64,000 nucleotides of DNA from Anolis carolinensis (lineage: Eukaryota). Below are positions 1 to 64,000 of the stretch, in pieces. A program made the translations under genes and the position numbers. Position 1 is the first letter of the stretch. Each line of letters starts with the position of its first letter. A model generated the notes under the pieces. That model was not told the origin of the DNA, did no database searches, and saw nothing but the letters and a program-made list of their open reading frames with translations. The stretch spans positions 327,431,402-327,495,401 of the forward strand of contig NC_085841.1 of the NCBI RefSeq assembly GCF_035594765.1. The letters are read 5' to 3'.

Positions 1-865
1 TGGGTAAACATCTCTAAAATTTCAATGCTTGACACGCTGAAAAGGAGAATTGAATTTTTGAGGGTGGAATCCATAAATAAGCGAAGGACCCCAGAAAGGA
101 ACTGTCCCTTTCCCTCTCACCCCACTCCCATACCCCCTCCATCTGGGGATATTTTTCACTACTCTAAGGGGGGTGGGGAGATGAATGCTGATGGCAAGTA
201 GGAATTTCCCAAATTAGGTCATGTTCCCCATGCTCAAACTGCCTCTGGACAAGTTTAGATAATTCCCCTTCCTGCCAAAACTGCCCTCCATGTTGAATAG
301 GTTACGAGAATCCAAGGGATCCCCAGATCTAAAGTAAACGTTTATAAGGACAGGTTGTTGGAAGAGATAAATCTCCCTGATCTCAAGTTCAAAGCTATTT
401 AAAATAGAATAATAACAAAACTGATATACTGCAGTTAATGAGCTAGATGAGCTCCTGGCTGTTTCTTTAACAGAAAATTTGCCACCAGAAGAAGTAATAG
501 CAAGAAAACATTATTTATTTGTTTGTTTATTTATAGCCTGCCTTTTCCCTAGTCCACAAAAATGAAATGTACAAATATAGGATCAGTGATACCTGGTTTG
601 AATACAGTACATGTGAAAGGCGTCTAGGAGCCTTGGTACACCACAAGCTGAACACAAATCAGATTGATGCAACAGCTTCAAAAAGCAGCCAGAGCCACGT
701 TGCAGGGCTGAAGGAAGAGGGCAGCCCTGAGGAGGAGAAGCAGCAGCAATGGGTTAAATAAAATAATGTATAAATATTAAAATTAAAATAGCATCCCTAC
801 TTCGTGGATTTCCACTTATCGCGAGTGGTCCTGGAATGTAACCCCTGCAATAAGTGAGGGAACAC

Positions 866-1610
866 TGTACTCCACTTAGGCAAAAAAAATGGAATGCAAA
901 GATTCAGAATGGGGGACGCCTGGCTCGACAGCAGTACGTGTGTAAAAGACCTTGGAGTCCTCATGGACAACAAGTTAAACATGAGCCAACAATGTGATGC
1001 AGCAGCTTAAAAAGCCAATGGGATTCTGGCCTGCATCAATAGGAGTATAGTTTCTAGATCCAGGGAAGTCATGCCAGCCCTCTATTCGGCCTTGGTCAGA
1101 CCATACCTGGAATACTGTGTCCAATTCTGGGCATCGCAATTTAAGGGAGATGTTGACTAGCTGGAATGTGTCCAGAGGAGGGCGACTAAAATAATCAAGG
1201 GTCTGGAGAACAAACACTATGAGGAGCGTCTTAAAGAGCTGGTCATGTTTAGCTTGCAGAAGAGAAGGCTGAGAGGAGACATGATGGCCATGTATAAATA
1301 TGTGAGGGGAAGTCATAGGGAAGACAGAGCAAGCTTGTTTTCTGTTGCCCTGGAGACTAGGACACAGAACAATGGCTTTAAACTAAAGGAGATTCCACCT
1401 GAACAACAGGAAGAACTTCCTCACTGTGAGAGCTGTTTGGCAGTGGAACTCTCTCCCCCGGACTATGGCTCCTTCTTTGGAGGCTTTTAAGCAGAGGCTG
1501 TATGGCCATCTTTCGGGGGTGCTTTGAGTGTGATTTTCCTGCTTCTTGGCAGGGGGTTGGACTGGATGGGACATGAGGTCTCTTCCAACTCTATGATTCT
1601 ATGATTCTAT
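866..1610 (+). mobile_element. CR1 LINE, 5'-truncated 3' fragment (ORF2 end, 3' UTR)
   Basis: Degenerate CR1 ORF2 C-terminus ([37 protein letters not shown]) ending in the CR1 tail TTCCAACTCTATGATTCTATGATTCTAT. Confidence 0.93.
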
Positions 1611-4374
1611 CCTGGTTATTTGAGTTTTAAAATTTTGTGCTATTGATATCTTACCCATTCTTGAAGGCAGGTTTAGAAGGATTTTACCCCTAAAAGTGGC
1701 CTAGAATATATATATATTTTTAAAAAATCAAACTAAAACTGCTATCACTTAAAAAAACTTTTTAAAAGTTCCTTAAACTTATTATATGGCAAAGGAAAGA
1801 TTGAAAGCTACGCATTTGCAAGCAAGCAGTTGTCTTAAGAACTGGAAGGAGCTCACAAGTACTGTATTTGGTCTTTGGTAAAGTGTAGTTACATGGTTTC
1901 AGTTTTCCTTGACTCACTTGATGAGAGGCTGGCAGTCATGCCAAATTATCTGGTGGGTTCATAATGTGCCTCAACAGTGACTGAAGATGATACCACCAAG
2001 CATAGTCTCTTTTCAGGCTCAATGTGGAATTTAAATTAATGTTCCCAAGGGTGAAAGTCTATCTAACCATACCATCTAGCCACTCCAATTACATTTTTCC
2101 CTCAGCCCAATCAACATTACATTGCTGAAATTTAAATAATATAAACATAATAAGAGGGTTATTTTGGCAGAATTTGACAAGCTACATATATTTCATTTTT
2201 GAGGAAAGGCACTTGAGGACTCATGCTTCAGAGATGTGAGAGCTTTTTTTGGCAGCTGCTGCTGGCTCTATGCTGGATAAGGCAGGCATTCTAGGAAGTC
2301 GAAAAAACGCTTAGTGACTTCACAGAGGGTGATCTGCACTATATAGTCACAGTGACTAAAGGCCACTTTCAGCTGCTATGGCTCAATCCTATGGAATCAT
2401 GGGATATATAGGATTTTGAGGTGTTAGAATTATTTGCTCTAACATTAAAACTCAAGTGGTGGGAAGATTTCTCTCAAATAGTGACATCTAAGTAGCTTAC
2501 CAAAATTCCATTTTTCCTTTGGTTGGAACCATTGCAATTAAAGCAGTATCAAACTGAACAATGTAGCTACAAGCAGAGGATACATCTACACTGAAGAATG
2601 AATGCAGTTGCTAGCGAAACAGGGCATTTTTTCTCATTACCTAAATGAGAACTTTATCTCATTTATTTAGAAACGCTTTGGATGTTCTCCTCTGGGTGCC
2701 AAGACCTCCAATAGTGAAAGAGCGGCTACCAGGGGCTTTCTATCAGGAAATCTGTCCAGCCCTTCATTGCATGCATTTAGAACTCAGACCTTAAAGCAGG
2801 CATATATGGATTTTTATTTTAATTACCCAGATTTATTAACTCCTTTCAGTGTTCCACTCTCTCATTTTGATACTGAAACAATGGGCTTATATTTATGATT
2901 TTATTGACTGTTCTATTTTACGTGTATAAATTGCTGTGACAGCATTACTCAGCTTGATAGTATAAACATTGAATTAATATACAGTACGGGATTGTGACCT
3001 GTTGCACTGATTTTCCACATGCTGCAAACACCAGTTTACTGCACATTCTACAAGTTACACAATATCAAAAACTGTGCTGCAGTATAAAACACCTATAAAT
3101 AAGTAAATAATGGTATGGCTGATTTAAACACTTATCAAATTGAACATTATTCTAATTTATTATGAACCATAAAAAGGGATCTGTCATTATATGTACTCTT
3201 TGTGTATCAATAGTTACATTTAAACTGTTAAATCTGGATTGGTTGAATTTAAAGCCTGTTGTGAAAATATTGCTATATATTCCCAAGTGAAACGTGCAGT
3301 ATATAGCAATGCTAATGAAATGGTCTGTTTTGTTATCTCCTCCTTTTCTTTCTGCCTTCTAAAAGACACAGTCTCTCCAGTTTCTCTAAAAAAGATTTTG
3401 TGGGCGCACAGGAGGGACACTATGGGGTGGAAGGAAATCTAATTTTGCTATTTCCATTCATAGAACTGCTTCTGTCAGCGAAATGACAGCATTGGACCCA
3501 GACCTCCAATTTTATGGGGTTAAAATTGTGTTTTATTTTATTTTTTTATGTATTTTTAAAGAAAGGAATTTAACCCTATAACTTTTTATTGGGGTTTCTT
3601 TCGGCCAATGTTACAAATACAAATAACAGAATAAAACTCTACTAGTTCCCTTCAAATTTTGGATATTTTTGGGGAAAAACCTTCATTATCATAAGCTATA
3701 CAAGGAACATGTTGAAACAGAGCAGAGTTCTAATGAGTTAATGTAAAAGACAAGCAATTTGCATGAAAGCTGGCGGTCTCTACCCTGACAGTCATCCATC
3801 AAACCAAAAGGCTCTTTAATAAATGCCAATTATAGGGCAAATATGCACAAAACGTGGCTAGCATAAGCCATGGGATCATTTCCTTCCGAGAAAATTAGTG
3901 GTGAGATGGACTCCCAGGCAGTATAAACTACCAGCCTGCCCTAAAGCAAGGATCACTCCTGATCTGAATACTAAATAGTAATTGCTATTTGTCTTTGACT
4001 TTTGTTGTATTTTGCACTTCTAGAGCAGCTTACAAAAGACAGAAAATTCTATATTCAGGACTGCAAATGCCTTCATAATTTATATGAAAGCCTTACTGAG
4101 CTATAAAAAGGAAAGGGGGAGTATGATACGCCTATAATGTATACAGTGTCTCCGACTTCCGCTGTAAACGAGTCTTTTTCCTAACTTAATCATACTCAAA
4201 TTTCACCCCATTTAAAGATCCTGATTCAAAAATATTCTCTCATTCGCCACAGTCCACAAATTTATTCCATCTCTTCCTGTGATCCTATATGCTGCATAAA
4301 TTAAAAAAGAATGGTTTTCAATAAGACCTGGACATGTGTAGATTTATTCTTCAATTAAATTGAGATGTAATAAA

Positions 4375-4377
<3 letters not shown>

Positions 4378-4432
<55 letters not shown>
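4378..4432. repeat. (TG)n microsatellite
   Basis: Uninterrupted TG run. Confidence 0.98.
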
Positions 4433-4434
<2 letters not shown>

Positions 4435-4711
4435 GAGGAAGAAAGAATAAGTAATAGAGATATCATTTTGAGTTTGATTGCTAGAATTTATAACCCTGAC
4501 ATTTCATCCCAAAATGGCAATCAAATATAGAGCATTCTATAGTGGTATAGTGGTATGGGACTAAAAAAACACACACACTCAGGCTTAAAATCTATTTAAG
4601 CCAAGAAGTTGAAGCAATCACTCTCTTTCAGCCTCAACTACCACACAAAGCTGCTGAAAGGGAAGAGACAGCATATATACTGCTATAAATTTCAACTAAG
4701 CCAGTGCATTT

Positions 4712-4870
4712 TAATGGTTTGACTGCTGGATTAAGACTGTGGGAGACCAGGGTTCGAATCCCCACCTGGCCAAAGAAACCCACTAGGCAGCTTACTCTGG
4801 GCATATCTTACAAAGAGAGCTCCTTAGGGTCACTGTAAGTTAGGAATAATTTGAAGCACACAACCACAAG
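4712..4870 (+). mobile_element. tRNA-derived SINE fragment
   Basis: Pol III B-box GGTTCGAATCCC at about 4751; a related copy lies at about 15020-15250 (GGTTCAAATCCC). Confidence 0.6.
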
Positions 4871-5116
4871 TTGCACTTGGAGATAACATTCATAGAGAAA
4901 GGGACATTGCAGCAATTTTGCCAGTTCTCTCTGTAGACTCTAGCAAAGACCAGAGGACAGAAAAGTTACTTGTCTGGACTATAGCTCAGAATACCCTGCA
5001 GGCCATGTTGCCTATAACTTTCTATGGTCAACATTTGGTAAAAATTGGCCATAAAGTCACACCGGAGAACCTAGAAATTCTTAGAGAAGCCCTAGCTATC
5101 AAATCCACAAGGTCTA

Positions 5117-5442
5117 AAGGTAAATGTTTTCCTCTGACATTAAGTCTAGTAGTGCCCAATTCTGGGGGGTTGGTGCTCATCCATTTCTAAGTCGAAGAGC
5201 TGACGTTGTCCGTAGAAGCCTCCTAGGTCATGTGGATGGCATGACTGCATGGAGCATCGTTACCTTCCTGGTGAAGCGGTACCTATCAATCTACTCACAT
5301 GTATATGTTTTCAAACTGCTAGGTTGGCAGAAGCTGGGGCTAACAGTGAGAGCTCACCCCCGCTCCCCGTATTTGAACTGCTGACCTTTCGATCAGCAAG
5401 TTCAGCAGCTCAGTGGTTTAACCTGCTGCACCATCGGGGGCT
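5117..5442 (-). mobile_element. Sauria SINE
   Basis: Reverse complement of the copies at 21336, 35415 and 43304 (CCTAGCAGTTCGAAAACATG, GAGATGAGCACC, ACCTTT tail). Confidence 0.9.
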
Positions 5443-5726
5443 CCCAAATCCTCAAATAATCCTGCAATTAACCATCATTTTATTAGATTGGTCTCCTCTA
5501 GATCACATTCTGAGATACATTCAACAAACATTGAGGATTTACTTTTCTCAGCGAAATATGTTATTGCTCACAGAACATGGGGCAACAACTATTAAAGTTT
5601 CTTTATGTATTTATTGTTAATTAAGAATAAATGCTTTTAAAAAGAGATGAAAGCAATGTATTTCACTCCGAGCTTATAAAGAAGTCAGCATATAAGGAAG
5701 TCAACTACAGGTCATAAAGCTGATCT

Positions 5727-5762
5727 TTCTTCTTCTCCTTCTTCTTCTTCTTCTTCTTCTTC

Positions 5763-5808
<46 letters not shown>
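5727..5808. repeat. compound (TTC)n(TTA)n microsatellite
   Basis: Direct inspection. Confidence 0.95.
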
Positions 5809-5810
<2 letters not shown>

Positions 5811-6433
5811 TACTACTAGTAGTATTTATATATCTCCCAAAGAAGACTTAAAGCATCCTTTTCCTTCTCTTAACGGCTTTGATTCACTGCCATCATGGGA
5901 CTTCCAGGGCCTGGAAAGCCTACAAATCACTAGCAGGTATGATTACTGTTCACGTTTTCAGGGAAATTCTGGGTATTGAAGTCCAAAAAGTAACAACTTT
6001 GGCAAGAGATTTTTTTTCCATCAGGTTCCCCATACCACATTTGGTGTTAATAAGCATCCTGATAGGTAGCAAATGTTTAAGTATCGAAAGTCACCAGAAC
6101 TAATGGTATGGTATATTCAATAGCTAAGAATAAAGAAAGAACTATGTTGACTACATAAAGCAGATTTCTAGGTAGCAGCAGGACCTTGTCCTGGTTCCTA
6201 ATGACAGGATTAATTTCTTAGGGGGGCATGATCCTGCTTGCTGCACTTATTGCAACATGCGGCCTGAGTCCCAGGTTGATGTCTTTCCTAATTGACCTCC
6301 CTTGTGACATCTCCCATCGCACCGGCGGGCCCGTGCTATATTCACTTATTTCCATGTTGCCTGAAATTATGATGAATGATCTGAGCTCCATTCAATTATT
6401 GAAAAAGTGCAAAGAAACAGGAACAATGAAACT

Positions 6434-6669
6434 NNNNNNNNNNNNNNNNNNNNNNNNNNNNNNNNNNNNNNNNNNNNNNNNNNNNNNNNNNNNNNNNNNN
6501 NNNNNNNNNNNNNNNNNNNNNNNNNNNNNNNNNNNNNNNNNNNNNNNNNNNNNNNNNNNNNNNNNNNNNNNNNNNNNNNNNNNNNNNNNNNNNNNNNNNN
6601 NNNNNNNNNNNNNNNNNNNNNNNNNNNNNNNNNNNNNNNNNNNNNNNNNNNNNNNNNNNNNNNNNNNNN
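6434..6669. other. assembly gap (236 N)
   Basis: Run of N. Confidence 1.
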
Positions 6670-7261
6670 CTTAACTTCCAGATTGCAAGGATCGGTGTTG
6701 TGACAGTTTTCCGTCAGCATACCGATTGCAGGCAGGATGTTACACACGCAAAACAAAACGATGAAACAATGGAGCTAAATGAAGCCTGTTCACTTAGTTT
6801 TGTATAAAACAATGTTAATTATCACACCAAGTTTCAAGGTTTCTTCATTCATCATGGGCTTCACATTTATAAATGGTTTATTTACTGTTACACACGAAGA
6901 AGGGTAGAGTGTACATCTGAGAGGCAATTTGAACAAGACAGTAACCAATCAGGAATGAAGAAATAGCATGAAACCTTCTTCAGATGCCAAGAAATGGATC
7001 CAATTCTCATGGTCCCAATCGCAAATTCTGGTACTATAGCGCAGGGCTTCTTAATTATTTTCCATTTGCGACCCCTTTCATTCCAAGATATATATTTTTT
7101 TGCAACCTCAAGTATATAAAATAGGTATAAAAATCAAACATTTCCTTCAATAAATCAGCATTTACAAGGCTTGCTAAACAAGCTATTTTTCTTTTTATGA
7201 AATACAGCTAAAGCATTTTCTGCAGAGTCCACTCTACATTGCTGCTAACAGATTTTTGTAA

Positions 7262-7411
7262 GGGCCTTTTCACACTGCCCTATGTCCCAGGATCTGATCC
7301 CAGATTATCTGCTTTAAACTGGAATATATGAGTCTCCACTGCCAGATATTCTGGGATGAGCAGATAATCTGGGATCAGATCCTGGGATATAGGGATGGTG
7401 TGGAAAGGCCC
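7262..7411. mobile_element. PIF/Harbinger-type palindromic MITE
   Basis: TIR GGGCCTTTTCACAC...GTGTGGAAAGGCCC, near-complete fold-back, TAA on both sides. Confidence 0.8.
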
Positions 7412-9238
7412 TAAATGTCTAGGTGGCATTCAGAAACCATTTACTGTTGCCAGTTGTTTCATGGTTCCAGCTTTGAGCAATGCTATAGTGCAAAAGTGCC
7501 ATTTCATGGATACACTAGAACTCCTTTAAGCAATTTAAAAGAGAAAGGAACAAATAATACAATTTTTGTTCCAACTTTTTTCAGAATTAAAAAGAAGCCC
7601 TCTTGATGATAGAAATAAAATATTGCAACTTGTGCTAGGCATTGCCAAAAATAGTCTGGGACAAGAGAAATGTCATTTGGGTATTTAAAAAGAAAGAAAG
7701 AAAAAGAAGAAGAACGACAGCAACAAATGACACATTGGCTCTATGTGGTGAAGCCGTCTGTTAAATAATCAGTCATTGATTGTTCTTTTCTTTCTCCCCC
7801 ATTCAAGAAATCTACACCTCTTGTCAGACACATGAGTATCGCACACAGGTGTTGACGTTTTCTAAATCCCACCCCTCAACTTAGGGAGATGTTCAAAAGT
7901 CAGACACCTCCAAATAGGAGGCCTTGCTTTTTAAGTAGGCTCCATTGGTGCGAAGGGAAGCCTGGTGCACCCTCCAGAGGTCCCAATATGACAAATATTT
8001 TTGATCTTTGGTTGCTCTACTTTTTCAACTGCTTTGAAAATGTCCCAGGTTCTCTCCCTTCCTACCATGTTCCCTCTTATCCTCAGTGCATGTCAGTTGC
8101 TGCAAAGCAAGTTCAAAAGTAGCTTATACTCAGTTAACTGGGGAAGGGGAGAAGCTTGTTTTTCCCTATAGGCTCAAGCAACAGAAAACATTTGCAGCCT
8201 CTTATCAGTCTCCTTTCTTATTCAGAACCTTTTTCAGATTGCACACTGCTTAGCCACATGTGTCCTGGTTTTAATCTGTGAAATGTTGACAACGTTTGAT
8301 AATAATATTTCTTTTCCCCCACCCTTTTTAGCACCTGCACCAAGAACTCTTTAAAAACCTAATGAAATCTACTGCCTTAGTTATTGCCTAACGCTACTCT
8401 CTCTGGACACAATCCACCTGGAAATCATCTTGCGAAATCTGCTAAAACGAGTGGAAATTACAGAAGTTAATTTGTGTCAATGTACTTTGCACTGGATAAC
8501 CTCCAGGTAACTTACTTTGTTACTGAGTTTGTGAAAGTGTGTGTGTGTGGTACATAGTCATTTGTCTTTTTCTCCCCGTTGCTGGTCTTATTTGTTTTAT
8601 ATTCAAATCCCCAGAGCTAACACTGTGGCAAAGGAACTTTTCTAAGGGCTGCACCAGATGTGTTTGCACTTATTGAGCATGCATACACCCATCTGAATAT
8701 AAATTGAACAGGGTGGAGAGAATTCATTTTGAACACTAAAGAGAATCTGCAGGTGACAGAAGCAAAATGAACCTCCTTTTCCTTATTTAAGCTGTTTGCC
8801 CCAACTTAGTTCCCATACTCAAGTGAAAGTACAGAAGGTAACATGAGGAAAGAAGTGAGGGTTTTGTAATCTCCCACCCAACCACAAACATACACAACCA
8901 CAAAGTGTATAGCAATGCCTGAAGTGTACTCCCAAGGGTGCTCTGACCTTGCCATCCCCTCCCAAGCCATCATGCACTAATTTCATACCAATAACTCTTT
9001 CTTTGCTTCTACTCACACCAAGGAAAAATTAGTCTCAATCAGGATCACTGTAGAAGGCACTGGAGAAAGGTTTCTTCAGCCATCATTCAAAGAGCTATGC
9101 TGAAATCTCTCCAAGTTGGGTATGAAATGGAAGGAAAAGAACAGTCCATCATCTCCAAGGAGCCTCCAACACCACAATTAGCATCATTGGAGGCCCTCAG
9201 GTTCAAAAAAGCTTTGCAGACCTCATTATAATCATAGT

Positions 9239-9971
9239 GATATACATGAGTTTAATAAAAAAAAATCAGGCGTCTGGTTTGGCTCTCATGTCTTCATTTT
9301 CTAACCCAAAAATCACAGATATCTATACAGTATAAAGGAGGTAAACAAAGGTTGTGTGTGTTAAGTCACTGTAATATTATGCATATATATCCACCAAAAT
9401 ATTGACACGTAGCAGTGTAGTGTTTCGAAAAAGATATTTCAGGATTGAATTCTCACAAGTATGTGTTCATATAACGAAACAGTTTGAGTTTTAATTACTC
9501 TGCTGCTGAAAGCATATAATGCAGGGTTAAGCTTTTACTCATATTTTACTCATAAGTAACATCATATATGCATAGGTAACAAAATAGTTAGAGTTCAATT
9601 CACTATTTTGCGACTTGTTATAACAATATTATAATTGCACAGTATGTTGCAAGTAGTTGTCTTCTTTTTCTTTTTTGCATATGAGGAGAAGGTTGCTAAG
9701 TAGAAATGAAGGAAGTCTCTGATAAGAGAAATGTTTGTTGTGTCCTTAAAGGGATGCACGACAAAGAGTCCCGGGTTTTTTTCTTCTTTGTTTCGGGTCA
9801 AACCCTTCTTCAGGTTTTTTTTAAGGCCAATTAAGTTACAGAGACTCTATATTCTCCTTGAATTCTCATTCCTACATAAATATCAACAGACAAAAAACAA
9901 TAGATATGCATGAGTTTAATAAAAAAAAAATCAGGCGTCTGGTTTGGCTCTCATGTCTTCATTTTCTAACC
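9239..9971 (-). mobile_element. Direct-repeat-bounded element carrying a hammerhead ribozyme (Penelope/retrozyme-like)
   Basis: Direct repeats 9239-9306 and 9903-9971 (one substitution, one A indel) enclose about 600 bp containing a hammerhead core on the minus strand. Confidence 0.55.
9757..9815 (-). ncRNA. Hammerhead ribozyme core (type I topology, Penelope-like)
   Basis: Minus-strand RNA: AC-CUGAAGA-A-GGGU(UUG)ACCC-GAAA-CAAAGA(loop with CCCGGG)UCUUUG-UC^GU; all conserved core bases present; GUC cleavage triplet at 9762-9760. Confidence 0.7.
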
Positions 9972-11599
9972 GCCAGATCTGGTGCCTTCAAAGCAGACTA
10001 GGCTATAACCTCTTATCACTCCAGCTCATGTGATTATACTTCTAATAATCTGGATAATGCTAGCTCCCTTCCACACAGCTGAATAAAATCCTACATTATC
10101 TGCTTTGAACTGGGATAAATGGCAGAAGCAGAAGACGCAAGCAGCCATTTGAAGACATACTTGAACATAGCAGAACCTCTAAGACTAAGTGCAAAGAATA
10201 AGTTCCTAGTAGAATCTTTTATGGACATAGTCCACCAGATGGAAGACTTTATGAATTCAGCCATCTTTCATTGGTAGTACTTCCTCTAATTACTCAGCTC
10301 CTTGAAAAATCCAATACTATAATTTTGCACATTAAGACAAAATAATTTTGCATTGATTCCTCTGAGGTTTTTCTTATTTACTTTGCTTTTTCCCTCTAGG
10401 AGAATGGAGATTTATGTGTGTGTGTATCTCACAAAGGTAGCATTACTTGAGTGTTAAAGCACAGAAAAGTCTAGCTTTAAAACAATAACACAGGCTTTCA
10501 TTTTTTAAGTTGGTAGAAGGACAACAGCAATTATCTTTGGAGGCAATCCCATCACAGCTTGGAAGCATCTTTCAGCCAACCCAACAGCCAGTCCATTAAG
10601 AAAACATTTGGTTCTACCATCAAAAATATTTCACTTGCCAAGAATTTGTGGAATTAAATTTTAACTTAAAATGACTAAGAAAAACCTTTGACTGAAATAA
10701 TGGAGAACCGAATTTCAGATTCACAAGTAACAAGTATGGGCAAAAAAAAAAACCCAACATAAAACAAATGCTGCCATATCTAATTTAAAACTGGGTGGGG
10801 TGGTGGCGCTGAGGGTGATGAAGAAGGCTGGAAAAATAAATCTCCCTCCCTGGACATCAAACCAACAACTTTTTAAATGGAATTGCCTCTACCTCAAGAT
10901 TTTCATTGCATTTACTGTTCTTAAAAAGTAGATAACTTTGTGGGTTTTATAAAACGGCAATGAAATCACCTACAAATTTAGGTTTGAGCATTGCATCCTT
11001 TGCATATTGAGGTGATACTATCCCCCAGAGTTGAATGGGATTTAGTCCCAGGAAAATGTAAATGTATTACAAAATCTGGGATGGGAATGGACTACATGAC
11101 TATGCAGAAAGACCTGTGATCTTTCAACAGAGGAAAAAAGAGAAAGATCTCCAAAATGATAAGCTATTTCTCTTATCTGCCAATAGGTACAAAATTCCAC
11201 AGGTTAAAAATTTAATAGCAATCTGTAATAGCAATAATAGCAAGTAAATAATTATCAAATCAGGTGGAAGAGATCACAAAGTCATCCAATAATAATAATA
11301 ATAATAATCTAGACTGGACCTGAGTTTAGGAACATGCAGAGAGCAGGAAACAATGGTCTTCTCTAATCCCCAACCAATTCTCCCAACCCCATGAAAATAC
11401 TACAAAGGAAGCTGATAAACAGAATGGGCTAAAGTACATGGAGACTGGATTCCTGAAGCAGTTATCTCACTCTCTTTAACACAACCTATCCTATCCAGCA
11501 AACAATGGGCTTTTAAGAGAGGAGCGGTGGGAAAGTGTTTTAGCTCTTTTGACCATGCCTAAATTTTTCTCCAAAACACTGATGATGCCATCACCATTG

Positions 11600-12830
11600 G
11601 CGATTCCTCACATCCAAATATGATTGACTTCCAAGTGTAGGGTCTTGGTGATGGGTCCATAGGTGGCTGTAGGCCTATTCTAGATCTTCATGTCCTTTCA
11701 CAGTGAGGACATCAGTTTCCAGATGGAAGGCGGTCCCAATCAGGGTTGGCTTGATGTGCCTTCCTTTTGACACATTTCTCCCTTTCACTCTCCATTCATG
11801 CCCCTTCAAATTCCACAGCACTGTTGGTAATAGCTGACCTTCAGGTAGAACACTCAAGGACCAGGGTTTCCAAGTTCTCATTGTCTATGCCACAGTTTTT
11901 AAGGTTGGCTTTAAGTCCATCTTTAAATCTCTTTTCCTGTCCACCAACTTTCTGTTTTCCATTCTTGAGTTGAGCGTATAGTAACTGCCTTGGGAGACTG
12001 TGATCAGGCATTTGGACAACGTGGCCAGTCCAGCAAAGTTGATGGCGAAGAATCATCGCTTCAGTGCTGGTGGTCTTTGCTTCTTCCAGAATGCTGCCAT
12101 TTGTCTGCCTGTCTTCCCAAGAGATTTGCAGGATTTGATGGAATCTTTCCAGAAGTTGAGTGTGACGTCTATAGATAGTCCATGTTTCGCAGGCAAATAA
12201 CAAGGAAGGGAGGACAATAGCTTTATAAACAAGCATCTTGGTATCCCTACGAATGTACTTATCCTCAAACATTCTCTGTTTCATTATTAAATATGCTGTA
12301 CTTGCAGAGCTCAGGCAGTGTTGCATTTCAGTGTCAATGCTGACTTTTGTGGAAAGGTGGCTGCCAAGATAAAGGAAATGTTCAACTTTATCTAACATTA
12401 CACCATTAAGCTGTATTTCTGACATTGCAGAGAGATTGACTGGTGCCTGCTGAAAAAGCACTTTGGTTTTCTCGATGTTTAGTGAAAGGCCACACTTTTT
12501 GTATTCTTCTGCAAAAGTGTTTAGAGTGGCTTGTAGGTATTCTTTTGAATAAGCACAGACTACATTATCATCAGCATATCGGAGTTCTATAACAGATGTT
12601 GTTGTGATCTTGGTTTTGGCTTTCAATCTGCTGAGGTTACATAGCTTGCCATTTGTCTGATAGATTATTTCCACACAGTGGGAAGCTTCCCATAACAAGG
12701 CGCAGTATTATGGCAATGAAAAGGGAAAATAAGGTCGGAGCAACAACACATCCCTGTTTGACACCTGATTCCACCCTAAATGGGTCACTTTGAGAGCCAT
12801 TGCTGTCCATGTGAAACATTCAGCATACAC
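11600..12830 (-). mobile_element. RTE-clade LINE 3' fragment (RT domain, 3' UTR)
   Basis: ORFs 12637-12819 (GVKQGCVVAPTLF) and 11841-12698 (LRYADD, LNIEKTKV, YLGSHLS, WTGHVVQMPDHSLPRQLLY), frameshifted. Confidence 0.92.
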
Positions 12831-12949
12831 ATTAACTGGCAATGTGATATAATCAATAAAGAATGGGTTGATTTTCTTCTGAAAATCTTTGGTGTGCCCC
12901 ATTGCCCAGCACATGTTCCCAATAGGATCCCTAGTGCCTTTTCTTTTCT

Positions 12950-13480
12950 AGAACTCAACTTTAACATTTCTCACTCCATATATGACAAATGAAGAAATTT
13001 GAACATCACTTGACTTGCATGGGAAATGCAATGATCCTGTGACTGCTGCAATTCCTAGTGTTCTTTTTCTTGGGCACTGGAATATATATTGAGTATATAT
13101 TCCAATCTATGAAAGATTGCTTTATTTTCCATATTTGTAGATAAATTTTAGTGACACCTAGAGGAGATTTTGTTTCAGAACTGTGGCATCTCTATTGGTA
13201 TACCATCTGTTCCTGGCGGCTTACTTCTCTCAAGTGCTCTGAGTGCTGCTTCTACTTCACATTTTAAAAGTAGAGGTTGGTCTTCATACAGTTCTGTTAT
13301 AATGCTCACTGATTATCTATTTCTCGGTATCCTCTCCATAATATCTTTACGTCTGGCCACCAGCACTCAGTTTGTTTTGGAATACCACATTCCTCAGCAG
13401 CAGGCAGTTGAGATGAAAAGACTACTTTAAACTGAAGAAGCAGGCTAAATGTCAGCAACAGCTTCCTGGCAGTAAATTCT
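12950..13480 (-). mobile_element. Older RTE/BovB-like LINE internal fragment
   Basis: Minus-strand translation around 13190-13260 gives EVEAALRALERSKPPGTDGIPIE, the pre-RT motif of RTE elements. Confidence 0.65.
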
Positions 13481-16400
13481 ATAGAGTGTGAAGTTGTCTG
13501 TAAAGGAAGTGGTGAAATCTTTGTCACTTGGGACACTTTAGGCACACATTAGAAACCATGATAATGAGAGTAATCTTCCACAAGAAGAAGCATAATAAAC
13601 AAGAAGATTATTTCCATTTCAATCCTTTGTGACTGAGTAATAACATAAGACAATTGGAATATGTGGATAATCAGCATGATGATGGAAGCCATGTCCAGAT
13701 GAACTTCTCCTTCCAGGAGAGATCAGTGGAAGGCCTTCAGTTGTCTCTCTATGCAACATCTGGGTGTGAGAGAGTCTATAACCTCACATCACCCTCCTGA
13801 ACTTGTTGCCCCTCACTGAATTGGTACCCAAGAATATCCTGACCTTTGAGACTAAGTTGTTCTTGCTTCAATGAGTTTGTTTGTTATAAAAGAATATTCA
13901 ATCTTTATTGCCCAGAATGTTAAATTGCCTTATACTTTGCATGTAATGTATGTCTTAGTCACAGCTGGGAAGTAGCAAATTACATGTGGCTTAGCTCTCT
14001 GTAATAAGCTGTTTTTGACTTTATTCATCTCAGGAGAAATTTACTGAGGGATAAGTACATTCCTTCCCCCACAATGGGAAGGGGTCTCCACACTATTTTT
14101 TGCAGGCTATTCTCTTTTCATGTTGAAGAAAAACCTCCTTTTCTTTCTGCCTTTCATCCTTATTCTTAAAGAACTTTTTTTCTCCCTTTCTTTTAGCCCA
14201 TGAGGCTTCTTCAAAAGGCTATAAACCCTCTGGGAAAGCTCTGAGAAACACTTGAGGTGTCATTTCTGGGAATGCAAACAGGTACACCTGAAGTTGGCTT
14301 CAACCTATGGCCACCCTGTAAAGAAAAGACACTAAGGACCTCTCCACATAGAAATCACTGGTAAAAGGGAAGGCACGTGAGGTGGCTTGTGGCACCCTGC
14401 ACACCCTTCCTCCTTCACTCATCAAATGGAGGGGGCAGGAGAGGGTGCTTTGGCAACCTTTCCCTCCCCCATCAGATGGCAGAAAGGGCAGCAACACGAG
14501 TTGCCCCGCCACTCTTTCTGACATCACACAGCAAAAAGGGGAGGAAAGTGTGAGTAGCTCCATTGGCGCTACCCAAACTATACTTTCCTCTACTTTGGGA
14601 GGCATGTGGGTGAGGCCTGTCATGCATCATGTGATGGTGAAACACAGGCCCCGCCTTTGCCATGCATAAAAGTGACAAAACAGGGCAAAAATGCCCCATG
14701 TGAAGAGGTCCACTGAGATTCTGTTATTAAAGGGCTTGCTCAAGTCTTGCTAACTCAGGTTCCTTATTGAGTCCATCCAACTTTGGCGTGGTCTTCCTCT
14801 TTTTTATTATGCTTCTGCTTTACTGAGCATTATTGTCTTTCCCAATGAGTCATGTAATATGCCCAACATATAACAGCTTAAGTTTATTTCAGACGTGATC
14901 CAGTCTTGAACCCATTTATGTGTCCTTTTGGCAGTCCATGGTATACATAGACCATATCTTCAGTAACACATATCAAATGAATAAATTCTGTAGCTGTTCA
15001 TTTTCTTTGAGTCCGCAAGGTTTAGTCATTTGAGCTTTGGACTATGACTCAGGAGACCAGGGTTCAAATCCCTGCTCGTCCATGGAGGCCCACTGGGTGA
15101 CCTTCAGCAAACCACGCTCCCAGACTCAAAGGAAGGCAAGCGCTAATCTACTTTGAAGAAATGTTACATCTCCCCTCCCCCCCCCAAAAAACCCCCCAAA
15201 AAAACCCATTGTATTGTCACAATGGGATCACTGCAAGCACATAACAACAACATTTTTTTCACTGGCCAGCTTTCCCAACTATACAAACAAATCAACAGCA
15301 AGATGGTCTCAACTTGGTAGTATTCAATGATATAACTCTTAACTTTGAGGATCCTTTTCCCCAGAGTGCTTGAACTGAGCCTTGAACTGAGAGCTAGTGT
15401 AGTGTAATCATTAGAGTGCTGGACTTCCTATTGGGAAATCTGAGTTCTAGTTCTCACTCAGCCATGAAATTCATTGAGTGAACCTCCCTCAGGCTGCCTG
15501 ACCTCAGAAGGTTGTTGTCACAATAAAGTGAGGAGAAAGAGGAAAACCATCTTAAGTTCATGGAAGGAATATTCTTATAAATGTACCAAACATTTTAAGA
15601 AATATTGGGACAATTCACTCACAATTAAGAAGCTCTAAAATATTTCCAATAGAATATGAATTTGTGATTATAAATCTAATTAAGCAGTTTGTCTGCCTTT
15701 ATATTTGCCATATTTCTTCATTTAGAGAATTTTAGTTTCTGGGGAAGCTTATTTGTGTTCATATGTTTTCACATAAGACTGACTGTGGGAACATTAAGGG
15801 ATTTCTGTAGCTTTCTCTAATCATTCTCTAGAGACCAACAATTCTCATTTCCGATCTGCTTCCATTACTTGGTGGTTCTTCTTTTTTTACTTGTAGATAT
15901 TTCCTAAGGAACAGCTAACAACACATCTGCAGCCTGATCCTCCATGCATTTCAGGCAAAAGGATGTCCCACTGACTTTTCGAAGACTTAATAATATCAGA
16001 AGAGCTATTAGAAAGCAATAAGAATTGAAGCAGAGCTCTGCCTCCTCTGATCACCTTCTTCTTAATTTGTGATGCTCAGAACCTTATTCTGAGGAAAGCA
16101 GAATTAAGTAGTATTATCACCTCCCTCAATCTAGATATTCTACTCCTAATGATGCAGCCTAAAATCGCATTGATTATTAGCTGTTCATGTTTAGCTTGTG
16201 GGCTCCCTAAAATGAAGAGTTAACAATTTCAATGCAATGCAATACAATAGAGTAAATCATAATGAATCTTACCAAATTAAATTATTTTAATCAGGCTAGT
16301 TAATTAATTTCCAATATTAACATTATCAAATTATTTATGACTTATCCAATTAATGTCCTAATTTTCAAACCACAATATTCTTAAATACTGATTAGTCTTT

Positions 16401-17717
16401 TTTTTTCTAGTATATGTCCATTTTCACGTGCTTATAAAAATTGACTTTGATGTAACTTCATCAAAAATAATAATGGATCCCATTGCCAGTGAGGATGCTA
16501 ACAAATTTCACAGGGAATCCAAGGACTGCAGTAATATAAGATTACATCTTTAAGTCTGCATTTTGTCAGGAGAATATGTGAAAGAAGTTAGGTTAAGAAA
16601 CAGTCCCTGTCCCAAGGGGATGACTAGGGGTTCAAAACTGGACCTTTTAATTGCATTGGTTCTGTATTGATGTTGAATGGAGGAAAAAGACAAGCTTAAG
16701 GTGCAAAATTGACTGTAGTGGTTACTATTCTCAGCAGCAGGCAAGTAAGTGTTAAACGCCTGGAAAGAAATGCCTGTTGTTTAAATATGCAATGCAATAA
16801 GAATTTTGTTCATGTCAGTTCTCATATCCACCAAAAAAGTCAGTTGTTTGCTTGTGCTGTTACACACTAATGAAATAAACTACAATAACATTGTGATGAC
16901 AAATGTTCCCAGGGTTTGTATGCTTCTGATTATATTGATATTTATCGTTTTCTTCTTAAAGAAAATGGTAATAAAAACCGTAATGCATGAAAGAAGATAT
17001 GGAAGGCCATATTGGCAAAACATGTTCAAATCAAGTAACCCTTTGAAACCATGTCAAAAAAAGGAGATAGTATAGTTAAGACCAGTCTATCGACATTACA
17101 AGTGCTTTAAACAATAGCAAAAAGAAAAATTAGAAGTTGTCTGACAATGTGCAAGGCCAAAAAGTGTGGGGAGAGGGGAAGTTTGGAGATTGGGGGAGTT
17201 GGCAAAGCTGCAACCCCATTACAGTGAGAGGCACAATTAGGCTACAATATCGGCAAATAACACTTCAATATGTTTATTCATTGAGTTCCTGCATCTATTG
17301 TCTAGACTTCATAAGTTTTGCTGGAACAAATAAAAAGCAGTATACAACCACACAGGATGTGTGCTGGTGCAATTACATCAGACCTCAGAAAATTTACTTT
17401 TTGGGGACTTCAGCACCCAGAATTGCTCAGCCAGCATTGTAAATGAATCTGGTGTTCAAATCTAAGATACAGAGACCTTTCTCTGTGTGGTGTTTCCCAA
17501 AGTTAATTGGACCAAGGAGTAGGAGAGGGAAAGCACCGCAATAGAAAGGGACATTGATCCAAAGGATAGTGAACCGCTATGCTACTGAAAATATTTACAT
17601 TGCATATGAATGCCTATGGAGACACCATAATGGTAGGTCTCTCCATAATGGAAGATAGTTCATTATTTTGTCATGACAGTGTCAAACAAAGAAAATTTTT
17701 AAGGTTTGGCAGAAAAA

Positions 17718-18116
17718 TGTCAGCGATGTGAAGAAGCTTTTGGAGCTTGGAAGCTCTGGAACGTAGAAGAACGGACACTGGGAGATGTCAGTAAAATCAA
17801 TGCACACAGTTTTACTGTGTAGAGCAGCAAATACAGCACATACAGACTAGGCAGACAACGAAGACCATGCAAGACAGACAACTAACAACCGATGACTGAT
17901 GGCTGATAACTGGTTGCTTGTGGCTGATGCAAGAGGAAGGAACTCACTCTTATATCTGGATCCTCCCTCCTTCCAGACATTCACAGGGAGATCACAGTTC
18001 ATTACTGATTAACTCTTTCAACGTCCATACACTTCAGATGATGCAATCACTTTGCAATTCCAGGCACAGCACAAATTACATTTAAACATTGACCTTACAC
18101 AAATCTTACATTGACA
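17718..18116. mobile_element. Possible solo LTR (about 400 bp)
   Basis: TGTCA...TGACA termini, TATA-like and AGTAAA-like motifs on the minus strand; no target-site duplication found. Confidence 0.35.
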
Positions 18117-18149
18117 GCCATAGGGATATTGGCATCTATCTATCTTAAA

Positions 18150-18470
18150 GGTAGAGTGCAGAGGAGATATGATTGCCATGTTTAAATATGTGAAAGGGCG
18201 TCATAAGGAAGAGGAGAGCAGGCTTGCCTTCTGCTGCCCTGGAGACTATGGTTCAAATTACAGGAAAGGAAATTCCACCTGAACATTAGGAAGAGCTTCC
18301 TGACCATGAGAACTGTTGAACAATGGAAATCTGCTTCGGAATGTGATGGAAGCACCTTCTTTGGAGGTTTTTAAACAGAAGCTGGATGGCCATCTGTTGG
18401 GGGTGCTTTGATTGTGTTTTTCTTGCATGGCAGTGGGTTGGACTAGATGACCCATGTAGTTTCTTCCATG
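18150..18470 (+). mobile_element. CR1 3' fragment
   Basis: Homologous to 1270-1590 (GGAGATATGATTGCCATG, TTCCACCTGAACATTAGGAAG, GGTTGGACTAGATGACC). Confidence 0.85.
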
Positions 18471-18919
18471 TATCAGTGCAATATATGAGGGGGTGATAGG
18501 AGAGAAAATAGACAAGGTGCTGTAGTAAAATGGAAAAAAAACCAGATTTATTGTTTCAAAAAATCCATCTTGTATAGAAAAGAAAGATGAGGCTATACTC
18601 CAATTTATGTGAAAAAGAGGCCAAAAAAGCTAACAGGCTACTACTTTACCATTATACCGTTCACCTGGTCTACTACTATCAGCAGTGTGTGAAGCCCAGT
18701 AAGTTGCCAGAATGACCTTTTCAAGGTGACTCTTCATTCCCTTCTGCCAAATTCAAAAATTTACTAAATTACTTCAATCCAAGAACTTAGGCTACATTTT
18801 CCTACAATATTTGTTTATGCTAGTTGCCTAGTTTTCTATTTCAATTGCCTATTATTTGGTATGGCATCAATTTCCTCCTAGATGGTCATGTAGAATCTTT
18901 CAGTTTCTTCCACATGTCC

Positions 18920-19575
18920 CTATTTATTTATTTGTTTATTTATCATTCAAACTTATATGTCGCCACTCCCCTAGGGCTCGGGGCGGCTTACAAGAACAGG
19001 CTAAAATCTAACAATTTAAAAACATCTTAAAACATCTTAAAAACATCTTTTAAAAACATCAATAACAGAAATCAAAAGCCTGCAGAAACAGGTGTGTCTT
19101 ACATGCCCTGCGAAAGGCCGATAAGTCCCGTAAGGCACGAACTTCAGGTGGCAAAGTGTTCCAGAGAGATGGTGCCACTGCTGAAAAGGCTCTGCGTCTA
19201 GTTGTTGTTAGACGCAAGGTCTTAAAACTAGGGACTTACAATAGGTCTTGGTCCTCAGAACGGAGGGATCTCTGGGGTTGGTAGGGGGTGAGGCAGTCCC
19301 TCAGGTACATTGGCCCTAGACCATGTAAGGCCTTAAAGGTAAGTACCATCACTTTGAAAGTGATCCGGTGCTCAATTGGTAACCAGTGCAGCTGCAGTAA
19401 GATTGGTGTTATGTGGCATCTCATCGGGACTCCCGCAAGGAGCCGGGCAGCTGCATTTTGCACCAATTTGAGCTTCCGGATCACTGACACAGGAAGGCCA
19501 ATGTAAAGGGCGTTACAGTAGTCCAGTCTTGAGATGACCGTAGCCTGGATCACCGTAGCTAGGTCGTCCCTAGAT
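18920..19575 (-). mobile_element. L2 LINE 3' fragment
   Basis: ORF 19236-19586 (SRLDYCNALYIGLP, LVQNAAARLL, HITPILLQLHWLP) and (TAAA)n tail at about 18920-18941. Confidence 0.92.
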
Positions 19576-20552
19576 GGTGGGAACATGAACCTAAATTGCA
19601 GTTACATTAATCATTTTTCCCTGGGGTCTTACTGATATTATTTGAAGCAAAGTACATTTAAAATTCCTTTGTGGAATTCATATGTGATAATTCAGACAGA
19701 CAGCTAATGTCATCTGGAAAGGTGACAAGGGATCAAAAGCATATCTCTAGAAAGTTTCTCTATTTATGCCTTTCAGTGGGAAGCCCTGATGCTTAGACTC
19801 TGATGTTCCACGACAGTGAGGAAAATCAGTGCCAAAAGTGGGCTGGCTGAGGTGACAAGATGTAAATTGAGGTGGTGATTAGAACTGACAATTTCTGGAA
19901 TAAAATCTGTTATTGTGTTATTATTGGGTTCTATGATATTTGTGTAGTTAAACATTTCAGCAGGCAGACTACTGTATGAATAAAATAGAACTATAATGTA
20001 GACAGAGGAAAACTATTTTCTAATTAATATTCTTTGAGTTGAAGCCATCTGTGTAGATAAGAATATAACAGAAGATAAAATTTTTGTGCAAATTTTTTCA
20101 TTTCAAAACAAAGTTATTTTTGCTAATTTGATTTTACAATTCTTCTCTGTCAGCATATCCAGCTATGGAGTCTAATCATGCTGCATATACTGGGGGGGGG
20201 GGGGGCATCCCATATGTGCAGCATAATTAGAGATCCTAAAGGAAAGGGATGCTATCAAATAGAATTTCTGGTCCATGGCATTCAATTTCTCTCTTTTGCT
20301 CGCTCGTTCTCATCACCATTTAAATTGTGTTTATGTGAGAGTTTCAACTGAGTAGATCCACAATTATGAACACCCATTTGAGTGGCAGAAGAGTCAGTCA
20401 AATTTCACTTTGATCATCTTCTATAGATCATCTATATTTTTAAAGCGGAAAGGATAGAAAATGTGGTGCCCTGACGCAAGTATCAGAATACCAGAATTGA
20501 GATTAGTGAAGAAACCTGGCTCTGCACCCACAAGAAGCAGTGCTGATTAATA

Positions 20553-20933
20553 ATAAATTATGCCTATGCAAATATTCCAAAATCCAAAAAACCCCACAAA
20601 AATGTGTGGTCCTGGGCAATTAAAGATGATAATGCCTATGCAAATATTCCAAAATCTGAGAAAACCCCAAACTTTTGCCATGCTGGCTAACAGATGATGA
20701 TGATGATGATGATGATGTCTATGCAAATATTCAAAAATCTGGGGGGGAAAAACCAAACATTTGCCATACCGGGTAACAAATAAACAACAACAACAACAAC
20801 AACATCTATGCAAATATTCCAAAATCTGAGAAAATCCCCAAAATGTGTTGTCCTAGATAACAAATTATGACAATGTCTATACATATATTCCAAAATATGA
20901 GAAAATCCCAAACATCTGTAGTCCTTGGTGACA

Positions 20934-20935
<2 letters not shown>
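20553..20935 (+). repeat. Five-unit tandem array (about 70-87 bp units) with trinucleotide microsatellite spacers
   Basis: Core CTATGCAAATATTCCAAAATC at about 20564, 20636, 20719, 20806 and 20877 (degenerate). Confidence 0.85.

Positions 20936-20980
<45 letters not shown>
20934..20980. repeat. (TTA)n microsatellite
   Basis: Direct inspection. Confidence 0.97.
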
Positions 20981-20982
<2 letters not shown>

Positions 20983-21335
20983 CAACATTTGTAAAAGGTT
21001 CTGTTCCTGGTTTAAAAGTGTTATTTCCTATTTAATTGTGAGGTACCTACTTTGAAAGTAGTTGTTATACTCCAGAAACTTTATTTTTTAAATCCTTCTA
21101 TTACTTAAACTCAAAAAATTGTAATTTTCCTTAATGAAAACATATGAAAAACAAGTTTTTGCAGTTCAATAAACTTTTCCCATGTTTTAATGATAAAATC
21201 AATTAGGAAAAAGCATTTATAACCCAGGAACAAATATCGTGTTACATAGTGCTATTATTTTAAAAAGGTAGATTATTAAGGGACAACAAACCATCAGATA
21301 GAGAGTGGAAAGTTGTAGTTTTTAAATACCTGTTT

Positions 21336-21660
21336 GGAGCCCCCAATGGTGCAGCGGGTTAAACCACTGAGCCGCTGAATGAAAGGTCGGCAGTTTGAAT
21401 CCAGGGAGCTGGGGTGAGCTCCCACTGTTAGCCCCAGCTTCTGCTAACCTAGCAGTTTGAAAGCATACAAATGTGAGTAGATCAATAGGTACCACTCCAG
21501 CGGAAAGGTAATGTCGCTCCATGCAGTCATGCCAGCCACGTGACCTTGGAGATGTCTACGAACAATGCTGGCTCTTCGGCTTAGAAATGGAGATGAGCAC
21601 CAAACCCTCAGAGTTGGATATGACAAAACTTAATGTCGGGAAAACTTTTACCTTTACCTT
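21336..21660 (+). mobile_element. Sauria SINE
   Basis: tRNA-like head GGAGCCCC..GGTGCAGCGGGTTAAA, core GAAATGGAGATGAGCACC, (ACCTTT)n tail. Confidence 0.92.
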
Positions 21661-23802
21661 ACATAACACAGCCCCTTATTTAACCTCAGGTTTAACGCAG
21701 TATATTGCCTACCTTCTTTTCTGAATCAGGTAAGTCATAACAAGAAGAGACCAAAAACCAAAGATGAAGCCAAAACACAGAGAAAGGTAAATCCAAAAAC
21801 CAAAGCCAAATCATAATGCAAAAACTGAGAAAGCTCGCTAAGTTCCTAATGATGTTATTGTGGTGGGTGAATGTTTAGGCTGGAAGCAAACAGGTAATCC
21901 GTGCAGAAGATGGGAATGGCTATTGCCACATATTACTACTAATAGAAGATTTCCAAGAGATACACTGCAGGTAGAGATAACATATCTGTGCATCAAAACG
22001 ACCACAAAAACACATGAGACCTGAGCACTTTGGGGATATGTCAGCATAAGGAGGCATTTTCCTTAGGCTGTACACATGGGCACATCAACTTTGACATTGC
22101 TATATTGTTGCAAACCCATTTCTTTCAGAATCCCACAAAGTTGTGCACCACAAGCAAAAAAGAGAAGAATCCCAAAACAAGTCTACTATTGGCGGCGTCC
22201 TTTAGACACAAATGCCCACAAGGACTGATGACAGGAGCAGTCCAGCCAAATCCTTACTCAGACATGTGTTTGTTATTATATTTCCATTGCTCCTTTTTCT
22301 TTCCAAGGACCCCAAGGAGGTTTACAAATACTGTTCTTCCTCCTCATTTTACCCTTTCAACAACTCTGTGTCGAAGTTAGGTTAAGAACCAAAGACTGGC
22401 CCAAAATCAGCTAGTGAGCTTCACGGCTGGTTGGGGACTTGAACCTGGATTACTTGAGTCCCTGCCCAAGACTTTGGCACAACACTGACTGCAAGGAAGG
22501 GGCCTCAACGGCACATTCTTCCCTGGACCTCTCAGTGTCTTGTAAAGGTCCTGCGTAAGATGAAACAAGTTGGATAGGAAAACGGTCTCACCTGTTAAGT
22601 TTCAGTTCAATATTATTCAGAGCATATCCTGTAGGAACACCTGCAGTCGTAAATAACGTTTCAGCTGCTACAAAAACAACTAGATAGTATAAACTGAACA
22701 AAAACATATCATACATGTGTTATTTCAGGCCCACATACTTCTACAAAAATGCTATAAGTGTCAAAGATTTTACTTGCAAGGTAAAATAAGCAAATTCTGG
22801 CAGTAACATAAACTGTTCAAATAATCACTCGGGGCTACGCTCTTGTTGCTCCAGTTGATACCACTGGAAGATTTTAACAAATGCCCAACTCTAAAAACGC
22901 ATGCCACTTCACAAATATGCACTGCATTAATCATACATATTGTTGGCATTCAAAACATTTCTAAAATATTCAGTCTTTTAGGTTATCTTACTTATGATCT
23001 GACATTGCTTTTGGAGTCATGCTCTCGTTATGTGAAACTTTTTTTAAAAAGTGATACATTTCAAAGTCACAAGAACATATCCTTCTAATAAAAAGGAACA
23101 TGTTCTCATTTTTAAAGTTAAGAATTAATATGTACAGTGAGAGTCTACAGCTGTAAAGAATTTTCTTTTCAAAAAACAGATTAAATTTATCCCAGAGCAC
23201 TATGAAATCAAAGTGTGTCAAGCATGATTCACAAAACAGTAAAGCTGGAGTAACCATACTTGGCCCCACTGGAATCAAGGGATACACAATATCCATAAAC
23301 TGTAGCTGGATCCAGTCCCTCAGCCCACTCCTATGCATGCTTGTTATATCATTGATGTCAATGTCATCACAACTAATACTGGGGGGGGGGGGGGGGAGAG
23401 AGAGAAATACTTTTAACATGTTTCCTGGTTTTGTCATGCAATTACATCTCCTTCAAAAAAAAATCCTGAATACTACACAAAACAATGATATTCACATTGG
23501 GTATCCACAAACAGGATGACAACCTTGCTAGGCAAAAAAAAAATACAATTAGGGAGAAATATACCAAACCCAAAACCAAAGCTATAATATAAAATAAAAT
23601 AATGGCAACTACATAAACAGCAGCAACATAAAATCTGTGGGGATGTGACTACATTTAATCTATCTTCTATATTGTTACTGCTTGTTTAAAAAAAGAAAAA
23701 AGATTGTGAAAAGGCTTAATATAATTTTCTCTCCCAGAAGCTCGACTACCTTGATAACAAAGAACATGGACTATTTTAGTTGCATCTCTTAAATTATAAA
23801 TG

Positions 23803-24125
23803 CAGTAGAGTCTCACTTATCCAAGCTAAAAGGGCCGGCAGAAGCTTGGATAAGCGAATATCTTGGATAATAAGGAGAGATTAAGGAAAAGCCTATTAAA
23901 CATCAAATTAGGTTATGATTTTAGAAATTAAGCACCAAAACATCATGTTTTACAACAAATTTGACAGAAAAAGCAGTTCAATACACAGTAATGTTATGTT
24001 GTAATTACTGTATTTATGAATTTAGCACCAAAATATCACGATATATTGAAAACATTGACTACAAAAATGGCTTGGATTATCCAGAGGCTTGGATAAGCAA
24101 GGCTTGGATAAGTGAGACTCTACTG
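23803..24125 (+). mobile_element. Tc1/mariner-pogo (Tigger-like) MITE, 323 bp
   Basis: TIR CAGTAGAGTCTCACTTATCCAAGC...TTGGATAAGTGAGACTCTACTG, TA on the right flank. Confidence 0.9.
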
Positions 24126-24844
24126 TACTGCAATTTTATGAATCATGTACAACTCATTATAACTTTATAACACAGTATAAGAGCTATATGTAAAATTAGC
24201 AGCTAATAAAGATACTAAATCCCATTTTAGCACGAAATCTGTTCATGTTTAAATCCTGTTTATTAGCAAAAGCTTGAAGTACAACCCACATAGTTCTATT
24301 AGGCAGCAGCAAAGCAGAATACAAACTGTGTTATTGATGAGCCAAAGACATTACAAACTGTTATGGATTCTAAAGATGACCTTTTAAAGAACTTGAATCC
24401 CTTCTATTAATTGTTGAGCCAGGTGCAGAGCTGGAGAATTCATAGCATTGGATATATTGTCTGTGAGTAAAAGCCTCTCTTCAAACAATACATATGTTTA
24501 AAACCTGTTTACATTAACACATAACGTTTGCAAACTGGAAAAAAAAATCTGAGCACAACTAGTGTCTGGCACTGATATCTTACCCAGAAAATCACATAAT
24601 TTCTAATTCTTATCCCTACATGAAGAAGCTTAATTTGACAGGATTGTTTGTGCCTATTTTATCATGTTTTGGGGACAAATGTAGCCAATGAACCTCATGT
24701 GGTCCCTCAGAACTCTTTATGTGCTTCCCTTGGTTGAAAAATGATCCCAAGTGCCCCCAAATACTTTCTAAAGAAAGTGAGGAGATAATTGTCTGTGTAT
24801 TTGCACCAAACAGGACATTTTAGGCCAGGATTACACAGATAGGT

Positions 24845-24905
<61 letters not shown>
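24845..24905. repeat. (GATA)n microsatellite
   Basis: Direct inspection. Confidence 0.97.
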
Positions 24906-25284
24906 TGAATTGATTCCAATGTGACTTCCTAAAATTGTATGGGGTGGTGAAAAATTCAATTTAAGAAGCAGTGTCCTGGAGTAGAAGGATATTTGAGGCC
25001 ACGATTTTGCAATGCTTGTGAGGAGGTGGAGGTCTCTTATAGAGTCATCATAAGTAAATGTCAACTTGATTGCAACTAACATCAAAGCAATCCTCCATGG
25101 TTTTGGGAGGGAGGCAAAGCATTCTGCCCAACTCCTGCCATTTTGCCACCCAGTAAGTTCATTTTCAGACATGGAATTATTTTATTTTTAATGATTAAAG
25201 TGGTCACACCTCAACCTGTATTAAGATCTCAGGGTGGCTTGTAACATCCCTATAGTGGGAAAAATGTGGGATAAAAATTAAGTA

Positions 25285-25607
25285 CAGTAGAGTCTCACTT
25301 ATCCAACACTCACTTATCCAACGTTCTGGATTATCCAACACATTTTTGTAGTCAGTGTTTTCAAAACACCGTGATATTTTGGTGCTAAATTCGTAAATAC
25401 AGTAATTACTACATAGCATTAATGTGTAATGAACTACTTTTTCTGTCAAATTTGTTGTATAACATGATGTTTTGGTGCTTAATTTGTAAAATCATAACCT
25501 ATTTTGATGTTTAATAGGCGTTTTCTTAATCTCTCCTTATTATCCAACATATTCGCTTATCCAACGTTCTGCCGGCCCGTTTATGTTGGATAAGTGAGAC
25601 TCTACTG
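25285..25607 (-). mobile_element. Tc1/mariner-pogo MITE, same family as 23803, opposite orientation
   Basis: Same TIRs, TA target-site duplication on both sides, 323 bp. Confidence 0.92.
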
Positions 25608-27539
25608 TAAGTAAAATAGAATAAAACAGGCTAAGCAGGCTAAAAACAGTAAAAACATTAAGGAGTTAGTTCTGCCCAGGTCAGGTGTGGGCAATTCATG
25701 GCCCTCCAGATGTGGCTGAGCATGCATTCTCAACAGAGGGTACACTCACTAGGACTGATGGGATCTGTAGAACATCAGACCTGGAGGAGTTCCCTATGAA
25801 TTCTCCTATCGTAGGTGATCGCATTGAATGCCAAAACTTAGTTGGCTGTTCATTAAGATATATTGCTAAAAATATAATCCAGAGAGAGTGAAATGTTCAC
25901 AATCAACCCTGTGATGCCTATTAGGCTGGCTTAAGAGTGATCAGGTACCAGGTGATTACATTGAGTCTTTTAATTCTGTCAGAACAAGATAAGGAAATAG
26001 TTCCTTTGTCAGGTGAGGACCAAAATTTAGGGTTTAAAACTCCCTCAGAGTTGGGTCCTGATCTTATCCTGGAAATAAGTCAAGAGTAAGCCAATTTTCT
26101 GTTTCTAGGTCCCTACAGGGATTGCTTGGTGTTCTAAAAGACCCCACCACAAAAAACATCAAAACAAGCATTAGTTACTGTGTAGATTGAAATGCAGATG
26201 TGGGTGGCCTGAAGGTGCCACGAACCTTCAAAATAATCACATGGGGCCCCAAGACTGCACTCTACCCATCCTCATATAATCTTATGAAAACAGTGGTTTG
26301 AGTTAAAGTGCAGAGCCAAAAAATCAATGTCTCCCAAGTGATTTTTTTAAAGCTCTGTAGTGCAGAGCGATGTAAATAGGAGGAAGCCTGTCTTGCCTCT
26401 CTGCTGCCTCTAAGTATTCATATCAATTTCAGTAAGGGGGAAAGCAGTCTTGCCCCTCACTACCACAAAACCAGAAAACAAATAGGCTCAATGCAGCATT
26501 TTCCGGTCAGTTTGACAATTTTAAATTCACATGATACATGTTATGTGCTATTCCAAACCTCTGGACTCACCACTGACATATAGTATCTTTCCATTAATTT
26601 CTTGAAAAGGATGAATACTAATGTACGAGTACCTACTGTACTGTATTATGTACTAATACTATTACAATATATTCTAATTTAAGCTAAGAATATAGCCTGG
26701 TCTCAACATTAATAATGACTTTTATGACAACTGTAGCATAATGGCTAAAATTACTATATAATAACTACTATATTATATTGGTTATAACCACCAGTTACGT
26801 AGTTTTTGCCAACCACAATATTTATTTCATTTTTAATAGAACTGACTACTATAGGCAAAAGGACATTTCAATTTTAATTTTTTAATTTTATTATGTAAAT
26901 CTCAGGACAAGTTTCCAGCATGACAATGACTATTAACTGTTTTGTTAATAGTAGCTGCCCTGTAAATTGAACTATATTAAAGTCAGCTAAGTTTTGAATT
27001 AACTTTGAAATGTGCCAATGAAAAAGGGGCAACGTAACTACATGTTAAAGCTATACTAATTGAATTAATTTCTCCAGATTGAAGATATTAATTAATTAAT
27101 TAAATCATGTTTTTAAACATAAGTTATTTGGCTTATATCCAAACTTTAATTTACTTAGTTCTTTGAAAATTATTTTTCTTTTTTCCCTTTTCCCTTCCTT
27201 CTTTCCTTTCCCACCTTTAGGATTCGGCAACTAAATTGTTTAGGTCATAATCAGAAGGTAAGAATTCTCTTTCCAACCATATAGTCATCTTGCATTCTCA
27301 CCAAAAATGTCCTTGGTCCCAGGAAACTGAATTTTCTGGGAATTTTACTAGAATCTACATGGGAATCAATCAGGAATAAAGAAGAAAGAAACAGAAAGCA
27401 AGAGAAGGCTTATCGATGAGGAGGATGAAAAATGGGGTTTTAACATATGCATGTAGCTGTTTCCTTCTTTCCAAAGCTTGAACTAGGAATTTTGGAGAAA
27501 ATTAAAATAATTGGAAAAAAAATTCCCCATTACTAAGGA

Positions 27540-27840
27540 TTTCAGCCCAATATATTCCGTAAAATCCGAAACTGTCCACATATGTGGCTGAGATCATGAC
27601 ACCTTTGCTTTCCGATGGTTTAATGTACAAAAATCTTCTTTCAGACACAAAAATATTTAAAATATTAAGTAGAAAATTATCTTCACACTTTGTGTATGGG
27701 TATATGAAACATAAATGAGTTTCATATTTAGACTTGAGTCTCACCGCCAAGATATTATGTAGATAAATGCAAATACAGATATTCCAGAATCCAAAAAAAT
27801 CTCTGGACACAAGCATTTCAGATAATGGATACTGAACCTG
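27540..27840. mobile_element. Tigger-like DNA transposon remnant
   Basis: Ends in AAGCATTTCAGATAATGGATACTGAACCTG, a Tigger/MER46-like TIR; a related piece lies at about 40177-40380. Confidence 0.6.
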
Positions 27841-28891
27841 CAACATAAAATACATTTAAAGCTATTTTCAAATTAACTGAGCTGTAAAAAAAAAAAGCTC
27901 ATCATATGTGAAACTTTTTATTTCATTAACCATTAATGTGTTTAACCATTTCCCACTAATTTCCTTGTCTGCTGCTCTGTTATTTAAACATAAGTTACAG
28001 AACCTCTTTGGACATTAAGAGTCTTACTGACTTCAAAATGATTGCAGGAATATTATCTTTGTTCGGAGAAGTGAAAGACACAAAATTTACCAGAGAACTG
28101 AAATATAAAATGTTTATTGTCCATGCTAGGAAAGCCTTACTGAAACTTTTTACTAGTGAATGGGTTGAAGGGAGAAGGAGAAAAGTGTATATGACATGGC
28201 AAATTTGCATTCAAATTCAAGTGACTTCAAAAATCTGTTTCTCATTTAACCTTTCAGCCAGAAACATTATTTTCATATGTAAACAACTGTTGCATAACCA
28301 GAACTTTTCTAGAATATAGATTGTTGCAATGAAAAAGGTCTACAAAATGTTACAAATGCTATTTAACAAAGTGGCATGTTGCAAATATAAATCATTGATT
28401 AGTTTCTGCACTCCAACAGTCTCACTTATAAGGAAAGATTTTAAGGAAAATTTAATCTGGTGTCCAAATATAACATTACATTAAACATGAGGTCATCTAA
28501 ACATCTGTCTCCAATATATCCATAGGGATTTAAATCAAAAGTCTGCTAAACATGTACAATCATTTAGAAAATAAATAACAGAACAAATTTAGTCTTGATT
28601 ATGATTATCATGCATTTTAAGAGGAAACATTTATTCTAATAAGAAAAGTCTGAATTTAAAGTTTATTGACATTAAACTAAAATAGTTTCATACCAAGAAT
28701 ATGACATTGATTTAGATTTACCCTTACTTTGAATAATATCCACTGTTTGATACTTGAGGAGCAATCTGTTCCTGGACCATTTTAATATGTGGGAAGTGGG
28801 CTGTATTAATGTTATATAATGGAAGAACAAAATGCCAGCCCCATATTTCATGGTGGGGGGCAGATTTAAGAAAAGGTAAAGATGCCTCTGT

Positions 28892-29110
28892 GAGTGCATC
28901 TGCACCGAAGAATGAATGCAGTTTGACACCACCTTAACTGCCATGGCTCAATGCTAAGGAATAAGAGTTGTAGTAGTGTAAGGTCTTTAGCCTTCTATGC
29001 CAAATAGTGCTGGTGTCTCACCAAACTACAACTCCCATGATTCCATAGCATTGAGACATGGCAACTCAAGTGGTGTCAAACTGCATTAATAATGCAGAGT
29101 AAATGCACTT
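28892..29110. mobile_element. Harbinger-like palindromic MITE (TGCATCTACACTG family)
   Basis: Fold-back ATGCAGTTTGACACCAC..TGCCATGGCTCAATGCT / AGCATTGAGACATGGCA..GTGGTGTCAAACTGCAT; further copies at about 2330, 29500, 40731, 43031 and 44213. Confidence 0.75.
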
Positions 29111-29749
29111 ACGTGGAAAGTACCAATAGGCCCCCAAACAAAGGGATTCAGGGACAATGTGGGGATGTGTTTTATCCACCACATTTCTATCTGCTAATGA
29201 GCATGAATCTGGCATAGGTATTTCTCTCCACTGATTTCAAAAGGCAGGATACTTTCTAAATCCAAGAAGCTCTGGAAGGAAGATTAGCAGGCCCATGCTC
29301 TGGCTTCCTCTCACATCATCACATTGATCACTTTTGAACTAACATCTTTCAATTAACAAAGCCAGCTTCACTGTGCTGGCTTTGTGGCAAATGTCCCCTT
29401 CTACTTTTCTTTCCATCAGTAAAAGTTTAACATTTCAAAAACTGTAATAATTGCTTTCCTTTACCCAGTTCTGTAGCACCTGGTACCCACTCACACTAGA
29501 TAGCACTCTCATTCCACTTTAACTGCCATGCTTCTATCCTACGGAATCATCGGATTGGCAGTCTAGGGAGGAGCATTTAGAATACTCAGCTAATGCCTTT
29601 CCAAACTACAAATCTCAAAATTCTCATAGAATGAAACCATGGCAATTAAAGTGGAACAACAGTAGTTTAATTTTCTAATGTGGATGACCTTGAGTGCAAT
29701 CATGCTTATTTTTCCTGCCAAAATTTCCTGCCAAAATAAGATTCTTGAT

Positions 29750-30250
29750 AAAATAGTAAAGAGTAAAGACATCACACTGTTAATGAAGGTCTGCATAGTT
29801 AAAGCAATGGTATTCCCATAGTAACTTATGAATGAGAGAGCTGGACCATAAGGAAGGCTGAGTGAAGGAAGATAGATGCTTTTGAACTGTGGTGTTGGAG
29901 GCAAATTCTGAGAGTGCCTTGGACCACAAGAAGATCCAACCACTCCATATTCCAGGAAATAATGCCCGACTGCTCACTGGAGGGAAGGATATTAGAGGCA
30001 GAAATGAAGTACTTTAGCTACATAATGAGAAGACAGGAAAGCTTGGAGAAGAGAATGATGCTGGGGACAATGGAAAGAAAAAGGAAGAGGGGCTGACCAA
30101 GGGCAAGATGGGTGGATGGATGGTATCCTTGAAGTGACTGGCTTGACCTTGAAAGAGCTGGGGGTGGCGACAACTGACAGGGAGCTCTGGCATGAGCTGG
30201 TCCATGAGGTCATGAAGAGTCGGAAGCGACTTAACAAATAAACAACAACC
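29750..30250 (+). mobile_element. RTE-BovB LINE 3' end
   Basis: BovB-type ORF end (DAFELWCWR, PWTTRRSN, KYFSYIMRRQESLEK) and 3' UTR GTCCATGAGGTCATGAAGAGTCGGAAGCGACTT with (CAA)n tail. Confidence 0.88.
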
Positions 30251-30719
30251 AAGATTTAAAACGGCACACTTCCAGAAACACCAGTAGCCCTATCTCACCT
30301 TTCTTCTCTCTTCCATCAGGGCTTCTTAAAGTTTTCCACTTGGAACCTCTGGTACATAGGTATACAAGTATAAAAATCAAACATCTGCTGGTAATAAATC
30401 AGCATTTGCAAAGCTTGATAAACAGGCTGGTTTTCCTTTTTATGGAGTTTGGCTGAAGCATCTTCTTCAGAATCTACTGTAAACACTGCACAGCAGATTT
30501 GTTTTAATCTCTAGGTGGAATTCTGAAACCTTTTACAGTTGTCAAATTCATGATCCCAGTATTGAGCTAAGGGGGACCCCACTTGGTGTCAGGACCCATA
30601 GTTTAAGAAGCAGTGATTTAGAACAGAGCAAATGTGGTTCACCAGATGTTTATCTCATAATAGACTGTGTTTCCAATAATCCTTCACCATTGTCTGTGCT
30701 AGCTAGGTGTGTTGAGTGT

Positions 30720-30905
30720 AGGGGTGTGTGCGTGCTTGTCAACTTATGTCAGCCTCATTAATTTCATAGGGTTTGCTTAGGCAAGGAGGTGGGTTTACCA
30801 GTTCCTTCCTCTGAAATATAGTCTGTTATTTGTTGGTAATATTCTATCCAAGTACTAACCCTGCTTAACCTCCAAGATCAGATAGGATCTGGTGCCTATA
30901 GGGTA
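30720..30905 (-). mobile_element. 5S rRNA-derived SINE fragment
   Basis: Minus strand ATCTGATCTTGGAGGTTAAGCAGGGTTAGTACTTGGAT resembles the 5S internal control region. Confidence 0.6.
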
Positions 30906-31017
30906 TTCAGACATTTTAGATATGCATTATTCTCATTACTTTCATTATCAGACAATTATATGGATTAGAGAGCAATACAGCCTTTTCAAGGATGGCAGTG
31001 ATTTTACTGTACTAAAT

Positions 31018-31097
31018 TACCACTCTGAACATACCCAGTTTCATCTGATTTTGAGAGCTAAGCAGGATCGAGTCTGGTTAGTGCTTGACTGGGGATC
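31018..31097 (+). mobile_element. 5S rRNA-derived SINE head or 5S pseudogene
   Basis: TACCACTCTGAAC..ATCTGATTTTGAGAGCTAAGCAGGATCGAGTCTGGTTAGTGCTTG aligns by eye to 5S rRNA with many CpG-type changes. Confidence 0.7.
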
Positions 31098-33085
31098 AGC
31101 AGAAAGTACAAGGAATATACACACGAGGCAAGGAAGGAAAATGCAACAGCACCTGGGATGAAGAAGATTGCCATCTCTGCTCACCTGATTTAGGAAAGAA
31201 ATTAAAATACAGTTCCATCCAAAACAGGGATACCCTCTGTGGGACCTTCCTCCTGACCCAACAGTTAAGGATGTTGTCAATGCAGTGGTGCAGACAGAAG
31301 CAGGCCCTGTAAAATGCTTTGGACACTCAAAGACCCCATCAGGGTTTGATGGCTCATTTCTCAAGGCAAAACAATGTTTATTGCGTATTTCTACTCACTG
31401 GATACATCTGTTATGAACTTTTTAGAGGATGAAAGAAAAGTTTCTCCATCCAAGCTTTGGCATCATCAAATCTGTAACGATTTTGCTCATAATTTATTGT
31501 GGCTGAGTGACAACAGTAATGTCTTCATTTCATTTCATGCTGTTTCATTGAAATTGTTTGTTTTTAATTATTGTTGTGCTCTGCTTTGTAGTAATATATT
31601 TGCAGAATAGTAGGATATAAATGTTCCAAATAAAGTTAATAAACAAGCATAGCCTTCTCTCTATGAAGATGTCAAGTTTCCTCTGATGTCTCATTTTCAC
31701 TATGACACTTTAAAAAAATAATCTAAGTTAAATAAACCTGATATTCACCTGTAAAAGCACACTTTTTAAAAATGTTTGTTCCTTTCCTAAATTTTTTATT
31801 TAATGCATCCTTACACTGCCATCCAGTGGCCAACCTAGAGTATATGTATGAAGCAAAAAAAGTTTTGTGTTGGTATATTGTGGAGTGCAATAAGCCAGTT
31901 CCTTTAATCAACCATGCATGGTCTTGTGCATGTCTCTTGAGAAGTAAGTCTAATAAAGACATCAAACTGCTATGATGACATACCATATATTCTGAATGCT
32001 AAGAAAATGTGGCCAGTTGCATTAATTCTTGAGAATCCCATCTTCTTCAATTGTATTAATTCTTGAGAATCCCACCCACTATTCTCAGGCTACAGCAAGC
32101 AGAACTAATCCTGCTGAAATCAAGGACATCATGGAAGGAAGACTTTCTAGAGAGGACAGTATCTTGTAAACATCGAAGTGCGAACATGATTGCGAACCCT
32201 ATATTTCCCAGCATTACCATTTGCATGGGAGGCCTCTGTGTAAGGAAGAAGGTCTCCTGGTCAAAAGGTCATTTTCCATATAAGGACCACAAAAAAGGAA
32301 GGAGGTAAGCATAGCCCTCTACCCAATATTAGGGCTGCCAAGTCTCAGGGCCTGGCACTGAAGCCCTCAGTTCTTGTGTTTCATCTCCAGGTAGGAAACA
32401 AGGATGCACATTCTTTGGTTTCGGTGAATTCAGCTCCAAGCAAGAGGAAAAGCTGATTTAGTAAAAATGAGCTTGTTGTAATTCACTTGTTGGTTCAACT
32501 TACAAACCTATTTGACAGGAATCTATTTATTGTCATTCCTCCATATTCACTGGGGTTATGGGTGCAGAACCCTGCAAAAGTGGAAAAACTGCAATTAACA
32601 CTATTTTTTACCTAAGACTACGGACTGAAGACAGTCGGCATTGAACAAAGGAAATTCATCACTGTTATCTCTGATCAGTGTTTGGACTTAACCATGATGA
32701 TTCCTTTCCCCACTAGTATGGGAGGTGATATGAGAGAGGTAGAAAACTGAACATTTCAGCCACAGGCTGGAGGTTTTTTTTAGCCCAACCTACACTGTGA
32801 AGAAAAAATAAAGCAAGTTGCACCAATTGTAACAGGTTTAACCCAAATTCTAATTGCAGAGCTTTCCTATGGCCTAGTTCTGCTACCATTCATGTGTTGG
32901 AGAGGAGAAGTTCAAAATAGGAAGTCTATATGAATATGGCAGGCTCTTCCTATTTTCTTCCTCCAAGAATAGAAGGCTTTGGGGCAAGGTGACAGTAACA
33001 CGGACAGAGGGTTAAGAGGGACATAAGTAGAAAATATATCCCCCCCCACACACACACACACTCCCGATTATGTACTGCATGGGAT

Positions 33086-33879
33086 CAGGGCCGGCCCCAC
33101 TATTGAGGCACCTGACGCCGCCGCCTCGGGCGCAGGCCCAGGGGGGCGCCGTCAGGCTGGGCGGGAGGCGGGGCACCGCCCTGACGGTGCCCCGCCTCCC
33201 GCCCAGTGCGCCCTGGCCCGTCTGGCCTGCTAGAAAAGGCCAGACGGGCGAGCGGGAGCAATCGCGGCCTGGAGGAACCTCCGCTGAACTCTGGCCTGCT
33301 AGAAATGGCCAGACGGGCGAGCGGGGGTAGTGTGGGAGGCGGGGCCAGCTCTGGCCCCGCCCCCCCGCCCAGCGTGCCCTGGCCCCGCCTCCCACGTTGC
33401 GTGGGAGGCAGGGCCAAGGCACGCTGGGCGGGGGGGGGAGCGGCGTCAGAGCTGGCCCCGCCTCCCACGCTACCCCTGCTCGCCCGTCTGGCCTTTTCTA
33501 GCAGGCCAGAGTTCAGCGGAGGTCCCTCCAGGCCGCAATCGCGGCCTGGAGGAACCTCCGCTGAACTCTGGCCTGCTAGAAATGGCCAGACGGGCGAGCG
33601 GGGGTAGCGTGGGAGGCGGGGCCAGCTCTGGCCCCGCCCCCCCGCCCAGCGTGCCCTGGCCCCGCCTCCCACGCTGCGTGGGAGGCGGGGCCAGGGCACG
33701 CTGGGCGGGGGGGGCGGGGCCAGAGCTGGCCCCGCCCCCCTCACTATTCGCCCTGGCCCCGCCTCCCACGCAGCGTGGGAGGCGGGGCCAGGGCACGCTG
33801 GGCGGGGCCAGGGCGCCGGTGGCGGGGGCGCTTTTCAGCACCCCCGCTTCACATCAAAAAATATCTCCGGCCGGCCCTG
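33086..33879. mobile_element. Non-autonomous hAT transposon, GC-rich, internally palindromic (794 bp)
   Basis: TIR CAGGGCCGGCC...GGCCGGCCCTG and perfect 8-bp TSD CATGGGAT at 33078-33085 and 33880-33887. Confidence 0.93.
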
Positions 33880-34380
33880 CATGGGATATAAATGCCTTAA
33901 AATTGCACTGGTCTACCAGAGGGATGGAATTCAAAGAGAAGAAAGGTCAATCCCAGTGAAAGAAATGTTTTAGCATTATGATATGGGAGGAGACATCAGC
34001 AGCCTGTGTAATGATTAAGGTGTTCTCAAGCAAAATAGAGGAAAAATGTTTCTAGCTTCCAGTACTCCTTTCAGTTTTTTCACCCTTAGTGGTATCTCAA
34101 CAATCTTCTCAATAACTAGAGGTCTTTCACACAAATTGAATAGTGTGCTAGAAGTTTTACCTTTTATTGCATTATTTTAAAACAAACCAATGAAATTTCC
34201 AGTTTTTAAAACATACACAAACTAGTTTCAAAACACAACACTGCTTTTAAAGACTACCTGTTGCAACTTCAAAGTGGATTGGGCCATCATGATGTTCCTT
34301 GAAAGGGAGTTTCATACCTGAAGTATCACTAGAGATGAAGTCATGTTTTGTGTACACATCACTCTGGCCTCTTCAAGTGA

Positions 34381-34529
34381 GGCCCCTTCCATACAGCTAT
34401 ATGACCCAGAATATCAAGGCAGAAAATCCCACAGTATCTGCTTCAAACTGAGTTATCTGAGTCCACACTGCCATATACCCAGTTCAAAGCAGATAATGTG
34501 GGGTTTTAAATAGCTGTGTGGAAGGTGCC
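34381..34529. mobile_element. PIF/Harbinger MITE (about 149 bp)
   Basis: TIR GGCCCCTTCCA(T/C)ACAGC...GCTGTGTGGAAGGTGCC, TGA TSD; sister copies at 46397-46545 and 47943-48089, partial copy at about 10065. Confidence 0.85.
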
Positions 34530-35414
34530 TGAGATAGATCCTTATTCTGAACCTGATTTAGCAAGACTACATGTATGTAAAAAACCTTTTGGGAACTGTA
34601 TAGTGCTATTCTTACAACTTGCATACACACCTACTTCCAGACAGCAGGGATGGACAAAGGGCACCCCTTCAGAGATTTCCGGACTGCAACTTCCATCAGT
34701 GCTAACCAGAATAACCAATACTGTAGTTAGAAATGTTAGTAGAAATGTCCACAGCACAAAGAATCTCAAAATTTCCTTAGCTGCTTTGATGAACTTTTGG
34801 AACCAAATAGGAATGTGCATTTGCCTCTAAGACCGTGGAATGGATTGTCTATGGTTACTGCAGGAGTTAGATATCTTTGTATGTTGTTGTTGTTGCGTGC
34901 CTTCAAGTCATTTTCAATTTATAGTAATCTCAAAGCAAAGCAAACACAGTGTTTTCTGAGATTGAGAGTTTGTGACTTGCCCAGGGCAACCCAGAGGGTT
35001 TTAGATAAAGATTTGACTCCTGATCTCCAGAATCATAGTCCAAGGTCCAAACCATTGCACCACAAAATGTTCAAAACCAGTTCAATAGAATTACATCCCA
35101 CAAGTATCATCTATATGAATAGTCACTAAAACCATTTGATGGGGAGTATATTCATCCCATCACTTAATATTTATTCAAAAATATTTGTAAGAACCAGCAA
35201 TGGTTTCTATATGAATTTACACAGCATAGATCACATAATGCAAAGGAAAGGATGTGTGTGAGTAAGGGAGAACAATTGCCTATTGTTAACACACTTAAAT
35301 TCTCTGGAAATTTCTACTATGCCCATGCATCATTTTTAACCCTATCTTCACCACTGTGATGATTTGCTGAGCAGCATAGGTATGCCATGTTTTAAGGCTA
35401 ACTATCTAAGCTAC

Positions 35415-35738
35415 CAGTGGCGCAGCGGGTTAAACTGCTAAGCTGCTGAACTTGCTGATTGAAAGGTTGGTGGTTCAAATCCAGGGAGCTGGATGAGCTC
35501 CCATTGTTAGCCCAAGCTTCTGCCAACCTAGCAGTTCGAAAACATGCAAATGTGAGTAGATCAATAGGTACCGCTCCAGCAGGAAGGTAGCAGCGCTCCA
35601 TGCAGTCATGCCGGCCATATAACCTTGGAGGTGTCTACGGACAACACCGGCTCTTTGGCTTAGAAATGGAGATGAGCACCAATCCCCAGAGTCGGACACA
35701 ACTAGATTTAATGTCAGGGGAAAACCTTTACTTTTACT
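35415..35738 (+). mobile_element. Sauria SINE with 12-bp TSD
   Basis: TATCTAAGCTAC duplicated at 35403-35414 and 35739-35750. Confidence 0.93.
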
Positions 35739-36176
35739 TATCTAAGCTACTCTCAACATTTGAAAACACAAACATCTATTATAGCATTTTTAGAGAAAAT
35801 AAAAATAGGCATTATAGCATCACAGTTAGAGCACAATAAAATGTGTCATATTTATTCACTATGAAACCAAGGCAGTGATTAAAGACTTGCAATGCAATAC
35901 ACAGACAACACAATTGTGTAGTTTTCAAAGAAGCAGCATTGTGTTAATATAATTCACAACATTCAAATACAGTAAGATATATGTTATTGTATGCCAGCTA
36001 TGCCCCTCTACACTGGTCAAACAGCGCAGTGGGCACAGATCTGACACTAGAAATGCAATTCCAGAATATTTCAGCTTTCTTGAACACATAAAAAGTGATT
36101 TGCAGGCTGCAGTCCCTGAATAAGGAAATTACAAAGAAAGACTAGAAAGACAAACCACTGAATTGAAATATGTAAG

Positions 36177-36620
36177 CATGCTGGAAAGCGTCCAGAGGAG
36201 GGCAACTAAAATGATCAAGGGTCTGAAGAACAAGCCCTATGAGGAGCGGCTTAAAGAACTGGGTATGTTTAGCCTGCAGAAGAGAAGGCTGAGAGGAGAC
36301 TTGATAGCCATATACAAATACGTGAAGGGAAGTCATAGGGAGGAGGGAGCAAGCTTGTTTTCTGCTGCCCTGCAGACTAGGACACGGAAAGGAGATTCTA
36401 CCTGAACATCAGGAAGAGCTTCCTCACTGTGAGAGCTGTTTGGCAGTGGAACAGCTCTTACTGCCGCCTTAGAGTCTAGTAGTGTCTCCTTTACTGGAGA
36501 TTTTTAAGCTGAGGCTGGACGGCCATCCGTTGGGAGTGCTTTGATTGTGTGTTCAGTATCGCAGGGGTTTGGACTGGATGGCCCTTGTGGTCTCTTCCAA
36601 CTCTAGTATTATATGATTTT
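36177..36620 (+). mobile_element. CR1 3' fragment
   Basis: [38 protein letters not shown] plus CR1 3' UTR. Confidence 0.9.
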
Positions 36621-37216
36621 ATATCCACAAAAGCTCATGTGGAAATAAAGAATGATTGCTACAGGGTTTTTTCCCCTTTCCTTTCCAAACTCAAACCTGA
36701 ACATGTCCAGGTAAAGCCATTCAGATATCTGCATGTGGGCATGCACTTTCATGATCTGTTCACTTCCAGTGGCCTCCCGAAACATTTATTTTATTTGAGT
36801 TAATGTGGCCAACAAAAGTGCACTCCCTCCTTTGCAGGCTGCCACACATACCTGCAAATAGAGTGGGCCCTTGGTATCTCCTGGGGTTTGGTTCCAAGCC
36901 CCCCTGGATACCAAAATGCATGGATGTCCGAGTCCCATTATATACAATGCCATATTAAATGCTCAATATTAGAGCATATTTATTAGCTCTATATACTTGA
37001 AGCAGTGGGATGGGCTGCAGACCATGTGTTTGGTTCAGTGACCATTTGGAATGCAGTTTTAAAAAAATGAATGACTGTTGAGTACAGATGCCGGTGTTAG
37101 AAGTAAGTTGTGGTTTGAGTTTCTTTAGAAGTATATTGTTATCAAAGAGAGCTATGCAGAACAACATAGTTTTAAGGAGACTGATAAAGACTGATAAAGC
37201 TAAAGATACAAACTGA

Positions 37217-37400
37217 CAGTGGAACTCTCTCCCCAGGGCTGTGGTGGAGGCTCCTTCTTTGGAGGCTTTTAAGCAGAGGTTAGATGGCCATATGTCGGGG
37301 GTGCTTTGAATGTGATTTCCTGCTTCTTAGCAGGGGGTTGGACTGGATGGCCCATGAGGTCTCTTCCAACTCTACTATTCTATGATTCTATGATTCTATG
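37217..37400 (+). mobile_element. CR1 extreme 3' end
   Basis: CR1 3' UTR and (ATTCTATG)n tail. Confidence 0.9.
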
Positions 37401-37949
37401 AATCATTCTAAAGCTTAACCTAACAAGAAATGCACCTGTATATTTAAATACATGAAGTTGTGAGTAAAACAAACTTGTTATTTAAGGAAATCTACTCAAA
37501 TCTTTGTCGGCTGACAGCAACGAATAGAAACAAGATATTTACACACCCAATGATCTTCCATTACCCAATAAAGGAACACTCCTGAGCTCTGTTACCCAAT
37601 AGATTATGATCCTAAGAGGTCATAACCCAACAGCCGAACAGCCAATGTTAGGGAATCTTGGAATGTGTGATTTCATGTAGAACCAGCGCTCCTTGGCAAA
37701 GACCTTGCAGAAAGGGGGAAAAAATCCTATCACTTCATAGAGTTGAGCCATAAGCCGTTTAAAATGTCAAACTGGATTGAATGCACAGTGAACAGGAGAC
37801 GCGTGCTTGCCTTGCCCACGAAAGGAGGAGCCTGCTGCAGCTCTAGGAAGCAAGGAACCAGGAAGCGACGCTTGGAAGAGAAGTGGGCAGGCTTCCCTGG
37901 AGAGGAGACGGAGGAAGGAGGCTGGACTCGGCGTTAGAGAAGGAGGGAG

Positions 37950-38280
37950 TGACACAGACAAGAGAACCACTTTAGCCTGGCTTCCAATCAGGAGCAGGAG
38001 GAGGAAGAGGATGGGCGCCAGGGTCTGACTCACCCGCCGAGCCGCCGGCCAGGATCTGGTGGGACGCCTCGTGCCAAAAGCCGCGCGGGGTTCCTGCCAT
38101 GATGATCCACTCGCGCGGGGAAGAGAGACGCCGGGAGAGAAGCAAGGGGAGGAGGAGCAGGAGGAGGAAGAGCCCCTTTAAAGGCGGGGGGGGGGGGGGC
38201 GACTCCTTCCAGTGGGCGAGGGAGGGAGGGCAGGCGGGGCGGGAAGAGGCGGGCAAAACCCAGTAGGAGTGCATCGGCAC
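37950..38280 (-). promoter_or_regulatory. CpG-island promoter and 5' UTR of SLC25A21
   Basis: High GC and CpG density, GC boxes (GGGGCGGG at about 38236), TTTAAA TATA-like element at about 38177-38182 upstream of the ATG. Confidence 0.75.
38034..38100 (-). CDS. SLC25A21: SLC25A21 (mitochondrial 2-oxodicarboxylate carrier) coding exon 1
   Basis: ATG at 38100 (atcATGG) encodes MAGTPRGFWHEASHQILAGGSA-G, matching the N-terminus of human ODC (..EASRQIVAGGSAG), followed by a canonical phase-1 donor G|GTGAGT. I found no exon 2 (LVEICLMHPLDVVKTR) in the window, so intron 1 exceeds 38 kb. Confidence 0.9.
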
Positions 38281-38501
38281 CAGGCAGGGGCAAACTTAGG
38301 CCCTCCAGGGGTTTTGGACTTCAACTCCCACAATTCCTTACAAAGGCAACAATTCAGTGCCGCATGTATACATACATCAATGAATAAATAAAAAACATTA
38401 AAAACCAACCAATTAAAACGTAACATTAAAGCAAGAATTAAAATCACATAATCCAGATCATATTCCAAGGCCAGTCTGGGTCATCATTACATTAGTTTAT
38501 A

Positions 38502-39180
38502 GCAGTGGTTCCCAAACTATTTGGCCTACCGCCCCCTTTCCAGAAAAAAATATTACTCAGCGCCCCCTGGAAAGGGGCGTGGCTTAGAGGATTGGGCGTG
38601 GCTCCTACTCAAGGGGGTGGGGCTGAGCTTCTCCCCTAGTCCAAGATGCAGGGCTGGGAGGGGGAGGTGGGTGGGGCCACAAATGGGAGGCCAGGACTAG
38701 GATGGGCGGAGTTACAAGCTCTGAGGCAGGGCTGAGCTTCTATCCCTGTCATGTGGCGCATGCCAGGACACAAGGGGCAGGGCTAGATGAGGAGGCGGGG
38801 CCTCTTCCCAAGTGCCTGATGGGGCTGAACCTCTATACCCCACCCCCATGTTCTACCAAGTGCCTCATGGAAGGTATAGAGGCTCAGCCCTGTCTCGCAC
38901 TCTTGGGAAGAGGTCCCGCCCCTAGCCCCACCCTTTAGTCCTAAAAGGCCTCTCAGGAGAGGTATAGAGGCTCAGCCCTGTCTTGGGCTCTTGGAAGGAG
39001 GCTCTGCCTCCTTCCCTAGCTCCGCCCTCTGTGTCCCGACAAGTGCCTCAGGAGAGGTATAGATTCTTAACCCTGTCTTGGGCTCTTGGGAAGAAGCCAC
39101 GCCCACTCCTCTAGCGCCACATGACAGAGATTGAAGCTCAGCCCTGCATCAGAGCTCGTAACTCCGCCCTTCCCAGTCAT
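38502..39180. mobile_element. Truncated hAT(Charlie)-like element with internal subrepeats
   Basis: Starts with hAT-type terminus CAGTGGTTCCCAAAC; about 88-bp subrepeats (GGTATAGAGGCTCAGCCCTGTCT, 3 copies); inverted pair 38700-38760 versus 39113-39172; no right TIR seen. Confidence 0.65.
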
Positions 39181-39850
39181 CTTTTTTCTCATAATATGTC
39201 CAACGTACAACAGTCTCCATTTAATTATCTTGACAGTCTACAGTGTCTGCAGAACTCTTCTCCAGCACCACACTTCAAATAAGTTGATTTTCTTCCTATA
39301 GGCTTTTGTTGTTTTGTTTTTGTTTTTTTGTTTTTGCTGTTCAGCTTTCACAACGATCCACAGAAATGGGGCATACAACGATATGATACAACTTTAGCAT
39401 TCAGTGATACATCTTCAGGATCTTGTCTAGTTCTTTCAGAACTGCCCTTCCAATCCCTAGTCCAGTGGTTCTCAACCTGTGGGTCCCCCAAATGTTTTGG
39501 CCTTCAACTCCCAGAAATCCTAACAGCTGGTAAAGTGGCTGGGATTTCTGGGAGTTGTAGGCCAAACACCTGGGGACCCGCAGGTTGTGAACCACTGGCC
39601 TATTCGTTTTCAGATTTCTTAACCGCAATCTTCACTCTGAATAATGATTGAACCAAGTATGGGAAATCTTGACCTTTGTCAATGTCTACTTTAAAGTTAT
39701 GTAAATCATTATGTAAAGTTACGTGGTCATTTGTTTTATTTTCTTAATGTTCAACTGTAAACCTGCTTCTGCACTTTCTACCTTAACTGTTCAGTAATCA
39801 TTCCATGTCTTGGTAGTGTGGTATCATCTGTATATTGTCGGTGTTCCTTC
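39180..39850 (-). mobile_element. Old RTE LINE fragment interrupted by a small hAT MITE (39462-39597)
   Basis: RTE-like text (TTTGAAGTGTGGTGCTGGAGAAGAGTT on the minus strand); MITE termini CAGTGGTTCTCAACC...GGTTGTGAACCACTG. Confidence 0.6.
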
Positions 39851-41483
39851 CTCCAGTGTTCATGTTCCTCCAAATCTAATTGCCCCCCAAAACCCACTAA
39901 ATGAATTCGAAGAAGTCACACTCTCTCAGCCTCAGAGGAAAGCAAGGGGCTACCGAAATCAAGTGCCTTATATAATTGTGTGCCTTCAAGTCATTAATGA
40001 TTCATGGTGAACCAGTAACAGGGTTTCCTTGGCAGAATTGGGTCTAAGGAGCATTTGCCCTTGCTTTCCTCCAAGGCTGAGAGAGTGTGACGTTCCCAGT
40101 CCAACACTCAAGCAACACCACCATTGTGGATGCCTTAACACTGTGGCTTCAGGTGGTTCTATGTGGCAATCAGTTACAGGTTGAGCATACTTTATCCAGA
40201 ATTTTGAATTCTGAAATAGTAGTCCAAAATGGTGGACTTCTGCTCCATGGTTCAGGGTACACAATTTGTTTCATTCAAACAATTATTTAAAAATAGTATG
40301 TATAAAATTACCTTAAGGCTATTTGTATACAGCACATGATTGAATTTCGTGTTTAGCCATGAGTCTCATCCATATATCTTAATCTGTATATGCGACTTCG
40401 GTAATTTTGATTGTGTAATTTTGGTTATGTTCTTAATTGGATTGCTTATTTATTATGTTTGTGTCTGTAAGCCATTTCGAGTCCTTTGTTGGGGCAGGGT
40501 ACAAATAAAGTTTTATTATTGTTTATTGGGCAAATACTGTATTAAAATCAAAACTATGGACTAATTCTTTCTCCAAGCATTACAAATAATGAATAGTAAT
40601 TAAAAAACGGGGGTAGTTATGGCCCTGCCATTATAAAGGAAGAAATGGTTTCAATGGGATGGATGTGAAGTGAGTTTTTAGGAGCTTTTTTCTTTCATTC
40701 TTCCACCTAGTTTATGTAGAAGCCAACGAGGGTTGCATCTGCACTGTAGCAGTAATGCAGTTTGGCACTACTTTAACTGCCATGGCTCAATCCTGTGGAA
40801 AGTTGTAGTTCAGGACCAGTACTCATAGACCTTGTAAAACTACAACTCCAGAATTCCTTAATATTGAGCCTTGATGGCTAAAGTGGTGTCAAACTGCTTA
40901 AATGCTCCAGTGGGAGACGTACCTTAGATTTTCAAACTGATTAAGGAGTTAATCCCTTAGCTACGCATCACCGCTTCCTACTAACTTGAGCAAATCAAGT
41001 GCTTCTCCCCACCCCCTTCTCGAATACTCTCAAACAACAAACTATCAGGTTCTTCATCCACCAATCAGGTTCTTCTGTCCCGCATCCATTGTTTGATTGA
41101 CAGCTTGGGCCAGCGACTGGGTGACAATTCCGAGCCTGTTTGGCCACGCCTCCTGCGTGAGATATCTGTTGTGCCAGAATGAACATAGAATTTTGAAATT
41201 ATAGAACACCAAATGCCGTTGAACTTCCGGATTGCCTTTTCATTTTGTCCCACAGGAATACCCTTGAAAAAGCCAACCTTTTTGCAATGACCGGGTCTAG
41301 ACTCATCTTAGAAACTACAGGCAGTTGCAAATATATAAAGGGAAAAGGGGATTTACAGGGAAACATCCTTTTTCACCATTAAAAAGAGTTTTCTAACATC
41401 AACACAATAAAAAAATACTCAAAAATTGAGATAGCCAACCAGGCAATGTTAATACTGAGAGGAGTTGAGCCCAATCTGCAATA

Positions 41484-41760
41484 CAGTAGACTCTCAGTTT
41501 ACCAGCACTCATGTGGCTAGGTAGATGCCAAACAGGCGTAGTTTCTGGTTGCTTGAGAGCTACTATTAAAAATAGGCCCAATGCAGTATACTTCATACCA
41601 TAAATTTTGTATTGATATTAATACTGTACTTGAAAGCAAAATTAATACAGTACTTGAAAGCAAAAAAGACAAATGATTTAAACTTTCATTTCTACTAAAA
41701 TTGATTTTATTTTCATTTTAAAGTATTATTTCTTTTCTTTGGTTAACTGAGAGTCTACTG
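41484..41760. mobile_element. Tc1/mariner MITE, second family
   Basis: TIR CAGTAGACTCTCAGTT...AACTGAGAGTCTACTG, TA on the left flank. Confidence 0.8.
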
Positions 41761-41841
41761 CAGTTGTATTTCCAGCCAAAGGTTCCCCCTATAAAACAGT
41801 GGGATGAACTGCATCAAACACAAGCCCAAACTGAATCCCCA

Positions 41842-42335
41842 TTGGGTTGCTGTGAGTTTTCCAGAATGTATGCCCATATTCCAGAAGCACTCTCTCCTGA
41901 CATTTTGGCTGCATCTATGGCAGGCATTCTCAGAGGTTGTGAGGTCTGTAGAAAACTAGGCAAGAGGAGTTTATACTGTCTATCTATGGAAAGTCCCGGG
42001 TGGGGGAAAGAACTCTTGTCTGTTTGAGGCAAGTGTTAATGTAGCAATTGGCCACCTTGATTAGCATTTAATGGCCTTGTAGCTTAAAGGACTGGCTGCT
42101 TACTGCCTGTGGGGAATCCTTTGTTAGGAGGTGATAGTTGGCCCTGATTATATTTTGTCTGGAATTCCTCTGTTTTCTGAGTGATCTTCTTTATTTGCTG
42201 TCCTGATTTTAAAGTTTTCTTAATACAGATAGCCAGATTTTGTTCATTTTCATGGTTTCCTTCTTTCTGTTGAAATAGTCCACATGCTTGTGGATTTCAA
42301 TGGCTTCCTTATGTAGACTGACACAGAGTCATAGA
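41842..42335 (-). mobile_element. Penelope-like element 3' end
   Basis: Minus translation HKEAIEIHKHVDYFNRKKETMKMNKIWLSVL* (GIY-YIG C-terminus), degenerate hammerhead at about 41893-41935, terminus GGAAAACTCACAGCAACCCA. Confidence 0.8.
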
Positions 42336-42361
42336 AGACTGTGTAGTCTGACAAAGAATCT

Positions 42362-42900
42362 TCATAGAGTTGGAAGAGACCTCATGGGCCATCTAGCCCA
42401 ACCCCCTGCCAAGAAGCAGGAAAATCGCATTCAAAACACCCCCGACAGATGGCCATCCAGCCTCTGCTTAAAAGCCTCCAAAAAAGGAGCCTCCACCACA
42501 CTCTGCAGCAGAAATTTCCACTGCTGAACAGCTCTCACGGTGAGGAAGTTCTTCCTAATGTTCAGGTGGAATCTCCTTTCCTGTGGTTTGAAGCCATTGT
42601 TCCGCATCCTAGTCTCCAGGGCAGTAGCAAACAAGCTTGCTTCCTTCTTCCTATGAAGAAGGCCCTCTCAGACTTCTCTCTGCAGGTTAAACATGCCCAG
42701 CTCTTTAAGCCGCTCCTCATAGGGCTTGTTCTCCAGATGCTTGATCATTTTAGTCGCCCTCCTTTGGACACATTCCAGCTTGTCAACATCTCCCTTCAAC
42801 TGTGGTGCCCAGAATTAGACAGTGTGATTCTAGGTGTGGTCTGACCAAGAGAGAACAGAGAGGTGACATGACTGCTAGACACTATTTATGCAGGCCAGAG
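42362..42900 (-). mobile_element. CR1 3' fragment
   Basis: Reverse complement of the CR1 at 1050-1600. Confidence 0.9.
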
Positions 42901-43303
42901 CATGGTGGTTGTTAGAGTGGTCCAGCATTTCTGTGTTCTCACATAATATGCTGTTTCCATCAAATGCTCACAACTAAATTAACTCTACAGTGTAGCTGCA
43001 TTCTTGGTCCAACATGCAACCCACACAGGAGGTGCATCTACAGTATAGTATATTGAATTATGCAGTTTAGACACCACTTTAACTGTCAGGACTCAATACT
43101 ATGGGATCCTGGGAGTTGTTGCTTGTGGAGGCTCCAGGAGAGAAGGATATAGACCTTTTAAAATTACAACTCCCAGGAGAATGTTATGGTGAACTCTTAT
43201 ATTTATTTATTTTTAATGAGTAGAAAGCTTAGACTGAAAATAGTGGATAACATGTAGAAATAGCAAGACTATATGTTTTAAGGTAAGTTACTGATAAGTT
43301 ACT

Positions 43304-43625
43304 GGAGCCCCGGTGGCGAAATGTGTTAAATAGTTGAGCTGCTGAACTTGCAAACCGAAAGGTCCCAGGTTCAAACCCCGGGAGTGGTGTGAGCGGCCGC
43401 TGTTAGCTCCAGCTCCTGCCAACCTAGCAGTTCGAAAACATGCCAATGTGAGTAGATCAATAGGTACCGCTCCGGTGGGAAGGTAACGGCGCTCCATGCA
43501 GTCATGACCTTGGAGGTGTCTACAGACAACGCCGGCTCTTCGGCTTAGAAATGGAGATGAGCACCAACCCCCAGAGTCAGACATGACTGGACTTAACGTC
43601 AGGAGAAACCTTTACCTTTACCTAC
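43304..43625 (+). mobile_element. Sauria SINE
   Basis: Full head, core and (ACCTTT)n tail. Confidence 0.92.
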
Positions 43626-43899
43626 CGATAATAATATACACTCCATATCAGAATCAACTGGTTGATTGACTAACGTAGATGTGCATGTATACATCAAAAT
43701 TATTGTTACCTGACTATATCTGCTATAATTTGTTGTTCTATGTACTATCACTATAATAAACTGTTTACCCCCCCTCCCAAAAAAAAGCCAACTATTACGA
43801 CTCTCGTGGTTTCATAATATTGAGCCATGGCAGTTAAAGTGGTGAAAAACTGTATAGTATTGAGCCTGAGGCCCCTCCTGTGTGGGTTCTCCACCCAGA

Positions 43900-44180
43900 C
43901 TTTCCCTCGGGAAAAGGGGAGGGAGGTGTCGCACGGGCGCCGGAAGTGGACAGCGTAGAGGCGAGTCTACAAATGAATGAAGCTAAGTAGCCGCAGCTCT
44001 TTGCAGGTCTAAGTAGTCGCAGCCCTTTGGCGTGCAACCGGCCGACTGCGCGAAACCTACAGGTAACTAACAACTGCAGACGCCTTTCTGACGGGACGGA
44101 ATCCCTGCTGGGAGGGGAGGGGAGGGGAGGGGAAGGGGGGGGGAGAACGGCAACGCGCATGCGCACGGAGTGGCTGGGAA
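43900..44180 (+). promoter_or_regulatory. CpG promoter and probable non-coding first exon (donor after 44062), probably MIPOL1 by synteny
   Basis: CpG-rich; ETS motif CCGGAAGTG at about 43940; NRF1 palindrome GCGCATGCGC at about 44155-44164; donor CAG|GTAACT. Head-to-head with SLC25A21, as MIPOL1 is in other vertebrates. No MIPOL1 coding exon recognised. Confidence 0.6.
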
Positions 44181-44753
44181 GTTCCTTCTTTAAGCATTCA
44201 ATACCTGGGGCAATCTATCTCTGTGATTTGCTCTTCTCTGTAGAATGAATGCAGTTTGATACCAGGTAAGGGGACATGGCTCAATGCTGTGGAATCATGG
44301 CAGATGTAGAGCCCCCTCTGGTGCTCTTGACCAAACTACAACTCCCAGGGCTCCTTAGCACTGACCCAGAGCAGTTAAAAGTAGTGCCAAACTGCATTAA
44401 TTCCACAGTGTAAACTGCACCCTGAATGTTTGGGGAGTGTGGAGGGGCATGGGGATAATAGAGTGCTCCCTCTTGCATTGCTTTCAATGTACTAGTGCAG
44501 GCATGTGCCAACTTGGGCCCTCCAGGTGTTTTGGACTTCAACTCCCACCATTCCTCACAGCCTCAAGCCCTTTCCTTTTACCTCTCAGCCGCTTAAGCCA
44601 TTGCAAAACATTTCCAGGTGGTAGGCATTAACTCTCATCAGGTTTAGAGAAGAGGATCAAAGACAAGGCCTCTTGAAAACAGGAAAGGCTATAATCCTAT
44701 GCACACAAACATGGAAGTAAACTATTAAATTTAGTGGGGCAAATTTCCAAGTA

Positions 44754-45921
44754 CAGTAGAGTCTCACTTATCCAAGCTAAACAGGCTGGCAGAACCTTGG
44801 ATAAGTGAATATCTTGGATAATAAGGAGGGATTAAGGAAAAGCCTATTAAACATCAAATTAGGCTATGATTTTACAAATTAAGCACCAAAACATCATGTT
44901 ATACAACAAATTTGACAGAAAAGGTACAGTAGTTCAATATGCAGTAATGTTATGTTGTAATTACTGTATTTACTTCACTTCACTTTATTTCTTAGTCACT
45001 CTCTCCCAGCGTCTTACAATTTAAAATATCATTCCACAATATAAAAACATTCAACATAAAAAACATTCAACAGTGACTATTTGGCAAATTTGATCTGATT
45101 TACTTAAATGCACAACCAAACAGCCAAGTCTTGAGCGCTTTTCCAAAAGGTCCCAACTCCGACATTGCTCTAACATATGGAGGCAATGAGTTCCACAGAA
45201 TTGGAGCATAGGTCGAAAAGGCTCTATGCCTTGTAGCTTCCAGGTCTACCTCCCTTGGGCCCGGTACATATAGGAGATTTTCCTGGGAGGATCGAGGTGA
45301 CCACTGATGAAAAAAAGGAATGAGGCGGTCCCTAAGATATAATGGTCCTTGGCCATTTCGAGCTTTAAATGTCAGGATCAGTATCGTGTAAGAGATTCGA
45401 TGTTCTGTTGGTAGCCAATGCAGTTGTTTCAGAATTGGTGTAATATGGGATGATCCCGCTAGCAGCCTGGCCACCGCATTTTGGACCATTCAGATCTTCT
45501 GGGTTTTTGTCTTCGGAAGGCCGGCATATAAGGCGTTACAATAATCCAACCTAGTGGTGACTGTTGCATGGATTACCGTTGCCAATGCTTCTGTCGAAAG
45601 GTAGGATGCCAATTTCCTTGCCTGGCAAAGATGAAAAAAGGCCTGCTTACTTATGGCAGTGATCTTTGTCAGCGATGAGTCCAACACAACCCCAAGGCTT
45701 TTAACAGTAGCAGACGGAACTAGAACTTCCCCATCAAAATCAGGCAGTGACTGGGTTAACTCTGGTGGCTGGCCGGGCCAGAGTATCTCAGTTTTTGCAG
45801 GATTCACTTTTACGAATTTAGGACCAAAATATCATGATATATTGAAATCATTGACTGCAAAAATGCATTGGATAATCCATAACCTTGGATAAGCAAGTCT
45901 TGGATAAGTGAGACTCTACTG
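44754..45921 (+). mobile_element. Tc1/mariner-pogo MITE split by an L2 insertion
   Basis: Left half 44754-44973 and right half 45809-45921 rejoin to the 323-bp family of 23803/25285; TA TSD. Confidence 0.9.
44974..45808 (-). mobile_element. L2 LINE 3' fragment nested in the MITE
   Basis: ORFs 45490-45807 (NPAKTEIL, KSLGVVLDSSL, TRLDYCNALYAGLP) and 45100-45489; tail AATAAA-GTGAAGTGAA. Confidence 0.92.
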
Positions 45922-46088
45922 TATATGTGACATAGTGGCCAGTTACTATAAGTTTGTATTGATGTGTTTGTTTACTGTTTGATTTGTTTTGTTTTGTTTC
46001 TATTGTTTATCAAGGCAAAATGTTTGCCATCCTTTGCTGGAAACCATCCTGAGTTCCTCCAGAGAGATAGGGTGGGTTATAAATAAAG

Positions 46089-46090
<2 letters not shown>

Positions 46091-46138
<48 letters not shown>
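46091..46138. repeat. (TTA)n microsatellite
   Basis: Direct inspection. Confidence 0.97.
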
Positions 46139-46139
<1 letters not shown>

Positions 46140-47774
46140 AATGCAAGACAAATGGAAAGGGATGGAAGGCAAAAGATCTTCCAGAATCCATTAATTTTTT
46201 AACATATAGGACAATGTAAGCAGATGACAAACATGCTACTAAGTTGTCACAAACTAATTGGTTCTGACTTCTAGTCCTTTTCAATTGTATTTATTTATTT
46301 ATTTGTGACCATCTCTCCTCAAGGCAGGGTACAGTACAGTTAGAGTACATTACCATATAGGGCTGAGGGATAAAAGATTGGAAAATTCAAATCTAAGGCC
46401 CCTTCCACACAGCTGAATAAAATCCCACATTTTCTGCTTTGAACTGAAATATATGGCAATGTGGACTCAAGTACCCAGTTCAAAGCAGATATTGTGTATT
46501 ATTTGCCTTGATATTCTGTGTTATATGTCTGCGTGGAAGGACCCTTAAAATATTATTTGTGAATACGTCACTAAAGTGTGATATTTGAGTTTGCTCTTTT
46601 CCATGCCCCTCTCTGAATTACTCTGTAAACAAGCAAAGTTTTGTAGTGGGTGTATGTGAATCTATGAATATGAGGGAGAAAGGTTAGGCTGCTCTTCTCT
46701 CTTAGTGCCCCTAAAAATAAGTGTTAGGGTTACACTGGGTTTTTTAAACTTTATATACAAAGACCCAACCTATTGATCCTTGTCACTGCTGGTTTTGGGT
46801 TATGGTGATAACGTTCAGTTGTGCTGGACCTTTCCAGATGTCCCAGGATTAGCGTTCTGAGGGCCCATCTACACTGACCATTTAATACAGTTTCAAAATA
46901 GCATTGAAGAATGCTGTTTTGCTGTGCAAATGATACAGTGGGACCGGTTTGAGAGTCAGATGGTGATTACCCGAACCACAGAGCATATAAGATGGTTATA
47001 TGGATTTGAGCGGCAGGTATAGAATAAACTGTCTTGAATGAAGTAAATTTGCATATAGATAAAGATTGCTTGAGAAAGTCAGTGTGGAAGATATTATTGC
47101 ATTGGTATCAAACTATTGGCCCTCCAGGTGTTTTGGACTTCAACTCCCAGAATTCCTGGCAGCAGAAGGAAAGGCAAAGAGGAAGTTCTGAAGGGGGTAA
47201 GAGAGAGTGAGAGCGGCTGCATTATATAGAGAGACTTGTTTATTAATAGTGTGTTAAAAGTGTTTATGCACAAAGAAATAATGAGGGAAAGGAGTTTTAT
47301 TTAATGGATTACATATGCTGCTTAGGGTGCATGTACACTGTAGAACAGTGGTTCTTAACCTGTGGATCCCCAGGTGTTTTGGCCTACAACTCACAGAAAT
47401 CCCAGCCAGTTTACTATTGTAGCTGTTGGGATTTCTGGGAGTTGAAGGCCAAAACATCGGTTGAGAAACAATGCTGTAGAAGGTCAGGTAAGCCCTGCAT
47501 AAATCATTTTCAACCTGCTAAAAACTGAAAACTTCTCACAAAGTGCATTTAAACGTGATTTCTAGCATCCTCCACTGGTCAAAATATATGTCTATGCTTT
47601 TTTGACATGCTGGGAATAGTCGGTGAAGCAGCTCATCTGCTCTGCCTTTTCTATCTATTTTTCTGTTCATACATGGTCCATAAGGGACTCTGTAGGCCGC
47701 TACTGCTTACCTTGCCAGTTGTAGAGAAACACACAAGACTACGATAGATTGACTGGAACAAAATGTTTCTCCAA

Positions 47775-48320
47775 AATGGTCAAAGTTCAGGAAGCCAAGC
47801 CCTATGAGGAGCGGCTCAAGTAGCTGGGTATATTTAGCATGGAGAAAAGTTTGGGAAGGGAGATGATAGCTATGTTTAAATATTTGAAAACATGTTATAT
47901 TGGGGAGGGGACACACATGTTTTTGGCTGGTCTAGAGACTAAGGGCCCTTCCACACAGCCATATAACCCAGAATATCAAGTCAGAAAATCCACAGTATCA
48001 GCTTTGACCTGGGTTATCTGAATCGACTGTCATGTATTCCAGTTCTAAACAGATGATGTGGGATTTTATTCAGCTGTGTAGAAGGGGCCTAGAAGACAGA
48101 ACAATAGATACAAACTGCTGGGGAAAAGATTCTTCCTAAACGTTTAGGAAGAACTTCCCTGCAGTAAGAGCTGTTCAACAGTCCTGCCTCAAAGCATGGT
48201 AGAGTCTCCTCTTGAGGCTGAATGGCCATCTGTGGGGAGTGCTTGGATTGTGTCCTCCTGCTCTGCAGAAGGGGTTGGACAGGATAGCCATTGTAGACTC
48301 TTCCAACTCTTATGTTTCTA
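47775..48320 (+). mobile_element. CR1 3' fragment with a nested Harbinger MITE (47943-48089)
   Basis: CR1 text continues on both sides of the MITE. Confidence 0.8.
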
Positions 48321-49412
48321 TTATTGCTCCTTGTGTACTTCTGCAACCCAGCACTGAAAGTCTGTGTTTCTGTAGCCCTTTGACATTCTCCCAGTGCTGA
48401 TTCTGCTAAAAATGTTCAGCTAGACATAAATGGGAATAAATGGGAAAGGGGGGGAGGTAGATGTTTGTAAAAATTGTTTTATAGAAAGGACCTTCACTGT
48501 CAGAACTTTTGTTAATTGTGGTTTGCTTTTATATGCATATACAAGGTTTGCTTTTATATGATAGCTTATCTTGATCAGAAGAACCTGCAAAGGACGATCT
48601 GGTCTTACAGTAGTGAGTGATTCTGCTACCCAGAGTGCAATTTACTCATTCTGCTCTTGACATCTTCTTATATGAGAGGGAAAAAGTTTGTTGGGGTTAA
48701 ATTTACAAACAGGCATACTGGTGAATGTGCTGGAAATCAAGCAGTTTTTATATATTTCCACTATTCATGTTTGAAGTATCACCTCTTATGCAAAAATCAA
48801 AACAGTGTTATCGACACACAAAGGAAGTATTAGCAGGATTGAGAGAAACAACATGTTTTACAGAATGACATCTAATTTAAAGAAAAATCTGGAGGGAAAA
48901 CACCTAAATAGCTCAGCTAAGTGCTAAGGAGGACCCATCATGCTCACTACTGATAGTAGGAAATAAAGTCAGAGATGGAGTGCAAAAGAAAGAGAGTTGT
49001 TGGAATTTTGAACAAATAGTATAGAGACAAATTGCTGTGAAGCCTCTTTGCATAATAGTTTGTAAAGCAATGTCCCTAAAGATACTCTGAACAGGTAGCA
49101 GTGTTGATTTGAATATGTTTTTATAGGGTGGAAATTGTAGACATTTTCATCCCCACTATCAGCAAGTTATTTGTAATGCTAATGGATCTTGTCCACTTGT
49201 AACAAAGGCACTCCTGAATATATTGGGTTACAGCAGGGGCAGTCTGTACTTATTGAGACAATCCATTTCCTTTCTAGTTGCTGTGGATGTTGTGGTTACA
49301 ATAAGTAGGAATGGAGAGGACAAGTGAAAAAGTAGGTCATTATACCTGCTGCTCAATAGCACTAAGGCCCCAACTCTATTAATGTTGACTAATGTGAGCA
49401 ACCAAAATATTG

Positions 49413-49573
49413 TTACACAAGCCACTTGCTGTATACTGCAGAGCCCGGATACCGTATGATTGCCAAATCCCTACCGACATTATACAGGTCTAGGTCCTGT
49501 TGGTATCTGAATTGAAAGCACCTTGGTTGGACATTTATTGTCCCAGTCTTGAACTCTTTGCAGTAACGATGAT
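49413..49573 (-). pseudogene. Terminal exon remnant (D)HRYCKEFKTGTINVQPRCFQFRYQQDLDLYNVGRDLAIIRYPGSAVYSKWLV*
   Basis: Acceptor tatctttacag|AT, phase 1, open to TAA. Confidence 0.65.
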
Positions 49574-51553
49574 CTGTAAAGATAATCATGAATATATTCA
49601 TTTATAATGTGGAATGCTGAAATCTTGTTTCACACCAAAGAACCGGCTGAGCAATCACTTCTCAGTTTACAGTTCTTTTGAGCCGTTTTCATTATTACTA
49701 TGATTTTATGCTTGGCTTTAAAATACGGTTATCTGATTACCATCAATATTTTGGTAAATCAAAAGAAAAGAAAAAAAGGGCACAGAAAGTATTGTGATGC
49801 CAGTCTGTGTGTAAATGAAAAGCAAACATTCAAATATATAAATCTTCATCCTTGGCTCCATCTCCAAAGAAGTTCCGCTCCTCCCATTAGTTCAGATATT
49901 TGTACCTAACCACATATTACAAAAAGGAATATTGGTCCACACCTTTATCCTTATGAAATAAAATCTCTTCCTTGTTTCATTGTGCTGTTTGAAGGAACAG
50001 TGTGTGAAACTAACAAAAGTGCACATATGGTTAGCAAAGTTTTTATTACTGTAAAAAAAACTATTTGCTACATTTATAATGTCAAAAGAAGTAGCTTCAT
50101 TCAGATGGCATTTTAGCAGGAACTTTGAATATCGTTATTGTAAGATCCTATCTGTGCCTTTCTGCCTCCCAGTTGGTTTCCAAATTAACTTTGTCCTGCT
50201 TGGCATCAGAAATTAGTATTACAGGGAAGGAGAGAAGGCAAATACATTAGATTAGATCACTGGGAAATATTTCACTCTAAATCTATAAAAAGCTATGAGG
50301 ACAAGGTATCTGTGCAGAGTCTGGAAAGACTTTATTGATAATCAGGCATGTTTATCTTTTTGATGAAGGAGTAAAATAATAAGATGTATTTGGTTGTTTT
50401 GTTCATCACTATGTACATTGATGGTGCTATATAAATAAATACTGTAAAGGAGAAGGGGAAGAAGAAATCATTAACTTCCTACTCTAATAATAGTAAAGCC
50501 ATAAGCAAAACATATATCTGTTGATAATTTCTCCATTCTTTTTTCTTATAATTGGGAAATTTCCTAACCACTAGATGGGGCTATGTGCCAACAGTTTGTT
50601 AAATAATGGCCTTGCCCTAAGGAAGGTAGTAAATCATTTATTTGGTAACAAATATTTTCAGCCCCTCACCCCAAGATATGAGGAGGGTTTTTGTGCATGG
50701 AGATTTTTCTGAAATAAATAATCTCCTCTTCTCCCCCTCCCTTCCTCTTTCCCTCCCTCCCTTTCTTTTTTTTTTAGTTTTGGCTTTTTTTTTTTGCAGA
50801 AAACCTTTGTGAAACTGTTTTCGCACAAAAATCCTAACATTATGATGCAAAGAACATCCCAAATTATCAAAAACATCACTTATTAGTAGGCTATTTCTTA
50901 CCTGGATGTCTAGTTAATGATGACAAAATTAGCAAGCAATCTTTTCACTCCTAGCTTTTCTGCTTTCCAGTGAACCATATAGTCTAATTTTCAGAAAACA
51001 TGTTCATTATCATGGTGAAAAATCTTGTCAAAACAGGTTATATTATCTGTGCCAAACATTTCTGAATTGTGTTTCTTCTGTGTATTTTGAGCTAAATGGC
51101 AAATGAACAGGTAGTTGCCGATATGTGTAGGAAATGCCTTGGAGAACACACCCACTGGTCAGCATAAATAGGAGATGTGGTGCATTTTGTCAAGTATATG
51201 CATAGCCTCCAATTACTGTTGAAGTTTGTTAGAAGAACCTATGGACAATATCTTATACATTCCCTGTGCAAACATGAAAAAATGCAGAAGCATGCACATG
51301 ACCAAGTTCTGCAAGCTCTCCAATATCATATTGCCTATTGGTGCATGAAACTGTCAGTTACCAGGGTTCTTGGAGGTCTCTCATTCTTAGAGTTTCCAAA
51401 AGTTGAAGCTGACTTGACAGCCAATAATAACAAGTACACGTTCTTCATATCCCTTCCCTCATCTTCGCACTGTCATAAAAACTGCACAAATTGTCAGTTT
51501 GCCCATGCTTCCTTACATCTTTTGTGATTGTACATATAGACTAAGCATTCCAT

Positions 51554-54155
51554 AATTTATTTATTTACCATATTTATATCCAGCCTTTCTCTAGCTCAAA
51601 GAGGACTCAAGGCAGCTTACAATGGCACTTGTGCAGTGCTTTGGGCATAAAACAAAGACATAAAATAGAATTACTAAAATTAAAACAGACATAAAAACAT
51701 AAATTAAAATACATTCCAACATAAGACATGTCATCCAAGGGCAAGGTCTAAAGCCGTTCCATAATCCATTGGACAATTTCTAGGTACAATTATTGCACTG
51801 TGCTATCTATCAAAGGCCTGCTCCCACAGCCAAGTTTTTACTCTCTTTCTAAAGTCTAGGAGGGAAAGGGCTGATCTAATATCGCTAGGAAGGGAGGTCC
51901 ACAGCCAGGGGATCCACCAATGAGAAGGCCTTGTCTCTCGTCCCCACCAATCACACTTGCGAAGGAGGTGGGACCGAGAGCAGGGCCTCCCCAGATGATC
52001 TTATACTCTGAGATGGTTCATAGGGGGAGATATGTTTGGACAGGTAGACTGGGCTGAAACCATTTAGGGTTTTATAGGCTAAAGCCAGCACTTTGAATTG
52101 TGCTCGGTAGCAGACTAGCAGCCAGTGGAGCTGACGCAGCAGGGGGGATTGTATGCTCCCTGTATGTTGCTCCGGTGAGCAACCTGACTGCCCCTTGTTG
52201 GACCAACTTAAGCTTCCAAACAGTCTTCAAAGGCAACCCCACATAGAGTGCGTTGCAGTAATCTATACAGGATGTAACCAGAGCGTTTACTACCATGGCC
52301 AAGTCAGACTTCCCAAGGTATGGATGCAGTTGGTGCACAAGTTTTAGTTGTGCAAAAGCTCCCCTGGCCACCACTGAAATCTGGGGTTCCAGGCTCAATG
52401 ATGAGTCCAGGATCACTCCCAAGCTGCAAACTTCAGGGGGATTTTAACCCCATCCAACAGGCTGTAACCCTTTGCACTGTTCAGTCTTGTGACTGACCAT
52501 GAGGGCCTCTGCCTTGTCTGTTTCAATTTCAATTTGTTCGCTTTCATCCAGACCGTCACATCTGCCAAGCACCGGTTCAGGACCTGAACAGCCTCCTTAG
52601 TAGTGTGTGGGAAGGAGTGATAGAGCTGGACATCATCTGCATACAGATGACACCAGACTCCAAAACTCTGGATGATCTCTCCCAATGGCTTCATGTAGAT
52701 GTTAAACATGGGAGACAGTATTGAACCGTGCAAGACCCCACAGGACAACAGCTGCGGGGCCAAACAGGTGTTCCCCAACAACACCTTCTGGGAGTGGTCT
52801 TCCAGAAAGGACTGGAGCCACTGTAAAACAATGTCTCCAAGACCCATTCCCACAAGGTGTCCCAGAAGGATACTGTGGTCAACAGTATCGAAGATCGCTG
52901 AGAGGTCCAACAGAACCAACAAGGACACACTCCCCCTATCCAATTCCCGGCGTAGATCATCCACTAAGGCGACCAAGGCTGTTTCGGTACGTTGGATCTA
53001 GATAATCCATGTTTTCCAAGAATTCCTGGAGTTGCGAGGCAACCACACATTCTAAGACCTTGCTCAAGAAGGGGAGATTAGAAATAGGCCTGAAGTTGTG
53101 GTCCAGTGATGGTTTCTTCAACCGCGGTTTTATTACAGCTTGTTTTAAGCTGGCTGAAATCTTGCCTTCGTGAAGGGAGGCATAAACCACCAACTTCACT
53201 CTCTCTGCCAAACCCCCTCTGGCTTGCTTTACCAGCCAGGATGGGCAGGGGTCCAGGATGCATGTGGTTGTTCTTGCCTCTCCAAGTATCTTGTCCACAT
53301 CCTCGAGCTGCACGAATTGAAATGAATCCAACGAAACTCGACAAGCAGGTAGTTTGGTACATCCTCAGAGACTGCCGTTAATGTGTTGTCCAGATTGGAG
53401 CAGATCTGAGCGACTTTGTCCGCAAAGAATCGAGCAAATGCTTTACAGCAGGCTGCCGGGTTGGCAGGGACCCCGTCATGGGAGACGAGGTTTAACAATC
53501 CTCTGACTACTCGAAACAGCTCCACTGGATGGTTCTTTGCGGATGCAATATTGGTCGCAAAAAAATATTTCTTTGTGGCGTCTATTACTGTGGCATATGC
53601 CTTTAGATAGAGACATGGTCGTGTTCAGCGTTTGGTACGCCACATGCGCGCTAGACCCCCTCTTCACTTCATCACTGCCAGCTCCTCGGTGAACCAAGGA
53701 GCTGGTTTAGCTCTGCTACTCGAGCGGGGACGTTCCGGAGCAATTGTGTCTATTGCCCTAGTCATCTCCCCATTCCAGAGAGTGACTACAGCCTCAACAG
53801 GATCACCTACCGAGTTGACGGGAAATTCCCCAAGAGTAATCAGGAATCCATCTGAATCCATTAGCCTACTGGGGCAGATCATTACACTTTGTCTTCCACC
53901 CCTTCAGAGGTTGGGGGGTGCGGTAAGCCTAAACCTGATGAGGTGATTGTCAGTCCATGGCAAAGGGGTAATGGTTAACTCCTCCACACAGCCAGCTTCT
54001 TCCCATCCCTGGAAGAAAACCAAGTCTAGTGTATGCCCAACTCTGTGGGTAGGACCAGATACTCGTTGGGACAGCCCCGTGTTTGCCATGGTGGCCATGA
54101 AGTCCTGAGCTGCTCCTGAAAGGATGGTCTCCACATGGACTTTGAAGTCCCCCAC
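51554..54155 (-). mobile_element. L2 LINE, 2.6-kb fragment (APE endonuclease end, RT, 3' UTR)
   Basis: GDFKVH, GHTLDLVF, WTDNHLI (APE); FRPISNLPFLSKVLE, LLDLSAIFDTVDH, LYADDVQLY (RT); (TAAA)n tail at 51554-51566; frameshifted. Confidence 0.95.
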
Positions 54156-54742
54156 ATTAAGAACCCCTCAATGTGAAGCCGGGCAATTACCATTTTAAAT
54201 TTTGATTTTAAGTTGTTTTCTCATGTATGAACTGTCATACTGTTTTCTTAACATAGCTGTTTTATCCATAGCACCTCTATTACATAAAATAATAGAAAGC
54301 GGCTCCAAAACAATGCAGCAAAAGTTCTGATTATATCTAGGAAGAATATTTTCTTAGCCATAAAATTCAAAAAGCCTTCTGAACTGTATCAAAAAAAAGA
54401 AATAGTTTTGAGACTTTTATCATTTATGTCTGTTGCACAAAATCTGGGTGACCTAGATTTGACTAGCACCATTGTAGTATAATTATGCTCCTGAGCCATA
54501 TCTGATATCCCAGAAGAAAGGTGTAAAGTTTATTTTCAAAGGTTATGGATTTGGTTGATTTATGTCATTGTGCTGTACACAGAACAGGAATCTGCAGGAG
54601 TCTTTGCTGATATTTATGCAAGTATAAATGAACACATTCAGGCTTCAAGGAATAGTGTTAAATACAAGGCAAATAAAGGTAATGTTTTGACATTTGTCAA
54701 AGTGATTGAACAAAACAACTTAGAATTCAGTTGAAATAGTAC

Positions 54743-54920
54743 CTTTTTCCTTGTTCGGGTTGCCTTTGATGGATGAAATAAATTTGAGCTCCTTTTTGGA
54801 TGTTATTGGCTTGCAGAGATTAGCCATATGGATTTTCTTTAGGATTTGAAGTCTTGTGGTATTGCTCAACTCTTCAAATAAGTAATGAGTGGGGAGTTGA
54901 GAAAAGTGCTGCCACATGAA
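54743..54920 (-). pseudogene. Exon remnant FMWQHFSQLPTHYLFEELSNTTRLQILKKIHMANLCKPITSKKELKFISSIKGNPNKEK
   Basis: Acceptor cttctatgccacag|, donor AAAG|GTACTA, phase 0 to 1, 59 open codons. Confidence 0.7.
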
Positions 54921-56316
54921 CTGTGGCATAGAAGTGACAAAAGACAGTGACAATGGAAGAAAGACAAATTATACTAGGGAATTGCAAGGGGTTCAAAAAT
55001 ACTCCCACTACTTCTATTTCTCCAATTTTTACACCCAACTATTGTTTATATCTTACCTTTTTGCCCAGAAAAATATGATAACTTAATAACTCAGTGCAAA
55101 TTATTTGCCTAATGGTTCTATCAGATTATAGCCCTTTGTTTCGGTTTTTGAAAGTCTAAAAGTTTGAATGCTTATTGAATCTTCCAGATCTGAAATTACT
55201 ATTTTCAGCAGTGATTTTCCATGAATGGAGCAAATCAGGACCACTTTTCTTCAAAGCATTCTGCCCTAAAGGAAACTCTCTAAAATTGCCTCAGGGTTAT
55301 TGCTAGTTCAAAACTCTAGCATGAATTAATACGTGGAAAAAACTTATTCTGGAAAGAACAAAACATCAAATCTGTTTATTTCAGGCAAAATTTTACTGTA
55401 TTCAGCATTCAGTATTCAGTACACACTCTTATTTGTACTGAACACATTCTGAAGCCAATGTGGAATAACAGTTTGAGTGTTGCACAAGGATTCTGGAGTT
55501 AACGTGAAGGAACATAACACGAACAAATAAAGCCTTTAACAGGCTGTTGTGAGTTTTCTGGGCTATAACTTTGACTCCATAAAATCACACATTCAGATGC
55601 TCCCTCTGAAAAATCTGGCCAAGAAAACTCTGTGATAGAGCCACTTTAGGGTCACCATAAGATGAAAACTACTTGAAGGTACCACAGTAATCAACAACAG
55701 CACAATAGTTTTCTGCTTCATAGCTAGGCAGGAGATAATCAATATAGTCTCTCAAACTGAGTTTGAGAGATTTACTTCCTGTGAATTGTAGCAGTTATGT
55801 GTTTTGGTTTCTCCTTTAGTGTAGAGGTTTTAAAAATTCACTAGGAATTCCATTCCAATACTTGTTCTCTTGATAGTGACGGCCTACCATGCAAATCTAA
55901 GGAGTAATTTGTAATGAAAGAGACACCCTAAATGACAGTAGTAAGGAATCTTTTGCACCTTTGCTCCCAAAAGCACCGCCTTCCAGACCTGACTATATCA
56001 GATTTAATAAACCAGTAAAGCTTATGGTATGGTCCAGAGATGGAAATAATTCCCCTTTGGACTGCAGTTTCCAGAAATCCCCAGACAGCATGGCCATTGG
56101 AGATTATGGTTTCATTTTATTGGTTGGCTGGGTTAAACAATTTAAAGATCAGTTGAATGCCTCTAATAATGAACCAGCAGATTTTTAAAAAGCTTGTGTA
56201 ATGTAATTTGTACTTGCCATCATGAGTTTTTATATCTGATAAAATAAATTTACTAGATGACTCTATGTTAAGCAGATCTTTTTTTAAGGAATGATTCCAT
56301 CCTATCCCACACCTAT

Positions 56317-57227
56317 TGTGATGTCTCATGGGCCTTGTAGTCCCATTCCTAGTACTATTGTGGCAGATGAAGAGGAAAACATGGGATTTACACCGTTTCA
56401 GCCAGAAACGGAGCCCCTGCACCTGCAGGATGTTTGCCCTCAAGAAGTTAGCCAAACAAGCCTTGGGCAGAATTCTCCCCCGTTTTCTCGAAAGGACAAT
56501 TATAATAAAGATAGAGGCGCTAGGGAGGCGAATCGCCGAAGCGCCAGAATCGCAGCCAAACAGTTAGCTGATTAGGTCTGCTTCCCTTGGGAAATTCTAA
56601 GGAGTCATGCATCTGGACAGAGATGAGTTTCACTTCTAGTTCTCCAGGGAAAGTGTTCTTCTGGCGGGAAACGAGACCCTATTTAGGTGTTTTGCCGAGA
56701 AGGAAACCTTGCGGAGTCAATTCGTCAGCTTGAGGAGTGAGATCGTGTGTAGACTTCGTACTCCAGTTCCCTGTTTCCCGGATCAAGTTTCCAGCCTTGC
56801 CTTGTCCCACAGACTTCTATGGACTCAGTTCTTGTTTCATGTTTGCCTTGTTTCAAGTTTGATCTTGCCAAGTTTCAAGTCTTGCCTTGCCTTGCGTTTT
56901 AACCCACGGACCTTGCTTCCTAGATTCAAGCCTTGTTTTCCAGTTTCCTTCGGATTTACCTTAAGCCTCGAAAGACTATGGACAGTTCCCCACACTATTG
57001 CTTGCCAAATAGTGTGCGTTTCGGTCAAGTGGATTATAACTTTGGACTCTAATATCACATATTGGACATTGTTTTCCTGGACTATATTTGACCTTTCCTG
57101 AAAGGTCTACTTCTGAACTATATTCTACACTTTTTTTATTGACTTTATATATTTCCTTAATAAAGATATTAGATAGATTCTGGTCTCTGCGCATGGTTAT
57201 TGGTGTTCTGCAGCCTGGGTCCTGACA
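56317..57227 (+). mobile_element. Solo LTR (911 bp) of an LTR retrotransposon
   Basis: TG...CA termini (TGTGA..TGACA), 5-bp TSD CCTAT at 56312-56316 and 57228-57232, AATAAA at about 57159, CpG-rich. Confidence 0.88.
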
Positions 57228-57299
57228 CCTATAATAACTGAGAGAGGATACTGATTCCGTAATTTTTATCCTAAAACCACCATCATGTTAGACCCATAC

Positions 57300-57434
57300 T
57301 TGCAGAGCTTTCCACGAACAGCATAGGACCTCAGGGTTCTCCACTGTCATTTCCAGACTAGCGCTCTATAAGTCTAGGGCTGCTTCCGTTACCACGTAAT
57401 CTTTTTGAATGTCCATAAAGGAGTGAGGATTGCT
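57300..57434 (-). pseudogene. Exon remnant SNPHSFMDIQKDYVVTEAALDL*SASLEMTVENPEVLCCSWKALQ
   Basis: Donor CAA|GTATGG, phase 0; TAG at 57368-57366; acceptor ambiguous (57434, 57442 or 57452). Confidence 0.55.
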
Positions 57435-57822
57435 CTGCCTGGCTACATAATTCTATACTCATTAACATAGAACCACACAGCTGGAAGAGCACAAAGCTGC
57501 ATACATGGCTTTGTATATTTCCACTTCATTCTCACAACTACCTTGTGAGAGAATAGGACAAAGACAGCACAACTGCTATGGAAGTCATTCAGTGAGTTTC
57601 GTGACACCAGTGAGTTTCAAATGCAACCTGAATTTTCCCTGGTTCAGCACTCTAACCACTAAACCACAATGGCTTTCTGATTTTAGTCAGGCCAGGTTTT
57701 ATATGTAGGAAAGTATTTTCTGAACTTTACAGACATTGGCCCATTTTAAACAAAAAAATGAGGCCTATGTGTACATATACACACAGAGGAGTTAACCAAA
57801 GAAATGGTTAAAATTAAAATAC

Positions 57823-58020
57823 AATTGAATAGTTTATGGACAGCTGGAGTAATTCTATACTTGATGGCAAAGTTATGAAGCTCTTGGTAACTTGACAAGA
57901 CAAGCTACAAGCTTGAATGAAATCGTTCAGCTTAAAAAGCCCGAATGAAGCTGATGACAGATATGTTACTGAACATGACAGGGTGTCATCTGTTTTAAAC
58001 AGGATCTTTACTAGGATGTA
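57823..58020 (-). pseudogene. Exon remnant YILVKILFKTDDTLSCSVTYLSSASFGLFKLNDFIQACSLSCQVTKSFITLPSSIELLQLSINYSI
   Basis: Acceptor ttgctttcag|, 66 open codons, weak donor GTATTT. Confidence 0.6.
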
Positions 58021-58520
58021 CTGAAAGCAATTTTTCCACTGGTTTGAGCCCATGACAGCTTTTGCCAGTCAATTTTTACAAGAGCTTATCCAGACAATAG
58101 GCTTGCTCCAACTGTTACCATTTTAATATGATAAATACAGGCATTATAATTGCTTTTTAATATTAATAATTATAGACCTGGGCTGGATGGAATATAAACA
58201 GTGGTCTTAAAGAAACAAAAACAGTGAAGTCCCAAGCTTTTATTACTAGTAATCCTTTACTTGTCTAATTAGTTAGCAAACCTGGATAATTCAGAGAGGT
58301 TTACCTTGACTTGAAGTGTGGTGAAGTCTCCTTCTCTGGATGATTTAAAACAGAGACTGGATGGCCATTTTTTAGGAGTGCTTTGATTGTGTTTTCTTAC
58401 ATGGTAGAAGGTTGATATTATGAACACTAAATATAACCCTTCAGTCATCTATTAATATATTAAAAGCTGTGTGTGGGGTGGGAGATAACTCATCAGTCCT
58501 ATTCTGCTAGTGGTCTACAT

Positions 58521-58654
58521 CAGTGGTTCTCAACCTGTGGCTCCCCAGGTGTTTGGCCTACAACTCCCAGAAATCCCAGCCAGTTTACCAGCTCTTAGGA
58601 TTTCTGGGAATTGAAGGCCAAAACATCTGGGGACCCACAGGTTAAGAACCTCTG
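58521..58654. mobile_element. Small hAT(Charlie) MITE with 8-bp TSD
   Basis: CAGTGGTTCTCAACC...GGTTAAGAACCTCTG; TSD GTCTACAT at 58513-58520 and 58655-58662; sister copies at 39462, 47347 and 60998. Confidence 0.9.
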
Positions 58655-59180
58655 GTCTACATAAAGTGCAGATGAACCATCAGCTTGGCCTCTCTCTAAG
58701 TGTAATGCCAGATAGCACCTGAAAGTAAACATCAAAAAATACAAAGAATAACACCTTGTGAAGTGATTGAGCCCTGTGAACATTGGACTTAGCCTGCTTT
58801 TTAATTGCTGTAGTCCTCAATCCAACACAGCTGTTTCCTGGCCAGTTGTTCAGATAGAAGCATCCCATTATGATTCTAATGTTCAGTGGTGATCTTGCAC
58901 CCCCCATAACCAGCCTACATACTTTCTGTTGATTTCTGTAGTCCTCAAAATGTTGATAGGAACTAGCATTGTGTCATTTCTTGTCTCCATTTTGAGGAGC
59001 TGCCTAGGGAAACAGAAGATTTGGGGACAGTGCAGGGTTCTGGGGGTTTGTGGAATGGGAAAATGTTTACATTTTCCATGTGTCTATGGAGATTGTGTGG
59101 TGTTGGGACAAAAGTTGTATAAAACAGTCATGCCTATTTAAAAAAAAATAAGAGTGGGACTTTTTAGGGCTGAACTTTAC

Positions 59181-59433
59181 CAGCCCATGCTATAGCTGGA
59201 CACACAGCAATTATGCCACCATCCATCCAGCAGCAGGGATGCGGGAGAGAGAAGAGATGTGGCATAGTGCTCCTTAGCTGGACTTTATGCTTTATGTCGC
59301 AACTCCAGGATATTGACTGTACTCTGGTAGTCAATGAGAGATAGGGTGAATGGATAAAATTAATGACAATGAATGGGACTGAGTTCAGGCTGGGTCTGTA
59401 TTGAAGCCCATCTCCTCCTCCTCCCATGAAAGC
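59181..59433 (-). pseudogene. Additional exon remnant AFMGGGGDGLQYRPSLNSVPFIVINFIHSPYLSLTT...
   Basis: Acceptor ttttcaaag|GCT, phase 0, continuing the 60156 exon; 84 open codons; donor G|GTAAAG. Confidence 0.5.
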
Positions 59434-60155
59434 CTTTGAAAATACAATTTTACATATATATGTATGTGTGTGTGTGTGTGTGTGTGTATACTCTTAACGT
59501 AGGATCAAAATCATTTTACAACAAAACAAAGCACAATATGACTCCCATATCTATGGTGTGCTTCTACCCCAAGTATTGTCAAAATATTGGGCTTGCTATT
59601 TTCCATGGTTTCAGCTACCTTGGAAACCTGAAACCTTAGATAACCCTATTGAAACAAGCAATTTCAGGTGGAAACATACCATACAATTGAGCTGGAGGTC
59701 CTATAAAATGCATACAGAGAACACCTCTGTAGCTTTTCCGGGTCCTCTAGCATTACTCTATGTTCGGTTTTTGGTGGAAGCATACAATAGACTCACCCTG
59801 GAAAGAAAAGAGAGAACATATTTTTTGGACCTGGATACGTGGAACCACAAGAACGGGTCCTGTGGGAATTGGGGTCATATTATACAAAAGAAAGAAGACA
59901 AATACATTAATAATTCTAATCAGAAAGTGGTTGCCCCAATAACTAAAAGCCAAACATTTATTTATTTATTAGTTTATTAGTTTAGGAGTTTTAGGCTATG
60001 CAGTTATTCAATTAAACTTCCAAGTACTATATAGTAAGAATGATAAAATGTACATTTAAAATATCGAGCTACCTAAAACAAAATTGGGCAACAGCTAAAT
60101 GTTGGACAAAAAGTTCAACATAAAGCTACAGCATGATGCCAATATTATAGCTCAC

Positions 60156-60339
60156 AAAATCTGATTTGATATAGCCAAAAATCAGAAAAGCGCACAGTCC
60201 ATGGATCGTTGACATGCTACACAATAAATCTTCCCTTAATCTTTCTTTACATTGCAGCAAAGCCTCCCCGGCCCCCATTCCATTATGCTGTATATTTTGG
60301 GTTGTAAATGGGAAATGTGTTTCTTTAACAAGCACATTC
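60156..60339 (-). pseudogene. Exon remnant (R)NVLVKETHFPFTTQNIQHNGMGAGEALLQCKERLREDLLCSMSTIHGLCAFLIFGYIKSDF
   Basis: Acceptor ttctatttaag|G, donor TTT|GTGAGC, phase 2 to 0, 61 open codons. Confidence 0.7.
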
Positions 60340-61186
60340 CTTAAATAGAAATTCTGGGAGAGTCCCCTGTGCGTGGCTAAAAACCAACTGTATAAGGTTG
60401 AAGCCTTAGGTAGAGTTAAAGCCTGAGTATATAAAAAATGATTGTTAAAATGTGAAGGTAATGAAAAGTCAGAAAATAAATTATAGGTGTTATTAATTTT
60501 GAATTGTATTCAAACACAGACATTTGTAACATAGACAGAAGCTGATTACTGAGAGATAAAATTCAATTTTATTCAGGGGTAATTGTTTTATGTATTCTAC
60601 ATTTATTTATAAGATTAGGTAAAGGCTTGCAATTCTCAATATAAATCACAGTATGGTCCCAATGGATGCCAAGGTCAGAGCAGAAAAAGCCCTCACTTAG
60701 AAAGCATATTACTTTAGCGAGAAATATAAAGTGAGTAAAATGAGATTAGAAATCTTTTGTCCTCCTCATGAGGCACATTCACATTATATCACAATTTCTA
60801 CAATGAGGCAGTTTGAGTGTTGGTAAAGCAATAGATTGTATCCTACATATGGTATGCTGCAGGGCCATTCATATCAACAAGAGAAGACAGAAAGTGAATC
60901 ATTTTTCTTGGTCTCTGTAACACTTTCTGAAGTGGACAGATGTACATCAGCAGACAGAACTATGTAACTACATTTTGTATTGATGGAAGTTCTAAATCAG
61001 TGGTTCTCAACCTGGGGTCCTCAGATGTTTTTGGCCTTCAGCTCCCAGAAATACTAACAGCTGGTGAACTGGCTGGGATTTCAGGGAGTTGTAAGCCAAA
61101 AAATAGTGAAAGGCGAGAGTTTAGTCCATCCCAGGAGAACTAAAAGAACCACTGACCCCCGTCTACTCTCTCTGCTATGGTTCCAC

Positions 61187-61395
61187 CTCTGGCCTTTTTG
61201 AATGCATGGGCAGGTGATGGCCAAGGATGCCTGGACCACTGAGGTGGCATTGATGCTTTCCTTTTTCCACAAAATGATATCCAACTTATCTGTGGGTCAT
61301 ATAAAAATCCATAATTTTGACCCCCAAACCTGCCTCATATATAGCACCTTTATGGTCTTCTCACTATCAAGTGAAACTTTTTTCCCATAGGATCC
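61187..61395 (-). pseudogene. Exon remnant GSYGKKVSLDSEKTIKVLYMRQVWGSKLWIFI*PTDKLDIILWKKESINATSVVQASLAITCPCIQKGQ
   Basis: Acceptor caatttcag|; a single TGA at 61299-61297 splits two same-frame ORFs of the supplied track; phase-2 donor at 61187 (GTGGAA) or 61157 (GTCAGT). Confidence 0.65.
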
Positions 61396-61549
61396 CTGAA
61401 ATTGAGCATTACATAAGTAGTTATGGTTTTGATCCATTGGATCAAAGCTGTCTTGTTCCTTCATTCGGGTCCCTTCTTCACCCTTCATTCTACTATAACA
61501 TTATTCTGTAAAGGTCAGAATGTATGTCAAGGCAAAGGCAAGACAATAC

Positions 61550-61750
61550 CCCTGTGGTCATAGTAACAAGATGTCCTGTAGGGAGTTGTTTTCTCTTTCC
61601 AGGTAATATGGTCAAAATTAGAAATAATTGTGGGGTGTAATTGTTACTCCATGCTGCACTGAAGGTGACTGCTGTGTAAAGACACCAGGCAGCACTAATT
61701 AAAATGCAGTTTTCCCCTTCAAATGTAATTTGATCCATTCCTTTGCCATC
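61550..61750 (-). pseudogene. Exon remnant DGKGMDQITFEGENCILISAAWCLYTAVTFSAAWSNNYTPQLFLILTILPGKRKQLPTGHLVTMTTG
   Basis: Acceptor tcttaccag|, donor GGG|GTATTG, 67 open codons, phase 0-0. Confidence 0.6.
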
Positions 61751-62069
61751 CTGGTAAGACTAATATTTGTCTCTAGCCTGTTTTTTAGGGATTTGAAGTT
61801 ATATTATAGCCTCTGAAGGTTACAAAATAATGGAAGAATTATGATTCTGTTCTCTTCACGCCCATTTATCTCTTTCACATTCCAAAAAAGCTTTTGCATT
61901 CAATGGCAAATACTCTTCTTTCTCATGTGTAACCTTATACAGAGTTGCAAAAGGAGTTTGGCCGCTGCAGTAGTCATGTTACAGAACTGTCTCTGAAAAG
62001 TCATTTCAATTAATACTTCTACTCTAAGAAAGCCATCAAAATGCTGTCTGCTCCCTGACCTTTACTTGC

Positions 62070-62197
62070 CATGTCATCCTTGGAAATAGTATATCTTAGC
62101 TGTTCTGGGCTTGTCTGCATGCTTTTAAAAACCTATTTGTACACCTTTTGAAATGACGTTTGTGCTGCTGCTTCTGATATAAAAGGAAGATTTCCTC
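62070..62197 (-). pseudogene. Exon remnant (G)GNLPFISEAAAQTSFQKVYK*VFKSMQTSPEQLRYTISKDDM
   Basis: Pyrimidine-rich acceptor ..ctattaacctcag|, donor ATG|GCAAGT, TAG at 62135-62133. Confidence 0.55.
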
Positions 62198-63174
62198 CTG
62201 AGGTTAATAGTGGCAAATGAACATGGAAACATGGAAAAATATGTTTAGAATTTCACTTGTCCCAGAGCCAGGTAGGTAGATGGGTGATTGTGTGGGTAGG
62301 TTTAAAACCTGTGTTTCATGTGGCTAGGATATACCGCTTGGACAAGCTACATTTTTTTGGAATACAACTCCCAGAATTCTTAGTTGGAATTGGCCTGTGC
62401 CTATACTGGTTTGAGGGTTATGGGGTTTGTAGCGCGACAAGTAGTTTTATAGGACCAAGTACATTTCATTATTAACTCCCCATCCTGTTGCCCTCCAATT
62501 ATGTTACATTACATTCCCACACAACATTACCGGTTGTGGCTGGGGATTGTGGGATTTCTACTTTAACACATGGGGAAGTCTGATGTGCTCCACACTTATG
62601 GAAAACTTCTCTAGCAAATCAGAGAAAGATCTTTTCCTTTACTAGTCAACTACCAGGCTACAAACAATCAACATAAGTGCAGAGAGAAAGAAATGAGGGA
62701 GACTTGTGTTTTTTTGGGGGAAAGTGGAAGTACAGGATGCTTCAGGAAATGTTTGACACATGCTCTGAGGCACTCAAAACATTTCAGATTAGAAATTCTT
62801 GATTCCAGGTTTGCTGACCAATGTTTGTTCTAATTTGACTTTAAAAACTGCTGCTGTTACATGCCTGTAAATCAATGCCAACTTATAGCAAACCTATTTT
62901 AGGAATTTTTTGGGTAAGATTTATTCAGACGACATTTGCAATTTGATAATAATGTATTTATTACTCGCCTCTCCCTGCGGCTCGAGGCAGGATACAACCT
63001 CATTAAAACAAGACATAAAACACTAATATGTTCTCTCTAGGCAGTTTCAATGTCCTCCAGTGCAGCACTATGATTTTCTTGAGTTTGAAGCCCTTCATTT
63101 TGACTGAAGATGTATCCCCCATGGATACAAGGGTTGTACTATATTGTAGTTCAATTTATACAGAGGACACTTGC

Positions 63175-63471
63175 CTCTAAAGTTAACAACAATTGCACAA
63201 TGTTAGATACAAGATTCCAGCTGCAGGTTCAAGTTTGGTCTACCATGAAATGTAATTCATTGATATACCTCTACTACAGATAAAACAGCTATAACGAGAG
63301 AAAAGGATACTTATATCTTGCAATGAAGCCACTGTAAATATGAAGACTAATAGTGGGAATACCTAAATCGCCACCCATCACAATCTTCTTCCAGATACTC
63401 AGTTGCGTTCAGAAGTGTTGTTCTTCTTCACTTTTCATGAAGAACTCAAACTCCTTTTTTGCAAAGTCCAT
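63175..63471 (-). pseudogene. Two 5' exon remnants (63363-63471, 63175-63288) separated by a 74-nt intron
   Basis: MDFAKKEFEFFMKSEEEQHF*TQLSIWKKIVMGGDL / AVLSVVEVYQ*ITFHGRPNLNLQLESCI*HCAIVVNFR; acceptor ccttttctctcgttatag|, donor GAG|GCAAGT; three stops make these the weakest exons. Confidence 0.45.
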
Positions 63472-64000
63472 GAAACAAGAACAAAAATAGAGTAAGATTC
63501 CCTTTGCTATCTTATTTTTGCATCCCAGCAACCCAAAGACTCACTGTTACATTTTGTTTCAGTGGCTAACTACTTGTAAGCATATATTTAACAAAGGAAT
63601 TGACATTAAGAAATTCCTCTTAAACACTTTTAAACAAAGTTCATAGTTTCCAGTAAAACATCCCCACCATGTATTCAAATATATACTACAAGCTTCTCAT
63701 CAGACTATTGTTCCACCAAGTGAATAGTGTCCTAAGCTAGTTGCCCAATGATTTGAATTCCATATTTTCATTTAGATATGAATGGGTATGCTTTGGATTT
63801 CATATCTTTATACTTGCAATCAGTAAGAATAGCTTCTTCACACCTAAGTCCCAATCCAACCACTAGACAGTTAGAGTAAATCAATTGCTGAATGGTAAAT
63901 CAACCCTTAGGTAAATCTCATTATTAAGTAGGTCTTATTGTTGCTAGAAGTACTAATTTTCAGGCATGCTTGTATTAATACAAGATAAACGGCATAAAAC

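Follow-up and report, generated by a model that had tools for sequence, protein, structure and literature searches.

The hammerhead motif on the minus strand of the window (the whole 64,000-nucleotide [nt] stretch of Anolis carolinensis DNA that we analyzed) is the built-in ribozyme of a Penelope-like element (PLE), not a host ribozyme. Our best explanation, which we hold with good though not full confidence, is a likely recent and polymorphic 602-bp insertion of a Neptune-type pseudo-long terminal repeat (pLTR), whose motif is predicted to cleave slowly and probably only as a dimer or with the help of a protein. We observed membership in a family with reverse transcriptase (RT) and GIY-YIG reading frames, a target-site duplication, an empty site in some sequencing runs, covariation of the helices, and reverse transcription through the uncut cleavage site.

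The hammerhead core and its host intron

Positions 9813 to 9760 of the minus strand form a type I hammerhead core with a GUC triplet, and inspection of the letters confirmed each part named in the initial annotation (core letters, stem II, GAAA, helix III, CCCGGG, GUC, and stem Ia). The 5′ strand of helix Ia (AC), the C3-A9 box CUGAAGA (9813-9807), and an inserted A10 at 9806 together occupy 9806 to 9815. They are followed by helix II, GGGU/ACCC with a UUG loop (9795 to 9805; strands 9805-9802 and 9798-9795), and by G12-A13-A14 with the helix III 5′ strand ACAAAGA (9785 to 9794; GAAA at 9794-9791). Loop III (9768 to 9784) reads AGAAAAAAACCCGGGAC, is 17 nt long, and carries the self-complementary CCCGGG at 9775-9770; the helix III 3′ strand UCUUUGU, C17, and the helix Ia 3′ strand GU complete the motif (9758 to 9767). 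Helix III (9791-9785/9767-9761) comprises 7 bp, the A15.1-U16.1 pair included, C17 falls on 9760, and the predicted cut lies between 9760 and 9759. The sequence features of a type I hammerhead are present (CUGANGA and GAAA boxes, A15.1-U16.1, and a NUH triplet, here GUC), helices II and III are closed and helix I is open, and changes on both sides of a pair occur in all three helices among rows selected by pattern.

Two helices differ somewhat from their first description. Stem I had been given only 2 bp, which is correct for the proximal AC/GU, but predicted folds add a distal helix beyond an internal loop, in which CCUUAAA (9820 to 9826) pairs with UUUAAGG (9744 to 9750); it measures 7 bp in the window copy and 10 bp in copy L014. 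With a 7-bp helix III closed by a 17-nt loop, the motif does not suit the term "minimal". Stem II reads GGGU/ACCC in the window copy as described, but its fourth pair hangs on U9802, a position that is C in 15 of the other 19 fetched copies, within an intact GGG/CCC stem, and almost only C in contigs from four public runs. For the family, stem II is therefore 3 bp long, the majority form being GGG/CCC with a 5-nt loop.

The motif is the sole match to the hammerhead descriptor in the window. First-order Markov resamplings of the window matched in 8 of 2517 cases when stems II/III/I had at least 4/6/2 bp and in 82 of 2517 with looser stems of 3/4/2 bp, and single-strand folding of the motif region gave no stability signal (z of about −0.1 to −1 against shuffles). 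A covariance-model scan, suggested at the outset, matched no Rfam hammerhead model to the motif: the search of the window returned 0 hits at the gathering threshold and no hammerhead at an E value of ≤10. A genome-wide search returned RF00163 only at C1:390654-390706 (L141; 73 candidates scored). This locus lies above the Rfam RF00163 cutoff and has a 6-bp helix I; we take it to resemble the amniote intronic hammerhead type, and the amniote HH9 and HH10 hammerheads have a 6-bp helix I. That the window motif is not a chance occurrence follows from the family evidence given below, namely dispersed copies, pattern matches, and covariation.

The coding part of SLC25A21 exon 1 lies at 38034 to 38100 on the minus strand. 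Its translation is the N-terminus of P0002, the mitochondrial 2-oxodicarboxylate carrier, whose first 22 residues are encoded at 38100-38035 with a GT donor directly after. An exon 245 kb to the left of the window matches the A. carolinensis mitochondrial 2-oxodicarboxylate carrier at 100% identity, and the next SLC25A21 exon lies at C1:327311127-327311183, approximately 158 kb further down the minus strand. Since exon 1 and the next exon are both on the minus strand and flank the motif, the motif is in the sense orientation, as first proposed, 28 kb into the ~158-kb intron 1 and with ~130 kb of intron beyond it. Elsewhere in the window, positions 33100-33830 hold GC-rich nested direct and inverted repeats with units of 97 to 277 nt, probably a foldback or nonautonomous DNA element, and two 347-nt inverted repeats 1.1 kb apart (23793-24139 and 25271-25617; related copy at 44742-44926) are likely a DNA transposon.

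The carrier element and its family

The motif lies in a block, from 9909 to about 9307, that is shared with dispersed copies elsewhere in the genome. The stump (9307 to 9909, minus strand; 602 bp) is common to dozens of such copies at 82 to 95% identity, and the 171-nt region around the motif gave 44 genome matches at 86 to 100% (40 candidates scored). A 63-bp target-site duplication on the 5′ side (9909 to 9971, minus strand) is identical, except for one T in a T run, to 62 bp on the 3′ side (9245 to 9306, minus strand), as seen by sequence comparison and in contigs without the element. The duplications of 62 to 63 bp here and of 68 bp at L032, against 14 to 19 bp in about 10 of 32 loci, represent unusually long staggered cuts. 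The 3′ ends of subfamily-A copies cluster at reference positions 2801-2803 and 2832-2837, approximately 32 to 35 nt apart, which marks an optional pLTR tail of ~30 to 35 nt (9307 to 9338 in the window copy, minus strand); tails at the pLTR 3′ end of PLEs have been described (PMC11167929, PMC8557442). A ~100-nt pLTR segment 3′ of the ribozyme (reference 2563-2663) is tandemly duplicated in many copies, and at L009 (1875-3145) it has expanded into a 12-unit array.

The window copy itself contains no open reading frame (ORF). Longer copies (L021, L032, and L023) reach further upstream, where RT and GIY-YIG ORFs lie on the same strand; in L021 and L032 the frames match PF00078 (RVT_1) and PF01541 (GIY-YIG) and are broken in both. 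The single ORF of endonuclease-containing (EN+) PLEs, an RT with a C-terminal GIY-YIG domain, is thus present in the family. The linker that joins RT to EN has the form CX2-5CxxC (CGHCDVC in L021, L023, and L053; CGHCQCC in L140) and is absent from the Poseidon-type ORF of L004. According to PMC8557442, this linker marks the Neptune and Nematis clades, and by this character the element would be placed in Neptune (or Nematis); Table 1 of PMC7561263 reports Neptune elements in the green anole. The near-full element L140 consists of an inverted pLTR, the ORF, and a pLTR, and each end carries the same motif; its ORF begins ~440 nt downstream of the motif, and no ORF starts inside the motif. Inverted 5′ pieces occur in many of the 58 distinct subfamily-A loci. 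The family accordingly has the hallmarks of EN+ PLEs: a pLTR with a hammerhead, inverted 5′ pieces, an optional 30- to 40-bp tail, and a 5′-untranslated region (UTR) intron.

The shared block, the duplication, the longer copies, and L140 together identify the window copy as a 5′-truncated retrocopy that retains most of one 3′ pLTR of a subfamily-A element. The initial annotation had pointed to both PLEs and animal retrozymes. Kinship with PLEs is borne out by the RT/GIY-YIG family. The copy is the solo stump of an autonomous element; we rejected a non-LTR retrozyme because the copy is solo, the site holds no tandem array, and the family codes for RT and EN.

We examined the insertion site in the assembled contigs of 4 public runs (X1, X2, X4, and X12) out of 24 listed. 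In X1 and X2, one contig each connects the two flanks, skips 664 to 665 nt, and has single-copy depth; X4 yielded an exact contig across the 5′ junction of the element; and the X12 contig breaks at the duplication and is ambiguous. Read indirectly, from the contigs of these four runs, the SLC25A21 insertion is likely a presence/absence polymorphism, and it is probably recent. For Neptune insertions in the anole, PMC7561263 describes them as largely polymorphic in its Table 1 and as mostly fixed in its main text.

The pattern CCTGAAGAAGG-N6-14-GAAACAARG matched the genome 250 times, always in the pLTR position, against 0 matches for the reversed control, and a looser core pattern with CCGG matched 190 times against 2 for the control. 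By eye, the fetched matches sort into about eight subfamilies; the RT frames of subfamily A share 67% identity with those of B and C. Among 19 aligned representatives, 88.6% of cells pair in the named structure, compared with 39 to 52% in slid-register controls, and changes on both sides occur in 5 of 12 pairs and touch all three helices; the covariation score was reached by 0 of 500 shuffles. The covariation in stems II and III that the annotation had proposed as a check was found, and the C3-A9 box is invariant in 19 of 19 rows, which were chosen by a pattern that contains this core. Because some positions of helices II and III are also set by the pattern and the rows are related rather than independent, the covariation supports selection but does not prove it. 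From the 19 representatives RNAalifold recovered helix III but otherwise just a spurious hairpin in the core, which is why we counted the named structure directly.

Across the family, helix III spans 5 to 10 bp (11 representatives), loop III 8 to 20 nt with an off-center CCCGGG, and helix II 2 to 6 bp. When 30 loci were collected without requiring the palindrome, 18 carried CCCGGG, 1 carried CCGG, 6 a CpG-decay form, and 5 another sequence; CCGG was thus present in 19 of 30 loci, against a background of 39 of 2461 26-nt windows. Helix II has 3 bp in most of subfamily A and 2 bp in two subfamilies. In the abundant subfamily B (e.g., L046 at 7005, plus strand: GGGAU-UUUG-AUCCA), G10.1 stands opposite A11.1. 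The first pair of helix II (10.1-11.1) is usually conserved in hammerheads, and this mismatch opens the helix in an abundant subfamily. Judged from these sequences, the mismatch and the 2-bp helices would argue for weak catalytic constraint. Both core boxes, A15.1-U16.1, and the NUH triplet persist from one subfamily to the next. Of 20 matches that the motif produced in metagenomes, 0 had a helix II of at least 3 bp together with a helix III of at least 4 bp and a helix I.

Splicing, cleavage, and predicted folding

The stump also contains the 3′ end of the spliceosomal intron of the pLTR, a pyrimidine tract followed by AG at 9873-9872 (9872 to 9909, minus strand). In the unspliced copy L021 (2536-2346, minus strand), a start at GCTCACT is followed by an exon of 68 nt and its GT donor; two AG acceptors come next, and 9873-9872 in the window corresponds to the second. 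In 12 genomic copies, exon 1 continues precisely at 9871. Matches to exon 1 numbered 23 in the 58 subfamily-A loci. Twelve of the 23 begin with the pLTR 5′ end and use acceptor 2, and the remaining spliced copies comprise one joined to acceptor 1 (by inspection), one with a further deletion, and one that is truncated. The intron is still present in all six copies that run on into the ORF, and also in L031 (truncated) and L091 (at the locus edge, apparently on the ORF side). Tabulated as unspliced versus spliced by ORF linkage (6/0 versus 2/12), the data give a Fisher P value of 0.0007, which is descriptive only. Spliced copies that start at the pLTR 5′ end number 14 if L027 and L040 are counted, and the intron is retained in 6 of 6 ORF-linked copies. 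This suggests that a PLE RNA retains or loses the intron according to whether it starts in that pLTR. The spliced copies come from processed RNA, which must hence have been intact across the motif or at least up to it, and most of them run on through the ribozyme. The stump brings this working 3′ splice site in the sense orientation into SLC25A21 intron 1, where the AG at 9873-9872 could serve as a cryptic acceptor.

With a 21-mer located just 3′ of the cleavage site, we collected 34 copies. Twenty-eight span the whole ribozyme, 8 of which were flagged as spliced, and a single copy begins at the cut site, where it shows 3 nt of microhomology. No pile-up of 5′ ends was found at the cut site among the 34 copies, the one start being about what chance would give (~0.24 expected from 6 truncations in a 76-nt stretch). 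With 28 of 34 copies extending across the site, the template of reverse transcription was usually uncut or rejoined RNA, although copies from cut RNA could be underrecovered if their 5′-OH end integrates poorly.

The window monomer is predicted to misfold through pairing between loop III and the 3′ strand of helix II. For the window copy, the hammerhead fold lies 6.7 kcal/mol above the monomer ensemble, and for other representatives it lies 5 to 13 kcal/mol above it; in the canonical hammerhead L141 of the same genome, used as a control, it is the minimum free energy (MFE) structure (unconstrained MFE only). Two window RNAs are predicted to pair (ensemble of −46.9 versus 2 × −18.9 kcal/mol), and the dimer MFE contains an intermolecular helix III with strands swapped around CCCGGG; the double-hammerhead dimer fold lies 9.6 kcal/mol above this MFE. 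ViennaRNA computes folds without core or tertiary energy, so the misfolding of the monomer may be overstated. From the predicted folds and the uncut copies, cleavage in vivo looks slow, and we agree with the annotation that the ribozyme may be slow or dependent on dimerization.

In the RNA of the element itself, the motif would be part of the 5′ UTR, with an internal start and a short intron upstream of it. The monomer would prefer an inactive fold, with loop III paired back on helix II; two RNAs could then join at CCCGGG and exchange their helix III strands, and so restore helix III. The ribozyme would thus be conditional, switched on by loop III dimerization or by the protein of the element. 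A solo intronic copy would be transcribed passively with the pre-mRNA, would have no partner in cis, and would probably rarely cut before splicing. Tentatively, and with more doubt than conviction, we propose that anole Neptune elements combine a stable helix III with a large CCCGGG loop into a kissing-loop dimer switch that is off in single transcripts and fires when two RNAs or tandem pLTRs meet. If so, the off-state would let uncut, spliced RNA be copied. That the intron is spliced out of copies started in the pLTR and kept in read-through copies would explain the long-puzzling intron retention of PLEs. A dimer switch in this loop would also be a new regulated ribozyme design in vertebrates.

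Cutting of the nascent intron, as the annotation had envisaged, is possible but finds little backing in a solo copy that is absent from some contigs, is predicted to misfold, and belongs to a family mostly copied from uncut RNA. Efficient cutting of SLC25A21 RNA is unlikely on the modeled behavior, because the solo copy has no partner in cis. The same retrotransposon origin would nevertheless accommodate an efficient monomeric ribozyme that severs intron 1 in carriers and possibly lowers the mRNA level: the core is intact, the window copy has a 7-bp helix III, a 4-bp helix II, and a distal helix I, the ~130 kb of intron past the motif gives long exposure, and PMC4209133 gives a kobs of 0.16 per min at 1 mM Mg for monomeric cleavage by fungal PLE hammerheads whose helix III is large. 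The predicted misfolding, the 28 of 34 copies that span the site uncut, and a helix Ia of just 2 bp make this improbable. So does a whole ribozyme copy inserted in the sense orientation between two kelch-domain exons (L002; G000:C14:14385706-14385875, minus strand), which indicates that sense-strand ribozyme insertions are tolerated. Somewhat less probable again is that the hammerhead has decayed catalytically and persists because it serves as a signal, either structural or bound by protein, or as an internal-promoter DNA element. The erosion of helix II in several subfamilies while helix III and CCGG persist would fit such decay, as would the reports that cleavage is unneeded for insertion of the anole Poseidon element in vitro (PMC11167929) and that Naiad elements spread without canonical hammerheads (PMC8557442). 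Against it, subfamilies with RTs 67% identical share the core boxes, A15.1-U16.1, and the NUH triplet, and helices Ia and II show compensatory changes.

The sense orientation and the long first intron would also suit a domesticated intronic ribozyme of the HH9/HH10 type, conserved for SLC25A21 mRNA biogenesis. We consider this very improbable, as the motif belongs to a multicopy element that is young and flanked by nearly identical target duplications, the site is empty in the contigs of 2 of 4 runs, and no Rfam hammerhead hit was obtained, whereas the canonical lizard ribozyme at C1:390654 was found. A chance match to a short consensus could appeal to the 82 resampled windows that satisfy the loose descriptor and to folding no better than that of shuffles, but it is ruled out with near certainty by 250 versus 0 pattern matches, all in the pLTR position and with covariation, and by the 0 of 20 metagenome matches with comparable helices.

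The slow, conditional pLTR hammerhead therefore remains our preferred reading, and it probably matters little to the host gene. Even if trivial for SLC25A21, the polymorphism allows a comparison of alleles with and without a sense-strand ribozyme in a long intron. About eight subfamilies that keep the long helix III and the CCCGGG loop while helix II drifts form a natural test set, and the genomic copies preserve the state, spliced or not and cut or not, in which the RNA was copied.

Comparison with known hammerheads

PLE hammerheads, palindromic loops III, and activation by dimerization were already known (PMC4209133; PMC3088659, legend to Fig. S8); for minimal PLE motifs, dimer activation is reported in PMC4209133 and in PMC6765202, citing Lunse 2016. 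The inferred slow or conditional cleavage agrees with the low activity that PMC4209133 gives for animal PLE hammerheads and with the protein dependence that PMC11167929 gives for the anole Poseidon ribozyme. A large helix III is reported in PMC4209133 only for fungal and protist PLE hammerheads, and a literature search found no description of a long helix III with a large loop and an off-center 6-nt palindrome in an animal PLE, a combination that Lunse et al. 2016 or supplements may cover. As far as these sources go, what is new here is this shape, which we regard as modestly novel.

The metazoan minimal hammerheads of PLEs described by Cervera and de la Peña in 2014 (PMC4209133) share with the window motif the type I form, the location in the pLTR, CUGANGA with an extra base before G10.1, a short helix Ia, a palindrome at helix or loop III, and an occurrence mostly as solo truncated copies; in the Drosophila virilis PLE, the intron adjoins the motif as it does here. 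In the 56-motif alignment of that work (Fig. S3, machine-read), which lists no anole, helix III is one pair or a palindrome of at most 4 nt and helix II is mostly long, whereas the anole family has a helix III of 5 to 10 bp and a short helix II. Minimal hammerheads have no helix III or one of 1 to 2 bp with a 2- to 4-nt palindromic loop, and the window motif lies outside these bounds. Fungal and protist PLE hammerheads are likewise type I, with a stable helix III and a place in the pLTR, but in PMC4209133 they belong to endonuclease-less telomeric PLEs and act as monomers, and a palindromic loop is not among the features reported there.

Poseidon_Ac (PAc) of the green anole, described by Frangieh et al. 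in 2024 (PMC11167929), shares the host group, the pLTR location, the two-end tail, and the lack of any sign of frequent cleavage in vivo. As described there, it belongs to another PLE clade, has no CxxC linker, and starts its ORF inside stem II, which is not the case here. Minimal cores of the form CUGAGGA-U...GAAACGUC with an ATG at helix II occur at L048 (2328, plus strand), L044 (2713, minus strand), L052 (3223, plus strand), and L058 (9636, plus strand); as these cores fit the description of Poseidon_Ac, both architectures coexist in the anole genome.

The amniote HH9 and HH10 ribozymes (RECK and C10orf118; PMC10761166, PMC3088659) are likewise of type I and lie on the sense strand of introns, but they are single copy and conserved. 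The window motif is multicopy and apparently polymorphic, not fixed, its site being empty in the contigs of 2 of 4 runs. Animal non-LTR retrozymes (PMC7229834; bioRxiv 10.64898/2026.07.22.740005) also carry type I hammerheads and are described as derived from or related to PLE pLTRs; they form tandem noncoding units with a hammerhead each, whereas the window holds the solo stump of a coding element.
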